A DNA stretch of 61,942 nucleotides from contig JANMQV010000148.1 of the NCBI GenBank assembly GCA_031370645.1, positions 1-61,942 on the forward strand, written 5' to 3'. Source of the DNA: Candidatus Eiseniibacteriota bacterium (GTDB lineage Bacteria > Eisenbacteria > RBG-16-71-46 > SZUA-252). Both the position numbers and the translations under genes were made by a program. The notes beneath the pieces were generated by a model. That model was not told where the DNA came from. It did no database searches and saw nothing but the letters and a program-made list of their open reading frames with translations. This document shows positions 1-61,942 of the stretch, one piece after another; the first letter of the stretch is position 1, and every line of letters starts with the position of its first letter.

Positions 1-720
1 CGCCTCGAGCCCCGCGAAGCAGAGCGTGCCGACGAAGTAGAGGAGCAACACCGGCCGAACCGACGGATGCGCGAAGGCATCCGAGAACGCCGTGGCGAGA
101 CCAGGCCGCGCGCGCCGCCTCGCGGCCGCCTCCGTCCGCGACTCGGGCGACAAAGACTCCGGCAGCAGGAAGAACGCAAGCACTGCCGCCATCAGCGCGA
201 ATCCCGCCGAGGCGAACGCGGGCACCGAGTAGCCCCAATGGCTCAACGCCCCGCCAATTGCCGGTCCGAAGGTGAACCCAAGCCCGAGTGCGGCGCCGAT
301 CATCCCCATCCCCTTCGTCCGTTCTTCGGGCGAGGTCGTGTCGGCGATGTACGTCTGCGCGGTTGGAAGCACAGCGCCCGCAATCCCCGCCAATATCCGC
401 GACGCGAACAGGAGCCAGAGCGAGTGCGCGAAGCCGAACACCAAATACGACCCGGACGTGACGATGAGGCTTCCGAGGAGAATCGGCCGGCGGCCGACAC
501 GATCGGAGAGCCGTCCCCAGACCGGCGCGAACAGGAACTGGAAGAACGAGAACGACGCCGACAGGAGCCCGACCACGAGCCCGCCCGCGCCGTAGGTCTT
601 CGCGTAGTAGGGGAGAATCGGAAGGAGGAGCCCGAAGCCGAGGAGGTGAATGAAGACGGTGAGAAAGAGAACGAGCCGCGGTCCAAGACCGGGGCCGCGT
701 CTTCCATCGGAGCGGGGCAT
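1..720 (-). CDS. MFS transporter, TetA/DHA1-like (runs off the window)
   Basis: Read by hand on the minus strand from ATG 720: MPRSDGRRGPGLGPRLVLFLTVFIHLLGFGLLLPILPYY...WGRLSDRVGRRPILL (MFS motif A). Absent from the ORF track because it has no stop in the window. Confidence 0.9.
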   Translation of the reverse strand, partial: MPRSDGRRGPGLGPRLVLFLTVFIHLLGFGLLLPILPYYAKTYGAGGLVVGLLSASFSFFQFLFAPVWGRLSDRVGRRPILLGSLIVTSGSYLVFGFAHSLWLLFASRILAGIAGAVLPTAQTYIADTTSPEERTKGMGMIGAALGLGFTFGPAIGGALSHWGYSVPAFASAGFALMAAVLAFFLLPESLSPESRTEAAARRRARPGLATAFSDAFAHPSVRPVLLLYFVGTLCFAGLEA

Positions 721-726
721 CCACCG

Positions 727-739
727 ATTCTACTACAAT
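727..739. promoter_or_regulatory. Back-to-back -10 hexamers of a divergent, probably leaderless promoter pair
   Basis: TAGAAT on minus (727-732) lies 6 nt before ATG 720. TACAAT on plus (734-739) lies 6 nt before ATG 746. Neither gene has an SD. Confidence 0.6.
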
Positions 740-745
740 GGAGCA

Positions 746-1393
746 ATGCCCCGTCCGCTCCCCCGATCGTTCTACGCACGCCCGACCCTCACGGTCGCGC
801 GCGAACTCCTTGGCGCCATCGTGGCGCGCCGGCTCCCCGGCGGCGAGGTCCTTCGCGGCCGAATCGTCGAGACGGAAGCGTATGTCGGAGAGGAGGACAA
901 AGCCTGCCACGCCCGCGCGGGGCGCACCCCGCGGACCGAGGTGTTGTACGGCCCGCCCGGGATCGCCTACGTCTACCTCACGTACGGCATGCACCACCTC
1001 CTGAACGCCATTGCGGAGCGGGAAGGCTTCCCGGCGGCGGTTCTTATCCGGGCAGCCGAACCTCTGGAGGGGCTACAGCGAATGGCTAAGGCCAGGGGAA
1101 CGGATCGGCCCCATCTCCTCATGAGCGGCCCCGCCAAGCTCTGCCAATCGCTCGGCCTCGACCTCCGCCACAACCGAGAGGACCTGCAAGGCGACGTCGT
1201 CTGGATCGAACCGGGCGACCCCGTCCCCGACCGGCTCGTCGCCACCTCGCCCCGCATCGGCTGCCAGACGGCCAAGCCTCCCTGGGACCTGATTCCGTGG
1301 CGAATGTTCCTCGAAGGTAATCCTTTCGTCACCCCCGGGCGCCCTGTACGGCCCCAAACTCGGGGTGGCAAAGCCCCGCGTCATCGGGAATAA
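746..1393 (+). CDS. mpg: DNA-3-methyladenine glycosylase (AAG/MPG family)
   Basis: Motifs GRIVETEAY, YVYLTYGMHH, AVLIRA, GPAKLCQ, PRIG. Start set at ATG 746. Confidence 0.95.
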   Translation: MPRPLPRSFYARPTLTVARELLGAIVARRLPGGEVLRGRIVETEAYVGEEDKACHARAGRTPRTEVLYGPPGIAYVYLTYGMHHLLNAIAEREGFPAAVLIRAAEPLEGLQRMAKARGTDRPHLLMSGPAKLCQSLGLDLRHNREDLQGDVVWIEPGDPVPDRLVATSPRIGCQTAKPPWDLIPWRMFLEGNPFVTPGRPVRPQTRGGKAPRHRE

Positions 1394-1464
1394 TCGGGGT
1401 TCCCCCCGTCGCCCTTAGGGTCGGCGGGCGTTTCAACCTAACTTCTCTTCAAGCGAGGCCGCCC

Positions 1465-2727
1465 GTGGCTGGATTCCTGAGCGAGCAAAATCTCATGTGG
1501 CGTGAGCGGGCGCGCGCGGTCGCCGATAAAGTCGTCCGTCCGCTCGCCGCGAAATACGACCGGCTCCAAGAATATCCGTGGGAGATCAAGGACGCGCTGG
1601 CCGAAGCCGGCCTCATGGGCGTCTGGATCCCGAAGGAGTACGGCGGATCGGGCGGCGGCGTCCTCGATCTCTGCATCTGCGTCGAGGAACTCTCGAAGGC
1701 CTGCGGCGGCGTCGGCGTGCTCTACGCCGTGAACGCGCTCGGCAGCTTCCCGATTCTCGTCGGCGGCACCGACGAGCAGAAGCAGCGCTTCCTCCCGGGC
1801 CTCGCGAAGGGGGAGAAGCTCATCTCCTTCGGCCTCTCCGAGAAGTTCGCCGGAAGCGACGCCGCGAGCCTTCACGCGCGCGCCCACAAAGACGGCGATC
1901 ACTGGGTTCTGAACGGCGAGAAAAAATGGAACACGAACGGCGGCGCAGCCGACATCTACTCCGTCTTTGCCGTGAGCGACCCGAACTCGAAGTCTCGCCG
2001 CATTTCGGCGTTCATCGTGGAGAAGGGAACTCCCGGATTCCGGATCGGCAAGATCGAGGACAAGATGGGGATCCGCTGCGTTCCCGTCGTGGAGCTCCAC
2101 TTCGAGAACTGCCGCATTCCCGAGAAGAATCTCCTCGGCGGCATTCCCGGGCACGGCTTCAGGCATGCCATGCAGACCCTCGACCGCGCGCGCCCCGGCG
2201 TGGCGGCGCAGGGAATGGGACTCGCGGCCGGCGCGCTCGAGTTCGCGACCGTCTATGCGGGCTTCCGCGAACAGTTCGACGCGCCGATCATCTCCTTCCA
2301 GATGATTCAGGCGATGCTCGCCGACATGGCGACTCGCGTGGAAGCATCGCGGCACTTGATCTACGCCGCCGCGAAGGCCGTGGACGAGGGGGCTCCGAAC
2401 GTCTCGAAGCTAGCCGCCATGTGCAAGCTCTTCGCCACCGACACGGCGATGCAGGTGACCACCGACGCCGTCCAGATCTTCGGCGGCTACGGCTACATGA
2501 AGGACTATCCAATCGAGAAGTACATGCGCGACGCGAAGATCACCCAGATCTACGAGGGGACCAACCAGGTCCAGCGCCTAGTGGTCACGCGGTCGCTCAT
2601 CAAGGAGTCGCACAGCCTCAAGTACCTGCTCGATTACGTTCCGAAGGAGACCCAACAGGGCGTGAACGATCCCGAGACGCTCGCGAAGAAGGCGGCCATC
2701 GCGCCGCCGGAGACCGCGACGGCTTAG
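1465..2727 (+). CDS. Acyl-CoA dehydrogenase
   Basis: Motifs LSEKFAGSD, LNGEKKW, KMGIR, REQF, QIFGGYGYMKDYPIEKYMRDAKITQIYEGT. Confidence 0.95.
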   Translation: MAGFLSEQNLMWRERARAVADKVVRPLAAKYDRLQEYPWEIKDALAEAGLMGVWIPKEYGGSGGGVLDLCICVEELSKACGGVGVLYAVNALGSFPILVGGTDEQKQRFLPGLAKGEKLISFGLSEKFAGSDAASLHARAHKDGDHWVLNGEKKWNTNGGAADIYSVFAVSDPNSKSRRISAFIVEKGTPGFRIGKIEDKMGIRCVPVVELHFENCRIPEKNLLGGIPGHGFRHAMQTLDRARPGVAAQGMGLAAGALEFATVYAGFREQFDAPIISFQMIQAMLADMATRVEASRHLIYAAAKAVDEGAPNVSKLAAMCKLFATDTAMQVTTDAVQIFGGYGYMKDYPIEKYMRDAKITQIYEGTNQVQRLVVTRSLIKESHSLKYLLDYVPKETQQGVNDPETLAKKAAIAPPETATA

Positions 2728-2747
2728 GTCTCGCCCGGAGACCGTCC

Positions 2748-3227
2748 ATGACCGCTACGATGACGATACTGACGCCGATCAAGGTCGGGGAAATGGCTCC
2801 CGACTTCACGTTGAAGGATCAGAGCGGCAACCTCGTAACGCTCTCCTCGTATCGGGGGAAGCGGAACGTCGTGCTTGTCTTCTATCCGCTCTCCTTCACG
2901 AGTGTCTGCAGCGTTCAAATGCCGACTTATAGCAGGGAACGGCAACGCTTCGAGGACTACGACGCCGAAGTTCTCGGTATCTCCATCGACTCTTCAGCCG
3001 TGCACAAGGCGTTCGCCGAGAGCGTCGGCGTCGAGTACCCGCTCCTGGCGGACTTCTATCCGCACGGCGGAGTGGCGAAGGCATACGGCGTGCTTCGCGC
3101 CGAGGGGTTCGCCGAGCGGTCGACGTTCGTGATCGACAAGCAGGGCCTCGTGCGCTACGCCGAGGTTCACGATTTCGGCAGAGTGCCCGATCGCACCAAG
3201 GCCCTCGAAGCATTGAGCGATCTCTGA
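2748..3227 (+). CDS. Peroxiredoxin (AhpE/AhpC-TSA family, single Cys)
   Basis: APDFTL, VFYPLSFTSVC (PxxxTxxC), ERSTFVID. Start at ATG 2748. Confidence 0.92.
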   Translation: MTATMTILTPIKVGEMAPDFTLKDQSGNLVTLSSYRGKRNVVLVFYPLSFTSVCSVQMPTYSRERQRFEDYDAEVLGISIDSSAVHKAFAESVGVEYPLLADFYPHGGVAKAYGVLRAEGFAERSTFVIDKQGLVRYAEVHDFGRVPDRTKALEALSDL

Positions 3228-4033
3228 TGATGCGGCGCTCGCTCGTGGTTCTCCTCTTCTCGCTACTGCTCGGCGAGACGGCGATTCCTTCGCCTCACGC
3301 CCTTGCTTCATCCGTGCCGCAAGCGGCCGACATCGACGCCGAAAGTGCGCCGATCGTTCAGGCTTTGAACAACGCGATGGGCGGCCAGCAGACCTGGGAC
3401 CGCCTCCCTTGCCTCCGATTCGATTTCGTCGCCGTGCGGGACGGGAAGGAAGTCGCGCGCTTTCGCCACTGGTGGGACAAGCGAAACGGCCGCTGCCGCG
3501 TGGAAGGGCCCGACGATAAGGGGAAGATGGTTGTCGCCATCTTCACGCTCGCCGACAAGAAGGGCTCCGCCTTTATCGACGGGATCGGCGTGAGCGACGC
3601 GGCGCAAGTGGCTGCCGCGGTCCAGAACGGTTACGAGCGCTGGGTGAACGACACCTACTGGTTCATGATGCCGTTCAAGCTCCACGACCCCGGCGTGCGG
3701 ATCCGCTACTCCCGGAACGAACGGACGCTCGAGACCGTTTACGATGTCCTGGAACTCACCTTCGTCCCCGGCACCGGCCTTACGTCGGATGATCACTATT
3801 GGCTCTACGTGAATCGGAAGTCCCACCTGATCGACCGCTGGGAGTTTGTCCTCACGGGCCAGAAACCTCCCCCCTCAGGCTCCTCGTGGGAGGCCTGGAC
3901 TTCGATCGGCCCCGTGAAGCTCTCGCTGCAGAGACGCATTCAGGGGAAGCCGGTCATGCTCCGCTTCGAAAATGCCGCTGTACCGGCCTCTTTCGATGAG
4001 AGCGTCTTCAAATTCTCGACCGTTCGGAACTAG
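3227..4033 (+). CDS. Secreted hypothetical protein
   Basis: N-terminal signal-like segment, WVNDTYWFMMPFKLHDPGV motif and a beta-rich body. Start overlaps the peroxiredoxin stop (TGATG). Confidence 0.75.
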   Translation: MMRRSLVVLLFSLLLGETAIPSPHALASSVPQAADIDAESAPIVQALNNAMGGQQTWDRLPCLRFDFVAVRDGKEVARFRHWWDKRNGRCRVEGPDDKGKMVVAIFTLADKKGSAFIDGIGVSDAAQVAAAVQNGYERWVNDTYWFMMPFKLHDPGVRIRYSRNERTLETVYDVLELTFVPGTGLTSDDHYWLYVNRKSHLIDRWEFVLTGQKPPPSGSSWEAWTSIGPVKLSLQRRIQGKPVMLRFENAAVPASFDESVFKFSTVRN

Positions 4034-4164
4034 ACCCCTCCGCCCGACTTGAACCGCGAGCCCATTGCCGGTAGGATGCCGCGCAACGAAGCGGCGGGAT
4101 GCCCGTGCTCCGCGCGGTCCAAATTTCCGCTAAGATTCTGTATTACAACTAGATAGGGGGTCTC

Positions 4165-5094
4165 GTGTCTCCGAAGAGCGCCGGCAAGGGTGCGGGGAAG
4201 CAGAAAGCGAAGGCTCCCCCGAAGGGTAAGGTGAAGAAGGTGGCCCCAGCGTCGGCACGGAAACCAGTGATGAAATCGGTCAAGCCAGTGGCCAAGAAGG
4301 GACCGAAGCCCGCCGCCAAGGCGGTTCCGGCCAGGTCCCTTTTCAACAAGGGTCGGCCAGCCGCGCCGGCGAAGCCCCTCGCGAAGTCCTCCGCCAAGCC
4401 TCTCGTAAAGGTGGCGGCCCCCAAGGGCGCCCCCGCTCCGATCGGCAAGTTCGGCAGAAAGGGGAAGGCGGGAGCCAAGGGCGGCTCCGGTCACGGAGCG
4501 GAAGGCGGGCACGACCAGGTCGGCCTAGAATTCGAAATGGTCGAGGCGCCGATTCCGGTCGTGGTCCACGAACCACCGATCCCCACCCCTTCGCGCCGGA
4601 AGCCGAAGCCCGGCTCCCCCGATTGGCCGGGTGAAGGACTCACGGTCGGCATGGAAGCACCCGCCTTCTCGCTTCCAAGCACGCTCGGACGAAAGGTGAC
4701 GCTTGCCGAATTCCGGGGCACTCGCGTCGTCCTCTACTTCTATCCCAAGGACGATACGCCCGGTTGCACCATGGAGGCGTGCGCCTTCCGCGACAACATG
4801 TCGCGCATCACGTCGAAGGACGCCGTCGTGCTCGGCATCAGCCTCGACGACGAACTGAGCCATCAGCGATTCGCACAGAAATACAATCTCCAGTTCCCGC
4901 TCCTCTCCGACGTCGACGCCTCCATCTGTCGGCGCTACGGCACGTACAAGGAGAAGAGTCTCTACGGGCGGTCGTTCTGGGGAGTCGAGCGCACGACCTT
5001 CGTGATCGACCGGGAGGGAAAGGTGGAAAACGTCTTCCGTCGCGTGAAGGTCGAAGGCCATGCCGACGAGGTACTCGCGACGCTTTCCGTCTAG
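4165..5094 (+). CDS. bcp: Thioredoxin-dependent thiol peroxidase BCP with Lys/Ala/Pro-rich N-terminal extension
   Basis: YFYPKDDTPGCTMEACAFRD is the BCP signature. The first ~105 aa are K/A/P-rich. SD-like AGGGGG precedes the GTG. Confidence 0.9.
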   Translation: MSPKSAGKGAGKQKAKAPPKGKVKKVAPASARKPVMKSVKPVAKKGPKPAAKAVPARSLFNKGRPAAPAKPLAKSSAKPLVKVAAPKGAPAPIGKFGRKGKAGAKGGSGHGAEGGHDQVGLEFEMVEAPIPVVVHEPPIPTPSRRKPKPGSPDWPGEGLTVGMEAPAFSLPSTLGRKVTLAEFRGTRVVLYFYPKDDTPGCTMEACAFRDNMSRITSKDAVVLGISLDDELSHQRFAQKYNLQFPLLSDVDASICRRYGTYKEKSLYGRSFWGVERTTFVIDREGKVENVFRRVKVEGHADEVLATLSV

Positions 5095-5095
5095 C

Positions 5096-6538
5096 GTGCG
5101 CCGCACCAAGATCGTCGCCACCCTCGGGCCCGCTTCCTCCACGCCCGCCGTCCTCGCGCGGATGATCCGCGCCGGGCTCGACGTGGCGCGGCTCAACTTC
5201 TCCCATGGAACGAGCGCCGATCATTCGCGCGCCTTCCGACTCGTCCGCTCTGCGTCAGCCCGCGCCGGGAAAAACGTCGGTATCCTCCTCGATCTGCAGG
5301 GTCCACGCATCCGCGTGGGCGAGATCGAGGGTGGCTCCGCCCGCGTGGCGAACGGGAAGGAGATCGTCCTCACGACCCGGCGCGTTCTCGGGGACGCCAC
5401 GCATATTCCGATTTCCTACCCCGAACTGCTTCGCGACGTCCAAGCCGGGGACCGCGTCCTGATCGACGACGGGCTCGTGGAGCTCCGCGTGACCGCGCGC
5501 GTGCGGGGAGGGCTTCGCGCTCGCGTGATTCGCGGCGGAGTGATCGCCGACCACAAGGGAGTGAATTTCCCCGGTGTGCGTCTCGGCGTTCCGGCGCTGA
5601 CCGCGAAAGACCGCCACGACCTCAAACTCGGACTCGAGCTAGGGGTCGATTACGTGGCGCTTTCGTTCGTTCGCGGCCCCGATGACATCGTGGGGCTCAG
5701 GCGCCTGATGCGCGGCGTGAAGCATCAGCCGCTCGTGATCGCGAAGATCGAGCGGCGGGAGGCGATCGAGAATCTCGAGGCGATCTTGGACGTCGCCGAC
5801 GGCGTCATGGTGGCGCGCGGCGACTTGGGTGTGGAGTATCCGACCGAGCGCGTGCCGATCTTGCAAAAACGAATCATCGACCGCGCGAATCGGCGCGAAG
5901 TGCTCGTCATCACGGCGACACAGATGCTCGAGTCGATGGTTCACGCGAGCCGCCCCACTCGGGCCGAAGCCTCCGACGTGGCGAACGCGATCTTCGACGG
6001 CACGGACGCGGTCATGCTTAGCGCCGAGACCGCGGTCGGGCGCTACCCCGACGCCGCGATCGCGACGATGGCCAAAATCGCCTCCGAGGCGGACGAATTC
6101 TCCGCCACGACGCGCATGCCGCGCCGTTCCGACGGCTCGACCCTGATTTCCCCGACCCACGCGCTCGCGCACACGGCCTATCAGGCGGCGCGGGAAATCC
6201 GCGCTCGCTCGCTCGTCGTCTTCACCCATTCCGGATATTCCGCGCGACTGGTGAGCAAGTCGAGGCCGGCTCAGACGATTCTCGCGCTCTCGCCGCTTCG
6301 CTCCACCTGCCGCCGTCTCTCCCTCGCGTGGGGTGTGGTGCCGATCGAGGTGCCGATGTGGCGAACGGCTGGAGGGATGGTGGAGGCCGGGTTACGGCTT
6401 CTCATCCGCATGAAGGTCCTCCGGAAGGGGGACTGGGTGGTGGCCATGGCAGGGACCACGACCCGGTCGGGCGGCACGAATCTGCTCCGCATCCTGCAAC
6501 AGGGGCGCCCTCCTGACCGCCCTCCCGGGGCCCGTTGA
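5096..6538 (+). CDS. pyk: Pyruvate kinase
   Basis: TKIVATLGP, RLNFSHG, DLQGP, AKIE, MVARGDLGVE, ATQMLESM, DAVMLSAET. GTG start at 5096. Confidence 0.97.
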   Translation: MRRTKIVATLGPASSTPAVLARMIRAGLDVARLNFSHGTSADHSRAFRLVRSASARAGKNVGILLDLQGPRIRVGEIEGGSARVANGKEIVLTTRRVLGDATHIPISYPELLRDVQAGDRVLIDDGLVELRVTARVRGGLRARVIRGGVIADHKGVNFPGVRLGVPALTAKDRHDLKLGLELGVDYVALSFVRGPDDIVGLRRLMRGVKHQPLVIAKIERREAIENLEAILDVADGVMVARGDLGVEYPTERVPILQKRIIDRANRREVLVITATQMLESMVHASRPTRAEASDVANAIFDGTDAVMLSAETAVGRYPDAAIATMAKIASEADEFSATTRMPRRSDGSTLISPTHALAHTAYQAAREIRARSLVVFTHSGYSARLVSKSRPAQTILALSPLRSTCRRLSLAWGVVPIEVPMWRTAGGMVEAGLRLLIRMKVLRKGDWVVAMAGTTTRSGGTNLLRILQQGRPPDRPPGAR

Positions 6539-6564
6539 CAGGCGGCCCAACCAGCCCGTAAACT
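6535..6564 (+). promoter_or_regulatory. sigma70-like promoter upstream of the IscA/HesB gene
   Basis: TTGACA (6535-6540), 18-nt spacer, TAAACT (6559-6564). Confidence 0.55.
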
Positions 6565-6688
6565 TAACGTTAGATAAGAGCGCATCTTCGAGGCTCGGCT
6601 CGCATCTCAATAGTTTAGGCACGCGGTTTGCAGGTCTCCGCGGCGGAGCCCGAGAAAGACATCGGTAGAACCGGAGGATCCTAAAGTC

Positions 6689-7096
6689 ATGGTCACCCTG
6701 AGCGAAAAGGCTGCTTCCGAACTCAAGTCCATCATGGATCAGAATGGGGGCACGTTCGTTGGCGTCCGCGTTTTCGTGGCCGGCGGCGGCTGCTCCGGTC
6801 TCCAATACGGCATGCAGATCGCCGACGAGGCGCCCTCGGCCGAGGACTTGGTCTTCGAACACGACGGCGTGAAGGTCATCGTCGACAATCAGAGCCACCA
6901 GCACCTCGAGGGCGCGTCGATCGACTTCGACGACTCGCTTCAGGGTGGCGGCTTCAAGATCAACAACCCGAACGCGGTCAAGTCATGCGGCTGCGGCAAC
7001 TCCTTCTCGAGCGGCGAGGAAGAGGGAGCCCAGGGCGGCGGCTGCGGAAGCGGCGGCGGCGGCGGCGGCGGCGGGTGCGGCTGCGGAGGCCACTAG
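6689..7096 (+). CDS. A-type Fe-S cluster carrier (IscA/ErpA/HesB family)
   Basis: GGGCSGLQY and NPNAVKSCGCGNSF motifs; Gly/Cys-rich tail. Confidence 0.95.
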   Translation: MVTLSEKAASELKSIMDQNGGTFVGVRVFVAGGGCSGLQYGMQIADEAPSAEDLVFEHDGVKVIVDNQSHQHLEGASIDFDDSLQGGGFKINNPNAVKSCGCGNSFSSGEEEGAQGGGCGSGGGGGGGGCGCGGH

Positions 7097-7124
7097 GCTC
7101 CAGGCGATTCGAACGGTAGACTCG

Positions 7125-7160
7125 ACCGGCGTTCCGGAAACGGAGCGCCGGTTTTCATTT
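7125..7160 (+). terminator. Intrinsic terminator
   Basis: ACCGGCGTTCCG-GAAA-CGGAGCGCCGGT hairpin followed by TTTCATTT. Confidence 0.7.
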
Positions 7161-7217
7161 GCCCGGCGCGGTGGTTGGAAACTCGGTGCCGCGCGCCGTG
7201 CGGACTCGAGGAGGCAG

Positions 7218-7523
7218 ATGGCGGCGTATCACCGAGTGGCGAAGAGCGCCGATGTCGTCGCGGGGAAAGGGACGATTGTCGCGGTGAATGAATTGAAGAT
7301 CGCGCTTTTCCGCGTGGAGGGAACGGTCTACGCCATTCGGAACCAATGCGCTCACATGGGCGGCAACCTGGGCGATGGATCGATCGAGGGGGACGTCGTA
7401 ACCTGCCCCGATCACGGATGGCCCTTCAGCGTGAAAACCGGCCAGCATCCGCAAGCGCCTGTCGTGGCGGTCCGCACGTTCCCGGTGAAGGAAGAGGGAG
7501 ACGCGATCTATGTCGAGGTCTGA
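7218..7523 (+). CDS. Rieske [2Fe-2S] ferredoxin (NirD/dioxygenase ferredoxin-like)
   Basis: CAH...CPDH Rieske ligands; SD GAGGAGG before ATG 7218. Confidence 0.9.
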   Translation: MAAYHRVAKSADVVAGKGTIVAVNELKIALFRVEGTVYAIRNQCAHMGGNLGDGSIEGDVVTCPDHGWPFSVKTGQHPQAPVVAVRTFPVKEEGDAIYVEV

Positions 7524-8850
7524 GGCGGGCGCCGCGGGCACCGCGGGCGCTGAAGCAGCGGCGGCAGTCGGCGGCACCTTCAACGTAGAGGCCGCGAGGC
7601 GCCGCTTCCCGGCGCTCCGGGCACCGGGCGCGCCGATCTTCTTCGACAATGCCGCCGGCGCTCAGGTGCCGGACGAAGTCGTGGCGGCCGTTCGCGAGCA
7701 CATGGAATCGCGAAACGTGCAGCGCGGCGGCCGCTACGATCGCTCGCTCGCCGTGGACGCCGTCATCGCCGCCACGCGTCGCCGCCTCGCCGCCTTTCTA
7801 AACGCCGCGTCTCCGGAGGAGATCTACTTCGGCCAGAACGCCACCTCGGTGATGCGGACGGCGGCCGAGGCGATCCGTCCGCAGCTTCGGCCGGGGGATC
7901 GGGTCGTGATGACCGAGCTCGACCACGAGGCGAATGTCGGCCCGTGGCTTCGCCTCGAACGAAGCGGCGCGGAGCCGCGCTGGTGGAAGACGCGCGGCGG
8001 CGCCGAGGCTCGGCTTGAACTGGATGACTTGGCGGCCATTCTCCGCGAGGGCCGCGTGCGGCTCGTGGCGCTTCCGCTCGCGTCGAACACGAGCGGACGC
8101 CTGGTGGACGTGGCGGCAGCCGCGCGGCTCGCGCGCGAGCATGGCGCTTGGACCTTCGTCGATGCCGTTCACTTCGGCCCGCACGGGCCGATCGACGTCC
8201 AAGCGCTCGGCGCCGATTTCCTCGCGTTTTCGGGCTACAAGATCTTCGGACCCCACATCGGATTCCTTTGGGGGCGGCGGGATCTGCTGAACGCGCTCGA
8301 ACCGGCGAGGGAGTTCTTTATCCCGGCGACCACCCCTTACGCCTTCGAATCGGGAACGCAGAACTTTGAAGGGATGGCGGGGCTATCGGCCGCCCTGCAC
8401 TACCTCGCGACAGCCGAGATACCAGAGGCGCGAGAGGCGCCGGCGCACGTTTCGATCGAATCGTGCGACGAGCGGGAGGCTGCCGCACTTCACGCATCGC
8501 TCGCGCTCGGCATGTCGCGCATCCGCGCCTACGAAATCGACCTCGCCGCGCGCCTTCTCACCGTACTTCGGGAAAGGCCTGGTATCTCGATCCTCGGCGA
8601 TCCCGACCCCGCCCACGCCACCACGCGCCTCCCGACCGTCTCCTTTACGATGAAGGGGAAGAGTGCCGCGGCCATCGTCGATCGCCTTGCGACCCACGGC
8701 ATTCAATCCCGAGAGGGACATATGTACGCGCCCCGGCTCCTCCGCGCCGCCGGGTTCGATCCCGATGCCGGCGTGGCGCGCGTGAGCCTCTGCCACTACA
8801 ACACCACCGCCGAGATCGAGCAGTTCGCGGAAGCGCTCCGCCTCCTCTAG
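7510..8850 (+). CDS. Class V aminotransferase / cysteine desulfurase-like protein
   Basis: FFDNAAG, LDHEAN, VDAVH, FSGYK (PLP lysine), ARVSLCHYNT. The SufS RxGHHCA loop reads REGHMYA. Confidence 0.88.
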   Translation: MSRSEAGAAGTAGAEAAAAVGGTFNVEAARRRFPALRAPGAPIFFDNAAGAQVPDEVVAAVREHMESRNVQRGGRYDRSLAVDAVIAATRRRLAAFLNAASPEEIYFGQNATSVMRTAAEAIRPQLRPGDRVVMTELDHEANVGPWLRLERSGAEPRWWKTRGGAEARLELDDLAAILREGRVRLVALPLASNTSGRLVDVAAAARLAREHGAWTFVDAVHFGPHGPIDVQALGADFLAFSGYKIFGPHIGFLWGRRDLLNALEPAREFFIPATTPYAFESGTQNFEGMAGLSAALHYLATAEIPEAREAPAHVSIESCDEREAAALHASLALGMSRIRAYEIDLAARLLTVLRERPGISILGDPDPAHATTRLPTVSFTMKGKSAAAIVDRLATHGIQSREGHMYAPRLLRAAGFDPDAGVARVSLCHYNTTAEIEQFAEALRLL

Positions 8851-8887
8851 CATGGGCACCGGCGCGGGAGCCTAGCGGCGCGGGGCG

Positions 8888-11032
8888 CTAGACGCTAAGG
8901 GTGTCGGCCGGCGCAGCGGCTGGGCGCCGGCCGTACGTCCACGTGGCCCAGACCACAAACGCGACCACCGCGATGCTCTCCATGAGGTATCGCATGTCGT
9001 AGTAGTACGTCGAGAACTCGATGACCTGGGTAAAGGAAGCCAAGAGCAAGAGCGCGATCGGAATCTCTTCCCGCTTCTCCCACAGGAAGGCCGCCACGGT
9101 CAGGAACGAGAAGTAGTAGCAGGTCAGCTCCATGCTGATCGCGATCACTCCGAACCCGAACGCCGCCAAGACCCACCAGTCCATCTCGCGCCGCACCCCC
9201 CAGAAGAGAAGGGCCAGGTAGCCCACGACCAGAACCAGGAAGAGCGGCTGGCCGAAGATGCCGCGGAAGGCGCTCTTTCGCGCCTCGCGGAAATTGTGGA
9301 ACGGATCGGTCGAGCGCGGGTCGTACGACATCTTCTGCCGCGTCTCCCACCGGAATCCGACCATCGTTCGAAGCCCCATGTAGTTCGTGAGCGGCGAACC
9401 AGCGTGCTTCTTTGTGTTCTTCACGAACTCCGGCCAGGCCGACACACCTCCCGCCACCATGCTCGAGGCGGGGATGAGAATCGCCGTCGCAAGCGCCGCG
9501 CCGACCACGATGCTCATCCCCGTCCGGTCGAGACGCCGCTCGCGGAGGAAGATCCAGGCGAGCCGCATCCCGATCGCCACGAAGAATCCGACCGGGAAGA
9601 CGCGGAGGAGGGTCGAGAAGGCGAGGCACGCGCCGCCGAGCATCGGCTTCCCGCGCTTGAGGAAACAGATTCCCGCGACCGCTCCGAGGAACCAGTCCTG
9701 CCGGATGAAGCCGCCGCCGGTCCAGAAGTAGAGCGCCGGCTCGTTCGTCCCGAAAAAAAGCGCCGCCACGCACGCCACGCGCCATCCGAAGCCCCAGACG
9801 ATGAACGCGAACGCGATGCCCAGCAGAATCGGGTCGATCCACCCGAGGAAATCGAAGATGAGGGAATCCGACGCGGGCCCGAGATTCGAGAAGAACGATC
9901 CCGCCATGTTCCAGACAGGGGACGGATTGTAGCCGTGGTCCTGCAGCATCTTCTCCCACGACACGATTCCGGCCCGCTCGCGGAAGTAGGCGATGTCGTG
10001 CTTGAAGGCCTCCCAGCGCTCCGGCGTGAAGGGGCGACTGAAGCCGCGCTTGTAGCGCTCCGGATCTTCCAATACGTAGCGGGAAGGGATGATCTCATTC
10101 TTCCGCAGGTCACGGATCGTGCGGAGCTCCACCCGCCGGCGGAACCCCTGTTCCGCTTCCGCCAGGCTTGCGCACTCGTAGATGTGCGTGTAGCCGAGTT
10201 CGGGAAAATACTTCGCGCCGATGAAGTAATGGAAGAACTCGTGGTAGTGGATGCGGGTTGGGAAGTGATAGCCGCCCCAATTGTAGTAGCCGACGAAGCC
10301 GAGGAGCCCGAGTACCAGAAGCATCGCGTCTCGGAGGCGCTTGAGTTTTCCCGACTCCCCGCGCTGCTTGAGGGTCGAGCCCCACCAGAGGAGCGCTCCG
10401 CCGAGGAAGGCGAGGAGCGCTTTGAGGACATTCGCGTCGTGGCGCGTGAGCCCGGCCCACTCCCGCGGCCCCTTCGCAGGCGCCGGCGGCTTCGGCAATA
10501 CCGGGAGTGGTTCCGGCCACGCGGCAGGAATCTCGCAGAAGAGTTGAACCTCCGAGATCGTCCGCCCGCCGGGGCCGGTCGCTTCGCCGAACCGAACGAA
10601 TCGCCCACGCACCTCCGAGAGCAGCGTCGAGCGCGTCCGCTCCCCACGTCCATCGGTTTGGCCGACGTTCGGGACCGACCAGACTTCGTGATACGCGATG
10701 CCGTCGTCGGAGACTTGGAGCGAATAGGTGTTCCAGGCGTCGCCTTGAACCAGCGCGGCCGCGATCGGCATGTCGGCGCCGAGATCGAACGTGAGGGAGC
10801 CCGCCGCCGAGAGAAACTTGACGCCGCGAGCCGATCCCCAGGGGGCGCCTTCCTTGGAGCCCGCGTTGTCGAGCGCCAGCGAGACGAGACCGCCCGTGTC
10901 GAGAGAATCAACGAGTCGCGCCGCGGCGAGGAGGTTTCCCTGCGGGCAGGGAGCAGCGGCGGACTGCGGGAACCCGGGTGCGGCGAGAAGGAGCGCGAAG
11001 GTGGCCGCGAGAAGCGCTAGCCGGCTACGCAC
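8888..11032 (-). CDS. Multi-pass membrane protein with N-terminal discoidin/F5-8-like domain; putative GT-C glycosyltransferase
   Basis: Signal peptide, beta-sandwich segment (LTFDLG...YSLQVSDDG...RFVRF...ISEVQLF), then about 10 TM helices with loops HEFFHYFIGAKYFPELGY and DHGYNPSP. GTG 11032 overlaps the upstream stop. The GT-C call is inference. Confidence 0.7.
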   Translation of the reverse strand: MRSRLALLAATFALLLAAPGFPQSAAAPCPQGNLLAAARLVDSLDTGGLVSLALDNAGSKEGAPWGSARGVKFLSAAGSLTFDLGADMPIAAALVQGDAWNTYSLQVSDDGIAYHEVWSVPNVGQTDGRGERTRSTLLSEVRGRFVRFGEATGPGGRTISEVQLFCEIPAAWPEPLPVLPKPPAPAKGPREWAGLTRHDANVLKALLAFLGGALLWWGSTLKQRGESGKLKRLRDAMLLVLGLLGFVGYYNWGGYHFPTRIHYHEFFHYFIGAKYFPELGYTHIYECASLAEAEQGFRRRVELRTIRDLRKNEIIPSRYVLEDPERYKRGFSRPFTPERWEAFKHDIAYFRERAGIVSWEKMLQDHGYNPSPVWNMAGSFFSNLGPASDSLIFDFLGWIDPILLGIAFAFIVWGFGWRVACVAALFFGTNEPALYFWTGGGFIRQDWFLGAVAGICFLKRGKPMLGGACLAFSTLLRVFPVGFFVAIGMRLAWIFLRERRLDRTGMSIVVGAALATAILIPASSMVAGGVSAWPEFVKNTKKHAGSPLTNYMGLRTMVGFRWETRQKMSYDPRSTDPFHNFREARKSAFRGIFGQPLFLVLVVGYLALLFWGVRREMDWWVLAAFGFGVIAISMELTCYYFSFLTVAAFLWEKREEIPIALLLLASFTQVIEFSTYYYDMRYLMESIAVVAFVVWATWTYGRRPAAAPADTLSV

Positions 11033-11642
11033 CCGGCAGAATCCCGATCCAATCCCGCATGAGAAACTGCATGCGGGCGATGAGGAGCGAGACGCGCGCC
11101 ATGACCGTGTAGCCGAACGAGGCGCCGAACGCCACCATGAGGAACCAGATGCCAAGCCGAGCCGCGATGCCGTGGACCCCCTTGTGGGGAGCGGAGAAGA
11201 AGAAGTAGGCAAGCACGCTCAGAAATCCGAGCAGCACGAGCGCGGAACTCACGGCTCCCCACCCGGGCGCGAACGGCTTCAGCGCGTCGGCCACCTGGGC
11301 GAAGATCTGAGCCTGCAGATACGAGGGCACGGCGATCCCCGAATAGATCCCGACGTAGAAGGCGAGCGACCACCGCGCGATGCCCGACGTTCGCTCCCAG
11401 GCCCGTCCCAGAATGAGAATGCCCAGGACGAGCGGGATGATCGCCAGGAATTGCCCACGCTGGAGCTTTTCGATCACGTTCGGCCGAAGCACGTTCTGGT
11501 ACTGAACGGCGAGAAGGTAGCCGGCTGAAGCGCCGACGAAGAGATGCTCGGCGAATCGGTAGAGCGGATTGTCGCGATAGAGGAACGAGAAGACGCAGAG
11601 CGTCAGGATCGCCGCGATCCAGGTTCCGACGTCGTGGCTCAC
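11025..11642 (-). CDS. Uncharacterised membrane protein (module subunit B')
   Basis: 205 aa, ~6 TM; SFLYRDNPLYRFAEHLFVG and MVAFGASFGYTVMAR motifs; start overlaps the upstream stop (GTGA). Confidence 0.85.
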   Translation of the reverse strand: MSHDVGTWIAAILTLCVFSFLYRDNPLYRFAEHLFVGASAGYLLAVQYQNVLRPNVIEKLQRGQFLAIIPLVLGILILGRAWERTSGIARWSLAFYVGIYSGIAVPSYLQAQIFAQVADALKPFAPGWGAVSSALVLLGFLSVLAYFFFSAPHKGVHGIAARLGIWFLMVAFGASFGYTVMARVSLLIARMQFLMRDWIGILPGA

Positions 11643-12493
11643 GCGCCACCTCCGACCCGGCGTTTCAAACCGCCGGTGGCGAAGAGCGCGGCGTTCCCCA
11701 GCAACACGAGGATCACCACGATCAGGTGGACGAGGCTCTGCGCGTCCATGCCGCGGCGCCCATCCCCGACGATGCCCATGAGCCGCTCGTATTCCGCGGC
11801 GCCCTTCATGCCGCCGATTAGCCCCAGAATCTGCCCCGACGAGAGGTAAGGATAGTAGTCGGTGGCCATGACCGCGGTGGCGCCGAGGATCATCGGACGG
11901 TGGTAACGACTCGCCCCGATGCGGATGTAGTAGTCGGCGATCGTCGATCCCGAGAGATTGATGAGGAGCGGGAAGTCGGCGAAGGAGTTCGCCCGCTTCA
12001 TGAGCGAAATGGTGTCGGTGGCGGCGCCGTAGAAATCGCGCGGGAAGAGACCCTTGATGTTCTCCCCCAGACCGAGAACGACCGCCTGGTTTCCTGACTT
12101 GTACCCGAGAAATACGTAGTCGTCGTAGTTCCTCTTTCCTTCCGCCTCGGAAGCGATGGCAAGCGCCATCTCCACGAGGCGAGGCCCGGCGGGGTAGAGC
12201 GTCAGAATGATCGGCTTCAAGTGGCGGCGGAAGCAGTGCCGGAGAACCGCGATCGACATCGGCTGCAACTCCGCCATGATGTCGGGCTCATAGTCGAGCG
12301 ACATGAGGACGAGCGATCCCTCGGGCACCGCTTCGATGGCGTTGTAGGCGGCCTGCACGCGAGGCGACGGCGTCACCGGAAGATTGACGGGGAAAAGAAG
12401 CGGAAGGGCCGTGCCGACCCCGATCAGGACGAAGATCCAGCGGCGGTCGATCGCGAGGACGCGCCGCCAGAAGCCGTTCGGTTCCGCCGCCAC
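11639..12493 (-). CDS. Uncharacterised membrane-anchored protein (module subunit A')
   Basis: 284 aa; N- and C-terminal TM around an alpha/beta domain; DYVFLGY, YPYLSSGQILGLIGGMKGAAEYE, MDAQS. Confidence 0.85.
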   Translation of the reverse strand: MAAEPNGFWRRVLAIDRRWIFVLIGVGTALPLLFPVNLPVTPSPRVQAAYNAIEAVPEGSLVLMSLDYEPDIMAELQPMSIAVLRHCFRRHLKPIILTLYPAGPRLVEMALAIASEAEGKRNYDDYVFLGYKSGNQAVVLGLGENIKGLFPRDFYGAATDTISLMKRANSFADFPLLINLSGSTIADYYIRIGASRYHRPMILGATAVMATDYYPYLSSGQILGLIGGMKGAAEYERLMGIVGDGRRGMDAQSLVHLIVVILVLLGNAALFATGGLKRRVGGGA

Positions 12494-12496
12494 CGC

Positions 12497-13114
12497 CTAG
12501 GCCCTCCCCAGGTAGGAGCGGTCGATGCCGAGAATGATCTTGAGCGCGGTCGAGACAGCGCCGAGCCCGACTCCGATCGCCACCGCGCGTTTGGCGGCGA
12601 GGTTCGGCACGTCGAGGAGCCACTCGGTCAGAGGCGGAAATCCGCTCCAGACGAACTCGCCGATCGAGACGCGCCCAATCATCATGACGATGGCGGTGAC
12701 GAGGAGGAGGGTCGCTTCCACATTCCTCGCGCGGAAGGCGCGGAAGGCCGCGGATGCGATGAAGAAGGCGAGGAGCGAGAACATCGTCGAGGCGAGCGGC
12801 GCGTTGACCGAATCGTAGATCTGTCCGACGAGCGTCGTCCCGCTGACTCCCTGGACGACGCCGAGCGCCGTCACGCCGGTCAGGGCGACCAGGGTGACCG
12901 CGCTGTAGAACCATCCCTCCGCCCGCTGGAAGACTTTCTTCTGGTGCGACATCCAAAGCGCGATCGATCCGAGGATCAGCGCGAAGGTGTAGACCACGTC
13001 GGCCCACTCCAAGATGACCGACTGCGTCTCCTGGGCCGCGTGATGGGGGATGAAGAAGATGGCGATGAGGGTGGTGCCGGTGAGAAACGTGACGACGAGT
13101 GGTCCGAAGCGCAT
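12497..13114 (-). CDS. Uncharacterised membrane protein (module subunit B)
   Basis: 205 aa, ~6 TM; STMFSLLAFFIASAAFRAFRARNVEA and KIILGIDRSY motifs. Confidence 0.85.
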   Translation of the reverse strand: MRFGPLVVTFLTGTTLIAIFFIPHHAAQETQSVILEWADVVYTFALILGSIALWMSHQKKVFQRAEGWFYSAVTLVALTGVTALGVVQGVSGTTLVGQIYDSVNAPLASTMFSLLAFFIASAAFRAFRARNVEATLLLVTAIVMMIGRVSIGEFVWSGFPPLTEWLLDVPNLAAKRAVAIGVGLGAVSTALKIILGIDRSYLGRA

Positions 13115-13131
13115 GGTCCGCGTCTACCCTC

Positions 13132-13929
13132 TCACGATGTCTTGAGGAGCCGGCCGAGCCACGGGTGGCCGAGAGCCGAGAGGATGATCGCCAGAACGAT
13201 CATGCCGGCGGCGAGCGCCTTGGCCCAGTCCTGGGCGGCGATCGTCGCCAACTGGATCGGTTCCCGACCCAAATAGGCGCTGGCGGCGTAGAGCTCCTCC
13301 CCGAGGAGCGTGTAGTCGCACGAGCAGACGAAGAAGGGCAACTGCGTCACCTGATCGCATCCCGCGATCTGGATCGCGCCGGTCAGGTTTCCCGTCTCCG
13401 CGAGGAAGAGCGACTCGGCGTAGAAGGCGCCCATGTAGATGTTCGTGGCCGGCCGGTCGCGCATCATCGTTCCGGTCACGGAGGCGACGTAGGCGAACTG
13501 CGTGGCGCTCACGTAATAGACGCACCCGGGGCGAAACGCGTCGGCGCGATTCGCCTCGCGATACGCCTCGCGCGTGGTGCCGTCGATGAGGGCGGTGACG
13601 ACCGGGTCGTAGCAGGGGATGCGGAGATCGCATCCGAGTTCCGCCACGCGACGGGCGACCTTGCTCGAGATCGTGATCGCGGCCAGCGTTCCGACTTCGC
13701 TCATGTCGCCGATACCGGGGATGAAGAGGACGGGGCGGCCCATCTCGGTCGCGCGGCCGATCGCTTCGTCGAGCGCTTTGAGGCCGGCGATGGGTCGAAT
13801 GTAGAGTCCGTCCGGGGATCTGCGAGCGCGCCAGATGTTGATCGCGAGGAAGGTAATAAACAGAAGGAGTCCGACGAGCATGTTGAGACGGTTCGGGTCG
13901 AACCAGCGCGTGTCGAGCGTCTCACCCAT
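13132..13929 (-). CDS. DUF6754-like membrane-anchored protein (module subunit A)
   Basis: IRPIAGLKALDEAIGRATEMGRP, FYAESL, GAIQIAG, DYTLLGEELYAASAYL. The DUF6754 assignment is from recall of the family. Confidence 0.8.
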   Translation of the reverse strand: MGETLDTRWFDPNRLNMLVGLLLFITFLAINIWRARRSPDGLYIRPIAGLKALDEAIGRATEMGRPVLFIPGIGDMSEVGTLAAITISSKVARRVAELGCDLRIPCYDPVVTALIDGTTREAYREANRADAFRPGCVYYVSATQFAYVASVTGTMMRDRPATNIYMGAFYAESLFLAETGNLTGAIQIAGCDQVTQLPFFVCSCDYTLLGEELYAASAYLGREPIQLATIAAQDWAKALAAGMIVLAIILSALGHPWLGRLLKTS

Positions 13930-13962
13930 CACCGATACGCTAGCACGCGCTTGGGAGAAGGG

Positions 13963-15906
13963 TCAACGGCGGGCGGGCACCGGGGCGGTGGGCTGGTCTG
14001 AATCCTTCAAGAATTCCGCCAATTGTCGGGCCGCCGCCGGATCGAGCCGCTGGATGGCGGTCCGCTCCTTTGCCGCCCGCTCCTTGTCGCCCAGGCGAAG
14101 ATAGGCGAGGGCGAGGTTCATGCGGGCTTGAAGCGATGCCGGCGCCAACTCCACGGCCTTCTCGTAGGCGCGCCGCGCCTCCTCCAGCCGTCCCTGGCTC
14201 CCGTAGAGCGCGCCCAGGTTGTTCCAGGCGCCCACGTGCGTCGAATCGATGGCGAGCGCCTTCCGGTAGGCCACCGCCGCGCCCGCCGCATCGTCCGTCG
14301 CCGCGAGCGAGACGCCGTAGTTGTACCAGAGTGGCGCCTGCGTTCCGTCGAGTTCCACCGCCCGTCGAGAAGCGGCGATCGCCTCCGCCCGTTTTCCCTG
14401 CTGTGTCAGCGCGTCGCCGAGATTCGCCCACGCCTCCGCGTTCTTCGGGTCGAGAATGGTCGCGCGGCGGGCCGAATCCTCCGCGTCCGCCCAACGTCCC
14501 ATCATGCCCAGCACGAGCGCGCGCGTCGAGAACGCGCCCGTAAGCGTCGAATCGCGCTCGATCGCGTGGTCGAGTGCCGAGAGCGCGGCCGGAGCGTCTC
14601 CGAACGCGGCGTGTTGATCGGCCAGGCGAAGATAGGGCTCCGGATCGTGGGGCGCCGCCTCGGCCGATGCCTGAAGAAGTGCGACGTTATCCCTCCAGAC
14701 CGGAATCCGGCCGATCGTGGCGTAGGCCGCGAGCCCCGCGGCGACGAGCCCGAGTGCCACGGCGAGCGTGCGGGCTCCGCGCGGCGGCGCGGCGATCCAG
14801 GAGAGGAACGAGGCGACGAGGAGGCAGTATGCGACCAAGGGGAGATAGGCGAGCCGCTCTGCTACGTAGGGCCCGCCGAGGGGCGCGAAGGGGAGCGCCG
14901 GGACGAGTCCCACGGCGAGCGCGCGCACCCCGAATTGCGCGAGCGGGTCGCTTCGACGCCACCAGACGAACGCCGCGATGATGGCCACGAGCGGAACGAG
15001 CGGGACCCAAGGGATCGCCGATGCCGCGTCCGCCGAAAGCGAGCGGATCGCGTTCAACGGGTGCGGCCAGGCGAGGAGGGCGAGGTAATCGCCGAGCGCG
15101 TGAAAGATCGCCGCTCCCTCGCGCCCGACGGGGATGCCGCGTTCGACGAGCGGGAGGTGCGCGGTAGACGGCGCGAGGACGTGAAGCAGAAGAGCCCCGA
15201 TCCCGATGGCGAAGAAGCCCGCGTAGGCCGCTTTTCGCTCCGAGAGCGCGCTGCGCGGACTCCCGCTCCGATCGAGCGCGAAGAGGAGGAACGGCAGGAC
15301 GACCGCCGAGACATCGCTCGCGGCCGCCACGATCGCGAGCGCGAACGCGAGCCAGAGTTCCTTCGACCGAAGCCCGCCGCTCCGCGCTCCCGGGAGCCGG
15401 GCTGCGAGGAGCGCCGCCATGGAGAAGACGGCGGCCGTCATCGCCGCCCGCCCCGAGATGAAGGCGACCGACTCGACGTGGAGGGGGTGGGCGCCGAAGA
15501 GAAGTGATGCCGCGAACGCGATTCCGGCCGACGCGCCGAGGTGGATCGCCAGATGAAAGAAGAGCCAGGCTCCGGCGGCGTGGAGGAGGAGGTTCGTGAA
15601 ATGAAAGAGGGCCGGATTTCCCGCTCCGAGCGCCCACTCGCCGCGTTGGAGGAGATTCAGGAAGGGATGGAGTCCCCCTCCTCCGATTCCCGCCGCGCCC
15701 CGCGTAGTGGCCAGCAGGGCGTCATCCCAGACCCAGCCGAACTGGAGGGCGGGGAGGTAAAGGAGGCCCACCAAGAAGCCAGCGAGCACCGCGAGGAGAT
15801 TCGGGCTCAGGCGGGGAAACGCGAATCGAGAGCCGCCGCCCCGTTCTTCCTTCGCGGCGCGGCCTTTGCGAGGCGGTCCCTTGAGGGCTTCCTTCCGATT
15901 CGGCAC
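13963..15906 (-). CDS. TMTC-like membrane protein with C-terminal TPR repeats (putative protein O-mannosyltransferase)
   Basis: WVWDD in the first loop, HPLHVESVAFISGR, AERLAYLP, VWRDN, then several TPR repeats (AWANLG, AWNNLG). The ORF extends to 16005; GTG 15906 is preferred because 16005 collides with the SD of the divergent gene. Confidence 0.8.
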   Translation of the reverse strand: MPNRKEALKGPPRKGRAAKEERGGGSRFAFPRLSPNLLAVLAGFLVGLLYLPALQFGWVWDDALLATTRGAAGIGGGGLHPFLNLLQRGEWALGAGNPALFHFTNLLLHAAGAWLFFHLAIHLGASAGIAFAASLLFGAHPLHVESVAFISGRAAMTAAVFSMAALLAARLPGARSGGLRSKELWLAFALAIVAAASDVSAVVLPFLLFALDRSGSPRSALSERKAAYAGFFAIGIGALLLHVLAPSTAHLPLVERGIPVGREGAAIFHALGDYLALLAWPHPLNAIRSLSADAASAIPWVPLVPLVAIIAAFVWWRRSDPLAQFGVRALAVGLVPALPFAPLGGPYVAERLAYLPLVAYCLLVASFLSWIAAPPRGARTLAVALGLVAAGLAAYATIGRIPVWRDNVALLQASAEAAPHDPEPYLRLADQHAAFGDAPAALSALDHAIERDSTLTGAFSTRALVLGMMGRWADAEDSARRATILDPKNAEAWANLGDALTQQGKRAEAIAASRRAVELDGTQAPLWYNYGVSLAATDDAAGAAVAYRKALAIDSTHVGAWNNLGALYGSQGRLEEARRAYEKAVELAPASLQARMNLALAYLRLGDKERAAKERTAIQRLDPAAARQLAEFLKDSDQPTAPVPARR

Positions 15907-16007
15907 GGCGGTAGAGTGCCCGTCACCGAGTCGCGTTGCAAGGGGGTCGTTCGGAAGCGCCGTTCCGGCCCGCCCGGCGACCTCGCCTTCACGGATAGGA
16001 GGCACGC

Positions 16008-16898
16008 ATGGCTGACGTCATCGACGAGCGGATCCGAGCCATCCAGATTACCTCGGGCATCGGGTTCACCGCAGGCGCGTTCCTCGTCGCGCTTTCGCTC
16101 TTTCTCTACCCGTCGCTCCCGGCGGCCAACGAGACGAACAAAATCGTCGAGATCCTTTCGAAGCAGGAGTCGGGCGGCTGGATGATGCTCCACGCCGCGC
16201 TCGTGCTCGGGTTCGTCCTCGTGGCCATCGGATTCACGGGGTACGGATTCCTGCTCCATCTCAAAGGCTCCTCGGGCGCGGCGGCGATCATCACGGCCTG
16301 CTCGCTCATCGGAGGCACTCTTTGGGCCGCGTTCATGAGCGCGGAGTTTTTCGTTCACCCCTTCATCATGAACCTGGTTTCGATCGAGCCGGGGCTCGGC
16401 ACGATGCTCTTCAGCATCTACTGGTTCTGGAAACTCGGCGCCATCGCGATCGCCGCCGTGCTCCTCTTCGCGGCGGTCGCCGCGGCCGGGTTGGCCGGCA
16501 CGTCGCGCGGGCTCCAGCCGGTCTGGCTCGGGTGGGGCGGCGCCTTCTTCGCCGTCCTCGGAATCCTCGTTTACGTGATCGATTTCCTTTCGGCGGGCGC
16601 GACCGGCGCGCCGATCAATCCGCTCCGCACACCGTTCGTCCGCTTCGCCGTGGGTCTCCCGCTCCAGCTCTGGCTCGGCGGCGTTGGTGTGATGATGCTG
16701 ATGGAGTGGGCGAACAAGAGGCCGGTAGGGTCGGGCATCGGTGGGCGTCGCGACACCGTTCAGACCACGGGACGGGCGCCGAAGGCGTCGCTCGAGCAGA
16801 AGCCGTCGATGGAGCGCCAGCGTCCGGGGGCGCCGCCAGTAGGGCCGTCGGGGCCGTCGGGCTCTGAGCCGCCGCCCTTGCCGCCGCCGATTCCGTAA
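16008..16898 (+). CDS. Hypothetical membrane protein (~6 TM) with Pro-rich C-terminus
   Basis: SD AGGAGG; hydrophobic helices; tail PPPLPPPIP. Confidence 0.75.
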   Translation: MADVIDERIRAIQITSGIGFTAGAFLVALSLFLYPSLPAANETNKIVEILSKQESGGWMMLHAALVLGFVLVAIGFTGYGFLLHLKGSSGAAAIITACSLIGGTLWAAFMSAEFFVHPFIMNLVSIEPGLGTMLFSIYWFWKLGAIAIAAVLLFAAVAAAGLAGTSRGLQPVWLGWGGAFFAVLGILVYVIDFLSAGATGAPINPLRTPFVRFAVGLPLQLWLGGVGVMMLMEWANKRPVGSGIGGRRDTVQTTGRAPKASLEQKPSMERQRPGAPPVGPSGPSGSEPPPLPPPIP

Positions 16899-16928
16899 TG
16901 GGGGCTTGCCAGCGGGTGTGAGCCGAGG

Positions 16929-17582
16929 CTACGGAGCGGGCGTGACGGGGGCGATCATGCTTCGAACGATCGGCCGGAGTCCCGCGAAGAACGATTCGAC
17001 GGCGATGACCATCACGATGAGGCCCATGAGGCGGGTGAGGACCTTGTTGCCGCTCGAGCCGATGCGAGCGAGGATCCGCTGCCCGTTGACCAGGATGAGA
17101 TAGGTCAGCACGATCACGACCAGCATCGCCGCGAAGAGCTCCGCCCGGTGGACCAGGGTGGAGCTTTCGTTCATCAGGAGGATCACGCTCGTGATGGTGC
17201 CGGGGCCGGCGAGCATCGGGGTGCCAAGCGGCGTGATGGCGATGTCCTCAACGTACTCCGACACCGATTCGTCGTCGTGCTTCGTACGCGTCGGGCGCGC
17301 CTGAAGCATTTCGAAGCCGATGAGAAAGAAGAGAATCCCCCCCACGATCCGCATGCTGTCGGTGGAGATGTTGAAGAACTGAAAAATCCACCGGCCTCCC
17401 ACCGCGAAGAGAACCATCACGAGAAGCGCCGTGGTCGTCGCCTTGAGCGCCACGCGCCGCGCGTGCGCGGGCGCGAGTTTCGACGTCATGGAGAGATAGA
17501 TCGGCACGACCGGGAGCGGATTCACCATCGTGAAGAGAGTGACGAAGCAGAGAATTGCGAACTGGGGGTTCGTCTCAAGCAT
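16929..17582 (-). CDS. MarC family membrane protein
   Basis: LFTMVNP, IAITPLGTPMLAGPGTI, RLMGLI. Confidence 0.92.
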   Translation of the reverse strand: MLETNPQFAILCFVTLFTMVNPLPVVPIYLSMTSKLAPAHARRVALKATTTALLVMVLFAVGGRWIFQFFNISTDSMRIVGGILFFLIGFEMLQARPTRTKHDDESVSEYVEDIAITPLGTPMLAGPGTITSVILLMNESSTLVHRAELFAAMLVVIVLTYLILVNGQRILARIGSSGNKVLTRLMGLIVMVIAVESFFAGLRPIVRSMIAPVTPAP

Positions 17583-17639
17583 GAGGCGGAGCCTAGCGCA
17601 CCGGGATCGAAAGCGAAACGATGCGTTGGGGCAAGTGAA

Positions 17640-17668
17640 CGGCCCCGGAGCCGAAGCCCCGGGGCCGC
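17640..17668. terminator. GC hairpin downstream of nrdJ, possible terminator
   Basis: CGGCCCCGG...CCGGGGCCG stem; U-tract weak on both strands. Confidence 0.4.
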
Positions 17669-17715
17669 TTTCGGATGGCTAGAACGCCGCGTTACCGCGA
17701 CACCAGATCAGCCGA

Positions 17716-20547
<2,832 letters not shown>

Positions 20548-20696
20548 TCTCCAGCACCTCTTGTGGAGTCAACCCGCCCCGGGACCCGCTTTCCCTGCGT
20601 GGCCCCTTCCGCTCTCCCGGGTGGAGTCCCCGGGCACCGTGTTTCGAACCAGGGTCGCACCGTAGACGACGGGGTGCGTAGCGGGTCAACGAAAAA

Positions 20697-20743
20697 ACAC
20701 AACATCTTGGGGTGCACCACGATAATACCCCAACCGGTTGAGC
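20697..20743. promoter_or_regulatory. Tandem NrdR-box-like operators
   Basis: ACACAACATCTTGGGG (20697-20712) and the weaker CCCCAACCGGTTGAGC (20728-20743) start 31 bp apart, upstream of nrdJ. Confidence 0.75.
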
Positions 20744-20954
20744 GGGAGAACCGCTTCCTGACGGCCCTGGGCGCCCCTCCTGACAGTTTTGGCCCGTCCG
20801 TATCACTCTTTTGACGCTTCCTGCCCCCGGCAGGTTGAGGGAATGCGGCTTTTGGGGCCGTCAGAAACCGGAAAAATCGCATTCCCACGGCTCCGGGGGA
20901 GTTTGCCTTTCCGGCGCGGCGGGCGGTACGATGCGGTCCGGAAAGGGGGGGAAC

Positions 20955-21380
20955 ATGCCGAGCGACTTTTGTTACCGCGACGATTCGGACGTTTATGTCA
21001 CCGTCTACTGGGGATCCGTCTCCATCGTCGATATCTTGGAGACCATCCTGAAACGCGCCCACGACCCCGATCTCAAGGCCGCCAAGGCGCACCTGGTGGA
21101 CCTGTCCCATGCGGCTTGGACCGAGACGCCGCCGATGCAGGTCCACGAGGAACTGTCTCGACTCCGCCCCGCGTTCGCCCCACCCAAGATTCCAACCGCC
21201 TTCGTGACGCCCGGGGATTTCTTCTACGGCTTTGCGCGCATGTACGCGCTCATGGAAGTGATCTACGGCGCCGCGAAGGTCGAAGTCTACCGAAGCTGGG
21301 ACGCGGCCTCCGCCGCGCTCGGCATCCCGCTCGCGTCCGCCGAGGCGTGGGCGCGCGATCGAAGCCGCGCCGAAACGTAA
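20955..21380 (+). CDS. Hypothetical protein (possibly STAS/SpoIIAA-like fold)
   Basis: SD GGGGG before ATG 20955; HLVDLS...TAFVT...YGFARMY...AEAW pattern. Confidence 0.65.
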   Translation: MPSDFCYRDDSDVYVTVYWGSVSIVDILETILKRAHDPDLKAAKAHLVDLSHAAWTETPPMQVHEELSRLRPAFAPPKIPTAFVTPGDFFYGFARMYALMEVIYGAAKVEVYRSWDAASAALGIPLASAEAWARDRSRAET

Positions 21381-21419
21381 GTTCCGCGCACCGTCGTCGT
21401 TCCAAATCGGGGGATGTTC

Positions 21420-23420
<2,001 letters not shown>

Positions 23421-23438
23421 CGTTCGCTCCGAAGGCGC

Positions 23439-24455
23439 CTAGCGACGCCGCGTGGTCGGTCCCGGCGAGGGGAGCGGCTCGAGACCCAGCGATTTCAGGT
23501 ACGTCTCCTGCCCGTTCGCGTGCAACTGCCAGTAGGGGAGCCGCGCGCTTCCCGCCAGCTCCGCCGACTCCGTCGCCTCGCTCGCACGGCGGTCTCCCGC
23601 TGCCGTCGAGGTCCACGCCCAGCGAAGGATGCGGTGCGGCGCCGCCCGCTCGACCCAGGTGGTGCCCTTCCTCGCATCGCTTGTCGTCACGTCGTAGCGA
23701 TCCGCTTGAAACACGCCGGCGGGAACCGTCACCCGCTCCGGCTTCGCCGCACGCTCGACCGTGGCGCTTACCCAAGCGAGCGGACGATGCGCCAGGCGGC
23801 GCGCGATCGAGCTGGGAAGAAGCGGCAGCGTTCGCTTCTCCCCCGGGCGGAGATACGCGCCGCGAAGTCCCCGCACCAGGATCATAAGCTGATCTTCCGC
23901 AATGCCATCCCGGCGCCAGGGGAGCGTGCGCTCACCCGTCTCGTCCTCGAAATAGGATCGAAGCAATTGACCCACCGCGGCGCGATCGAAGCGGAGTTCC
24001 TCGTAGACGTGCCCGCACCACTCCGCGCTCGAGAACGAAATCTTCACCGGACTGAAATCGCGCGATCGGACGAAGACGGACGTCATCGTGTTGTAGTCGT
24101 AAATGCCGGTCTGAAAATCGCGAACGAGATTCATCTTCAACGCTTCGAACGTATCGGCTGGATCCTTCGAGGGGTCGTCCGACTTCACGCGCTTCGACTC
24201 GCTGAAGGGCTCGGTCACGGTGATCATGACCGCCTGTCCCGTCCGCGCCTCGCCATAGCGGATGACGCGGTAGTGGTAGCCGGCCAATTCGGCGCGACCG
24301 TCCTGCCACGTAGAGGCGAACGTCGGCTCGGGAGCGCTCGATCGCGCGGCCGGGGCGGCGGCGGCGGACCGGGTGGCCCTCGGTGCATCCGCCGGAAAGA
24401 GCAGCGCGGGAATGAGTACCGCCAGGGTGATGCTGGATCGTCCGGGGCGATGCAT
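23439..24455 (-). CDS. Secreted hypothetical protein
   Basis: Signal peptide after ATG 24455; W..GRAEL..Y...RYGE, FQTGIYDY, SSAEWCGH, RLPYW conserved-looking motifs. The upstream part of the long ORF is shadow of the opposite-strand gene. Confidence 0.75.
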   Translation of the reverse strand: MHRPGRSSITLAVLIPALLFPADAPRATRSAAAAPAARSSAPEPTFASTWQDGRAELAGYHYRVIRYGEARTGQAVMITVTEPFSESKRVKSDDPSKDPADTFEALKMNLVRDFQTGIYDYNTMTSVFVRSRDFSPVKISFSSAEWCGHVYEELRFDRAAVGQLLRSYFEDETGERTLPWRRDGIAEDQLMILVRGLRGAYLRPGEKRTLPLLPSSIARRLAHRPLAWVSATVERAAKPERVTVPAGVFQADRYDVTTSDARKGTTWVERAAPHRILRWAWTSTAAGDRRASEATESAELAGSARLPYWQLHANGQETYLKSLGLEPLPSPGPTTRRR

Positions 24456-24623
24456 GGGCCGAGTATAGCCCTGCGAAGGAGCGCCGAGTTGCCCGTTGCC
24501 TCCGCTCGGTGGATGGGTAGACTTCCGAATGCCGGTCTCGCTTGCGGCGAAAGGGCATGTTTGGAGGCGGAGTCGATGCCGCGCCCCCGCCGGGAGGGCG
24601 CGATCACGAAAGGAAGCGATGCC

Positions 24624-25199
24624 ATGAATTCCACGTCGCCGAACACACTGCAGGAAATTCAGGCGCTCGAATTGGAACTCTCGGAGAAATCGCAGCGCCT
24701 CGCCGAGCTGAAACGCGCGATGCCCCGCGAGCGCGTTCAAGACTACGTGCTCTCCGGCTGGGAGGGACCGGTCACGCTCTCCTCCCTCTTCAACGGGAAG
24801 AAGGATCTGATCGTCGTCCACAACATGGGTAAGGGTTGCCGCTATTGCACGCTCTGGGCCGACGGATTCAACGGCGTCTGGCGCCACCTCTCGGATCGCG
24901 CCGGCTTCGTCGTCTGCTCTCCCGACACGGCCGAGACGCAAAAGGTCTTCGCCGGCAGCCGGCAGTGGGGATTCCCCCTGGTCTCGGGACACGGCTCGAC
25001 ATTCATTCAGGACATGGGATTTCGTGGGGAGAAGTCGTGGATGCCCGGCGTGTCGACCTTTCATCTCACGGCCGACGGAGTCATCGAACGCGTCGCTCGC
25101 GCCGAGTTCGGTCCGTACGATCTCTTCTGTGGCGTCTGGCATCTCATCGCGCTGCTCGCGGACGGCGAGAATGGCTGGGAGCCGAAGTACACCTATTGA
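24624..25199 (+). CDS. DUF899 family thioredoxin-like protein
   Basis: LSSLF.GK.DLIVVHNM, CRYCTLWAD (CxxC), PGVSTF; SD AAGGAAG. Confidence 0.85.
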   Translation: MNSTSPNTLQEIQALELELSEKSQRLAELKRAMPRERVQDYVLSGWEGPVTLSSLFNGKKDLIVVHNMGKGCRYCTLWADGFNGVWRHLSDRAGFVVCSPDTAETQKVFAGSRQWGFPLVSGHGSTFIQDMGFRGEKSWMPGVSTFHLTADGVIERVARAEFGPYDLFCGVWHLIALLADGENGWEPKYTY

Positions 25200-25237
25200 G
25201 CGATTCGAAATCGAGTTTCCGCCGCTCCGCGAAAATT

Positions 25238-25255
25238 CGCATAACTGTTTATGCG
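25238..25255. promoter_or_regulatory. Palindromic operator upstream of aceB-aceA
   Basis: CGCATAA-CTGT-TTATGCG perfect inverted repeat ending 11 nt upstream of the -35. Confidence 0.55.
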
Positions 25256-25266
25256 GCAATAGTTTA

Positions 25267-25296
25267 TTGACAGGAAATGTCGCGGACGCCTAGAAT
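25267..25296 (+). promoter_or_regulatory. sigma70 promoter of aceB-aceA
   Basis: TTGACA (25267-25272), 18-nt spacer, TAGAAT (25291-25296); ATG 25304 follows 7 nt later. Confidence 0.75.
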
Positions 25297-25303
25297 GGAA
25301 ACG

Positions 25304-26932
25304 ATGCTGAAGCCCACCACTCCATTGCCGGGAGTCGAGATCCGCGCCCCCCATGTGGAGGGAGCGGAGGAACTTCTCCCTATCGCCGCGATCGGCTTCC
25401 TCGCCGAACTCGCGCGGCGCTTCGGCCCGCGCGTGGAGGAGGCGCTTGCGCGTCGCGCCGCCCGGCGCGAGCGACTCGCCGCGGGCGAGCGGCTCGACTT
25501 TCTTCCCGAGACCCGCGCGATCCGCGAAGGCACGTGGCGTTTGGCGCCGACACCGCCCGATCTGCAGAAGCGAATCGTCGAGATCACCGGACCTGTCGAT
25601 CCCAAGATGGTCATCAACGCGCTCAATTCCGGCGCCGATTGCTACATGGCCGACTTCGAGGACTCGACGACCCCGACCTGGGCGAGCCTCGTCGAGGGAC
25701 AGCGCGCCCTTCACGCCGCGGTCCGCCGAACGCTCACGCACGTCGATCCCGCGTCGGGGAAGTCGTATCGGCTAAGCGATGCGCCGGCCGTGCTCCTCGT
25801 TCGCCCTCGCGGGCTTCACCTTCCGGAGAACCATCTCCTCGTGGATGGGCGCCCGATCCCCGGCCCGCTCTTCGATTTCGGGCTCTATTTCTTCCACAAC
25901 GCGCGGGAACTCCTGGCGCGCGGAACCGGCCCCTACTTCTACCTCCCGAAACTCGAATCGCATCTCGAGGCGCGGCTCTGGAACGACGTCTTCGTCGCGG
26001 CGCAGGAATCGCTCGGCATTCCTCGGGGATCGATCAAGGCGACGGTCCTGATCGAGACGCTCTTCGCCGCGTTCGAAATGGACGAGATCCTGCACGAATT
26101 GCGGGAGCACGCGGCGGGACTCAACTGCGGACGGTGGGATTACATCTTCTCGTTCATCAAGGCACGCCGCCACGACGCCTCCGCCGTGCTCCCCGACCGC
26201 GGGCAAGTGACGATGGAGCAGCCCTGCATGCGCGCCTACGCGCTTCTTTCGATCCGGACCTGCCACCGCCGCGGCGCCCACGCCATGGGAGGCATGGCGG
26301 CGCAGATCCCGATTCGAAACGACCCGGCCGCGAGCGAGGGCGCTCTCGAGAAGGTGCGTGCCGACAAGCGGCGCGAGGCGGGGGACGGTCACGACGGTAC
26401 CTGGGTCGCGCACCCGGGACTCGTTTCCGTGGCGCGCGAGGTCTTCGAGGCGACGCTCGGCAGCCGTCCCAATCAGTTGGACCGGCTCCGAGAGGATGTC
26501 TCCGTGACCGCGGCGCAACTTCTGGAGGTCCCGAAGGGGACCCGGACCGAAGAGGGGCTCCGCCACGACACCCGCGTGGGGATTCAGTACCTGGAAGCCT
26601 GGTTTCGGGGGATCGGATGCGTCCCGCTCTATCACCTCATGGAAGATGCCGCGACTGCCGAAATTTCACGGGCACAGGTGTGGCATTGGATTCGTCATGG
26701 CTCAGCACTCGACGACGGCCGCCGCGTCACCGTCGACCTCTTCCGCGCGATCGTGGAAGAAGAGATGCGGACCATCGCCAAGGAAGTTGGCGCAACTCGT
26801 TATGAACAAGGGCGTTATCAGCAGGCGCGGGACCTCTTCGTCCGGCTCTCGACATCGGAGACCTTGGAGGAGTTTCTGACGCTTCCCGCCTACCGGATCA
26901 TCACGACCGAATCGAAAGAGGAGCAGTCATGA
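25304..26932 (+). CDS. aceB: Malate synthase A
   Basis: [56 protein letters not shown]. Confidence 0.97.
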
Positions 26933-28212
26933 CCCCGTCTCGCCCAACGCCGGCCGCGAACACGACGCCCCCGATTCCCGCCGACCGTTGGAAAGGGATC
27001 ACGCGTCCCTATTCGCCCGAAGACGTGGAGCGGCTCCGCGGCTCCGTCCGAATCGAGTACACGCTGGCCGACCGCGGCGCGCGCCGTCTCTGGCACCTGC
27101 TCCAAACGAACGATTACGTGCATGCGCTCGGCGCGCTCACCGGGAACCAAGCGGTGCAGCAGGTTCGCGCCGGGCTTCAGGCGATCTACCTGAGCGGATG
27201 GCAGGTGGCGGCGGACGCCAACCTGGCGGGGCAGACCTACCCCGACCAGAGCCTCTATCCCGCCAACAGCGTTCCGAGCGTGGTGCGTCGCATCAACCAG
27301 GCGTTTCAGCGCGCCGATCAGGTGGAGCACGCGGAGGGATCGCCCGCGCGAGAGTGGTTCGCGCCGATCCTCGCCGACGCCGAGGCCGGTTTCGGCGGGC
27401 CGCTGAACGCGTTCGAACTGATGAAGTCGATGATCGAGGCGGGGGCGGCCGGCGTTCACTTCGAAGACCAGCTCTCCTCCGAGAAGAAATGCGGGCATCT
27501 CGGCGGCAAGGTTCTCCTACCGACCGGTCAGTTCCTCCGAACGCTCGTGGCGGCGCGGCTTGCGGCCGACGTGCTCGATGTGCCGACCGTCATCCTGGCC
27601 CGGACCGACGCCGACAGCGCCAAATTGATCACGAGCGACGTGGACGACCGCGACAAGCCGTTCCTGACCGGCGAACGAACGACCGAGGGCTTCTTCCGAA
27701 TCACGGGCGGCGTGAAGATGGCGATCGCGCGCGGACTCGCCTACGCGCCGTTTGCCGATCTCCTCTGGTGCGAGACCTCCACGCCCGATCTGGCCGAAGC
27801 GCGCGAGTTCGCCGAAGGGATCCATGCGAAATTCCCCGGGAAGATGCTCGCCTACAACTGCTCGCCCTCGTTCAACTGGAAGGCGAAGCTCGACGACGCG
27901 TCGATCGCCCGCTTCCAGGGCGAGATCGGCGCCATGGGATACAAATTTCAGTTCGTTACGCTCGCCGGGTTCCACGTGCTGAATCACGGCATGTTCGAAC
28001 TGGCCCTCGACTACAAGACGCGCGGCATGGCGGCTTACAGCCGGCTCCAGCAGGCGGAGTTTTCTTCGGAGGCGAACGGATACACCGCCACGCGGCATCA
28101 GCGCGAGGTGGGGACCGGCTACTTCGATCAGGTGATGCAGGTCATTTCGGGTGGGACGGCGTCGACGACGGCGCTCGAGGGCTCGACCGAGAACGCTCAG
28201 TTCAAGAAGTGA
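26929..28212 (+). CDS. aceA: Isocitrate lyase
   Basis: [35 protein letters not shown]. Confidence 0.98.
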
Positions 28213-29317
28213 CCGCCACACCGAGCCCGCGCGCGGCGAGCGTGGCGGCCTCGGAGCGAAACGGCTTCAGGTCCTTGTGCCCGTTCGGGTGGACCGAATT
28301 GGTGAGAAGCACGAGATAGCCGTCGCAGGCAGGATCGATCCAGAGGGAGACTCCGGTCCAGCCGCTGTGCCCGAAGGAGTCGCGCGAGAAGAGCCGCCCC
28401 CGCGGAGCCGCGTAGGGGCTCTCAATATCGAATCCGAACCCGCGCCGCGCCCCGACCCCTCCGGCCGCCTGGTTCGTCGTCATGGCGCGCACCGTTGCCT
28501 CCGAGAGAATCCGCCTTCCTCCCGACACCCCTCCCGCGAGAATCATCGAGGCGAAACGCGCTACCTCCTCGCCCGTTCCGAACACCCCCGCATGCCCCGC
28601 GATCCCGCCGAGCGCTTTCGAACGGGTGCGCGGATCGTGCACGCGCCCCTTCAGCCAGACGCCTCGCACGCGCTCCGTCGGCGCGACGCGCGAACGGTCG
28701 CGGGCGCGCGTTCCGAATCGCGTGTCGCGAAACCGGAGGGGCTGAAAGATCCGCTCCTCGGCGAGTCTATCGAGCCGCGCTTCGAAGCGGCGCTCGAGCA
28801 CGACCTGCAAGAGGATGTATCCGACGTCCGAGTAGATGAACTTCGATCCGGGCGGCGCCTCGAGCGGTTCGCGGGCGATCGCGGCGAGGAGTGCGCGCTT
28901 GCTGCCGCGGTAGTCCTCCATCGGATTATCGGGAACGAAGCCGGCGGTGTGCGTGAGGAGGAGATGGAGTGGGAGCGATCCCACTTCGCTCCTTCGCGTT
29001 TCTTCGATCCAGCGTTCGACCGGATCGAGCAGCGAGAGTTCGCCGCGGACCCCCGCCTCGACGACGAGCGGTGCCGTAACGAGCACTTTCGTCAGCGAGG
29101 CGAGGTCGAAAATCGTGGAAAGCGTCATCCTGACACGGCGGGGGAGGAGCGTGCGGGAGCCGGCCGTCACACGGTGGGCGACGCCCCCGGAGCGGCCGGC
29201 GTAGGCCACCGCTCCCGGCACTAGGCCCGATTTCGCGGCGTCGCGAAGGAACGCGTCGAGCTGCTGGAAGGGTTTCGGGGGCCGCCGCAACTTCGCCCCT
29301 CGGTTGAGGTTCGGCAT
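28202..29317 (-). CDS. Serine hydrolase, beta-lactamase class C / AmiE-like
   Basis: FDLASLTK (SxxK), [27 protein letters not shown]. Start at ATG 29317. Confidence 0.9.
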
Positions 29318-29404
29318 GGCGGACACGATAAGCGCCCGGCCCCCCCGAAGCACCCGAAAGATTTCACGAATTTTCCGGGACCAAAATTCGGGGCCGGGGT
29401 ATCT

Positions 29405-29494
29405 CGGAGCGTGACCTCCTACGCGGGTGGCCACAGACCGGAGTCCTAGATGCCGCCCTGACGAGGCCCGTCCCCGTCAGGGCGGCAGCGTTTA
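29405..29494 (+). ncRNA. Candidate small RNA with an anti-SD loop and 3' hairpin
   Basis: GCGT-GACCTCCT-ACGC stem-loop, then a 13-bp perfect hairpin at 29451-29487; GGGACC-N16-GTATCT lies upstream. I cannot assign it to a known family. Confidence 0.3.
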
Positions 29495-29584
29495 CGGCGA
29501 AATCGGGGGCAAACCGAGGGAACGATTCGACGGAACAGAGAATCCGCTCGCGCGCCGCCATGCTCCTTCCTATCCTCTCCTCAC

Positions 29585-30259
29585 GTGATCCCGCTCCGAG
29601 ACGCCAATCCCTCCGGCCGCTTTCCGATCGTTACCGTCGGGCTCATCGCACTCTGCACGCTCGTCTACCTCTACGAGGCGACATTGGGGCGAGCCCTTGG
29701 CACTTTTTTCGCCTCGTTCGCTCTCGTGCCGGGTCAGATTTCGTACGGGCTCCAGAGCGGAGAGATCGGGTGGGCGGGAACCGTTCAGCCCTTCTTCACC
29801 TCCATGTTTCTCCATGGCAGTTGGCTGCACCTGATCGGAAACATGTGGTTCCTCTGGATCTTCGGCGACAACGTCGAGGACACGCTCGGCTCGGTTCGCT
29901 TCCTCACCTTCTACCTCCTCGCGGGGCTTGGAGCGGGGCTGGCGCACTATCTCGTTCAGCCGTCGTCCGCCGCACCGACCGTGGGAGCAAGCGGAGCCAT
30001 CGCGGGAGTGTTGGCCGGCTATCTCGTCCTCTTCCCGCACGCGCGCATCACCACGCTTGTGCCGCTTGGTTTCATTCTCCGCGTCATGGAGCTTCCGGCC
30101 ATGGTTATGATCGGAATCTGGTTCGCGATTCAGATCGGAAGCGGGCTCCTCTCGCTCGGCTGGTCGGGAGGGGGCGTGGCTTGGTGGGCGCACGTCGGAG
30201 GGTTCGTCGTCGGAGCCGTCTTGGTGAAGCTTTTCCAGCCCCGCCGCGTGATGGCCTAG
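29585..30259 (+). CDS. Rhomboid family intramembrane serine protease
   Basis: MFLHGSWLHLIGNM, GASGAIAG (catalytic Ser), AHVGG (catalytic His). Confidence 0.95.
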   Translation: MIPLRDANPSGRFPIVTVGLIALCTLVYLYEATLGRALGTFFASFALVPGQISYGLQSGEIGWAGTVQPFFTSMFLHGSWLHLIGNMWFLWIFGDNVEDTLGSVRFLTFYLLAGLGAGLAHYLVQPSSAAPTVGASGAIAGVLAGYLVLFPHARITTLVPLGFILRVMELPAMVMIGIWFAIQIGSGLLSLGWSGGGVAWWAHVGGFVVGAVLVKLFQPRRVMA

Positions 30260-30403
30260 GTCGAAGTCGTGCCGGTCCTCAGGCGGCACTCCCGCTGGTA
30301 CCGTCGAACCAGGCCTGACAACTTGACTGTCCGCCCCCATCTGCCACAATCAATCACGAAAGGAGAAGGCGCGCTGACGCGCGTCTAACTCAAACCAACT
30401 ACG

Positions 30404-30814
30404 ATGAATACAACCGTGAAGATTGTTCTCGTCTCGCTGGTGGTGCTTGGGTCCGTGGCCTACCTCATCCTCTCCGGGGTGAAGCAGACCGGGATGCAGT
30501 ACATGACGGTCACCGAACTGGCGCAAATGGAGAGGGCTCCGAAGGCGGGCGGCTTCCGCCTCGACGGCATCGTTGCGGCCGGGAGCATCCAGTACGACCA
30601 GAAAGCCCCCCGTCTCCAGTTCCGGATGACCGATGGCAAGGAGTCGGTGAACATCGTCTATGAAGGCCTCATGCCCGACGCCTTCGCCGATGGACGCGAC
30701 GTCGTGGTGGAGGGGATCTTCCGCCACACCGACCACACGCTCCTCGCCTCGAAGCTCGTGACGAAGTGCCCGTCGAAATACGAATCCGAGGGCCTCGGGA
30801 AGGACAAATCGTGA
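30404..30814 (+). CDS. ccmE: Cytochrome c maturation heme chaperone CcmE (CxxxY variant)
   Basis: N-terminal TM, YEGLMPDAF, VVVEG, TKCPSKY. Confidence 0.93.
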   Translation: MNTTVKIVLVSLVVLGSVAYLILSGVKQTGMQYMTVTELAQMERAPKAGGFRLDGIVAAGSIQYDQKAPRLQFRMTDGKESVNIVYEGLMPDAFADGRDVVVEGIFRHTDHTLLASKLVTKCPSKYESEGLGKDKS

Positions 30815-32772
30815 ACGAGATCGGCCGGCTCGCACTTCTTCTCGGCTTTCTCTGCGCCGTGTTCTCGGTCGGCTCGATCGCCTATGGACTACGAACGGGC
30901 CGGGTAGGGCCGCTTCGAAGCGGGCGAAACGCGCTTTGGGCGGTCTGCGCCATGACGCTTTTGGCGGTGATCATTCTCGGCCGGGCGCTCGTGGCGCACG
31001 ATTTCACCTATCGCTACGTCGCCGAGCACACGAGCCTCGATCTCTCGCCGCTCTTCTCCTTCGCCTCCCTCTGGGCCGGCCAGGAGGGGTCGCTTCTTCT
31101 CTGGCTCCTCATCCTATCGTCCTACGGCGCCGCGTTTCTCTGGATCTACCGCAAGCGGCTCGATCCCTTCTACGACGCCGTGGCGATGGTCGTCGCGTCG
31201 GTCGCGATCTTCTTCACCTACCTTCTCTCGTTCGTCTGCTCTCCGTTCCGGATGCTGGCGAACCCCCCGGTCGACGGGCAGGGTCTGAACCCGCTCCTCC
31301 AAGATCCCGGCATGATGATCCACCCGCCCATCCTCTATACGGGCTACGTCGGCTTCATCATCCCGTTCGCGTTCGGGATCGCGGTGCTCCTCATGAACCG
31401 CACCGGCACGCGCTGGATCGAAGAGGTCCGCCGCTGGACGCTCTTCTCCTGGATGTTCCTCGGCTTCGGCGTGCTCCTGGGCGCGCGGTGGGCCTACATC
31501 GAACTCGGCTGGGGCGGCTACTGGGGTTGGGACCCGGTGGAGAACGCTTCGCTGATGCCATGGCTCGTCGGGACGGCCTTCCTCCACTCGGTGATGATCG
31601 AGCAGCGCCGCGGTATGCTGAAGACGTGGAACGTGGCGCTCATCGTGCTGACGTTCGAACTCTCGATCTTCGGAACCTTCCTCACCCGCTCTGGAGTTCT
31701 CACGTCGGTCCACTCCTTCGCGGAGTCGAGCATCGGCCCCTGGTTCCTGGCGTTCATCATCGGATCGAGCACGCTCGCCACGGCGCTTATCCTCTACCGG
31801 AAGTCGCTCCTGGAGAGCGAGAACCGGATGGACGCCATCGTCTCGCGAGAGGGTTCGTTCCTCTTCAATAACGTGCTCTTCGTGGCGCTCACCTTCGCCA
31901 CGTTCCTCGGGACCACCTTCCCGGTGGTGAGCGAGGCGGTGACCGGGTCGAAGATCTCGGTCTCGGCGCCCTTCTTCAATCGTGTGAACGTTCCGATCGC
32001 CTTGGCGCTTTTGCTCCTGACCGGGGCGGGCCCCGTACTTTCCTGGCGGCGCGCCACGGCCTCGGTCCTGCAGCGTAACTTCATCCTCCCGACCGTGGCC
32101 GGACTCCTGGCGACGCTCGCGAGCCTGCCGTTCGGCCTCCACGGCGTCTACCCGATCGTGACGGTCTTCGGCGCCGCCTTCGTTTTGACCACGATCGTGA
32201 TGGAGTTCGCACGCGGCATCCAAGCGAGGAAAGACGTCACCACCTCTCGTGGCGCGATGGCGATCGTCGATCTCATGACCAAGAACAAGCGGCGTTACGG
32301 CGGTTACGTCATTCACCTCGGCGTCGTGATGGTCTTCATCGGCGTCCTCGGTTCCTCCGTCTTCCAGAAGGAAGCCCACCAGCCCCTCCGGAACGGCGAG
32401 TCGATGAAGATCGGCGATTACACGCTGACGCTGAAGGGAACCGATCAGAAGATGGAACCGGGCGCCTCCGTCACGCGCGCGCTGCTCGACGTCTCCCAGA
32501 AGGGCAAATCGTTCGGTGTGTCGCATCCCGCGAAGGCCATGTACTTCAAATCGCAGCAGCCGATGACCGAGGTCGCCCTCCACCAGACGCTCGGTGAAGA
32601 TCTCTACATGATCCTCGGCGGCGTGAACGAGGACGGCACGGTCTCGATCCAAGCCTACATCAATCCATTGGTCAGCCTCATCTGGCTCGGCGGCATCGTG
32701 ATGGTCATCGGCACGATCTTCACGCTGAGCGACCGGATGCGTCTCCGCCGCGAGGAAAAGGAAGCGGTATGA
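30811..32772 (+). CDS. ccmF: Cytochrome c heme lyase CcmF
   Basis: WAGQEGSLLLW, GLNPLLQ, HPP, WGGYWGWDPVENAS, SVHSF. GTG start at 30811. Confidence 0.97.
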   Translation: MNEIGRLALLLGFLCAVFSVGSIAYGLRTGRVGPLRSGRNALWAVCAMTLLAVIILGRALVAHDFTYRYVAEHTSLDLSPLFSFASLWAGQEGSLLLWLLILSSYGAAFLWIYRKRLDPFYDAVAMVVASVAIFFTYLLSFVCSPFRMLANPPVDGQGLNPLLQDPGMMIHPPILYTGYVGFIIPFAFGIAVLLMNRTGTRWIEEVRRWTLFSWMFLGFGVLLGARWAYIELGWGGYWGWDPVENASLMPWLVGTAFLHSVMIEQRRGMLKTWNVALIVLTFELSIFGTFLTRSGVLTSVHSFAESSIGPWFLAFIIGSSTLATALILYRKSLLESENRMDAIVSREGSFLFNNVLFVALTFATFLGTTFPVVSEAVTGSKISVSAPFFNRVNVPIALALLLLTGAGPVLSWRRATASVLQRNFILPTVAGLLATLASLPFGLHGVYPIVTVFGAAFVLTTIVMEFARGIQARKDVTTSRGAMAIVDLMTKNKRRYGGYVIHLGVVMVFIGVLGSSVFQKEAHQPLRNGESMKIGDYTLTLKGTDQKMEPGASVTRALLDVSQKGKSFGVSHPAKAMYFKSQQPMTEVALHQTLGEDLYMILGGVNEDGTVSIQAYINPLVSLIWLGGIVMVIGTIFTLSDRMRLRREEKEAV

Positions 32773-33311
32773 ACTTCGCCCGCTCCCCGGTCCGCGCGCG
32801 GAACGTCGCGGCGTGGGCCTTCGCCCTGATGGCGCTCGCGCTGACGGCATTCGCGCTTCCCGCGCGCGCCAACGAATCGGCGGCGGGGTCCACAGCCGAC
32901 CCGGCCCGGGCCATCACGAGCCAGCTCATCTGCCCCTGCTCCTGCGGCGAGGTCTTGAGTGGCTGCACGTGCGAGACGGGGATCGGCCTGAAGGGCTACG
33001 TCGATAGCGAACTGAAGGCGGGGAAGAACAAAGAGGTGATTGAGGCGGCGCTCATCGCGAAGTACGGCGAGGTCATCCTCGGCGCGCCGAAGGCCAAGGG
33101 ATTCAATCTCGTCGTCTGGGTCGCTCCGTTCGCGGCTACGATCCTCGGATTCGGGATCGCCACCATGATTCTCACGCGATGGGTGCGCCGCAAGCGCGTC
33201 GTCGCCGTCGGCCCCGACGGTGCGGCGAGTTCCGGAACTCCCTCGGCCGATGCCGCCCTCGCCCAGCTTCGGGCGCGCGCGGAAGCCGAACTTCGCGAGA
33301 TGAGGGAGTAA
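32769..33311 (+). CDS. ccmH: CcmH-like protein
   Basis: Signal peptide, LICPCSC....C.C, KYGEVIL.AP, WVAP plus TM. Confidence 0.85.
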   Translation: MNFARSPVRARNVAAWAFALMALALTAFALPARANESAAGSTADPARAITSQLICPCSCGEVLSGCTCETGIGLKGYVDSELKAGKNKEVIEAALIAKYGEVILGAPKAKGFNLVVWVAPFAATILGFGIATMILTRWVRRKRVVAVGPDGAASSGTPSADAALAQLRARAEAELREMRE

Positions 33312-33317
33312 CGGTTC

Positions 33318-33731
33318 ATGATCGTCGCCCTGCAAATACTGCTCCTCCTCCTCGTCAGCGCGTTCGTGCTGGCGCCGCTCGTCCGGTTGCGGGGACAACG
33401 GATCCCGCGCGAGGCGGCGATCGTCAACCGGCGTCGCTCCATCGACGAGCGGAAGACTCGGCTCTACCGGCAACTGGTCGATCTCGATTTCGACCGGGAC
33501 TCGGGAAAGATTTCCCCGGACGATCACACGCGCATGCGCGAGGAGACGATGTCGGACGTGCTTCGCGTCCTTGCGGAAGAGGAGCGGCTCGGGCTTGCGC
33601 CGCCGCCGTCCGAGACGCCGGGCGCCGCCGCTCCGGCGGGCGGTTCGGGGTCCCCGAACGAGCGGGTGGAACGGATGATCGAGGAGATGAAGAAGCGGCG
33701 GATCGCGTCCATGGAGGGCTCCCAGGCATGA
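33318..33731 (+). CDS. CcmI/CycH N-terminal-like protein
   Basis: TM followed by LYRQLVDLDFDRDSGKISPDD; lies inside the ccm operon. Confidence 0.7.
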   Translation: MIVALQILLLLLVSAFVLAPLVRLRGQRIPREAAIVNRRRSIDERKTRLYRQLVDLDFDRDSGKISPDDHTRMREETMSDVLRVLAEEERLGLAPPPSETPGAAAPAGGSGSPNERVERMIEEMKKRRIASMEGSQA

Positions 33732-34963
33732 ACCGCCACGCCGCCGCCTTTCACACCTTCACGCTCGCGGCTCTGATCGCCGCCGTCGCGTGGGCCGGGA
33801 GCGCCCGTGCCCTCGTCATCGAGGGGCGCGTCCTGAAGGGAGCCGACCACCAGGCGGTGGCGAATCAGCGCGTGGCCCTCCATGTCGTTCGCGGTAACGA
33901 GGAGATGCCGGGCGCCACGAAGTCGACCGGCGCCGACGGTCGTGTCCGCTTCGACAATATTCCCGAAGGGAACGGCCTCGAGTTCTACATGACGACCGAG
34001 TACGAGGGCGCCGTCTACACCGAGGGGCCGCTTCAGCCCGGGCCCGACGGCTCCTACCGCCAGGAGATGATGGTTTACGCCGTGGGGAAAGAGATCGACA
34101 AGGTCGAGGTCTCCAACCATCACATCATCATCGAGCGGAAGGACGACGGACTTCACGTCAACGAGATCCTGATCGTCGAGAACGCTGCCACGACGGCGTA
34201 CCTGGGAATCGGAGCGAACCACGCGGAGAACGCGGGGCTACGGCTCGGCTTGCCGGCCTCCATCAAGGGCTTCGAGCCCGGTATGGGCGGCGAAGAGGGG
34301 ACCCTCATCGCGCAAGGGCGCGAGATGATGAGCCTCCGTCCCATTCCGCCGGGGCAGCGACCGCTCTCGTTCAGCTATCACATTCCGCTCTCCGGGCGGA
34401 TGGACCTCTCGCACCGCGTCTATTTCCCCACGCGGACGTTCGTCGTGATGATCGACGATCCGCGCCTGAAGCTAGAATCGAAGGTCCTCACCTACGCGGG
34501 ATCGCGCGAGCAGGGGGGGAAGAAATACGAGATGTACACCGGCTCGAACATCGAGACGGGAAGCGAAGTCGAGATCCGCGTCCTCGGAGCGAGCTTCTGG
34601 TCGAATCCAGCGATCTACCCCTGGCTGGCGGTGCCGTTCCTGGTCGCCGGCGTGCTCCTCTTCGCGCGGCGCATGTCGGCCCGCGCGCCCCACGCGTTTC
34701 CCCCGGCAGGCGCCGCGTTCCAACCGCTTCCGCCGCCAGCCGCCGTGGGCGCCCCGAAAGCGGCTCGCGTCGCGTCGCCGCCCGAGGGGACGTCGCGTAA
34801 CGGCGACGACCTGGCCCAGACCTACGCCTATCTGATCGCCGCGCTCGACCATGGTCGCGACAAGGGCGAGGTTTCGGCGGAGAGCCACTCGTTGCTTCGC
34901 GGAAACCTGAAGCGCCGGCTCGAACTCATCCTGTCCGACGAGCCGGCCCCGCGCGGGCATTGA
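33728..34963 (+). CDS. ccm-associated periplasmic protein with C-terminal membrane anchor
   Basis: Signal peptide, beta-sandwich domains, TM, and a C-terminal IAALD...GEVS helix resembling the CcmI-like motif. Start overlaps the upstream stop (ATGA). Confidence 0.7.
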   Translation: MNRHAAAFHTFTLAALIAAVAWAGSARALVIEGRVLKGADHQAVANQRVALHVVRGNEEMPGATKSTGADGRVRFDNIPEGNGLEFYMTTEYEGAVYTEGPLQPGPDGSYRQEMMVYAVGKEIDKVEVSNHHIIIERKDDGLHVNEILIVENAATTAYLGIGANHAENAGLRLGLPASIKGFEPGMGGEEGTLIAQGREMMSLRPIPPGQRPLSFSYHIPLSGRMDLSHRVYFPTRTFVVMIDDPRLKLESKVLTYAGSREQGGKKYEMYTGSNIETGSEVEIRVLGASFWSNPAIYPWLAVPFLVAGVLLFARRMSARAPHAFPPAGAAFQPLPPPAAVGAPKAARVASPPEGTSRNGDDLAQTYAYLIAALDHGRDKGEVSAESHSLLRGNLKRRLELILSDEPAPRGH

Positions 34964-35601
34964 TTCTTCGCGCGGAGGGGATCCAGAAGCGCTTCGACCG
35001 TCACGTCGTCCTGCGCGACGCCGCGATCGAGATCGGCCCCGGGAGCATCACCCTCCTTCTCGGGACGAACGGTTCCGGAAAGACCACCTTCGCGAACATC
35101 CTCGCCACGTTGCTCTCGGCGGATCGGGGCGCCGTCACGCTCGACGGCACGCCGATCGAGAAAGCGCGAAGCGCCGCCCGGCGAGCCATCGGATTCGCGA
35201 GCCATCGTCCGCTTCTCTATCTCGGGCTCACGCCGTTGGAGAATCTAGCCTTCTTCGGCGGATTGGCCGGGGTCGCGTCGCCCGAGCAGCGCGCCATGGC
35301 GCTCCTCGAGCGGCTCGGCATGGCGCCCCACGCCCGCGCTCCGGTGGAGCGATTCTCCCGCGGCATGCTCCAGCGGATCGTTCTCGCTCGGGCGCTCCTC
35401 ACCGATCCCAAGATCCTCCTGCTCGATGAGCCCTACACGGGGCTCGACGAATCGGGCGTCGCGGTCGTAAACGAAGTGCTTCGGGACGCTCGCGAGCGAG
35501 GAACGGGGAGCCTCGTCATTACACACGAGCCGGAGCGGATCCGCCCCCTCGCCACGCGAGTCCTCCGCATGCAAGGCGGGCGCGTGGAGGCGGCGGCGTG
35601 A
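34960..35601 (+). CDS. ccmA: Heme export ABC ATPase CcmA
   Basis: GTNGSGKTT, FSRGMLQR, LLLDEPY. Confidence 0.92.
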   Translation: MILRAEGIQKRFDRHVVLRDAAIEIGPGSITLLLGTNGSGKTTFANILATLLSADRGAVTLDGTPIEKARSAARRAIGFASHRPLLYLGLTPLENLAFFGGLAGVASPEQRAMALLERLGMAPHARAPVERFSRGMLQRIVLARALLTDPKILLLDEPYTGLDESGVAVVNEVLRDARERGTGSLVITHEPERIRPLATRVLRMQGGRVEAAA

Positions 35602-36272
35602 AGACCCTTCTCGCCGTCACCATGAAGGACCTGAGGCTCCATGCGCGGGACGCGCGGTTCCTCGCCACGCTTGCGCTCTTTAGCGCCGCACTCGTGCTCA
35701 TCTTGAGCGTGGCGTTCGGTCCGATCTTCAACGACCCCGCGCGCGAAGCGAGCGCCACGCTCTGGGCCGCCCTCTTCTTCGCCGGGGTTCTCGGACTCAC
35801 GCGCGCGCTCGACTTAGAATCGGAATCGGGCGGCGGCGACGCGCTTCGCCTGACGGGGGCAGACCCCTACGCGCTCTATCTGGGGAAAACGCTCGCGAAT
35901 TTCATTCTCGTCGCGGCCGATTTCCTCATCCTCCTTCCGCTCGTATCGATCTTCTTCGATGTGGGGAGCCTGGCGGTCCTTCCCGGCGTCCTCGGCGTTG
36001 CCGCCCTGGGACTCGTCGGGTATGCTGCGTGGGGAACGCTCTTCGCCGCGCTGGCTCGGGGGCTTCGCGCCCGCGAGTTGCTTCTCTCCGTGGTGCTCTT
36101 CCCCTCGCTCGTTCCGCTCTGGATCGGCGCCGTGAAACTGACGAACGCCCTCTGGGGGGACGGATCGATCGATCCGGTTCGCGATTGGATCAAGGTGCTG
36201 GCGGTCATGGACGTGATGGGACTGGCGTTGGCGGCGTTCTTGTACGAACTCATTCAGGAGGCGACGGAGTGA
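35598..36272 (+). CDS. ccmB: Heme exporter permease CcmB
   Basis: About 6 TM; KDLRL, YLGK..N, RELLLSVVLFP. Confidence 0.9.
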   Translation: MKTLLAVTMKDLRLHARDARFLATLALFSAALVLILSVAFGPIFNDPAREASATLWAALFFAGVLGLTRALDLESESGGGDALRLTGADPYALYLGKTLANFILVAADFLILLPLVSIFFDVGSLAVLPGVLGVAALGLVGYAAWGTLFAALARGLRARELLLSVVLFPSLVPLWIGAVKLTNALWGDGSIDPVRDWIKVLAVMDVMGLALAAFLYELIQEATE

Positions 36273-36970
36273 ACGCGACGATCCCCGGCTGGTGGAACGG
36301 ACTCGGCAAAACTCTCTGGGCCGCGGCGCTGGCGCTTGTTGCCGCGTCGTTCTGGCTCGCGACGCAGGCCCCGATCGAAGTGCAGATGGGACCGGTTCAG
36401 AAAATCGTCTACGTGCACGTGCCGAGCGCCATCGCGACGCTCGTCGCCTTCGGCGTCACGTTCGCGGCGAGCATCGCCTACCTCGCGACGAAGGATTGGC
36501 GATGGGACGGCGTGGCGGCCTCTTCCTGCGAGGTCGGCCTCGTCTTCGCGACCGTCGTCATGGTCACGGGTCCGCTCTGGGCCCGCTCGGCGTGGAACAC
36601 CTGGTGGACGTGGGAACCGCGCCTCACGACCTTTCTCATCCTCTGGATCCTCTACGCCGGCTACCACGTGGTGCGGTCGTCGCTTCGCTCGGAGTCGCGC
36701 CGCACGATCTCCTCGATCATGGGGATCGTCTTCTTCATCAACCTGCCGATCGTCTGGAAGTCGATCGAGTGGTGGCGCGGATCGCTTCATCCGAAGAACG
36801 TGACGATGGCGCCCGAGATGCGGATGACGCTCCTCGTCGGGATGGCCGCCTGGATGATCTTTTACGGCGCGGCGCTCCTCCAGCGGATGAGGATCGAATG
36901 GCGTGCCGAAGCGCTGGCGACGGCGGACACGGGCGCCCCCGCGGGCGACGTCCGGAGGGTCGGGGCATGA
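36269..36970 (+). CDS. ccmC: Heme exporter CcmC
   Basis: YVHVPSA, GPLWARSAWNTWWTWEPRL (WWD domain), LHP. GTG start at 36269. Confidence 0.93.
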   Translation: MNATIPGWWNGLGKTLWAAALALVAASFWLATQAPIEVQMGPVQKIVYVHVPSAIATLVAFGVTFAASIAYLATKDWRWDGVAASSCEVGLVFATVVMVTGPLWARSAWNTWWTWEPRLTTFLILWILYAGYHVVRSSLRSESRRTISSIMGIVFFINLPIVWKSIEWWRGSLHPKNVTMAPEMRMTLLVGMAAWMIFYGAALLQRMRIEWRAEALATADTGAPAGDVRRVGA

Positions 36971-37065
36971 CCTACGCCATCATTTCCTACGTTTTCGCGG
37001 TCGTGCTCTGGATCGTCTGGGCCGCGGTCACGGCCTCGCGCGAGCGAAACCTGCGAGGCGAATAG
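36967..37065 (+). CDS. ccmD: CcmD-like small membrane protein
   Basis: 32 aa MTYAIISYVFAVVLWIVWAAVTASRERNLRGE: one TM plus a charged tail; start overlaps the ccmC stop (ATGA). Confidence 0.75.
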   Translation: MTYAIISYVFAVVLWIVWAAVTASRERNLRGE

Positions 37066-37072
37066 CCCCGTC

Positions 37073-37408
37073 ATGCGCGACCATTTGGATGAACTCGAGA
37101 TCTCGCCGGAACTGGTGCGGGAAATGGTCGACGCCGGGGAGCACTTCGTCCTGCTCGACGTTCGAGAAGATTGGGAGTGGGAGTTGGCGCATCTCGACGG
37201 CGCCATCCATATTCCCCTGCGCGAAGTGGAGTCGAAAATCGACACGCTCGATCCCGCCGCTGAGATCGTCATCTACTGTCATGTCGGTCAGCGGAGCGTC
37301 GATGCCTGCCTCATCCTCTGGAACGCCGGCTTCCGCCGCGTGCGAAATCTGACCGGCGGCATCAACGCGTGGTCGGAACTCGTCGACCCCTCGGTGCCCC
37401 GCTACTGA
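37073..37408 (+). CDS. Rhodanese-like domain protein
   Basis: LLDVRE, YCHVGQRS active loop, NLTGGINAW, VDPSVPRY. Confidence 0.9.
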   Translation: MRDHLDELEISPELVREMVDAGEHFVLLDVREDWEWELAHLDGAIHIPLREVESKIDTLDPAAEIVIYCHVGQRSVDACLILWNAGFRRVRNLTGGINAWSELVDPSVPRY

Positions 37409-37415
37409 TCCGCGG

Positions 37416-39110
37416 TCACAGATGCACGTAATTCGGACCGCCGCCACCTTCCGGCGGGACCCACGTGATGATCTGGTAGGGATCGGCGATGTCACAGGTC
37501 TTGCAGTGGACGCAATTCGAGGGATTGAGCTTTAATTTGATCCCGCCCTTCTCGCCGTCCGGAACCATTTCATAGACATTCGCGGGGCAGAAGTGCTGGC
37601 AGGGATTTCCGAACTCCTCGCGGCAGCGCGTGGCGCAAATGTTCGTGTCGGAGACGAGGAGGTGGGACGGCTGGTCCTCCTCATGCTTCGTGCCGGAGTG
37701 GAAGACGTCGTTCACCTTCGTGAAGGTCCGCGTGTTGTCATAGGCGCGCTGCGTCTCCTCGAGGGAGATCGGCGCCACGCCCGCCGCGGCGAGCGTCCGC
37801 ATCCGAGCGTGTCCCGGCTCCCAGGTCGGCCGTTCGCCGAAGCCGCGACCGCCGGTGAAGAGCTGAATGCCGGTGTTGATCATCCCCGCCCACATGCCGT
37901 GCTCGAAGCCCTGATGGAAATTTCGGACGCCGTGCAATTCCTTCCAGGCCCACGAGGCGCGGAACTTCTGATCGTAGGCGCCGAGCGTGGCGGCGTCGTA
38001 CTTCCCAACCAGGAGCGCCTCGAACGCGGTCTCCGCCGCGAGCATTCCCGACTTGATGGCGAGATGGACGCCCTTCAGGCGCGGCCCGTTCAGGAACGCC
38101 GCGCTGTCGCCGGCCATCAATCCGCCCGCCCAGGAGAGGCGCGGCATGGAGTAGAAGCCCCCCTCCGGAATCGCCTTCGCGCCGTAAGAAAGAATCCTTC
38201 CGCCCTCGAGCATCGCGGCGACGTAGGGGTGGAGCTTGAAGGCCTGGAAGATGCCGTGCGGATCGGTGTTCGGATTCCGATAGTCGAGCCCCGTGACGAA
38301 GCCGACGGTCAGTTTGTCGCCGTCCATCCCGTAGATGAATCCGCCACCGAACGTCGCGCTGTCGAGCGGGAAGCCCATCGTGTGGACGACGCGTCCCTTC
38401 GGAACGCGGCCGGCGGGCAGTTGCCAGACCTCCTTCACGCCCGACGCGTAGATCTGCGGCGCGCGCCCATCGTCCAGGTGGAGTTTCGGCGAGAGTCTCT
38501 TCGCGAGCGAGCCGCGGACGCCTTCGGACAAGATGGTGACCTTTGCCTTCACGTCCGCGCCCGGCTCGAAATTCGGCTTTCGATTCCCGTGCCGGTCGAT
38601 CCCCTTGTCGCCGGTGCGCACGCCGACCATCTGGTCCCCTTCGAAGAGCGCATCGACGGCCGCCATGTTCGGAAGGACATAGGCCCCGGTCGCCTCCACC
38701 AGCCCGCCGAGCCATTTCTCGAGCGCGCCGAGGGAGATGACATGATTGCCGTGGTTCTGGAGCGGAGGAGGAAGGAAGGGGAAGCGGATCTGGCCACCCT
38801 TCGTGAAGAGAAAGAGGTCGTCGCTCGTTACGTCCGCTTCGATGGGGGCGCCCTTCTCGCGATAGTCGGGCAGGAGCTCCTTCAGGCCGCGCGGATCCAT
38901 GACGCAGCCGGAGATGCCGTGGGCGCCAATTTCGGAGGCCTTCTCGAGCACCGCGATCGTGATGTCGCCGAGGGGGGCGCCCCCGCCTTCCGCGGCGGTG
39001 CGGTTATGCGCTTCGATTCGCTGCGTCAGGTGAAGCGCGCCGGCCAACCCGGCCGGCCCGCCGCCGACGAAGAGGACGTCGACTTCCAGCACGTCGCGCT
39101 GGTCGCTCAC
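37416..39110 (-). CDS. Electron transfer flavoprotein-ubiquinone oxidoreductase
   Basis: GGGPAGL FAD motif, [42 protein letters not shown] start at 39110. Confidence 0.95.
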
Positions 39111-40078
39111 GCGCTCGCCACTTTCTCGTGCTTGCTTCCGCCGTGCGCGCGCGCCTCGAGCCAGCGCTCGGCGTCGATGGCGGCCATGCAGCCGCTCCCC
39201 GCCGCGGTGATCGCTTGGCGATAGACGAAGTCCTGCACGTCGCCCGCGGCGAAGATTCCTTCGACGCTCGTCTTCGTGCCGTCGTGCGTCTTGAGATAGC
39301 CGTTCGGGTGAAGCTCGAGCTTCCCCTCGAAGATCACGGTGTTCGGCTGATGCCCTATCCCCATGAACACGCCGTCGATTTCCAGGTCGCGCTCGGCGCC
39401 GCTCTTCGTGTCCCGGAGTCGCACACCGGTCACGCTTCCCTTGGCGACGTCGTGAATGTCGAGGACCTCGGTATTGAAGAGGAAGTCGATCTTGGGATTC
39501 GCGCGCGCCCGCTCCTGCATGATCTTCGACGCCCGAAGCTCCTCCCGCCGGTGGACGATCGTCACATGCGACGCGAACTTCGAAAGGAACGTGGCCTCTT
39601 CCATGGCCGTGTCGCCGCCGCCCACGACCATCACGCGCTTCCCGCGGAAGAAGAACCCGTCGCAGGTGGCGCACGCGGAAACGCCGTGCCCCATCAATTT
39701 CGATTCGTTCGGGAGTCCGAGAAGTTTCGCGGAGGCGCCGGTCGCGATCACGAGCGCTTCGGCAAGGTAGGTCTTCTCGTCGGCCACGACCTGGAAGGGA
39801 CGCGACGTCACGTTCACGGAATCGACCTGGGCTTGGACGAACTCAGTGCCGAAGCGGGCCGCCTGGGCTCGCATTTCGGTCATGAGGTCGGGCCCGAGCA
39901 CGGCTTCGCGGAAGCCGGGGTAGTTCTCGACGTCGCTCGTGATCGTGAGCTGGCCGCCCGGCTGGACCCCCTCGAAGACGAGAGGCATGAGATTGGCCCG
40001 GGCGGCGTAGATGGCGGCCGTGAGGCCCGCCGCTCCGGAGCCCAGGACAATCAGTTGGCGTGTTTCAGTGGTCGGCAT
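39107..40078 (-). CDS. trxB: Thioredoxin-disulfide reductase
   Basis: [42 protein letters not shown]. Start at ATG 40078. Confidence 0.97.
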
Positions 40079-40291
40079 GGAACAGGAGGCTCCTCGTTCG
40101 GGTTTTGATGCTGCGAGGGTCGGCCACGGTCCGGAATCGCTCCAACGCGCTCCGGCATCGAAAGCGGGAGCCGATTGAAGGATACTAGGCAATCGCTCGC
40201 GGGCGTTCAACCTCTTGGAAGAACGGAATCTAGCTCGCCAAAGATCGGCCAGATCGGCCGAAATGGATGAAACACCCCTAGGAGGATTGGA

Positions 40292-40888
40292 ATGCGGACG
40301 AAGTCCCTGCTGACCTCGGCGCTCGTCGCCGTCACGCTCGCGCTCTCGGCCACCGCACAGGCGGCCACGTGGACCATCGACCCGGCGCATTCGTCGGTCG
40401 GATTCTCAATCCGGCACATTTTCAGCAAGGTGCCCGGCTACTTCGACAAATTCACGGGGACGATCGACTACGATCCGGCGAACCCCACGGCCGCTTCGGT
40501 GAAGGTCGAAATCGATCCCGCATCGATCGATACGAAGACCCAGAAGCGCGACGACCATCTTCGTTCGGCCGACTTCTTCGACGTGGCCCAGTTCCCGGCG
40601 ATGTCGTTCGTGAGCACGAAGGTCACGAAAGGCGAGGGGAACGCGCTCACGGTCGAAGGCAACCTCACCATGCACGGCGTGACGAAGCCGGTGACGCTGG
40701 CGGCGACATTCCTCGGCGCCGGTCCCTCCCAGCCGGGTCAGAAAATCGGTTTCGAGGCGACGACGAAGGTCGACCGGAAGGACTTCGGCATCATTTGGAA
40801 TCGCGCGATCGACAACGGGACCCTCTTGGGCGACGAGGTCGACATTACCATCGGCATCGAGGCTCAGATCCCCGGAGAGAAGAAGTAA
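40292..40888 (+). CDS. YceI family periplasmic polyisoprenoid-binding protein
   Basis: Signal peptide, [28 protein letters not shown]. Confidence 0.93.
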
Positions 40889-41802
40889 TCCCCGATCGGA
40901 TTCGGCTCTAGCCATCGCCGCATCCATGCCGCCACCGACTCGACCGCGTCGAGAAGGGGCGGCGGGGTGCGGCGAATTTTGTCTCCGGCCTGAAACGAGT
41001 GGCCGGCCCCCTCGATGATGCGTAGTTCCGTCGCGGTGGAGCGCCCGAAGCCCGCGAGTTCCTCCGCCTCCGACAGCGGCACGAGCGCGTCGCGCGTTCC
41101 ATGCACGACCAAGAGCGGCGCCGTGAGCGCGGCCACCGCCGCCGCGCTGTCGTACTCCGCCTTGTGCTTCTCCCAATCGACGTAGAGATCCGGCCCGAGA
41201 CGGAGCGTCTGCTTCGTCCTGAAGTCGTAGACCTCCGCCGCCTCGCCTCTCCGCCACGTCTCGAAGGTGCCCTCCGGCCAGACACCGATGCGGGAGGGTG
41301 CGCCGAGCGTCGCCACGGCGCGCACGCGCCGGTCACGCGCCCCGTGGAGGAGCGCGATGATCCCGCCGCGACTATGCCCGACGAGTCCGAGCCGCGTCGC
41401 GGCGTTTGGAGACCCCGCCTCGCGAGGTGATGACGCGGCGAGGACTCCCTCCAGCCAGTCGGCGACGGTGCGAAGGTCCTGCAGGTCGCCGCCGTACGTG
41501 CCGCGCCGGAATCGCTCCGGCTCGCCGAATGTTCCATCCGCATCGGTGATCCCGCTCGACGAGAAGTTGAAGGCGACGGTGGGCAGGCCTTCTTCGGCAA
41601 GGCGCGTGGCGAGGAAGGTGAGAAATCCCCACGATTTGTATCCGCGAAAGCCGTGGCAGAGAATCACGCCGCGCCCCAGCGCGCGTCCCGGAGCGGCCGC
41701 GTAGTGGTCGAGGCGAAGCGGACCGCCGTCGGCGCCGCGAAGTTCGACCGGCTCGGGGATACGAAGCGCGGGTGGCGGGGTCTCGTCGGGCGTGGCGCTC
41801 AA
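40864..41802 (-). CDS. Alpha/beta hydrolase
   Basis: CHGFRG, GHSRGG nucleophile elbow, HGTRD, GAGHSF. TTG 41802 overlaps the NUDIX stop. Confidence 0.88.
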   Translation of the reverse strand: MSATPDETPPPALRIPEPVELRGADGGPLRLDHYAAAPGRALGRGVILCHGFRGYKSWGFLTFLATRLAEEGLPTVAFNFSSSGITDADGTFGEPERFRRGTYGGDLQDLRTVADWLEGVLAASSPREAGSPNAATRLGLVGHSRGGIIALLHGARDRRVRAVATLGAPSRIGVWPEGTFETWRRGEAAEVYDFRTKQTLRLGPDLYVDWEKHKAEYDSAAAVAALTAPLLVVHGTRDALVPLSEAEELAGFGRSTATELRIIEGAGHSFQAGDKIRRTPPPLLDAVESVAAWMRRWLEPNPIGDYFFSPGI

Positions 41803-42203
41803 TCGCGGGAAGCCAGAAGATCGCGGATGAGATCGGGAAGAATGGGGCCGTCTCCTTCGACGAAGGTGAGATCGGCGAGCGCCCCGGGGAGTACCCACCG
41901 GAGTTCGGCCACGTCGAGTGGGCGTGGTGCCGCGGAGGGGTTGCGGCAGAAGTGGAAGTAGAGCGAAACGGTGCGGTCGGAATAGAGGTGCGAGAGCGCC
42001 CTCCAAAGGAGTCCGACTTCGACATCGATCCCGAGTTCCTCCTGAAATTCCCTGCGGAGGCACTCCTGCATCGTTTCGCCGACGTGTCGTTTGCCGCCCG
42101 GGAATTCCCAGCGGCCGCCCTGATGGTCGTGGTCGTGCCGGCGAGTGATGAGCACCTCGGTTCCGTTCCAAAGAATGCCTGCGGCCACGTCGAATCGTCG
42201 CAT
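41799..42203 (-). CDS. NUDIX hydrolase, MutT/NudG-like
   Basis: WEFPGGK...ET...CLRREFQEELGI Nudix box. Start at ATG 42203. Confidence 0.9.
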   Translation of the reverse strand: MRRFDVAAGILWNGTEVLITRRHDHDHQGGRWEFPGGKRHVGETMQECLRREFQEELGIDVEVGLLWRALSHLYSDRTVSLYFHFCRNPSAAPRPLDVAELRWVLPGALADLTFVEGDGPILPDLIRDLLASRD

Positions 42204-42298
42204 GATGGTCCGACGACGGTACGGAAGCGCCGGAGGGGCGTCAACCGGAGCCGTGGAACTCGGCGTAGGAAGCGGGTTTCGCGATGAGGGCGAGAGCG

Positions 42299-44032
42299 CT
42301 ACTCTGGGATCGAGTAGAGGAAGGCGCGCCGGAGGCGAGTCGGGCGCTGCCCCGGGTCGAACCCGCCTCGGAGCCAACCGAGCCAGGAGGCCGCATCGTC
42401 CCGAGTGAGCGCCTCGGGCAGGAACTCGATCGCGCCGTAGGAGAATCGGTCCCGGCTCCAGCCGAGATTCGAGCGCTTGTAGAAGAAGGCGCACATGCGG
42501 TCCTTATTCTCTCGCGGCCGAAAGAGTTTGAGGCGGCACCGATTCACGGCCTCGTCGGTTCCCGCGCGCGGCGTGATTTCCAAGATTCCTTCCCGCTCCT
42601 CGATCTCGAATCCCGCTGTCCGGCGGGACGCAATCGTCCGCACGGCGTCGAAGACTTCTCGAAGCGATGCCTCGCGGGCCTCACGAGCGGAGCTTCGGCC
42701 GGCCGTGATTGTCTCGGCCGAGGCGGCGCCGCAACCCTCCGCTCCGGCTCCATCCGGCGGCTCCGCGCTCGGCGACGGCCGGAGATTCGTTCGAGCGAGC
42801 AGTTCGTCGAGCGCGGCCTGCGGCATTTTCCTCCGGCGCGCTTTCCAAGCGAAGAGGGGGCGCGCCAGCGTCCGTACCGCCGCAAGGCGTGCGTCGTAGA
42901 TCGCCGTGGCAAGTCCCGGTTCGGCGAGGTCGCGCGCATCGTCCGGCTGCACGATCAGGCTCACCTCGATGTTCGGCGCCGCGCCGATCGGGATTCCGTT
43001 CCGGCGGCACGCCTCGTAGACATGGGCGAAGACGCGGCGCATCTCGTCGTAGCGGGGGACGGGGTGGCGCTCCATCTCGGCTCCGATCACGGGGCGGAAG
43101 ATGCAGACGGTGGGAAATGCCCCGAGCGAGGTGATGTAGTCGATGGCGCGGAGCGTGTCCTCGACCGGCTCCACGCCCGCGATGATCTCGCCCGAGACGG
43201 CCCCCTTTCCGAGTTTCTTCGCCGTGTACTCGAGCGCCCGGAAGAAGAGCTCCTGCCCTCCGGTTCGCTCCTTTCCGGGGAGGTAGCGGGCGAAAAACTC
43301 GGGATTCTGGAATTCGTAGCAGAAGGAGAAGTGGTCGGCGCCTAGCTCGATCATGCGATCGTATTGTTCCAGATCGCGCGTCGGGTAGAGCTGCACGCCG
43401 ACCAGCGCGCCGACTTCTTCCTTGATCGCCTTCACGTAGGGCGCCGCGAGCGCGAGATCGCGCCCCGATTGATACCCGCTGTTGAAGTGGACGAACGTGA
43501 CGCCCGATTCCTGCTTCGCCGCCCGCGCCACCTCCACCACGTCGTCGACGTGCTTTTGCGCGACTTCGTTCACGCCGACGTTCGAGCCGGTGGTGCAGAA
43601 GCGACAGTTTTGCGAGGGATCGGAGTACCAGAAGAGGCAGGAGTTGGAGATGTAGATGCCGAGGTAGGTTCCTTGCAGGACGCCGATCTTCCCCATCTCC
43701 ACACCGCGCGAGGTCGTTCGCTTGTACCAGGCAGGCTCTTCGGGGACGCGGACCGCGTAGCGCTCGCCGGTCCGCTCGTCGCGAAGCGAGTAACCGCGGT
43801 CGTCGCGCGACAAGTAGTAGGGAGAACGGCGCGCGAAATCCTCTTCCACCGGGGCGTTGAGCCAGATTTCCTTACGCGCCCCCGGAATCACGAGCTCGAG
43901 TCCCGAGCCGAGACCGGCGCGCGTGCGAGCCACAACGCGCGCATCTTGCTCGAGCCGGCAGGAGGGGTCGATGCGAAGCCCGTTACAGAAGAGATCGATC
44001 TCGAGTTCGCACGGATTGCGGCGGGAAGTCAT
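42299..44032 (-). CDS. Radical SAM protein with expanded Cys motif and extra C-terminal domain
   Basis: CLFWYSDPSQNCRFC (CX10CX2C); TIM-barrel-like body; SD AAGGAG. Resembles the MSMEG_0568-type / BioB-like branch. Confidence 0.8.
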   Translation of the reverse strand: MTSRRNPCELEIDLFCNGLRIDPSCRLEQDARVVARTRAGLGSGLELVIPGARKEIWLNAPVEEDFARRSPYYLSRDDRGYSLRDERTGERYAVRVPEEPAWYKRTTSRGVEMGKIGVLQGTYLGIYISNSCLFWYSDPSQNCRFCTTGSNVGVNEVAQKHVDDVVEVARAAKQESGVTFVHFNSGYQSGRDLALAAPYVKAIKEEVGALVGVQLYPTRDLEQYDRMIELGADHFSFCYEFQNPEFFARYLPGKERTGGQELFFRALEYTAKKLGKGAVSGEIIAGVEPVEDTLRAIDYITSLGAFPTVCIFRPVIGAEMERHPVPRYDEMRRVFAHVYEACRRNGIPIGAAPNIEVSLIVQPDDARDLAEPGLATAIYDARLAAVRTLARPLFAWKARRRKMPQAALDELLARTNLRPSPSAEPPDGAGAEGCGAASAETITAGRSSAREAREASLREVFDAVRTIASRRTAGFEIEEREGILEITPRAGTDEAVNRCRLKLFRPRENKDRMCAFFYKRSNLGWSRDRFSYGAIEFLPEALTRDDAASWLGWLRGGFDPGQRPTRLRRAFLYSIPE

Positions 44033-44072
44033 GTGGGAAGCGGCTCCTTCGCCACCCCCAGCGGGCAGCGTA

Positions 44073-44089
44073 ACGTATTAATAATACGT
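44073..44089. promoter_or_regulatory. Perfect 8-1-8 palindromic operator
   Basis: ACGTATTA-A-TAATACGT about 40 nt upstream of the radical SAM start; contains a -10-like TATTAT on minus. Confidence 0.65.
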
Positions 44090-44137
44090 CACTTGCCGCC
44101 GCTCGTCGATGGTACCTTGGTACCGTTTTCGAGGCGC

Positions 44138-44929
44138 TTAGCGCCGCTTTCTCGGGATCGAGGCCTTCTTCAGATTCCGATCGAAGAAGGCGAGTGTGCG
44201 ACCCCAGGCATCCTTGGCCGCCTCTTCGCGGTACCCGCCCCACGGATTATTGATGTTCGCGAAGGCGTGTCCTGCGCCGGGGTAGATCTTGAAGTCCGCC
44301 TTCTTACCGGCCGCGGCGAGCGCCTTCTCGAATGCGCGAACCTGATCGGGCGTCGGGCCCTCGTCCTCACCGCCGAAACTGCCGAGGATCGTCGCCTGGA
44401 TTCCCTTGATGGTGGCTTCGTCGGTGATCGGCGCACCGTAGTACATGACGCAGGCGCGAATGCCGGGGTCGGCGGCGGCGAGCCGGATCGAGAACTTGCC
44501 ACCCATGCACCAACCGATGACGCCGATGGCTTGAGCACGCACGTCGTCGCGGCTGCGTAAGAAATCGGCCGCGAGGCGAAGCGTCGCGATCCCCTCGTCC
44601 TCCGCGAGTCCGCTCATGTACTGATGCGCCGTCTCCGAGTCTCGCGCCACGCGCCCTTTGTAGAGGTCGACGGCGAAGGCCGTGTAGCCGTGGGCGGCGA
44701 GGCTGTCGGTCTGCTCTTTCACCCAGTCGTTGAGCCCCCACCATTCATGGATGACGATGACAGCCGGATGCGTGCCGCTCCCCTTGGGAAGCGCCAAGTA
44801 TCCGCTGAGCGTCTTCTTGTTCACGGTCATTTGGACCATCCCCGCCCGAGCCGGGGCGGCGGCGATCGCCAGGAGCGCGAGGAGAAGGGCGGCTGTGAAA
44901 CGCGTGTGGCGCAGGAACGTTCGGATCAT
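44138..44929 (-). CDS. Dienelactone hydrolase family protein (secreted)
   Basis: Signal peptide, IHEWWGLN, GWCMGG, YPGAGHAF. Confidence 0.93.
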   Translation of the reverse strand: MIRTFLRHTRFTAALLLALLAIAAAPARAGMVQMTVNKKTLSGYLALPKGSGTHPAVIVIHEWWGLNDWVKEQTDSLAAHGYTAFAVDLYKGRVARDSETAHQYMSGLAEDEGIATLRLAADFLRSRDDVRAQAIGVIGWCMGGKFSIRLAAADPGIRACVMYYGAPITDEATIKGIQATILGSFGGEDEGPTPDQVRAFEKALAAAGKKADFKIYPGAGHAFANINNPWGGYREEAAKDAWGRTLAFFDRNLKKASIPRKRR

Positions 44930-45023
44930 GCGAAGGGTCTCCCGTTCAATGTTTCGAGTCTCGCCCCGTCCGCGGGGCTGAAGTGGTCGAACATGAGTCT
45001 AATACGAGCCGGCCGGGCCGGCA

Positions 45024-46247
45024 TCACTCCGTGCGCGGAATGCCCGGTCCGCCCGAGTCGTGCTCCCGTAGCGCGGCATCGATCTCTTCTCGAACGGCCG
45101 CGTCGCGCTCACCTTCCCGCGCGGCGGCAAGCGCGCGCCGGGCCGCGTCGCCTCCGATCCGGCCGAGCGCCCACGCCGCGTGCCCGCGCCCGGTGGCGGT
45201 CGATTCCTCGCGAAGTGCTTTCGCCAGGGCCGGCACGGCGCGGCGGTCGCCCAAGTTTCCGAGGGCCACCGCGACGTTTCGGACGAAGCGGTCACGCCCG
45301 GCGCGCATGAGGGCGGTCCCCTCGTAGCGCGCCGAGAATCCCTCGGTGTCGATCGAGAGAAGCGGGAGGAGCCAGGGCGTCTGCTGACGCGGCCGCTCCG
45401 CGAATTCCGCTTCGTAGGTTGGGGTGGCGAAACGGTTCCAGGGGCACGCCTCCTGGCAATCGTCGCAGCCGAAGATTCGTACCCCGATGGCGCTCCGCAT
45501 CTCCCGCGGAATCGCGCCGGCGTGCTCGATCGTGAGATACGAGATGCAGCGCCGGGCGTCCACCTGGTAGGGGGCCACGATGGCCCCGGTGGGGCAGGCG
45601 GGAATGCAGCGGGAGCAGCGGCCGCAATGATTTCGGGCTGGCTCCGCGACCGGGAGGAGGACGTCGCAGACGAGCTCGCCGAGGAAGTGCCACGAACCGA
45701 CGCCCTGGCGGATGAGATTTCCGTTCTTGCCGATCCACCCGAGCCCCGAGCGTTCGGCCCATCCCCGCTCGAGGATCGGCCCGCTATCGACGTACGCGCG
45801 CCACGTGGCGCCCGGGCGAAGCGACTCGAGCGCCCGCCCCAGGCGATTCAGCCGCCGTTTCAACCGGCCATGATAGTCGCGCCCCCAGGCGTAGCGCGCG
45901 ACACGTCCGCGTAGCGCCGGGGAGCGTCCCTCCACCGCTGTCTCCTCCGGCCAGTCGCCCCGATAGTACGAAGCAAGGAGCGAGACGACGGTCAACGCGC
46001 CCGGCAGGAGGCGTCGCGGATCGGAGCGGCGCTCCGGCTCCCGCGCCATCCAGCGCATCGTGCCGTGGCGTCCTTCGGTGAGCCAGGCCGCGAGGCGCTC
46101 GGCGTGCGGATGTTCGGTGGCGCTCGCGAATCCGATGGCTTCGAATCCGAGCGAAAGCGACGCCTCGCGGAGGGCGCTCGCGAGCCCTTCGGGTGTGCTA
46201 GCATCCGTCCGTGTCGGGCGAATTCGAATTGCAGCCGGTTTTTCCAC
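45024..46247 (-). CDS. queG: Epoxyqueuosine reductase
   Basis: ARYAWGRDYH, VDSGPILER, GWIGKN, CGRCSRCIPACP, RCISYLTIE, GCDDCQEACP, HEAT-like tail. Start codon uncertain. Confidence 0.93.
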   Translation of the reverse strand: MEKPAAIRIRPTRTDASTPEGLASALREASLSLGFEAIGFASATEHPHAERLAAWLTEGRHGTMRWMAREPERRSDPRRLLPGALTVVSLLASYYRGDWPEETAVEGRSPALRGRVARYAWGRDYHGRLKRRLNRLGRALESLRPGATWRAYVDSGPILERGWAERSGLGWIGKNGNLIRQGVGSWHFLGELVCDVLLPVAEPARNHCGRCSRCIPACPTGAIVAPYQVDARRCISYLTIEHAGAIPREMRSAIGVRIFGCDDCQEACPWNRFATPTYEAEFAERPRQQTPWLLPLLSIDTEGFSARYEGTALMRAGRDRFVRNVAVALGNLGDRRAVPALAKALREESTATGRGHAAWALGRIGGDAARRALAAAREGERDAAVREEIDAALREHDSGGPGIPRTE

Positions 46248-46882
46248 TCCCAAACGTCGTCCTCTTTCCGCGGGCGATCCTGCCGCTCCACATCTTCGAG
46301 CCGCGCTATCGGACGATGATCGCCGATGTGCTGGGCGGCGGCCAGACGCTCGTGATCGCGCTCCTGAAGCAGGGCTGGGAGCAGGAGTACTACGGGAGCC
46401 CCGACGCCCACTCGATCGGCTGTCTCGGGCGCGTGGTTCAGCACCACAAACTCCCCGACGGCCGCTACAACATCATGCTCCACGGCGAGCAGAAGGTCTT
46501 CCTGGAACGATTCGACCGTCACGAGCCCTACCGCATCGCCCGCGTCCGTCACGTGGACGAGGACCTTTCGTGGGCGGCGGAATCGGGTGCGGCGGCGATG
46601 GCGTCCGAACTGATCGAACTCTATCGGCGCGCCCACCAGAAGCAGGGAACGTCCCTCGATCTCGCGCATCTCCTCGGGCCACACGTCAGTCCCGAGACGG
46701 TGGTAAACACGATCGCCATGAACGTGGAGGGTGACGCGGAGGTCCGTCAGCAGCTCCTGGAGCTCGATCGACTGGAATTGAGATTCCGCGCCCTTCACCA
46801 ACTGCTCCGCGAATCGGGCCGCACCCAGGACGTCATCGACCGGGTCCGGCATCTCTACCCCAAAGACTCCCGTCGGAACTAG
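46211..46882 (+). CDS. LON peptidase substrate-binding (N-terminal) domain protein
   Basis: PVFPLPNVVLFP...PLHIFEPRY, DGRYNI, RQQLLE. Confidence 0.9.
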   Translation: MSGEFELQPVFPLPNVVLFPRAILPLHIFEPRYRTMIADVLGGGQTLVIALLKQGWEQEYYGSPDAHSIGCLGRVVQHHKLPDGRYNIMLHGEQKVFLERFDRHEPYRIARVRHVDEDLSWAAESGAAAMASELIELYRRAHQKQGTSLDLAHLLGPHVSPETVVNTIAMNVEGDAEVRQQLLELDRLELRFRALHQLLRESGRTQDVIDRVRHLYPKDSRRN

Positions 46883-46889
46883 GAGCCCC

Positions 46890-47642
46890 ATGAGCCCCAC
46901 GCCTCGCACCGAGAAGCGGGTTGCGCCGACCGCGCCGAAGCGGCCCACGATTCGGACGGTAAAGCGCCCCGCCCCCACCAAGAAGAGCGCCACGCCCCTC
47001 ATCGCCGCGCTCCACCGCGCCTACCCCGACGCGGCCTGCGCGCTCACGCACCACGATCCATTCCAGCTCCTGATCGCCACCATTCTCTCCGCGCAGTGCA
47101 CCGACGTGCGCGTGAACATGGTGACGCCGCTGCTCTTCGCCGCCTATCCCGATGCGGCGGCCATGAGCCGCGCCGGGCAGGAGGAGATCGAAACGATCAT
47201 TCGCTCGACCGGATTTTTCCGGAACAAGGCGAAGTCGATTCGCGGCGCTTCGGCGCGGATTGTGGAGACATTCGGAGGCCGCGTGCCGAAGACGATGGAG
47301 GAACTCCTCACGCTCCCCGGTGTCGCGCGGAAGACCGCGAATGTCGTCCTCGGTGTCGGCTATGGAATCGCCGCCGGGATCGTGGTCGACACGCACGTGG
47401 AACGGGTTTCGCGGAGGCTCGGCCTCAGCAAGGGGAAGAATCCCGAAGCGATCGAGCGGGAGTTGATGGGTGCCGTGCCGCGTGAGGAGTGGATTGCTTT
47501 CTCTCACCTCCTCATCGACCACGGACGGCAAGTTTGCCGGGCGAGGAAGCCGGCGTGCGAGCGCTGTCCGGTCGCCTCGTTCTGTCCGAGTGCCCACTAC
47601 TTTCTGGCCGGCGGGGTGCCGCCCGCGGAGCGGAAGAAGTGA
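46890..47642 (+). CDS. nth: Endonuclease III
   Basis: LSAQCTD, LPGVARKTANVV (HhH), VDTHV, CRARKPACERCPVASFC Fe-S motif. Confidence 0.96.
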   Translation: MSPTPRTEKRVAPTAPKRPTIRTVKRPAPTKKSATPLIAALHRAYPDAACALTHHDPFQLLIATILSAQCTDVRVNMVTPLLFAAYPDAAAMSRAGQEEIETIIRSTGFFRNKAKSIRGASARIVETFGGRVPKTMEELLTLPGVARKTANVVLGVGYGIAAGIVVDTHVERVSRRLGLSKGKNPEAIERELMGAVPREEWIAFSHLLIDHGRQVCRARKPACERCPVASFCPSAHYFLAGGVPPAERKK

Positions 47643-48157
47643 GCGCCCGGTCCGGGGACGCCGCGCCGCGATTCGATGTCGCCTTGGTCGGCGGCGGATT
47701 CCGAAGTCTTCCCGACATCGTGGAGCCGGGCGGCGGGATCGTGGTCTTCTTCAAATCGACTTGCGAGACAAGCCGGCTCATCGTTCCGAGGCTCGGTCCC
47801 CTCGCGCGCGCGGTGGCCGATGAAGGAATGCTCTTCCTCGTTGTCGCCCAGGAAGGCGAAGCCGAGGCGCGAAAGGTTCACGAGGAGCTGGGGCTTCCGG
47901 GAACGCTCGCGTGGGAAAGCGCACCCTATCCCGCCTCGGCCGACTACGACGTTCGCTCGGTGCCGACGCTCTTCGTCATCGACGGTGCCGGCGTGATCGC
48001 GGAGCGGCTGGAAGGGTTCATGAAGCGCGAATATCTTGCCCTCGGTGCCGCCATCGAACAGGCGCTCGCGCTCGGAGACATCCCGCCCATTCTGGAGCGC
48101 GCCGAGGAACTCCCCGAATTCAAACCGGGATGAAGCTCGCGATCGGCCGCCGGGTAG
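47639..48157 (+). CDS. Thioredoxin-fold (AhpC/TSA, TlpA-like) protein, probable selenoprotein with UGA=Sec at 48131-48133
   Basis: FFKSTCETS (CxxS), SVPTLFVID. GTG 47639 overlaps the nth stop. Readthrough gives ...KPG-U-SSRSAAG* ending at TAG 48155-48157; without recoding the CDS ends at 48133. Confidence 0.75.
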
Positions 48158-48168
48158 CGGCCACGCGG
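48137..48168 (+). other. Bacterial SECIS-like stem-loop
   Basis: TCGCG-ATC-GGCCGC-[CGGGTA]-GCGGCC-A-CGCGG. The loop begins 17 nt after the TGA and has G at its second position. Confidence 0.6.
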
Positions 48169-48185
48169 ATGACTGGGAGGAAGCG

Positions 48186-48899
48186 ATGAATCGGAAGTGG
48201 GGCGTCACGATCACCTGGTTCGGGCATGCGACCGTGCTCTACACGGACGTGAAGGGGAGGAACTACCTCGTCGATCCCTGGATCGAGAAGAATCCCGCTT
48301 CACCGCCCGCGGCGAAGTCGCTCGCCCGGCTCGACGCCATCCTCGTGACGCACGGTCACTCCGATCACATCGGAGACGTGATCCCGTTGGCCAAGAAATT
48401 CGCCTGCGAGATCATCTGCATTCACGAGATCTACCAGTACCTGAGCCGGAAGGGCGTGGAGAAGGTGGAGGGGATGAACAAAGGCGGCACCCTTGAAGCT
48501 GCCGGCGTGAAGGCGACGATGGTGCATGCGATCCACTCGAGCAGCATCGTCGAAGGGGACCAGAGCATCTACGCGGGAGAGGCGTGCGGCTACGTGCTCG
48601 AATTCGAAGGGGGCACGCGCGTCTATCACGCGGGGGACACTGGCGTCTTCGGCGACATGAAGTTGATCGGCGAACTCTACCGCCCTTCGATCGCGGTCCT
48701 TCCGATCGGCGATCTCTACACGATGGGCCCGCGCGAAGCCGCCGCCGCCGCGCGGATGATCGGCGCGAAAGCGATCGTGCCGATTCACCATTCGACATTC
48801 CCGGGGCTTCCGGGGACTCCAGAGAAACTCCGCGCGGAGTTAGTTGACCGCCCGGAGATCGAGGTCGTCGCTCTGAAGCCGGGGGAGAGCGCTTCGTAG
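48186..48899 (+). CDS. Metal-dependent hydrolase, metallo-beta-lactamase fold (UPF0173-like)
   Basis: WFGHA, THGHSDH, HSS, YHAGDT, PIGDLYTM. SD GGGAGG before ATG 48186. Confidence 0.92.
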   Translation: MNRKWGVTITWFGHATVLYTDVKGRNYLVDPWIEKNPASPPAAKSLARLDAILVTHGHSDHIGDVIPLAKKFACEIICIHEIYQYLSRKGVEKVEGMNKGGTLEAAGVKATMVHAIHSSSIVEGDQSIYAGEACGYVLEFEGGTRVYHAGDTGVFGDMKLIGELYRPSIAVLPIGDLYTMGPREAAAAARMIGAKAIVPIHHSTFPGLPGTPEKLRAELVDRPEIEVVALKPGESAS

Positions 48900-48909
48900 G
48901 AAACGCGAA

Positions 48910-50409
48910 TCAGTCGGCGTAGACGCGTTCCAAACGGCCGCTCGGGCCGATCCGGAACACTTTCCGCTCCAGGAAGAGGGAGCGCGCCGAACGACCCGCA
49001 TCCTTCCCGAACGCCACGGCGCCGCGGCGAAACCACGGACCGAGCCACCGCGTCACTTCGCCCGCGGTCGGATCGCGCCGAGCGACGAGGGCCATCCCCT
49101 CGACGTCTCCCCTCGGGTCGCGCGTCAGCGTGCAGCCGCACGCAATCTCCACGCCTACAACGCCCCGTACGCCAAGCGCCGGGTGGCGCGCCAGGACCGT
49201 GTGGCGGTGGACCAACTGCTCGCGGACCCCCCCGCCGACGCGCGCCGGCCACGCCGTGCGCTCGAGACGCGCGCCGCTCGGGAGCGCGAGCGCGGCGCGA
49301 AGCGCGGCGACCCCTCCGGGAAGGTCGGGGTCGAGGGAACGAAGCGACGTGTAGCGATCGGCCCGCTTCGACCCGCGGGGAAGCCGAATGCCATGCCGCG
49401 CGAACGCGCGCGTGATGGCGGGGGCCGAAGCACCGCCCGTCTCGGCGTGATCGACCTCCAGCATCCGCGCCGCAAGGGCCGCCGCGCGCGCTTCGCCCGG
49501 TGGTGCGGTCTCCACCGCGCGAGCGAGGAGCCGTCCCGCGCGCCTCCGTGCCACCTCGACCAGTTCCGCCCCGCCACCTTCCTTCAGTCCGGCCGCCAGC
49601 AATTCCATCAGGAGGTGATAGAACGCGCCGGTAAAGACGCGCGAGAAGGAGTGCGGTTCCGAAGTGAGCGTCTCGTCTCCGCCGGTCGCGGGGAGTTTCT
49701 CCGGCGAGCCGTAGCGAAAGCGATTGTTCGCATCCCGGAGCCGCGTCGGATCGGCAATCGATTCCGGGCCGTAATTGTCGTGAATGGCGCGTCCCAGCGC
49801 TTCGGCCAGCCGCGAGACGAGATTGCTCGCGCGGAGACTCTTCCCGGCTTCTTCCAGAAACGCGCGGCGCACGGACGGCTCGCCGAGCGTGACGAGCAGG
49901 GAAGAGCAGTCGGCGAACGCCTCGTGAAACGCCGCGGTTTCCGGATCGGGGAGCGACCAGTAACCCGGCTGATAGACGTCGAGCACGGCGTGCCCCGCCT
50001 CGTGCGCCACGATATCGAGGCTTTCCGCCGCGTAGACCGGCCGGCCCGTGACGCGATCGGTGTCGAAGAAGAATTGGAGGCTCTTCCGGTCGTAGAAGGC
50101 GTTCAGGTCCCGCCCCGCGCGAAGTCTCACGCGAAGGGCCGCGCCGGAGTGCCAGGCGGCGAAGTCGCGATCGAAAAACTCCTCCCAAACGCGAATCGTC
50201 CGCGCGAGCGACGCCTCTCCCTGCCACTGCTGGAACGCGAGCGTCCCGGGCGCGTAGGGCGCGGGGGCGTAGCGGCGTCCTTCGATCACGTATGCGGGAT
50301 CGCCCTGCAGGTGCGTCGGGGAGGGGACATCTTGAAGCCCGACGGTCGCGTCGGGATCGTTCGGGTAGAAGCGGATGACGCCACGCTTTTGACTGGAGCG
50401 GCGAGTCAC
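48910..50409 (-). CDS. Gluzincin metallopeptidase (M4/M36-like)
   Basis: NAFY, DIVAHEAGHAVLD (HExxH), FHEAFAD (third ligand), EPHSFS. Start overlaps the polX stop (GTGA). No evident signal peptide. Confidence 0.8.
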   Translation of the reverse strand: MTRRSSQKRGVIRFYPNDPDATVGLQDVPSPTHLQGDPAYVIEGRRYAPAPYAPGTLAFQQWQGEASLARTIRVWEEFFDRDFAAWHSGAALRVRLRAGRDLNAFYDRKSLQFFFDTDRVTGRPVYAAESLDIVAHEAGHAVLDVYQPGYWSLPDPETAAFHEAFADCSSLLVTLGEPSVRRAFLEEAGKSLRASNLVSRLAEALGRAIHDNYGPESIADPTRLRDANNRFRYGSPEKLPATGGDETLTSEPHSFSRVFTGAFYHLLMELLAAGLKEGGGAELVEVARRRAGRLLARAVETAPPGEARAAALAARMLEVDHAETGGASAPAITRAFARHGIRLPRGSKRADRYTSLRSLDPDLPGGVAALRAALALPSGARLERTAWPARVGGGVREQLVHRHTVLARHPALGVRGVVGVEIACGCTLTRDPRGDVEGMALVARRDPTAGEVTRWLGPWFRRGAVAFGKDAGRSARSLFLERKVFRIGPSGRLERVYAD

Positions 50410-52118
50410 CGCCGCGCCCCGAAGAGAGCGAGCAGCTTCTCGGCGGAGAGGGTATTCACGATGTCCTTCTTCGTGAGCCACGCCTTTCGCGCCACGCCGA
50501 TGCCGTAGCGGTGGTCGTCGTATCCGCTCACGTGATGAGCGTCGGGGTTGACGGCGAAACGGGCGCCCCGCTCCTTCCCGGCGCGCGCCTCCCTCCAGTC
50601 GAGATCGAGGCGGTGCGGGTTCGCGTTGATCTCCACCACCACGCCCTCTTCAGCCGCCACGCGCACCACTTCCTGAATATTCACCTTGTAGGAGTCGCGC
50701 TGGAGGAGAAGGCGTCCGGTCGGATGGGCGAGGATCGAGACGTGCTTGTTTCGGAGCGCCTTGATCATCCGCTCGGTCATCGCCTCCTCGCTCATCGTGA
50801 AGTTCGTGTGGATGGAGGCGACGACGTAGTCGAGCCGCTCGAGTACCCGGTCGGGGTAGTCGAGCGTGCCATCCGGGAGGATGTCGACTTCGGAGCCTTT
50901 GAGAATCCGGAGCTTCTTTGACTTCGCGTTCCAGCGATCGATCTCGTCCCCCTGCCGCTTCAGCTCGGCCTCGGAGAGGCCGTTCGCGTAGCGCGCGGTC
51001 GCCGAGTGGTCGGCGATGCCGAGATACTCGGCTCCCCAGACCGCCGCCGCCTCGGCCATCTCCTCGAGCGTCGACTTCCCATCGCTGGCGGTCGTGTGGC
51101 AGTGGAGAATCCCGCGCAGGTCTTGAAGCGTCACGAGTTTCGGGAGCGTCTTTTCTTCCGCCGCCTCAATCTCGCCGTGGTCCTCACGAAGCTCCGGCTC
51201 GATATAGGCGAGGCCGAGGACCCGAAACAGGTTCTCCTCGTCCTTGATGGCGGCGTGCCGCTTCCCGCTCAGCTCGTATTCGTTGAGACTCATGCCGCGC
51301 TCCAGCGCGCGAGAGCGGATGCGGATGTTGTGCGCCACGCTCCCCGTGAAGTAGTGGAGCGCGAAGGGAAATTCGGCCGGCTTCACGAGCCGGAGATCGA
51401 CCGCCAGCCCCGAGGGGAGGCGGATCGACGTCTTCGTCTCACCGCTTCCGATGATCGACGCCTGGGGCGCGAGTGCCAGGAACGCCTTCGTGACGACGGC
51501 GGGCTTCATCGTGGCGACGAGGAGGTCGACGTCCTTCGCCGTCTCGGCCCAACGGCGGAGGCTTCCGCCGATTTCGATCCGTTCGACCGCGGCGTGGTCG
51601 CGAAGCGCCTCGGCCAGTTCCTCGGCGATCGGGCGGACCTCGCTCATCAAGTAACGGCCGGCGCCCGCCTCCAGGAGGGCGATCCCCTCCAAAATCTTCT
51701 TCTCCGACTGCTCGCCGAAGCCCTTCAGTTCCCGAATCTCACCCTTCTCGGCGGCGCGCTTCAATTTCGCGAGGGTCGTGATGCCGAGTTCCTCGCCGAG
51801 CGCGCGGACCTTCTTCGCGCCGAGGCCCGGAACCCGGATCATCTCGAGGTATCCGGGCGGCGTGGAAGCCGTCAGATCGTCGTAATACTTCATGCGGCCG
51901 CTCTTCCAGAGCTCCCGGATGTTTCCGGCCAACGCCTCCCCGATCCCCTTGAGTTCGGTCAACGTGCCGGCCTCGACGCGCGCGCCGAGATCGTCCGTCA
52001 GTCCGTCGATGATGCGCGAGGCGTTCTGGTAGGCCCGGACCTTGAACGGATTCTCTCCGTTCAATTCCAGGAGGACGGCGATTTCGTCGAGGATGCGGGC
52101 GACGTCGCGCTTGTCCAT
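50406..52118 (-). CDS. polX: DNA polymerase X with PHP domain
   Basis: ENPFKVRAY, HhH motifs, GSLRR, KDVD, HYFTGS, HCHTTASDG, DHS, HPTGR, DAH. Confidence 0.95.
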   Translation of the reverse strand: MDKRDVARILDEIAVLLELNGENPFKVRAYQNASRIIDGLTDDLGARVEAGTLTELKGIGEALAGNIRELWKSGRMKYYDDLTASTPPGYLEMIRVPGLGAKKVRALGEELGITTLAKLKRAAEKGEIRELKGFGEQSEKKILEGIALLEAGAGRYLMSEVRPIAEELAEALRDHAAVERIEIGGSLRRWAETAKDVDLLVATMKPAVVTKAFLALAPQASIIGSGETKTSIRLPSGLAVDLRLVKPAEFPFALHYFTGSVAHNIRIRSRALERGMSLNEYELSGKRHAAIKDEENLFRVLGLAYIEPELREDHGEIEAAEEKTLPKLVTLQDLRGILHCHTTASDGKSTLEEMAEAAAVWGAEYLGIADHSATARYANGLSEAELKRQGDEIDRWNAKSKKLRILKGSEVDILPDGTLDYPDRVLERLDYVVASIHTNFTMSEEAMTERMIKALRNKHVSILAHPTGRLLLQRDSYKVNIQEVVRVAAEEGVVVEINANPHRLDLDWREARAGKERGARFAVNPDAHHVSGYDDHRYGIGVARKAWLTKKDIVNTLSAEKLLALFGARR

Positions 52119-52148
52119 GGCTCCGGGGGCGGCAGGCGCCGCCGTCGG

Positions 52149-52574
52149 TCAGAGGAGTTCGGAGAGGGGGCGGCGGCTGGAGAAGCCTTCATCGAGCGGA
52201 TGCCAATGCTCGATCCTCGGCTCGCCCCGGCGCCAGCAGAGGCAAACGACGCGCCCCTGCGCCATCGTGTAGAAATCGACGAGACCCAGCTCGAGATCGC
52301 GGAGAATGCAGCCGTGGCGGGCGATCGCGGCGAGTTCCGCCCGGAACCGCTCCAACGATTCGTTCTGAAGTTTCTCCTTCTCGCGGAGCGAGCGGACGTC
52401 GGGGCTCTCCTCGCTCGCCCCGCTTCCCGCGATGGCGCCGAGCACTTCGATCTCGCGCCGAAGCGTGGTCGCGTGCCGGGCGATCCCGACGAGAGTCTCG
52501 AGCGCCCCCTCGAGGGCGGGGACCAAACGGTTCGCTTCGTCCACCGAGAAGATCTTGTTCCGGATCCGTTCCAT
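52149..52574 (-). CDS. DUF2203 family protein
   Basis: FSVDEAN, GLVDF, CLCWRRGE..I.HWH..GF..RRP. Confidence 0.88.
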   Translation of the reverse strand: MERIRNKIFSVDEANRLVPALEGALETLVGIARHATTLRREIEVLGAIAGSGASEESPDVRSLREKEKLQNESLERFRAELAAIARHGCILRDLELGLVDFYTMAQGRVVCLCWRRGEPRIEHWHPLDEGFSSRRPLSELL

Positions 52575-52640
52575 GCCGTGATGCTACCAGCGCGCCCCGC
52601 GCGCTTGCAACCAACGCGCGATCGTGACACGATCAGGGGG

Positions 52641-54194
52641 ATGTCGCTCGACGAGCCGATCTCTCGACGCGTCTTTCTTCACCGTGGCGCCCTCGCCTCC
52701 GCGGCGGCCTTGGCGGCCGCCGGTATGCCCGGCGTCCCCTGGATTCCGGGCTCGGGGGATGCCGACGCCGCCATCATGGGGATCGGTCAGGAACTCCGCG
52801 ACATCCTCAATTTCGAGACTTGCAACCGAATCCTCACCGAATCCCTCGCCCGCGGCGGCACATTCGCCGATCTCTTCGCCGAGCAGCGCTTCACCACCAA
52901 GATCGCGCTCGACGACGGCAAGATCGAGTCGGTGACGTACGGTTATCCCCGGGGCGCGGGAGTTCGCGTCCTCCGCCGGCACCAGACCGGCTACGCCTTC
53001 TCCGACCAGATCGACTTCAATTCCTTGCTCGACGCGGCGCGTGTGGCCTCCGCCATCGTGGAGAACCAGAGCCCCGTCACGCCGATCGATCTCACGAAGC
53101 GAGAGATCAACCCGGCGTTCACGCTGGCGGCTCCGGCCCCCCTCATGAACGAGGCGACGAAGTTCGAGTTCGTGCGCCGGCTCGATGCGGCGGCCCGCGC
53201 CGTCGATCCGCGCATCGCTTCGGTGCGCGTGGAATATACCGACGACGTTCGCGACGTTCTGATGGCGACGTCGGAGGGGAATTACTACATCGACCGGCAG
53301 TACCTCGTGGCGATCAGCTGCACGCCCACCGCCGTCGAGGGCACCGAGCGGCGAAGCGGATTTGCATCGTTGGGCGGACGCGTGGATGAGAATTACTTCT
53401 CCCGGCGCTCGCCGGACGACGTGGCGCGCGAGGCGGCCGAGCAGGCGCTGGTGCTTCTCCAGGCGGGGCCCGCCCCGGCCGGCACGATGCCGGTCGTCAT
53501 CGGCCCCGGTTGGGGTGGCGTCCTCATTCACGAAGCTCTCGGCCACGCGCTGGAAGGGGACGGCATCCGGCGCGGCACCTCGGTGCTGACCGGAAAGCTC
53601 GGGACCCAGATCGGGAGCCCCTTGCTCCGCGTCATCGACGATGCGCGCGTCCCGTTCGGGCGCGGCTCCTATTCGATCGACGACGAGGGAACGATCGGAC
53701 AGCGAACCCTCCTCGTCGATCGCGGGATCGTGCAGTCGTACATCCTCGACCGCCAGAGCGCCGCACTCCTCGACTCGAGGTCGACGGGAAATGGCCGCCG
53801 CCAGTCCTATCGCTTCCCGCCGCTCCCCCGCATGAGCAACACCTTCATCGACAAGGGCGCGAGCGACCCGGCTTCGCTTCTCTCGGGAATTAAGAAGGGT
53901 TTCTATGCCGCGATGCTCGGAGGCGGCTCGGTCGAGACGACCAGCGGCAATTTCAATTTCGCCGTCCGCGAAGGTTATTGGATCGAGGACGGAAAGATCA
54001 CGCGGCCCGCACGCGGCGCGGTCCTCATCGGAAATTCCCTGGAGACGATGAAGCGGTTGGAAGGGGTCGGAACCGATCTCTACATCGAACCCGCTCGCGG
54101 CACCTGCGGCAAGGACGGCCAGATGCTCCCGGTCGGAGTCGGCCAGCCGACGGTCCGCTTCTCGTCCATCACGGTCGGCGGGACCGCTCTCTAG
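52641..54194 (+). CDS. tldD: TldD family metalloprotease with twin-arginine signal peptide
   Basis: SRRVFLH plus a hydrophobic stretch; HEALGHALEGD, TGNGRRQSY..P.PRMSNT, CGKDGQ..PVG.GQP. Confidence 0.92.
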   Translation: MSLDEPISRRVFLHRGALASAAALAAAGMPGVPWIPGSGDADAAIMGIGQELRDILNFETCNRILTESLARGGTFADLFAEQRFTTKIALDDGKIESVTYGYPRGAGVRVLRRHQTGYAFSDQIDFNSLLDAARVASAIVENQSPVTPIDLTKREINPAFTLAAPAPLMNEATKFEFVRRLDAAARAVDPRIASVRVEYTDDVRDVLMATSEGNYYIDRQYLVAISCTPTAVEGTERRSGFASLGGRVDENYFSRRSPDDVAREAAEQALVLLQAGPAPAGTMPVVIGPGWGGVLIHEALGHALEGDGIRRGTSVLTGKLGTQIGSPLLRVIDDARVPFGRGSYSIDDEGTIGQRTLLVDRGIVQSYILDRQSAALLDSRSTGNGRRQSYRFPPLPRMSNTFIDKGASDPASLLSGIKKGFYAAMLGGGSVETTSGNFNFAVREGYWIEDGKITRPARGAVLIGNSLETMKRLEGVGTDLYIEPARGTCGKDGQMLPVGVGQPTVRFSSITVGGTAL

Positions 54195-54196
54195 CC

Positions 54197-55543
54197 ATGG
54201 CGAACCTCACTCCTCGCGAAATCCTCGACCGCGTCCGAACCCTGGCGCAGCGCTCCGGCGCTTCCGAAGCGGAGGCCTATTTCGAGTCCGTGAACGTCAC
54301 GGAGGCTCGCGTCCGGCAGGGAGAGGTCGAATTCCTTACCCAATCATCGATCCAGGGTCTCGGCGTTCGCGTTTTCGTCGACCGAAAGGTCGGCTTTTCG
54401 TACACGAGCGACCTCCGGCCCAACGTGATGGACGAGTTGGTGCGGCGCACCATCGCGCTCGCGGGCCAGAACGCCGCGCGCGACGAGAACCGGCTCCCTG
54501 ACGAGCAACTACCGGCGCTTCCCGATCTCGAACTCTACGATGCCACGGTGGCGGGCATGCGCTCCGCGGATTTGATTCAACTCGCTCGGAAGACCGAGGA
54601 CCAGGCGTTCGCCGCGGACAAACGGGTTCAGGCGTCGCGAAACGTGGCGGCCGGAGTCGCGGTGGGCGAAATCCACTTCAGCAATACCTACTCGGCGTAC
54701 CAGAACTATCAGTCGACCACCTGCTGGCTCCGGATGACGGCGATCGCCTCGGACGGAACGATGAAGCGCGAGGGGACGTTCGAGGACCAGCGGCGCTACT
54801 TCCTCGATCTGAACACGCCGGAGCGGGTCGGCCGGAAGGTCGCGGAGCGCGCGGTGGCGCGACTCGGCGCGGCACCCGTGGCGTCGTCGCAGGCACCCGT
54901 GATCTTCGAAGCGGACGCGGCGGCGTCGTTTCTCGCCGGACTCGTTCCGGCACTGAACGCCTCGAATATGATCGAACAGCGATCGTTCTTGGGAGGGAAA
55001 TACAACCGGCCCGTCGCCTCGCCGCTCGTGACCTTGATTGACGACGGACTCCTGCGACGAGGCGTCGGGACGCGCCCCTTCGACGGGGAGGGGGTACAGC
55101 AACGACGCACCCCCCTGATCGAGGCGGGAATCCTGAAGAAGACGCTCCACACTGCGACGACCGCGCGCCGCATGAACGTTCGGCTTACCGGAAACGCCGC
55201 GCGCTCCTACGACACGCTCCCCGCCGTGGGGGTCACGAATCTCCTCCTGCAGCCCGGCTCGAGCACGCTCGACAAGATGGTGGCGGAAATGCAGCGCGGA
55301 CTCTTGGTGACCGAGTTGGCGGGCTTCGGGATCGACACCGTTTCGGGCGACTATTCGCAGCAGGTGTCGGGAAGGTGGATTGAGAAGGGCGTGCTCGGCG
55401 CGGCGGTCGAAGGCGTCACCATTTCGGGAAATCTGAACGACATGCTCCTCGGCATCGACGCGGTCGGAAAAGACATCGAGTACCGCTCCGCCGTCTCCTC
55501 CCCCACCATTCGCTTCCGCCAGCTGACGATCGCGGGGACGTAG
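54197..55543 (+). CDS. pmbA: PmbA/TldE family protein
   Basis: GLGVRV, RPFDGEG, TGNA, SGDYS, TISGNL; no HExxxH. Confidence 0.9.
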   Translation: MANLTPREILDRVRTLAQRSGASEAEAYFESVNVTEARVRQGEVEFLTQSSIQGLGVRVFVDRKVGFSYTSDLRPNVMDELVRRTIALAGQNAARDENRLPDEQLPALPDLELYDATVAGMRSADLIQLARKTEDQAFAADKRVQASRNVAAGVAVGEIHFSNTYSAYQNYQSTTCWLRMTAIASDGTMKREGTFEDQRRYFLDLNTPERVGRKVAERAVARLGAAPVASSQAPVIFEADAAASFLAGLVPALNASNMIEQRSFLGGKYNRPVASPLVTLIDDGLLRRGVGTRPFDGEGVQQRRTPLIEAGILKKTLHTATTARRMNVRLTGNAARSYDTLPAVGVTNLLLQPGSSTLDKMVAEMQRGLLVTELAGFGIDTVSGDYSQQVSGRWIEKGVLGAAVEGVTISGNLNDMLLGIDAVGKDIEYRSAVSSPTIRFRQLTIAGT

Positions 55544-55613
55544 CGGCCGTGCTCGCGGCGTCGCGGATCGCTCGGGAGGTCACGGCGATTCTCCTGCTCC
55601 TCGCGGGCGGAAA

Positions 55614-56639
55614 CTAGGCGGAAGGCGGGTCGGACGAAGGGGCGGCTTCGTCCTTCGGTGCCGCGTAGAGTTCGCCGACCGTGAACTTCTTCGGCTGGCG
55701 CACGTAGATATAGGCGGAGTTCGCGGCGGCCGCCCCTTCACTGCAGGCGGTGATGAGCAGCTTGTACTTTCCAGGATAGGTGGCGATGTCGCCGCAGGAG
55801 AAGACGCCCTTCACGTTCGTGTGCATCGTATTGTCGGTCTTGATCTGATTTCCTTCGAGTTCGAGCCCCCACTGGCGGACGATCTTCGTGTCCATCAGGT
55901 AGCCGATGTTGATCGCCACGAGGTCGATTGGAATCTCCTCCTCGGCCTCGGTCCGCTTGTTCTTCACCAGCACCGAACGGACGACTCCCGTGGGGCCCGG
56001 CTCGCCGCGAATCTCCAACGTCTCGGTCTCGAGTAGCGCGCGAATCCGCGGGGAGCCTTGGACCTCCTCGACGTAGCCGTCCATCCCCTGCCATTTTTCG
56101 AGCATGTGGATGAGCGTGACGTCGGCGACTTCCTTGAGCGAGATGGCCGCCTCGAGCGCGCTGTCGCCGCCGCCGATCACGAGAACGCGCTTCCCGCGGC
56201 AGAGCTCCGCGTCGGGCATCCCGTAGGTGACGCCCCGCTCCTTGTACTCGGCTTCGCCCGGCTTCTTGATCTTCCGCGGCTCGAACGCGCCGCCGCCGGT
56301 GGCGACGAGTACGGCCTTCGCCTCGTAGGCCCCCTTGGTCGAAGTCACGCGAATGAGATTGGCCGCGTCGTCGCGCTCGATCATCGTGACGTGTTCGCCC
56401 TCGCGAATCTCCGCGCCCATATGGTGCGCTTGCTCGACGAAGTTCCGTCCCAGCGCCTCGCCCATGACGTAGGAGTAGGAGGGAAAGTCGTGCACGGGCT
56501 TCTTGGGGTAGAGGCAGGCCAGCTGCCCGCCAGCCACCGCCGTGTCGAGGAGAAGCGTCGTCATGCGCCGCATCCGCGTGAAGAGCGCGGCCGAAAGGCC
56601 GGCCGGCCCCGCTCCGATGATGATGATTTCCCAGGTCAT
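55614..56639 (-). CDS. TrxR-like ferredoxin/flavodoxin-NADP+ reductase (YumC type)
   Basis: GAGPAG, GGQL..LYP.K..HDFP, GGGDSALE, GDIATYPGKYKLL; no CxxC. Start at ATG 56639. Confidence 0.85.
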   Translation of the reverse strand: MTWEIIIIGAGPAGLSAALFTRMRRMTTLLLDTAVAGGQLACLYPKKPVHDFPSYSYVMGEALGRNFVEQAHHMGAEIREGEHVTMIERDDAANLIRVTSTKGAYEAKAVLVATGGGAFEPRKIKKPGEAEYKERGVTYGMPDAELCRGKRVLVIGGGDSALEAAISLKEVADVTLIHMLEKWQGMDGYVEEVQGSPRIRALLETETLEIRGEPGPTGVVRSVLVKNKRTEAEEEIPIDLVAINIGYLMDTKIVRQWGLELEGNQIKTDNTMHTNVKGVFSCGDIATYPGKYKLLITACSEGAAAANSAYIYVRQPKKFTVGELYAAPKDEAAPSSDPPSA

Positions 56640-56716
56640 GCGGGCCGAGGCCTCCCAATGCGCGGAACTGCGAGCGCCGGAGAATATCACATTCGTGATA
56701 CCTTCATGGTCTGCCC

Positions 56717-57610
56717 ATGACTCGTCCTGCTTCGATCTCGCTCTCGACGGTTGGTGTTCCCCGGGTTCCGGCGCTCGCCCTCGATACCGTCTGGTTTCAG
56801 GTGGCCGGAACGCTCTGCAACCTTCGCTGCCATCACTGCTTCATCTCCTGCGGTCCGACGAACCGGAACCACGATTACATGTCTCGAGAGTCGATTCGCG
56901 GCTACCTCCGCGAAGCCGAGGAGATGGGCGCGCGCGACTTCTACTTCACCGGCGGTGAGCCGTTCCTTCACCGCGATCTGCTCGGGATTCTCGAAGACAC
57001 GCTCCGCGTCGGCCCCGCCAGCGTCCTCACGAACGGCACGCTGATCCCGCACGAGACGGCCGCGGCACTCGCCTCCCTGGCTCGCGGGAGCCGCTACGCT
57101 CTGGAGATGCGCGTGAGCCTCGACGGCTTGACGCCGGCGATGAACGATCCAATTCGCGGGGAAGGGACCTTCGAGGAAGCCATGCGCGGACTTCGCGCGC
57201 TCGCGGCCGCCGGATTTCTCCCGATCGTCACCGTGGCGCAGACGTGGAGCGATGCCGATGATGCGAGGCTGCGAGGGGAATTTCACGCATTTCTCCGCGA
57301 CGCGGGAATTCCGCGTCCGCGCGTGAAGGTGCTTCCGCTCTTCCGCATCGGGAGGGAAGAAGGAAGAAGCAGGGGCTACACGCCGACCGAGTTCCTCACC
57401 GAGGAGCACATGAAGGGCTACGACCCCTGGCTCCTCCAGTGCTCGAACAGTCGCATGGTGACGAGCCGAGGCGTCTACGTCTGCCCGATCTTGATCGACG
57501 CGCCCGACGCGCTCCTGGCGCCGACGCTCCGCGAGTCGATGAAACCGTTCCCACTCGGCCACGGCGCCTGCCACACCTGCTGGGCGACCGGCGCGTCGTG
57601 TCGCAATTGA
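56717..57610 (+). CDS. Radical SAM protein
   Basis: CNLRCHHC, FTGGEPF, LTNG, VSLDG, C-terminal CSNSR...CP...CHTC....SC cysteines. Confidence 0.92.
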   Translation: MTRPASISLSTVGVPRVPALALDTVWFQVAGTLCNLRCHHCFISCGPTNRNHDYMSRESIRGYLREAEEMGARDFYFTGGEPFLHRDLLGILEDTLRVGPASVLTNGTLIPHETAAALASLARGSRYALEMRVSLDGLTPAMNDPIRGEGTFEEAMRGLRALAAAGFLPIVTVAQTWSDADDARLRGEFHAFLRDAGIPRPRVKVLPLFRIGREEGRSRGYTPTEFLTEEHMKGYDPWLLQCSNSRMVTSRGVYVCPILIDAPDALLAPTLRESMKPFPLGHGACHTCWATGASCRN

Positions 57611-57617
57611 TCGGGCC

Positions 57618-58430
57618 ATGGTGATTCCGGTCGCGCTTCGCGGGGGCGAATTGGAAGGGGGGCTCGCGATTCTCGGCGGGCCCTACAACAATCACCTCGC
57701 GCTTCGGGCGGTTCTCGACGATGCGCGGGCGCGCGGGGCCGCGCGGATCTTCTGCCTTGGCGACCTCGGCGGATTCGGTCCGAATCCGGGAAAGATCTAC
57801 CCGCTCCTTCGCGAGTACGAGGTCTTCACCATCGCCGGGAACTACGATCGATCGCTGGCCGACCGGCTCTCCGACTGCGGATGCGGCTACACGCATCCCG
57901 ACGACAACCGCTACGCGCAGCTCTCGTACGATTACACCGATCGCCGGACTACCGATTCCGAGCGCGCGTGGCTCAGCGCGCTACCGGAGCAGGTCGCCTT
58001 CGAGCGGCGGGGACGCCGCTATCGGCTCTGCCATGGATCGCCCCGGCGGGTGAACGAGTTCCTCTGGGAATCGGCCTCCTCCGATGCCTTTCTTCTCCGA
58101 CTGGCGCGGGAGGCGGGTGCCGACACGCTCCTCTGTACTCACACCGGCATCCCGTGGCAGCGGCTTCTTCCCGGGGGCACTCGGATCGTAAACGTCGGCG
58201 CCGTGGGACGTCCCGCGAACGACGGACGGACCGGCGTCTGGTACGCGTGGCTTCCAGCGGGCTCCGATGACGCGGAATTCATCCCGGTGCGCTACGATCA
58301 CGAGGCGCTGGCATTGGAGATGGAAGCGGAGCGCCTCCCGGCTGCCTTCCTCGAAACGATCCGGACCGGTTGGTGGACGACCTGCCTCGAAATCCTCCCC
58401 GCGAAGGAGCGCGCGCGGGGCAGGCACTAA
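57618..58430 (+). CDS. Calcineurin-like metallophosphoesterase
   Basis: GGPYNN (replaces DxH), CLGDL, GNYD, DCGCGY, HGSP, THTG, NVGAVG, WWTTCLE. Confidence 0.88.
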   Translation: MVIPVALRGGELEGGLAILGGPYNNHLALRAVLDDARARGAARIFCLGDLGGFGPNPGKIYPLLREYEVFTIAGNYDRSLADRLSDCGCGYTHPDDNRYAQLSYDYTDRRTTDSERAWLSALPEQVAFERRGRRYRLCHGSPRRVNEFLWESASSDAFLLRLAREAGADTLLCTHTGIPWQRLLPGGTRIVNVGAVGRPANDGRTGVWYAWLPAGSDDAEFIPVRYDHEALALEMEAERLPAAFLETIRTGWWTTCLEILPAKERARGRH

Positions 58431-58440
58431 GGGGGGGCGC

Positions 58441-59760
58441 GTGGTTCGGGCCGTCCAATCGATCGTCGGCGAGTACATCCAACGGGTTCGCGAGTCGGGG
58501 CGAAACGCGCGTCTTTTCCTGGCCGGAATCTTCCTCATCGGACTCGGCTCGTCGGTCTTTTCGCTCCTCTTCAATCTCTACCTTCGCGAACTCGGAATCT
58601 CCGATTCACGGATCGGCCAGATCCTCTCGAAAGTCTCGCTTGGGGCGGCGGCCGCGGCGATCCCCGTGGCGCTCATCCTTCGGCGCGTGGCGGCGAGAAA
58701 CGTGCTGGTCGCCGCGGGGTCGGTGACCGCCCTCGCCTACGTGCTCCAGGCGACGCTCACCGCGCCCGAGTACCTCCTCACGGTCGCATTTCTGGCGGGA
58801 ACCGTGGTGACCGTCTTCCGGCTCTCGATCGCGCCGGTGATCATGCGCGAGTCGTCTCCGGAAGCGCGGCCGTTCCTCTTCAGCGCCTCGTACAGCGTTC
58901 TCTTCTTCTCCGCCATCGTCGGGTCAATCGTGGGGGGTGCGCTTCCGCACCTCTTTCATCTCGTTACCGACTCCAATCGTCTCGCGCTCCGCTGGTCGCT
59001 CTACGCGGCGTGCGGGCTCTACCTCTGCTCGACGTGGCCCTTTCAGTTGATGACGCCGACGCCTCCGTACCGCGAGGACGCCGCCGCCGGCGGGGCGGTG
59101 GAGGAAGGCGCGGCCGCCTCCGGACCGGAACGCGCGCTGGCGGCGTTTCGAGAACTGGCCGACATCGACTGGGGGCTCCATCTCAAACTGATTCTCCCCT
59201 CCATGCTGATCGGCCTCGGCGCGGGGCTGATCATTCCGTTCATGAATCTCTACTTCCACGACCGGTTCGGACTGGACGAAGCGGCCATCGGCGTCATCTA
59301 CGCCGTGATGCAGGGGTTCATGGTGGTGGGAAATCTCTTCGGACCCGCGGTGTCGCGGCGGCTCGGTCTCGTGGGAGGCGTCGTGGCGACGCAACTCGCG
59401 TCGGTGCCGTTCATGCTGGTTCTTGGACTCTCCGGCTGGCTCCCCCTCGTGGTCGGATCGTTCTTCCTTCGCTCGGGGCTCATGAACATGAACCAGCCGC
59501 TCTCCTCCCACTTCGCGATGGAAGTGGTCCGCGAGCGCGACCACGCCGTCACGAACAGCCTGCTCGCGCTTTCGTGGTTCGCCGCGTGGGCGATCAGCGC
59601 CGACATCGGCGGCGCCATGATCGAACGGAGCGGCTACACGACGCCGCTCCTCATCGCCGCGGCGCTCTATGTCGTGGCGTCGATCCTCTATTGGTACTTC
59701 TTCCGCGGCGTCGAAGAGGGGCGCATGCCTCGATCCGAGGTGGAAATTTCCGAGGCGTAG
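58441..59760 (+). CDS. MFS transporter
   Basis: About 12 TM in two 6-TM halves; LFNLYL and PFMNLYF repeats. GTG start at 58441. Confidence 0.88.
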   Translation: MVRAVQSIVGEYIQRVRESGRNARLFLAGIFLIGLGSSVFSLLFNLYLRELGISDSRIGQILSKVSLGAAAAAIPVALILRRVAARNVLVAAGSVTALAYVLQATLTAPEYLLTVAFLAGTVVTVFRLSIAPVIMRESSPEARPFLFSASYSVLFFSAIVGSIVGGALPHLFHLVTDSNRLALRWSLYAACGLYLCSTWPFQLMTPTPPYREDAAAGGAVEEGAAASGPERALAAFRELADIDWGLHLKLILPSMLIGLGAGLIIPFMNLYFHDRFGLDEAAIGVIYAVMQGFMVVGNLFGPAVSRRLGLVGGVVATQLASVPFMLVLGLSGWLPLVVGSFFLRSGLMNMNQPLSSHFAMEVVRERDHAVTNSLLALSWFAAWAISADIGGAMIERSGYTTPLLIAAALYVVASILYWYFFRGVEEGRMPRSEVEISEA

Positions 59761-59969
59761 CTCCCTGTAGGCGCCACGCAATCGACTGCGGCACAATGCG
59801 ATAGCCCAGTTTTACTGCGAGCCTCTCGCACCCCTCAAGTTCCGTGAATCACGTGCCGATCCTTCTCCCTGTCTGCGGATGGATCCACGTGCCGAGGGTC
59901 GGCGACGACGGATCGAGTGTGGTGGTGCGGTTGGGGTGTGGATAATCCTGCATAAAAGGGGGAAACGAA

Positions 59970-60563
59970 ATGAAGCGCAATACCTCGATTCTGTTTTTGG
60001 CTTCGCTCCTGGTCGCTTCGGTCGCGCTTGCTCCGGTGGCGATGGCCGGCCCGGTCGGCACGCTCGAACTCAACGCCGGCTACAACAAGAACTCGGATGA
60101 AGTCACGCCGAGCGGCGATGCGATGGGTGGCGGAATCGGCTTCGGCGCCGCGTACTGGAAGAGCGCCTCGCCGAGCGTTTCGTGGGGCGGCGAAGTTTCG
60201 TATGACAACCTCGGTTCGGCCGAGTACACCGATCCGCTGAGCAGCGTCACGTCGAAGACGTCGGCCAACGTGCTCCGAGTCAACCCGGCCGTCCGCTACA
60301 CGTTCGGCCCGGGCGTCGGCACGAGCTTCTACGCGCAGGGCGGCGCTGGCTACTACAACGTGTCGGCCAAGTACGAAGATTCGGTCCCCAGCAGCGCTGA
60401 CACGAGCGAGGGCAAGATCGGCTTCAATTTCGGCGCGGGCGTCAACTTCCCGGTCGCTCCGACGACGAAGATGAACCTCGGCCTCCAGTACCACACGGTT
60501 TCGACCGAAGGCCAGAGCACGAACTACATCAACTTCCGCGCGGGTATCGGCTTCAACCTGTAA
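59970..60563 (+). CDS. Outer membrane beta-barrel protein
   Basis: Signal peptide, alternating beta strands (FYAQGGAGYY, GFNFGAGV), C-terminal RAGIGFNL. Confidence 0.85.
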   Translation: MKRNTSILFLASLLVASVALAPVAMAGPVGTLELNAGYNKNSDEVTPSGDAMGGGIGFGAAYWKSASPSVSWGGEVSYDNLGSAEYTDPLSSVTSKTSANVLRVNPAVRYTFGPGVGTSFYAQGGAGYYNVSAKYEDSVPSSADTSEGKIGFNFGAGVNFPVAPTTKMNLGLQYHTVSTEGQSTNYINFRAGIGFNL

Positions 60564-60581
60564 TCTCCCGCGTCACGATCG

Positions 60582-60616
60582 AAGGGGCGGCGCCTTCCCG
60601 GCGTCCGCCCCTTTTT
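60582..60616 (+). terminator. Intrinsic terminator
   Basis: AAGGGGCGG-CGCC...GGCG-T-CCGCCCCTT hairpin ending in a run of T. Confidence 0.8.
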
Positions 60617-60654
60617 CGTTGGTACCCCTCATCCGGCCGCAAGAGACGCGTTCT

Positions 60655-60692
60655 GCACGTCCGGAAAATATTTCCGCACGCCCGGTAAATAT
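60655..60692. promoter_or_regulatory. Tandem 17-bp direct repeat upstream of the putative pilin genes
   Basis: GCACGTCCGGAAAATAT (60655) and GCACGCCCGGTAAATAT (60676): 15/17 identical, period 21 bp. Confidence 0.5.
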
Positions 60693-60824
60693 GCCCGTTT
60701 TCGCCAAAGTTTCCGGTGAATCGGACGATAGATCCGTATTACGTCGGGGGCCGTAGCAGAACAACCCGCCGTGGGCAGGCTCGGTCCCACCCGTCCCGGC
60801 ACGCGATTCGGAGGTTATCGTCCC

Positions 60825-61388
60825 ATGAGCATGCGTACCCTGTTCCGTGGCGCCCTGGCGCTCTGCGCGGTCGGTTTCTGCGCGGCGAACGCCGAGGCCC
60901 AAACGCTCTCGAACATCTCGAACATCACGCTGAACGCCTCCGCGGCGCAGACCCTCACGGTCAGCGTCACGAGCGGGTCGACGGTCAATTTCGTTCTGGC
61001 CCAGGGCGCGGCGGCGGCGGGCGACGTTTCGCCGGCTGTCTCGACCTCCTGGAACCTCAATCCGGGCCTCACGGGCGCCGTGACTCTGTTCGGCTATTTC
61101 AATACGCCGTCGGCCGCCCTCACGGACGGAACGTACGACATCGCCTCGACGTACGTCGAAGGCCGCATGACGACGGGCGCCGTCGCGACGTACACCGCGT
61201 TCACGCAGACGAACGCCGTTGGCCCGGCCAGCGGTAGCCTTCTCCTCTTCACGGAGGCCGTCACGGGCGCGAACAAGATCAAGACGCGCAGCGACAACTT
61301 GGACCTTCGGATCAATCTCGCGTCGAGCCCCACCGTGCCGGCGAGCACGTACACGGGCACGCTTCGCATTCAGGCTCGGGCGCTCTAA
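60825..61388 (+). CDS. Secreted Thr/Ser/Ala-rich beta protein, putative fimbrial subunit
   Basis: Signal peptide ending AEA-Q; C-terminal ASTYTGTLRIQA strand typical of chaperone-usher pilins; SD GGAGG. Confidence 0.65.
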   Translation: MSMRTLFRGALALCAVGFCAANAEAQTLSNISNITLNASAAQTLTVSVTSGSTVNFVLAQGAAAAGDVSPAVSTSWNLNPGLTGAVTLFGYFNTPSAALTDGTYDIASTYVEGRMTTGAVATYTAFTQTNAVGPASGSLLLFTEAVTGANKIKTRSDNLDLRINLASSPTVPASTYTGTLRIQARAL

Positions 61389-61408
61389 GAGCAGACTCGG
61401 AATTTCCC

Positions 61409-61942
61409 ATGGAAGGGAACGGACGGATGGTGCGATGGGTGGGGGCGCTCGGCTTCGTGCTGGGCGTCCTTGCTCCGCTTTTCTTCGCGCCATCGGCGAA
61501 GGCCCAGCTTCTTTCGGGTCTTCGGAACGTGACGCTCAGCGCGACGACGGTCACCACGCTCTCCATTGCGATCACGAGCGGCACGTCGATGAACTTCACG
61601 CTTCTCCAGGGGGCGATCGCCAACGGAAGCACGGCCGCGGCGATCACCTCGTCGTGGAACGTGAACCCCGGACAAACCGGGACCATCGCGCTCTACGGTT
61701 ACTTCAGCACGCCCTCCGCAGCGCTGACGGGGACGGTGGGCGACATTGCGGCGACCTATGTCGAAGGGCGCGTGACTACCGGTACGCCGGTGACCTACAC
61801 CGCGTTCACGCAGACGAATCCAATCGGCCCCGCGGGTGGAAGCCTCCAGCTCTTTTCCGAGACGATCACCGGCGTGAACAAGAGTAAAACCCGGACCGAC
61901 AACCTGAACGTCCGGATCAATCTGACGACGAGCCCCGCGCTT
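61409..61942 (+). CDS. Paralog of the upstream putative fimbrial subunit (runs off the window)
   Basis: Read by hand: ...AKAQLLSGLRNVTLSA...SWNVNPGQTGTIALYGYFSTPSAALT...TYVEGRVTTG...YTAFTQTN..GPAGGSL.LF.E. Colinear with 60825-61388. Start at 61409 or 61427. Confidence 0.75.
   Translation, partial: MEGNGRMVRWVGALGFVLGVLAPLFFAPSAKAQLLSGLRNVTLSATTVTTLSIAITSGTSMNFTLLQGAIANGSTAAAITSSWNVNPGQTGTIALYGYFSTPSAALTGTVGDIAATYVEGRVTTGTPVTYTAFTQTNPIGPAGGSLQLFSETITGVNKSKTRTDNLNVRINLTTSPAL

Follow-up and report, generated by a model that had tools for sequence, protein, structure and literature searches.

What might four tightly packed membrane-protein genes do for their host, if three of the proteins are uncatalogued and the fourth figures in no paper that we found? 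The question is posed by a cassette (13932-11025, minus strand) in the window analysed here, i.e. the whole 61,942-nucleotide stretch of contig JANMQV010000148.1 from a Candidatus Eiseniibacteriota genome, which contains four ORFs of 266, 205, 284 and 205 aa (hereafter g1 to g4). In our tentative reading, to which we grant somewhat less than an even chance, the cassette encodes the membrane core of a modular transport machine with a shared cytoplasmic ATPase, the four proteins constituting one inner-membrane complex of approximately 16 transmembrane (TM) helices.

Gene organization and conservation

From g1 (13132..13932; 266 aa from the GTG at 13932, or 265 aa from a conserved ATG at 13929) through g2 (12497..13114; 205 aa) and g3 (11639..12493; 284 aa) to g4 (11025..11642; 205 aa), all on the minus strand, the intergenic distances are 17, 3 and -4 nt (a 4-nt overlap), exactly the spacing given in the original prediction of four tightly packed co-directional genes. 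A survey of the neighbourhoods of DUF6754 (the Pfam family of g1), which that prediction had called for, showed the same four genes in the same order (g1-g2-g3-g4) in 72 of the 79 fetched related loci; these stem from many phyla and often carry two or three tandem cassettes. The median within-cassette gaps were 15.5, 12 and 5.5 nt, and the gaps between cassettes held neither a conserved ORF nor an Rfam family. The source genome harbours three copies with the same gene order (the other two on contigs C157 and C32). Within the phylum, DUF6754 was present in 183 of 201 genomes (about nine in ten), with one to nine cassette copies per genome, and it recurs in many other, mostly uncultured phyla. 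The pairwise identities of the four families were correlated over 77 matched cassettes (r 0.79-0.88); solitary g1 genes lacking g2-g4 also occur.

Upstream of g1, a promoter-like element (13937..13966, minus strand; recognized by sequence reading and eight-locus conservation) comprises a -35-like TTGACC (13966-13961) that overlaps the TGA stop of the upstream gene and, after an 18-nt spacer, TGCTAGCGT (13945-13937), i.e. TGn plus a -10-like TAGCGT, with an ATG 7 nt downstream of the -10-like part. The motifs TTGAC and TA..GT vary little or not at all across eight orthologous loci, in company with the -35-like TTGACC and the ATG. The TGn-TAGCGT promoter claimed at the outset is therefore present as a conserved element, but a consensus sigma-70 scan did not flag 13945-13937; from the sequence we infer that 13937..13966 acts as a promoter. 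The window cassette is probably transcribed from this conserved element of its own, together with a downstream gene for a 714-aa membrane protein (8888..11032, minus strand), the GTG start of which overlaps the g4 stop by 8 nt. Among sequencing runs, those listed for the stretch were DNA runs of three studies and none of RNA.

This 714-aa protein combines a signal peptide, a weak discoidin-like stretch (F5_F8_type_C, E 2.2e-05, below cut-off) and a large polytopic part for which Pfam and PDB searches gave no match; in five loci (L006, L007, L011, L014, L015), the orthologous cassette is followed by a protein of about this size. On the other side, a gene for a polytopic protein with C-terminal TPR repeats (13963..16005, minus strand; assigned by family matches) ends 30 nt before g1, and a gene of this type is likewise found upstream in L006, L007, L008, L010 and L016; its membrane part matches no family and no solved structure. 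The idea that the flanking membrane proteins are GT-C glycosyltransferases was discarded, as Pfam and PDB searches gave it no support.

Folds and membrane topology of the cassette proteins

g1 is a full-length member of Pfam DUF6754 (PF20539; E 3.1e-100, 335 bits vs a cut-off of 27, profile positions 3-252 of 257), which bears out its provisional DUF6754-like label; the Pfam entry covers g1 only and gives no function. For g2, g3 and g4 no Pfam or NCBIfam family scored above cut-off, and the ESM Atlas returned only unnamed clusters for g2 and g4. The AlphaFold2 models of g1 (pLDDT 90.2) and g3 (pLDDT 92.7) agree with the common build foreseen for the two proteins: a TM helix, an alpha/beta Rossmann-like domain and a long final TM helix, which in g3 carries the invariant His256 and Asn267. 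Since the structure matches of both are generic Rossmann-like folds, in lists where none stands out (Z 8-10), they are uninformative on function; 1kjn was matched by both (Z 9.6 for g1 and 10.2 for g3), and the flat list of g3 includes the transhydrogenase dIII domain 4j16_C (Z 8.6, rmsd 3.7, 144 aligned). A dIII kinship of g1, suggested by sequence motifs, gained no support: neither g1 nor g3 had a PDB profile match to dIII, which is also absent from the best 50 structure matches of g1.

Hydropathy and loop charges gave g2 six clear TM segments with the N-terminus inside, and hydropathy together with sequence reading gave g4 four strong and two weaker ones (about six in all). The description of both as 205-aa proteins with some six TM helices hence holds for the lengths and for g2, but is less clear-cut for g4. 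The g2 relatives carry inserts of 150-450 aa in the TM3-TM4 loop (nine with FG-GAP/VCBS domains), and one of 119 long g2 relatives has a g3-like domain within an outer loop. The g4 relatives either start with a signal anchor and an ectodomain or carry inserts within the TM4-TM5 loop, and three of the 120 long g4 relatives listed are g3-g4 fusions. Judging by source names, some relatives come from named strains, e.g., Planctomicrobium sp. SH661.

An N-terminal extension of at least 80 aa with a signal-like start was found in 101 of 118 uncut g1 genes, and paralogues of the window g1 have a signal peptide and an ectodomain; the window g1 has no ectodomain, and the window cassette as a whole is of a minimal type that lacks ectodomains. 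Long g1 relatives are annotated by NCBI as 'DUF6754 domain-containing protein' or as 'hypothetical protein'. Within the cassette, conservation is highest in the cytoplasmic domain of g1 (mean pairwise identity 0.635; g2, 0.45; g3 domain, 0.40; g4, 0.46).

The K+R values are 4.0 after vs 1.4 before TM1 in g1, and 3.5 and 3.9 in the tails of g3 vs 1.5 and 2.4 on its domain side. Considering this charge bias, the signal-peptide ectodomains and the natural fusions, we assign the soluble domains of g1 and g3 to opposite membrane faces: g1 would have its N-terminus outside and its Rossmann-like domain in the cytoplasm, and g3 would have both termini inside and its Rossmann-like domain extracytoplasmic. 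In fusion P0027 an extra TM helix stands between g3 and g4, and since the fusion needs it, the N-terminus of g4 is probably outside. The FG-GAP/VCBS inserts in the g2 loop agree with the orientation given for g2. GT-B halves among the structure matches had raised the idea of a split GT-B glycosyltransferase (g1 as N-half, g3 as C-half), which the predicted location of the two domains on opposite faces led us to reject.

Good, if indirect, support for the four-subunit membrane complex of the original prediction comes from the strictly kept gene order, the tight coupling of the genes, their correlated divergence and the natural g3-g4 fusions, and we take g1-g4 to form one such complex as judged from these sequence patterns. 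Alignment-based complex prediction for all four chains, with g4 as partner, scored 0.79, 0.74 and 0.74, partner-replaced controls 0.00 and 0.00, and the g3-replaced control 0.75, values that speak neither for binding nor against it.

No sequence trace of the proposed duplication

The four genes had been interpreted as an anciently duplicated A-B-A'-B' module. Profile comparison does not bear this out, hhalign probabilities being about 1% (1.2-1.3% for g1/g3 and 0.6-1.0% for g2/g4, no homology being detected), and g1 and g3 are predicted to face opposite membrane sides. BLASTP gave E values of 16 (g1/g3) and 9.6 (g2/g4), half-protein profiles of the paired proteins reached probabilities of 0.3-1.8%, and half-protein profile comparison detected no internal 3+3 repeat in g2 or g4. 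Only the AQD/AQS stretch that opens the last helix aligns between g1 and g3, and this alignment is not significant. The two share the order of helices and strands, as well as 17 entries among their top 50 structure matches, within a fold class that is very common. Their likeness, as far as the models tell, would be one of architecture, secondary-structure order and Rossmann-like fold class.

An actin-fold ATPase with a probable link to the cassette

The claim that no ATPase is present stands for the four genes of the cassette, yet at another site the genome encodes an ATPase with a link to it. This cytoplasmic protein matches PF13941 (GlmL/MutL) over its full length (E 1.5e-129), a family belonging to the hydantoinase branch of the actin/Hsp70 fold. 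In the source genome the single PF13941 gene (C32:14513-15928) is located directly upstream of a paralogous cassette on another contig, together with the gene for a 375-aa partner, and not beside the window copy; the same two genes directly precede a cassette in 13 loci from several phyla (C32 included), and in L054 the two proteins are fused.

Among the 201 genomes of the phylum, DUF6754 and PF13941 were both present in 181 and both absent from 15, DUF6754 occurring alone in two and PF13941 alone in three. This co-occurrence is weaker than the counts suggest, since nearly every genome of the phylum has both families and related genomes do not count as independent observations; it refers to one phylum, the groups reached in other lineages amounting to only six and two genomes. 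The ATPase is mostly single-copy, vs the one to nine cassette copies per genome. With such an ATPase co-occurring genome by genome and often adjoining a cassette, the proposed ATP independence has become doubtful, and the sequence patterns suggest a functional link between the two.

Like the GlmL/MutL accessory proteins of glutamate mutase and ornithine degradation, the cassette-linked protein matches PF13941 in full; it differs from them by a C-terminal extension of approximately 150 residues and by a dedicated partner of 375 aa, and its gene adjoins membrane cassettes rather than B12 mutase genes. It also falls below the NCBIfam equivalog cut-offs (NF040745, far below at 234.6 vs 475 bits; NF040744, 220.3 vs 600 bits; TIGR01319, 170.1 vs 204 bits).

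A putative modular transport machine and its alternatives

We reason that the cassette may represent a membrane core of which many bacteria, for the most part uncultured, retain between one and nine diverged copies. g1 would anchor its highly conserved Rossmann-like domain at the cytoplasmic face and g3 a look-alike domain, unrelated in sequence, at the outer face, the polytopic g2 and g4 probably forming the path across the membrane. An external substrate would be handled by the variable outer parts (the g3 domain and, in other copies, also the ectodomains of g1, g2 and g4), and the invariant cytoplasmic domain of g1 would offer a putative docking or energising site for the one shared GlmL/MutL-type ATPase and its 375-aa partner. 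The role of such a system is a guess: most likely transport (probably uptake) or translocation. Searches of Pfam, NCBIfam, PADLOC and PDB profiles with the four proteins matched no known transporter, pump or catalytic family (nor any PADLOC defence model), the only transporter-family hint being TMD0_ABC (16.9 bits vs a cut-off of 27). A narrower version, i.e. a new class of primary-active transporter or translocase with look-alike halves (g1+g2 facing in, g3+g4 facing out) and, in place of an ABC or P-type ATPase, an actin-fold ATPase shared by up to nine modules, each of which bears outward substrate domains of its own, strikes us as rather unlikely, albeit worth keeping in sight.

Two of the three source-genome copies lie among envelope- or glycan-type genes, so that export or envelope assembly fits as well as uptake. 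It is unlikely, though deserving of attention, that the cassette serves as a flippase, exporter or assembly platform by which an envelope component, lipid-linked or polymeric, is moved or presented for the large membrane proteins next to it. The window cassette does sit between the TPR-bearing and the discoidin-like polytopic proteins, flanks that recur in orthologous loci; GT2, GT1 and GT4-family glycosyltransferase genes precede the C157 copy, GT1 genes lie near cassettes in six loci, and the cassette is followed in L048 by a PMT_2 protein and in L060 by an L,D-transpeptidase. However, neither glycosyltransferase families nor solved structures match the membrane parts of the window flanks, proteins downstream of different copies are unrelated to each other, the third source-genome copy lies among glycine-cleavage and lipoate genes, and the flanks vary widely by lineage (PPDK, 2-hydroxyacid dehydrogenase, transketolase, NAD synthase). 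Quite improbable, considering the lack of homology in whole- and half-protein profile comparisons, the commonness of the Rossmann-like fold and the close tracking of the GlmL-like ATPase by cassette presence and absence, is a self-contained ATP-independent transporter composed of two inverted pseudo-halves (g1+g2 and g3+g4) from a duplicated two-gene module; the common TM-Rossmann-TM build and shared structure matches of g1 and g3, their opposite orientation (probably repeated by N-in g2 and N-out g4), the equal lengths and similarly spaced TM segments of g2 and g4, and the window copy without an adjoining ATPase all speak in its favour.

Very unlikely in our view is a sensor or signalling complex, whose variable outer domains would sense ligands and whose conserved g1 domain would relay to the shared actin-fold protein: many paralogues with swappable outward domains (fn3, FG-GAP/VCBS, EF-hand), a single conserved cytoplasmic partner, and a sigma-54 activator and a PAS histidine kinase near some copies would suit it, but g1-g4 contain no known signalling domain, the regulators are not conserved neighbours, and sixteen TM helices with invariant polar residues inside fit a conduit better. 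The Rnf and Nqr complexes have two six-TM subunits of approximately 200 aa in opposite orientation, along with TM-anchored cytoplasmic nucleotide-type and outer domains, a layout that the predicted one of the cassette resembles; moreover, NAD-binding and RCK/KTN folds are among the structure matches of both soluble domains (Z 8-10), that of g3 also matches transhydrogenase dIII (4j16_C), and the cassette is near-universal in the phylum. Yet Pfam gave no Rnf-Nqr match (E up to 0.01) and PDB-sequence profile searches nothing relevant, neither conserved cysteine pairs nor flavin motifs show up among the invariant columns, no structure match stands out from its list, and one to nine copies per genome would be unusual for a respiratory complex, which leaves an ion-translocating or redox coupling complex with the slimmest prospects of all.

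Relation to known systems and significance

The transport machine that we favour finds its closest analogy in group II ECF transporters and MsiK-sharing ABC sugar importers, where one energising module is common to several membrane or substrate modules. Comparably, there is one cytoplasmic ATPase per genome vs one to nine cassettes, and the putative cytoplasmic contact part of the cassette is the most conserved, its outer parts the most variable. Unlike ABC and ECF systems, the cassette matches no ABC, ECF or other transporter family, and the linked ATPase would be of the actin fold instead of the ABC type. Opposite-orientation membrane proteins are also known from NqrD/NqrE, RnfA/RnfE and EmrE-type pairs, which are recognisably homologous in sequence; the cassette pairs may be likened to them in build and predicted opposite orientation (g1/g3, and probably g2/g4), but have no detectable homology, and each member carries or partners a 200-aa soluble domain. 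Literature searches for DUF6754, PF20539 and PF13941 yielded no paper, none that was found describes the unit of four genes, how its proteins are oriented or the link to the ATPase, and the titles and abstracts of the matches listed for a GlmL-linked membrane gene cluster indicated no related one.

We consider that the cassette must do something basic. If an actin-fold ATPase indeed powers it as a transporter or translocase, it would constitute a new class of membrane machine, and hundreds of 'hypothetical' genes per metagenome would be explained. Look-alike subunits on opposite membrane faces would offer a clean test case for the evolution of membrane-protein orientation and, if Planctomicrobium sp. 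SH661 is cultured, the function of the cassette would be open to genetics.

Organization and conservation of the cassette

The original prediction described four tightly packed, co-directional membrane-protein genes, and the open reading frames and their coordinates bore out the gene sizes and gaps. All four lie on the minus strand: g1 (13932-13132, 266 aa), g2 (13114-12497, 205 aa), g3 (12493-11639, 284 aa) and g4 (11642-11025, 205 aa), spaced, as read from the sequence, by 17 nt (g1/g2) and 3 nt (g2/g3), with a 4-nt overlap between g3 and g4. The Pfam family DUF6754 matched g1 over its full length (E = 3.1e-100, 335 bits against a cut-off of 27). Family searches returned nothing above the Pfam or NCBIfam cut-offs for g2, g3 and g4, PADLOC models matched none of the four, and no mention of DUF6754, PF20539 or PF13941 was found in literature searches.

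The four-gene arrangement (hereafter the cassette) is a conserved unit, not chance. Three DUF6754 genes were present in this genome (247 contigs, 95% complete), and tblastn located all four proteins, with the order kept and identities of 36-50%, in the window and on two other contigs (C157 and C32, each with one paralogous cassette). A species-level scan (a single genome for each) registered at least 566 stretches with g1 relatives and returned 79 loci, recorded by title under Eisenbacteria, Zixibacteria, Ignavibacteria, Fermentibacteria, WOR-3, Cloacimonadota, Armatimonadota, Brocadiia and others. The co-occurrence of homologs in other genomes, named as a check when the module was first proposed, was found: 72 of the 79 loci carried at least one complete g1-g2-g3-g4 set in the same order (the remaining seven comprised three truncated by a contig end and four with a lone g1). 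Pairwise identities among the four families correlated (r 0.79-0.88, 77 matched cassettes), which indicates that the cassettes evolve as units. Within the window's phylum, DUF6754 was present in 183 of 201 sampled genomes (including the unpublished G015) and in 111 of the 121 high-quality ones, with one to nine matches per carrier genome. Some relatives derive from named strains, such as one of Planctomicrobium, and cultured Ignavibacteria may be carriers as well.

About 30 of the 79 loci harbored tandem arrays of two or three cassettes. Median gaps within cassettes were 15.5, 12 and 5.5 nt, and those between cassettes mostly spanned 350-800 nt; neither a conserved ORF nor an Rfam family was found in the inter-cassette gaps (those of L029, L031, L033, L044, L051, L053, L055, L064, L070 and L080), which could be candidate regulatory regions. 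In Zixibacteria and Ignavibacteria, the stretch downstream of triple cassettes encodes a 115-aa protein without family assignment (20 loci, e.g., L073:10819-11166) and pyruvate phosphate dikinase (15 loci, e.g., L080:11231-14092), a neighbourhood that may reflect lineage synteny only. Genes for g1 without g2-g4 beside them, all encoding a signal peptide and an ectodomain, were seen at L019:2096-4171, L042:6638-8264, L054:6578-8262, L046 and L059. Downstream of them lay a ~150-aa protein in L019 and L042 (followed in L019 by a GNAT acetyltransferase) and, directly, a GNAT-like protein in L054.

Membrane orientation and the variable outer face

Charge counts over the family alignments would place g1 with its N-terminus outside and its domain inside (4.0 K+R in the 15 residues after TM1 vs 1.4 in the N-tail), and g3 with both termini inside and its domain outside (3.5 and 3.9 K+R in the tails vs 1.5 and 2.4 on the domain side). 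Gene architecture lends independent support to this orientation. Both paralogous g1 copies (C157 and C32) open with a signal peptide and a ~110-aa fibronectin-like stretch without a Pfam match, and an N-terminal extension of this kind, at least 80 aa long, was found in 101 of 118 uncut g1 genes; it is absent from the window g1 and its 12 orthologues (L006-L017). Pfam fn3 was detected in 4 of the 120 long g1 relatives among those listed. Long g4 relatives either bore a signal anchor plus ectodomain at the N-terminus or had their TM4-TM5 loop extended by an insert (two with EF-hands), and 3 of the 120 among those listed were g3-g4 fusions; the sequence of one of these (P0027) was read, and an extra TM helix is required between its g3 and g4 parts. 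The TM3-TM4 loop was interrupted by inserts of 150-450 aa in 116 of the 119 long g2 relatives among those listed (nine inserts being FG-GAP/VCBS). One of these inserts, in the 501-aa g2 homologue P0138 from a Zixibacteria record, is a g3-like soluble domain, so that two subunits of the cassette are fused at the domain level. On all this evidence, g1 and g4 would start outside and g2 and g3 inside. The outer face of the cassette is variable, and in the window copy each of the four proteins has its minimal form.

Tests of an internal duplication

The A-B-A'-B' homology initially proposed (g1 with g3, g2 with g4) did not hold at the sequence level. BLASTP gave E values of 16 (g1/g3) and 9.6 (g2/g4), and profile-profile probabilities (alignments of roughly 110 sequences) reached 1.3% and 0.6%, no better than the cross-pair controls (0.1-1.7%). 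Likewise, hhalign on 49-sequence alignments returned 1.2% for g1/g3 and 1.0% for g2/g4. The AQD/AQS resemblance at the start of the last helix, which the first reading had picked out, was recovered as the sole g1/g3 aligned stretch and was not significant. With half-protein profiles, no repeat was detected within or between g2 and g4. A weak second copy of profile positions about 135-190, seen in nine g4 homologues (P0065, P0075, P0076, P0078, P0087, P0089, P0090, P0096, P0102), suggests that the TM5 region is partly repeated within these proteins.

Predicted structures lend partial support to the duplication for g1/g3. The AlphaFold2 models (pLDDT 90.2 for g1, 92.7 for g3) share one element order (TM helix, helix, six beta-alpha units, long TM helix), in agreement with the common architecture originally noted for the two proteins. 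Foldseek returned weak Rossmann-type matches only, and an all-against-representatives structure search yielded flat lists (Z 8-10) for both models, with 17 of 50 entries in common, among them 1kjn (g1: Z 9.6, rmsd 3.5, 133 aligned; g3: Z 10.2, rmsd 3.3, 137 aligned), sirtuins, RCK/KTN domains and GT-B halves. The modelled likeness would hence extend to build and a common fold class, short of common ancestry.

A linked GlmL/MutL-type ATPase

By clustering neighbouring ORFs we found a PF13941 GlmL/MutL-type (actin-fold) protein of about 605 aa, followed by a soluble protein of roughly 375 aa and no family, a pair located immediately upstream of a cassette in 13 loci from several phyla and fused into a single protein in L054. 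In the window's own genome this pair precedes the C32 cassette (PF13941 E = 1.5e-129). Unlike true GlmL, the cassette-linked protein fails the NCBIfam GlmL cut-offs (234.6 vs 475). A ~130-aa protein of no family, just upstream of the GlmL-like gene (L005:5080-5484; also L023, L048, L068, L071 and L078), may also belong to the cytoplasmic module.

PF13941 was present in 184 of the 201 genomes of the phylum sample, mostly once per genome. Both families occurred in 181 genomes and neither in 15 (10 of these with a completeness of 90% or more), with DUF6754 alone in two (G083, G186) and PF13941 alone in three (G114, G180, G198). As the genomes are related and non-independent, and both families are near-universal in this one phylum, the co-occurrence points to a link in a suggestive manner and is not proof of it. 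Within the cassette, conservation is highest in the cytoplasmic domain of g1 (mean pairwise identity 0.635, vs 0.45 for g2, 0.40 for the g3 domain and 0.46 for g4), as expected for a surface fitting one shared partner. The conserved residues of this domain are located at the ends of its strands.

Upstream element and flanking genes

Ahead of the window g1 lies a promoter-like element (13966-13929, minus strand: TTGACC, an 18-nt spacer, TGCTAGCGT and, 7 nt on, an ATG at 13929), whose -35 overlaps the stop codon of the upstream gene. It is conserved in orthologous loci: TTGAC, TA..GT and a G in the ATG region were invariant in the window and seven of these (L006, L007, L008, L010, L012, L015, L016), and the ATG itself was kept in six of the eight sequences. 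The consensus promoter scan left it unflagged since its -10 matches at 3/6 positions only. We infer a putative g1 promoter, which would yield a leaderless or near-leaderless mRNA.

Downstream, a 714-aa gene (11032-8888, minus strand; signal peptide, weak discoidin-like stretch, polytopic part) overlaps g4 by 8 nt at its start, and similar-sized proteins follow orthologous cassettes too. The upstream neighbour is a TPR-bearing polytopic protein that recurs at other loci; the membrane parts of both flanking proteins matched no family and no solved structure. The C32 cassette sits among glycine-cleavage and lipoate genes, and that of C157 downstream of glycosyltransferase genes. In the latter case (L004, 66-8893), the genes ahead of the cassette encode an asparagine synthase, a GT2, two GT1 and a GT4-family (WecA-like) transferase, a GAF/sigma-54 activator and a methyltransferase, and the whole looks like a polysaccharide-type cluster.

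Functional interpretation

Synteny, coupling, co-divergence and fusions make it likely that g1-g4 form one complex. Such a complex could possibly serve in sensing, or in redox or ion coupling. It might also be a self-contained inverted-repeat transporter, which the like element order and fold class of the g1 and g3 models would suit, but which sits poorly with the lack of sequence homology detectable by BLASTP, profile-profile comparison or hhalign within either pair. The most parsimonious reading is a modular machine for transport or translocation, in which g2 and g4 would provide the path through the membrane, g3 and the optional ectodomains would deal with the outside, and the domain of g1 would couple to a shared actin-fold ATPase. 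For this machine, uptake is favoured by the numerous paralogues whose outer domains can be swapped. The flanks in this genome favour export or envelope assembly.

Follow-up and report, generated by a model that had tools for sequence, protein, structure and literature searches.

The redoxin gene described here, located on contig JANMQV010000148.1 of a Candidatus Eiseniibacteriota genome with 66% G+C (assembly GCA_031370645.1), appears to end at a UGA codon that is very probably recoded, with translation running on into a short C-terminal tail. The residue inserted at this codon is, with good confidence, selenocysteine (Sec), and we are similarly confident that the protein belongs to a large selenoprotein family that occurs in several bacterial phyla and is annotated some residues short. 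The weight of the case for Sec comes from the comparison with relatives, since the signal in the single sequence, a hairpin, is no better than chance. The relevant features of the window (the whole stretch of 61,942 nt that was analyzed) are the following:

46890..47642, + strand: endonuclease III gene (nth), upstream; Pfam HhH-GPD (6.5e-24), HHH and EndIII iron-sulfur domain
47639..48157, + strand: full redoxin gene, 172 codons plus stop; GTG start; proposed Sec at residue 165
47762..47773, + strand: active-site codons Cys42-Glu-Thr-Ser45 (CxxS); Cys42 invariant in the family
48131..48133, + strand: UGA codon (residue 165), after Lys-Pro-Gly; TGA in 32/32 Sec-form loci, Cys in relatives
48134..48154, + strand: seven-codon tail Ser-Ser-Arg-Ser-Ala-Ala-Gly; its first 11 nt form the putative SECIS spacer
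48137..48168, + strand: two-tier SECIS-like hairpin; lower stem 48137-48141/48164-48168, upper stem 48145-48150/48157-48162, loop 48151-48156
48155..48157, + strand: predicted true stop TAG, overlapping the end of the hairpin loop (two bases) and the start of the 3' arm (one base)
48175..48899, + strand: ribosome-binding site GGGAGG (48175-48180) and metallo-beta-lactamase-fold gene starting at ATG 48186; Pfam Lactamase_B_2 (8.8e-32)

The frame beyond the UGA codon and its conservation

Translated from GTG 47639, the apparent open reading frame closes at TGA 48131-48133 with the ending ...EFKPG. The first-pass annotation had proposed that the frame stays open beyond KPG-TGA, and reading and translating it directly bears this out: S-S-R-S-A-A-G follows in frame, up to TAG 48155-48157. 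To place this gene among its relatives, we read 32 Sec-form loci as DNA, namely 28 from the Eisenbacteria family f1, two from another family of the same class (about 30% identity), one from a Latescibacterota MAG and one from an Acidobacteriota MAG. The loci L074-L078, “1 TGA” matches of the phylum scan, were rejected as Sec forms and left out of all counts, because their genes are of the ordinary TlpA-like WCxPC kind and the stop is genuine; L037 is cut by a contig end, and L040-L042 are unrelated or without a match. In all 32 Sec-form loci the TGA follows [KRQ]-[PA]-G, and the second stop is TAG in 24 of them and TGA in 8.

The invariance of the TGA is not diagnostic on its own, as the ordinary TGA stop of the neighboring nth gene is equally conserved (25/25 loci). 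This observation favors a reading in which TGA 48131 is an ordinary stop, the protein ends in KPG after 164 residues, the hairpin is an intergenic RNA element (a stabilizer or a regulator of the downstream gene) and the conservation of the tail is a by-product. We consider this reading highly improbable, in the first place because of the codons that follow the UGA. Position +2 is Ser in all 32 Sec-form loci, written as TCG, TCC, TCT, TCA, AGT or AGC, and position +3 is Lys or Arg in all 32, with six codons in use; three codons located in the unpaired spacer thus keep x-Ser-[Lys/Arg] by synonymous or conservative changes that draw on all six Ser codons. Judged from this codon pattern, the redoxin tail after the UGA is under protein-level selection. 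A second argument against an ordinary stop is provided by Cys-form homologues, which read through with the same x-[S/A]-[K/R]. Among the 150 best representatives of a profile search in 1.84 billion proteins, 20 align a Cys to the UGA within [KRQ]PG-C-x-[S/A]-[K/R], in line with the ending PG-C-x-S that the earlier annotation gave for related proteins; it also anticipated that homologues would have Cys or TGA here, in front of an x-S-[RK] tail. The exchange can be followed between two loci: L083 from Bryobacterales ends in WRPG-C-SSKN and its Acidobacteriota relative L084 (40% identical) in FRAG-U-GSKN, with a TGC codon in the former where the latter has TGA. Neither homologues that stop at KPG with TAA or TAG and lack downstream conservation, nor an absence of Sec machinery, either of which would speak against recoding, were seen. 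At the margins of the family, the distant member P0128 recovered no relatives as sole query, P0302 and P0276 did yield relatives, and no further Pfam domain was found in the long Cys-form proteins (257-518 aa).

These relatives also bear out the claim that standard gene callers would truncate the protein. All 120 listed matches of a search in 5.8 billion proteins have [KRQ]PG as their last residues, with no more than 95% of the query covered, and among the 150 best representatives, 93 end in PG and 109 end at a wider [PA]G or [KRQ]xG pattern. Since the records stop exactly at the UGA position, they appear to have been shortened by gene callers. Database relatives of the Sec form are 4 to 9 residues short and labeled redoxin, TlpA family or peroxiredoxin, and no NCBIfam model fits the family, judging by the scores of this protein and seven relatives. 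The residue that is likely key to function is thus absent from the records, with no NCBIfam model by which annotation pipelines could mend them. Likewise, the 119 families covered by a 2026 review do not include it, and Table 1 of PMC13188914 holds no entry with a C-terminal [KR]PG-U-x-S-[KR] motif. No description of it was found in the selenoprotein literature searched, which includes an excerpt of the deep-Sep paper PMC12013277; the supplementary tables of the metagenome selenoproteome papers cited in the review may list it as an unnamed candidate. A literature search on selenoproteins and Eisenbacteria returned 0 papers. The present case would add a selenoprotein from Candidatus Eisenbacteria, an uncultured lineage with Sec machinery about which little is known.

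The hairpin, the neighboring genes and the decoding machinery

Behind the UGA, the upper stem GGCCGC (48145-48150) pairs with GCGGCC (48157-48162) around the loop CGGGUA, with the stem beginning 11 nt and the loop 17 nt after the codon; the coordinates agree with the two-tier hairpin and CGGGTA loop first noticed at this site. For comparison, an excerpt of PMC10778597 gives 16-37 nt as the distance of bacterial SECIS loops from the UGA, and an excerpt of PMC8659212 places the 17-nt upper stem-loop of the Escherichia coli SECIS at a distance of 11 nt from the UGA, its loop containing G23/U24. Taken by itself, the hairpin carries little information. Its folding energy equals that of shuffled sequences (z 0.06; z -0.45), and 306 of the 3274 TGA codons that close frames of at least 200 codons in this genome (9.3%) are followed by a perfect stem of at least 6 bp in the same geometry; for hairpins of at least 5 bp after the TGA of long open frames, this background rises to 20.3%. 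Both its ordinary stability and its frequency behind long frames count in favor of an ordinary stop, as does the fact that in several loci the lower stem or the 3' flank reaches the ribosome-binding site of the next gene. A search of Rfam for a SECIS family on 48050-48250 (E up to 10) gave chance-level matches only.

The picture changes when the relatives are considered. A SECIS-like hairpin is present at the right distance in all 32 Sec-form loci (loop 16-21 nt after the UGA), as the first-pass annotation would predict: the loop starts at 16-20 nt in 30/30 loci, at 19 nt in L082 and at 21 nt in L084. Among the 30 loci, 23 have at least six perfect pairs, five have 5 and two have 4. The stem sequences differ completely between lineages (GGCCGC, GCCGUCA, CAGCGGUU, GCCGCCU and GGCGCCG), those of the four distant members being unrelated in sequence, which makes five unrelated stems in all; GU is nevertheless found in every loop type (CGGGUA, AGUUG, CGUGA and GGUC). 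Across the alignment the hairpin is paired in 85.3% of cells, with a covariation score of 0.173 versus 0.100 in shuffles, a value reached by 1/500 shuffles. Covariation among close orthologs is modest, with 3/6 pairs changed on both sides, in 4 cells. The 3' arm beyond the true stop is nearly invariant and the sequence after the arm diverges. The Cys-form locus L083 has no such hairpin (MFE -6.7, z +0.86).

The surrounding genes provide a further test of whether the hairpin serves the downstream gene. In family f1, nth precedes the redoxin gene in 24 of the 25 loci L013-L037 (L038 starts inside the redoxin gene, so that this side is not in view), and the metallo-beta-lactamase-fold gene follows it in 20 of the 25 loci with the 3' flank in view (L013-L036 and L038). 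The hairpin is kept in the five f1 loci that lack the downstream gene, and in other phyla, where the neighboring genes differ, it is still present; together with the absence of any terminator-like site, this argues against an intergenic element. The order nth, redoxin, metallo-beta-lactamase-fold gene is confined to f1. Other lineages have DUF6933, Pyr_redox_2, Rce1-like and glycosyltransferase neighbors, and no functional lead emerged from the gene neighborhood across lineages. The SECIS of one Latescibacterota locus is directly followed by the start of a gene for a pyridine-nucleotide disulfide oxidoreductase. The proposed translational coupling to endonuclease III has a local basis only: the TGA stop of nth does overlap the GTG start at 47639 (GTGA) here, but such an overlap exists in only 5 of the 24 related loci with both genes (L013-L017), the others having a gap of about 90-260 nt.

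The genome encodes the machinery that recoding to Sec would need, and all four components looked for on the strength of the earlier annotation were found: a tRNA-Sec (67.5 bits; called SeC by ARAGORN, anticodon tca), SelA, SelB and SelD. The selD gene itself has an in-frame TGA followed by a SECIS whose geometry equals that of the redoxin hairpin (11-nt spacer, 6-7 bp stem, loop from 17 nt after the UGA). Within the Eisenbacteria family, SelA occurs in 37/41 genomes and tRNA-Sec in 39/41, and all five further genomes tested also have tRNA-Sec. We rejected the co-occurrence of the gene with Sec machinery as evidence because it does not discriminate: in genus g3 the redoxin is absent and SelA is present in 9/10 genomes, and the only Cys-form genome tested (G207) has SelA, which implies that Cys forms also occur outside Sec-less organisms. 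Formate dehydrogenase selenoprotein (FdhA) was not found in this genome, in which the redoxin would be one of the few selenoproteins detected.

Even if the UGA is recoded, the inserted residue could mostly or partly be a different one, either Cys, delivered by a SelC*-type (tRNA-ReC-like) tRNA together with SelB, or Trp by near-cognate readthrough. We regard this as very unlikely. It would be in keeping with a second, divergent tRNA-Sec-like gene in this genome (anticodon UCA, 64.5 bits, with an 8-bp acceptor and a 4-bp T stem in the Rfam alignment), similar copies of which exist in five further genomes of the Eisenbacteria family, and there is a precedent in SelC* tRNAs, which decode UGA as Cys when a SECIS follows (excerpt of PMC13582414). 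On the other hand, the Rfam alignment shows a C directly behind the acceptor stem of this second tRNA, while the same excerpt has U as the base that defines tRNA-ReC; 35 of the 41 genomes, most of them with the TGA form of the gene, show the canonical tRNA-Sec only; and canonical tRNA-Sec, SelA and SelD are all encoded here. Returning to Sec as the favored residue, SelB carrying Sec-tRNA(Sec) would bind the stem-loop that begins 11 nt after the UGA. As the Sec would be only seven codons from the end, the SECIS would straddle the real stop and enter the 3' untranslated region, and the family would supply natural bacterial examples of SECIS elements located across or behind the true stop. The nine DNA runs that contain the redoxin locus come from three studies; no RNA runs are listed.

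Fold, active site and the C-terminal arm

The expected product is a 172-residue redoxin with the ending ...LPEFKPG-U-SSRSAAG. It is probably cytoplasmic, as its sequence (MSARSGDAAPRF...) shows neither an N-terminal signal nor a membrane anchor. The AlphaFold2 model of the full protein has a mean pLDDT of 96.3 and a pTM of 0.92, and the mean pLDDT of residues 161-170 is 96. In this model, a linker of 17 residues behind the last helix leads into the tail, which folds as a short beta-hairpin (F161-K162, turn P163-G164, U165-S166) and is predicted with high confidence to be docked on the fold. The closest structural match is 3gl3_A (Z 18.9, rmsd 1.8, 140 residues aligned; VIA-align), followed by ResA chains at Z of about 17, and the best profile matches to solved structures are ResA 4nmu (2.8e-11) and 3kcm. 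A sequence search with the C-terminal 48 residues (E up to 10) gave no match to any solved chain.

In the profile alignment, Cys42 corresponds to the first Cys of the ResA C-x-x-C. It is invariant in alignments of 21 and of 104 sequences, and apart from the conserved cis-Pro (V108-P109), the only (nearly) invariant sites in the 104 sequences are Cys42 and the tail P163-G164-U165-x-S167. This shared invariance suggests that the two sites work together. We envisage a reactive center in which the selenol on the C-terminal arm would cycle through a selenenylsulfide with Cys42, and Sec165 may pair with Cys42 within one chain, a proposal that we make tentatively. The mechanism would by analogy resemble the Sec arm of animal thioredoxin reductase or the resolving residue of two-Cys peroxiredoxins.

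The earlier annotation had reached a similar pairing from the active site, arguing that a CxxS motif without a resolving Cys leaves the Sec as the partner. This fits the Eisenbacteria clade, where the site reads C-E-T-S, but not the majority of distant relatives, which have CxxC and nonetheless a Sec or Cys tail; CxxC is found in 109 of 137 aligned representatives (93 truncated, 16 Cys-form). The retention of CxxC in most distant members implies that the tail residue is not merely a substitute for a lost second Cys and has a role beyond replacing it. It is thus possible, if rather doubtful, that Sec is inserted and does not pair with Cys42 of its own chain. It might instead act as a peroxidatic or a metal- or chalcogen-binding residue in its own right, extend into the active site of another subunit, in the manner of the resolving Cys in typical two-Cys peroxiredoxins, or engage a partner protein, and for the last of these the disulfide oxidoreductase gene right after the SECIS of the Latescibacterota locus hints at an external redox partner. 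Against these options stand the near-invariance of Cys42 and the tail motif and the modeled docking of the tail.

Taken together, and with pairing within the chain as the preferred reading, it is tempting to speculate on a possible scenario for the whole family. This would be an undescribed multi-phylum family in which Sec, on a C-terminal [KR]-P-G-U-x-S-[KR] arm, swings onto the active-site Cys to form a selenenylsulfide, with the SECIS located around or behind the stop. The second Cys would then have been lost in Eisenbacteria (CxxS), leaving a Cys-Sec pair, and where the second tRNA-Sec-like gene exists, the supply of selenium might decide whether this UGA yields Sec or Cys.

Comparison with known systems

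The closest relatives in structure are the TlpA/ResA/CcmG (DsbE) oxidoreductases, which have the same thioredoxin fold and core, including the TlpA-type insertions (3gl3_A and 4nmu matches). The redoxin differs from them in its probable cytoplasmic location, in the CxxS of this clade and in a C-terminal extension of about 30 residues that would end in Sec and has no sequence match to solved chains. Its scores are far below the curated cut-offs for ResA (NF002854, 21.1 bits versus 170) and DsbE (TIGR00385, 15.4 versus 123), and seven relatives likewise stay below NCBIfam cut-offs; every NCBIfam model of this group scores far too low, the ResA scores ranging overall from 21 to 52 bits versus 170. 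With respect to peroxiredoxins, the protein does score above the Pfam gathering threshold of AhpC/TSA (PF00578; 30.9 bits versus 26). The peroxidatic Cys motif is P-x-x-x-T-x-x-C (PMC13188914); the surroundings of Cys42, VVFFKSTCETS, have no Pro at -7, and the Thr is at -1 and not at -3. The only solved chains aligned over the whole model (1-172) are 2cvb/2ywo from Thermus thermophilus, 2ywi from Geobacillus kaustophilus and 3u5r from Sinorhizobium meliloti (Z 15.8-16.0, rmsd 2.9-3.1, 153-156 residues aligned, 17-21% identity); by profile, 2ywi is matched at positions 2-112 only.

Among selenoproteins, the bacterial thioredoxin-fold families in Table 1 of PMC13188914 are Sec-thioredoxin, Prx-like thiol:disulfide oxidoreductase, redoxin UxxC, WAxxUGC ResA-like and AhpC/TSA-like UxxS. 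What they share with the redoxin is a fold of the thioredoxin or peroxiredoxin type, Sec encoded by UGA and a bacterial SECIS immediately behind that codon. Their Sec, however, takes the place of one Cys in the active-site CxxC, whereas the redoxin keeps this Cys and would have its Sec about 120 residues later on the C-terminal arm; it would thus add a family with Sec on the C-terminal arm of a thioredoxin-fold protein, outside the CxxC site. The WAxxUGC model NF041054 gives 21-35 bits versus a cut-off of 300. The VPGUxxT thioredoxin-like selenoprotein (NF041383) has in common with the redoxin a thioredoxin-like fold and, in its name, the Pro-Gly-Sec string. Its 287-position model does not match at the redoxin locus, its matches in this genome being limited to contigs C113, C157 and C110, with no more than 29 bits versus 275, and it is not listed for the redoxin protein at E up to 1.

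The position of the Sec finds its closest parallels in animal thioredoxin reductase and the bacterial UXX-star and KCU-star proteins, whose Sec is likewise only a few residues short of the C-terminus, on an arm that is flexible or extended. There is no homology to these proteins, the fold is another one, and PG-U-x-S-[KR] differs from their G-C-U-G, U-x-x-stop and K-C-U-stop endings. If the proposed pairing is true, the redoxin would be the equivalent, in a single-domain bacterial protein, of the Sec arm in animal thioredoxin reductase. In all of these cases, Sec near the C-terminus places the SECIS partly or wholly behind the true stop, an arrangement that works in E. coli for recombinant thioredoxin reductase, according to an excerpt of PMC10778597. 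The short natural Sec tag of the redoxin (PG-U-x-S-K/R and a hairpin of about 18 nt) may be of interest for work on recombinant selenoproteins.

The redoxin frame and its surroundings

The TlpA/ResA-like redoxin gene opens with a GTG at 47639, in overlap with the TGA that ends nth, the endonuclease III gene upstream, and runs for 164 codons, up to ...EFKPG, before it reaches a TGA at 48131-48133. Beyond this codon, the frame continues with S-S-R-S-A-A-G and ends at a TAG (48155-48157). The first-pass annotation had read the TGA, which is codon 165, as selenocysteine, and its description of an apparent stop at KPG-TGA (48131) with the frame running on to TAG, of a CxxS active motif (C-E-T-S, residues 42-45), and of a GC hairpin with its loop 17 nt downstream proved correct in sequence, translation, and coordinates. 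The reading as Sec is itself supported by homologs with TGA or Cys at the site, tail codons, hairpins, and Sec machinery; on this comparative evidence, the gene is very probably a real, mis-annotated selenoprotein gene. No terminator-like site was found at the locus. Its features and neighbors are as follows:

47639-48157, plus strand: redoxin gene, 172 codons
48175-48180: ribosome-binding site GGGAGG, 3' of the redoxin SECIS hairpin
48186: ATG of the metallo-beta-lactamase-fold gene, next after the ribosome-binding site
45024-46253, minus strand: epoxyqueuosine reductase QueG with C-terminal HEAT repeats
46211-46882, plus strand: stand-alone LON substrate-binding-domain protein, its 5' end overlapping that of QueG by ~40 nt as listed
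48910-50481, minus strand: ORF of 523 residues without a Pfam match at E up to 1e-5, whose translation holds the string H-E-A-G-H (zinc-metalloprotease-like HExxH)

Relatives with TGA or Cys at the tail site

Searched in six frames, 61 related genomes yielded 24 near-full-length matches at 54-85% identity, all with exactly one in-frame TGA and an alignment that runs on to residue 171-172; one partial match and one at 30% identity share the TGA feature. Read as DNA, 25/25 loci of the Eisenbacteria family f1 that reach the C terminus carry [KRQ]PG-TGA followed by x-S-[RK]-x-x-A-G, or by a sequence close to it, and a stop codon. When the 206 genomes of the phylum were all searched with a profile, 27 of them, including the genome under study (G000), proved to have the full-length form; in two others a contig end cuts the copy. 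By genus, the redoxin is present in 8/8 genomes of g1, 10/10 of g4, and 11/13 of g2 (counting two cut copies), and in 0/10 of g3; G050 and G100, both from another family, have it as well. The G100 locus, read together with three more f1 loci, has the active site CPTC and the end KPG-U-MSRNSGS; five other, weak matches with one TGA were ordinary periplasmic-type WCxPC genes and were left out. One of the 206 genomes, the unpublished G112, gave a generic thioredoxin-fold match only, and no claim is based on it. Outside the phylum, named MAG records provided a Latescibacterota locus (L082; active site CGTC, end EFKPG-U-GSKSAA) and an Acidobacteriota locus (L084), and in total 32 Sec-form loci were read.

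The recoded codon is TGA in 32/32 of these loci, but this conservation by itself proves little, because the ordinary TGA stop of the neighboring nth is equally constant (25/25), whereas the stop of the downstream gene varies (TAG 16, TGA 3, TAA 1). Beyond the recoded codon, position +2 is Ser in 32/32 loci (TCG 18, TCC 7, TCT 3, TCA 2, AGT 1, AGC 1), and at position +3 all 32 have Lys or Arg, with six codons used. Since both sit in the unpaired spacer, their conservation is not accounted for by RNA structure. As for the true stop, 24 loci have TAG and 8 have TGA.

Database entries bear out the prediction that standard callers shorten the protein: in a search of 5.8 billion proteins, 120/120 listed matches cover ≤95% of the readthrough query and end in KPG (83), RPG (36), or QPG (1), under the names redoxin, TlpA family, or peroxiredoxin. 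Against 1.84 billion representatives, a search by profile yielded 958 matches at E up to 1e-10. Among the best 150 of these, 93 end in PG and 109 in the wider pattern [PA]G or [KRQ]xG, while 20 continue as [KRQ]PG-C and then x-[S/A]-[K/R], much as the PG-C-x-S endings that the first-pass annotation gave for related proteins. In an alignment of the 137 representatives of ≤300 aa (13 longer ones were left out), the Sec column is empty in 114, about six of which are fragments ending earlier, and otherwise holds Cys (19), Ser (one), Leu (one), or a gap (two). All four distant members of the truncated type with readable DNA (L039, L073, L082, L084) have TGA at the site. A direct exchange is seen between a Bryobacterales Cys-form locus (L083), ending WRPG-C-SSKN, and the 40%-identical Acidobacteriota locus, ending FRAG-U-GSKN.

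The SECIS-like hairpin and the Sec machinery

After an 11-nt spacer, the TGA is followed by a 6-bp G+C stem (48145-48150 with 48157-48162) closing the loop CGGGUA, above a lower stem of 5 bp (48137-48141 with 48164-48168), so placed that the true stop lies within loop and 3' arm. In energy the hairpin does not stand out from shuffles (z 0.06 and z -0.45 in two computations), and of the 3274 TGA codons that close open frames of ≥200 codons in this genome (66% G+C), 306 (9.3%) precede a perfect stem of ≥6 bp in the same geometry and 666 (20.3%) one of ≥5 bp. The hairpin alone is therefore not special, and the case has to be made from comparison with relatives.

In 30/30 loci, a hairpin has its loop 16-20 nt beyond the UGA, with ≥6 perfect pairs in 23, 5 in five, and 4 in two, where an A-C mismatch breaks the helix. 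In L082 the loop begins at 19 nt and in L084 at 21 nt; the published bacterial range is 16-37 nt (PMC10778597), and in the E. coli SECIS the upper stem-loop, 17 nt long and with G23/U24 in its loop, lies 11 nt from the UGA (PMC8659212). Covariation among close orthologs is modest (85.3% of cells paired, double changes in three pairs; score 0.173 versus 0.100 in shuffles, reached by 1/500). The hairpins of distant members are more telling: stems of unrelated sequence (GGCCGC, GCCGUCA, CAGCGGUU, GCCGCCU, GGCGCCG) lie at equal distance, and every loop contains GU (CGGGUA, AGUUG twice, CGUGA, GGUC). The 3' arm, beyond the true stop, is nearly invariant while the bases after it diverge, and the hairpin is kept in the five f1 loci that do not have the metallo-beta-lactamase-fold gene downstream. 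The Cys-form locus L083 has no hairpin (MFE -6.7, z +0.86).

The Sec genes that the first-pass annotation proposed to look for are all found in G000: tRNA-Sec (67.5 bits; ARAGORN call SeC, anticodon tca), SelA (480 bits), a SelB wing domain within a 640-codon frame, and selD:

Contig C103:5013-6150 of G000 (L011/L001): selD, with an in-frame TGA

This selD encodes a selenoprotein in its own right, with the canonical Sec site SCAG-U-AAK (TGA at C103:5043), and its SECIS has the redoxin geometry (11-nt spacer, 6-7 bp stem, loop 17 nt after the UGA). About 120 nt downstream of selD lies the canonical tRNA-Sec gene, whose G-CCA end is encoded. Across the family, SelA occurs in 37/41 genomes and tRNA-Sec in 39/41; G050, G100, and the three genomes in which SelA escaped detection have tRNA-Sec too. 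A search of the 95%-complete G000 for the formate dehydrogenase alpha subunit (TIGR01553) was negative at E up to 1e-10, which leaves the Sec trait to other selenoproteins, of which two, SelD and the redoxin, have been seen so far.

Separately, G000 carries a second, divergent tRNA-Sec-like gene outside the window (C167:16685-16779; L002:1501-1595, minus strand), which scores 64.5 bits against the tRNA-Sec model of Rfam, has the anticodon UCA, and is ~50% identical to the canonical copy. In the Rfam alignment its acceptor has 8 bp and its T stem 4 bp; the base after the acceptor stem is C, with no CCA directly behind. The gene adjoins a beta-carbonic-anhydrase-like ORF, not sel genes. Comparable copies (59-63 bits) occur in G003, G004, G005, G007, and G029. 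It could be an allo-tRNA or SelC*-like species.

Fold, proposed mechanism, and relation to known selenoproteins

Pfam AhpC-TSA matches the redoxin at 30.9 bits (cut-off 26), and NCBIfam gave only sub-threshold ResA, DsbE, and thioredoxin matches for it and seven relatives. The best solved relatives, ResA and TlpA-like proteins, cover only profile positions 2 to ~130. An AlphaFold2 model from a 104-sequence alignment (mean pLDDT 96.3, pTM 0.92) is equally confident for tail residues 161-170 (mean pLDDT 96), where DSSP assigns, after a linker behind the last helix (129-143), a short beta-hairpin of F161-K162, turn P163-G164, and U165-S166. By VIA-align, 3gl3_A matches model residues 2-144 (Z 18.9, rmsd 1.8, 140 aligned), while 2cvb/2ywo, 2ywi, and 3u5r alone span 1-172 (Z ~16, rmsd ~3). 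C42, P109 (the cis-Pro), P163, and G164 are invariant over the 104 sequences. We take the protein to be cytoplasmic, as its N terminus has no hydrophobic segment.

Comparison shows UGA recoding, with a putative SECIS lying across the stop codon. In the proposed mechanism, the selenol of the C-terminal arm would be the reactive center and would pair with Cys42 as a selenenylsulfide. The argument that a CxxS motif calls for Sec holds for the Eisenbacteria clade but not for the wider family, where CxxC accompanies the tail site in 109/137 aligned representatives (93 truncated, 16 Cys forms), which points to a separate role for the tail residue. It might be a substrate-facing nucleophile recycled by CxxC, a system that Eisenbacteria would have cut down to a Cys-Sec pair. 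At one locus, L082, a Pyr_redox_2 gene (1317-2090, plus strand; 6.1e-36) starts directly after the Latescibacterota SECIS, and this pyridine-nucleotide disulfide oxidoreductase is a possible reductase partner.

The family is widespread and appears to be undescribed so far: neither literature searches nor passages of PMC12013277 yielded an account of it. The similarly named VPGUxxT family (NF041383) has a model that does not match the locus. Table 1 of a 2026 review (PMC13188914) counts 119 selenoprotein families; its C-terminal "star" families have folds and motifs other than those of the redoxin, and its thioredoxin-fold entries carry Sec inside the active-site motif (UxxC, UxxS, UGC, CxxU). 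The redoxin family falls within the thioredoxin-fold selenoproteins, a known kind, as a new variant, set apart by a predicted Sec on the C-terminal arm of a TlpA-like redoxin and by a SECIS that overlaps the true stop.
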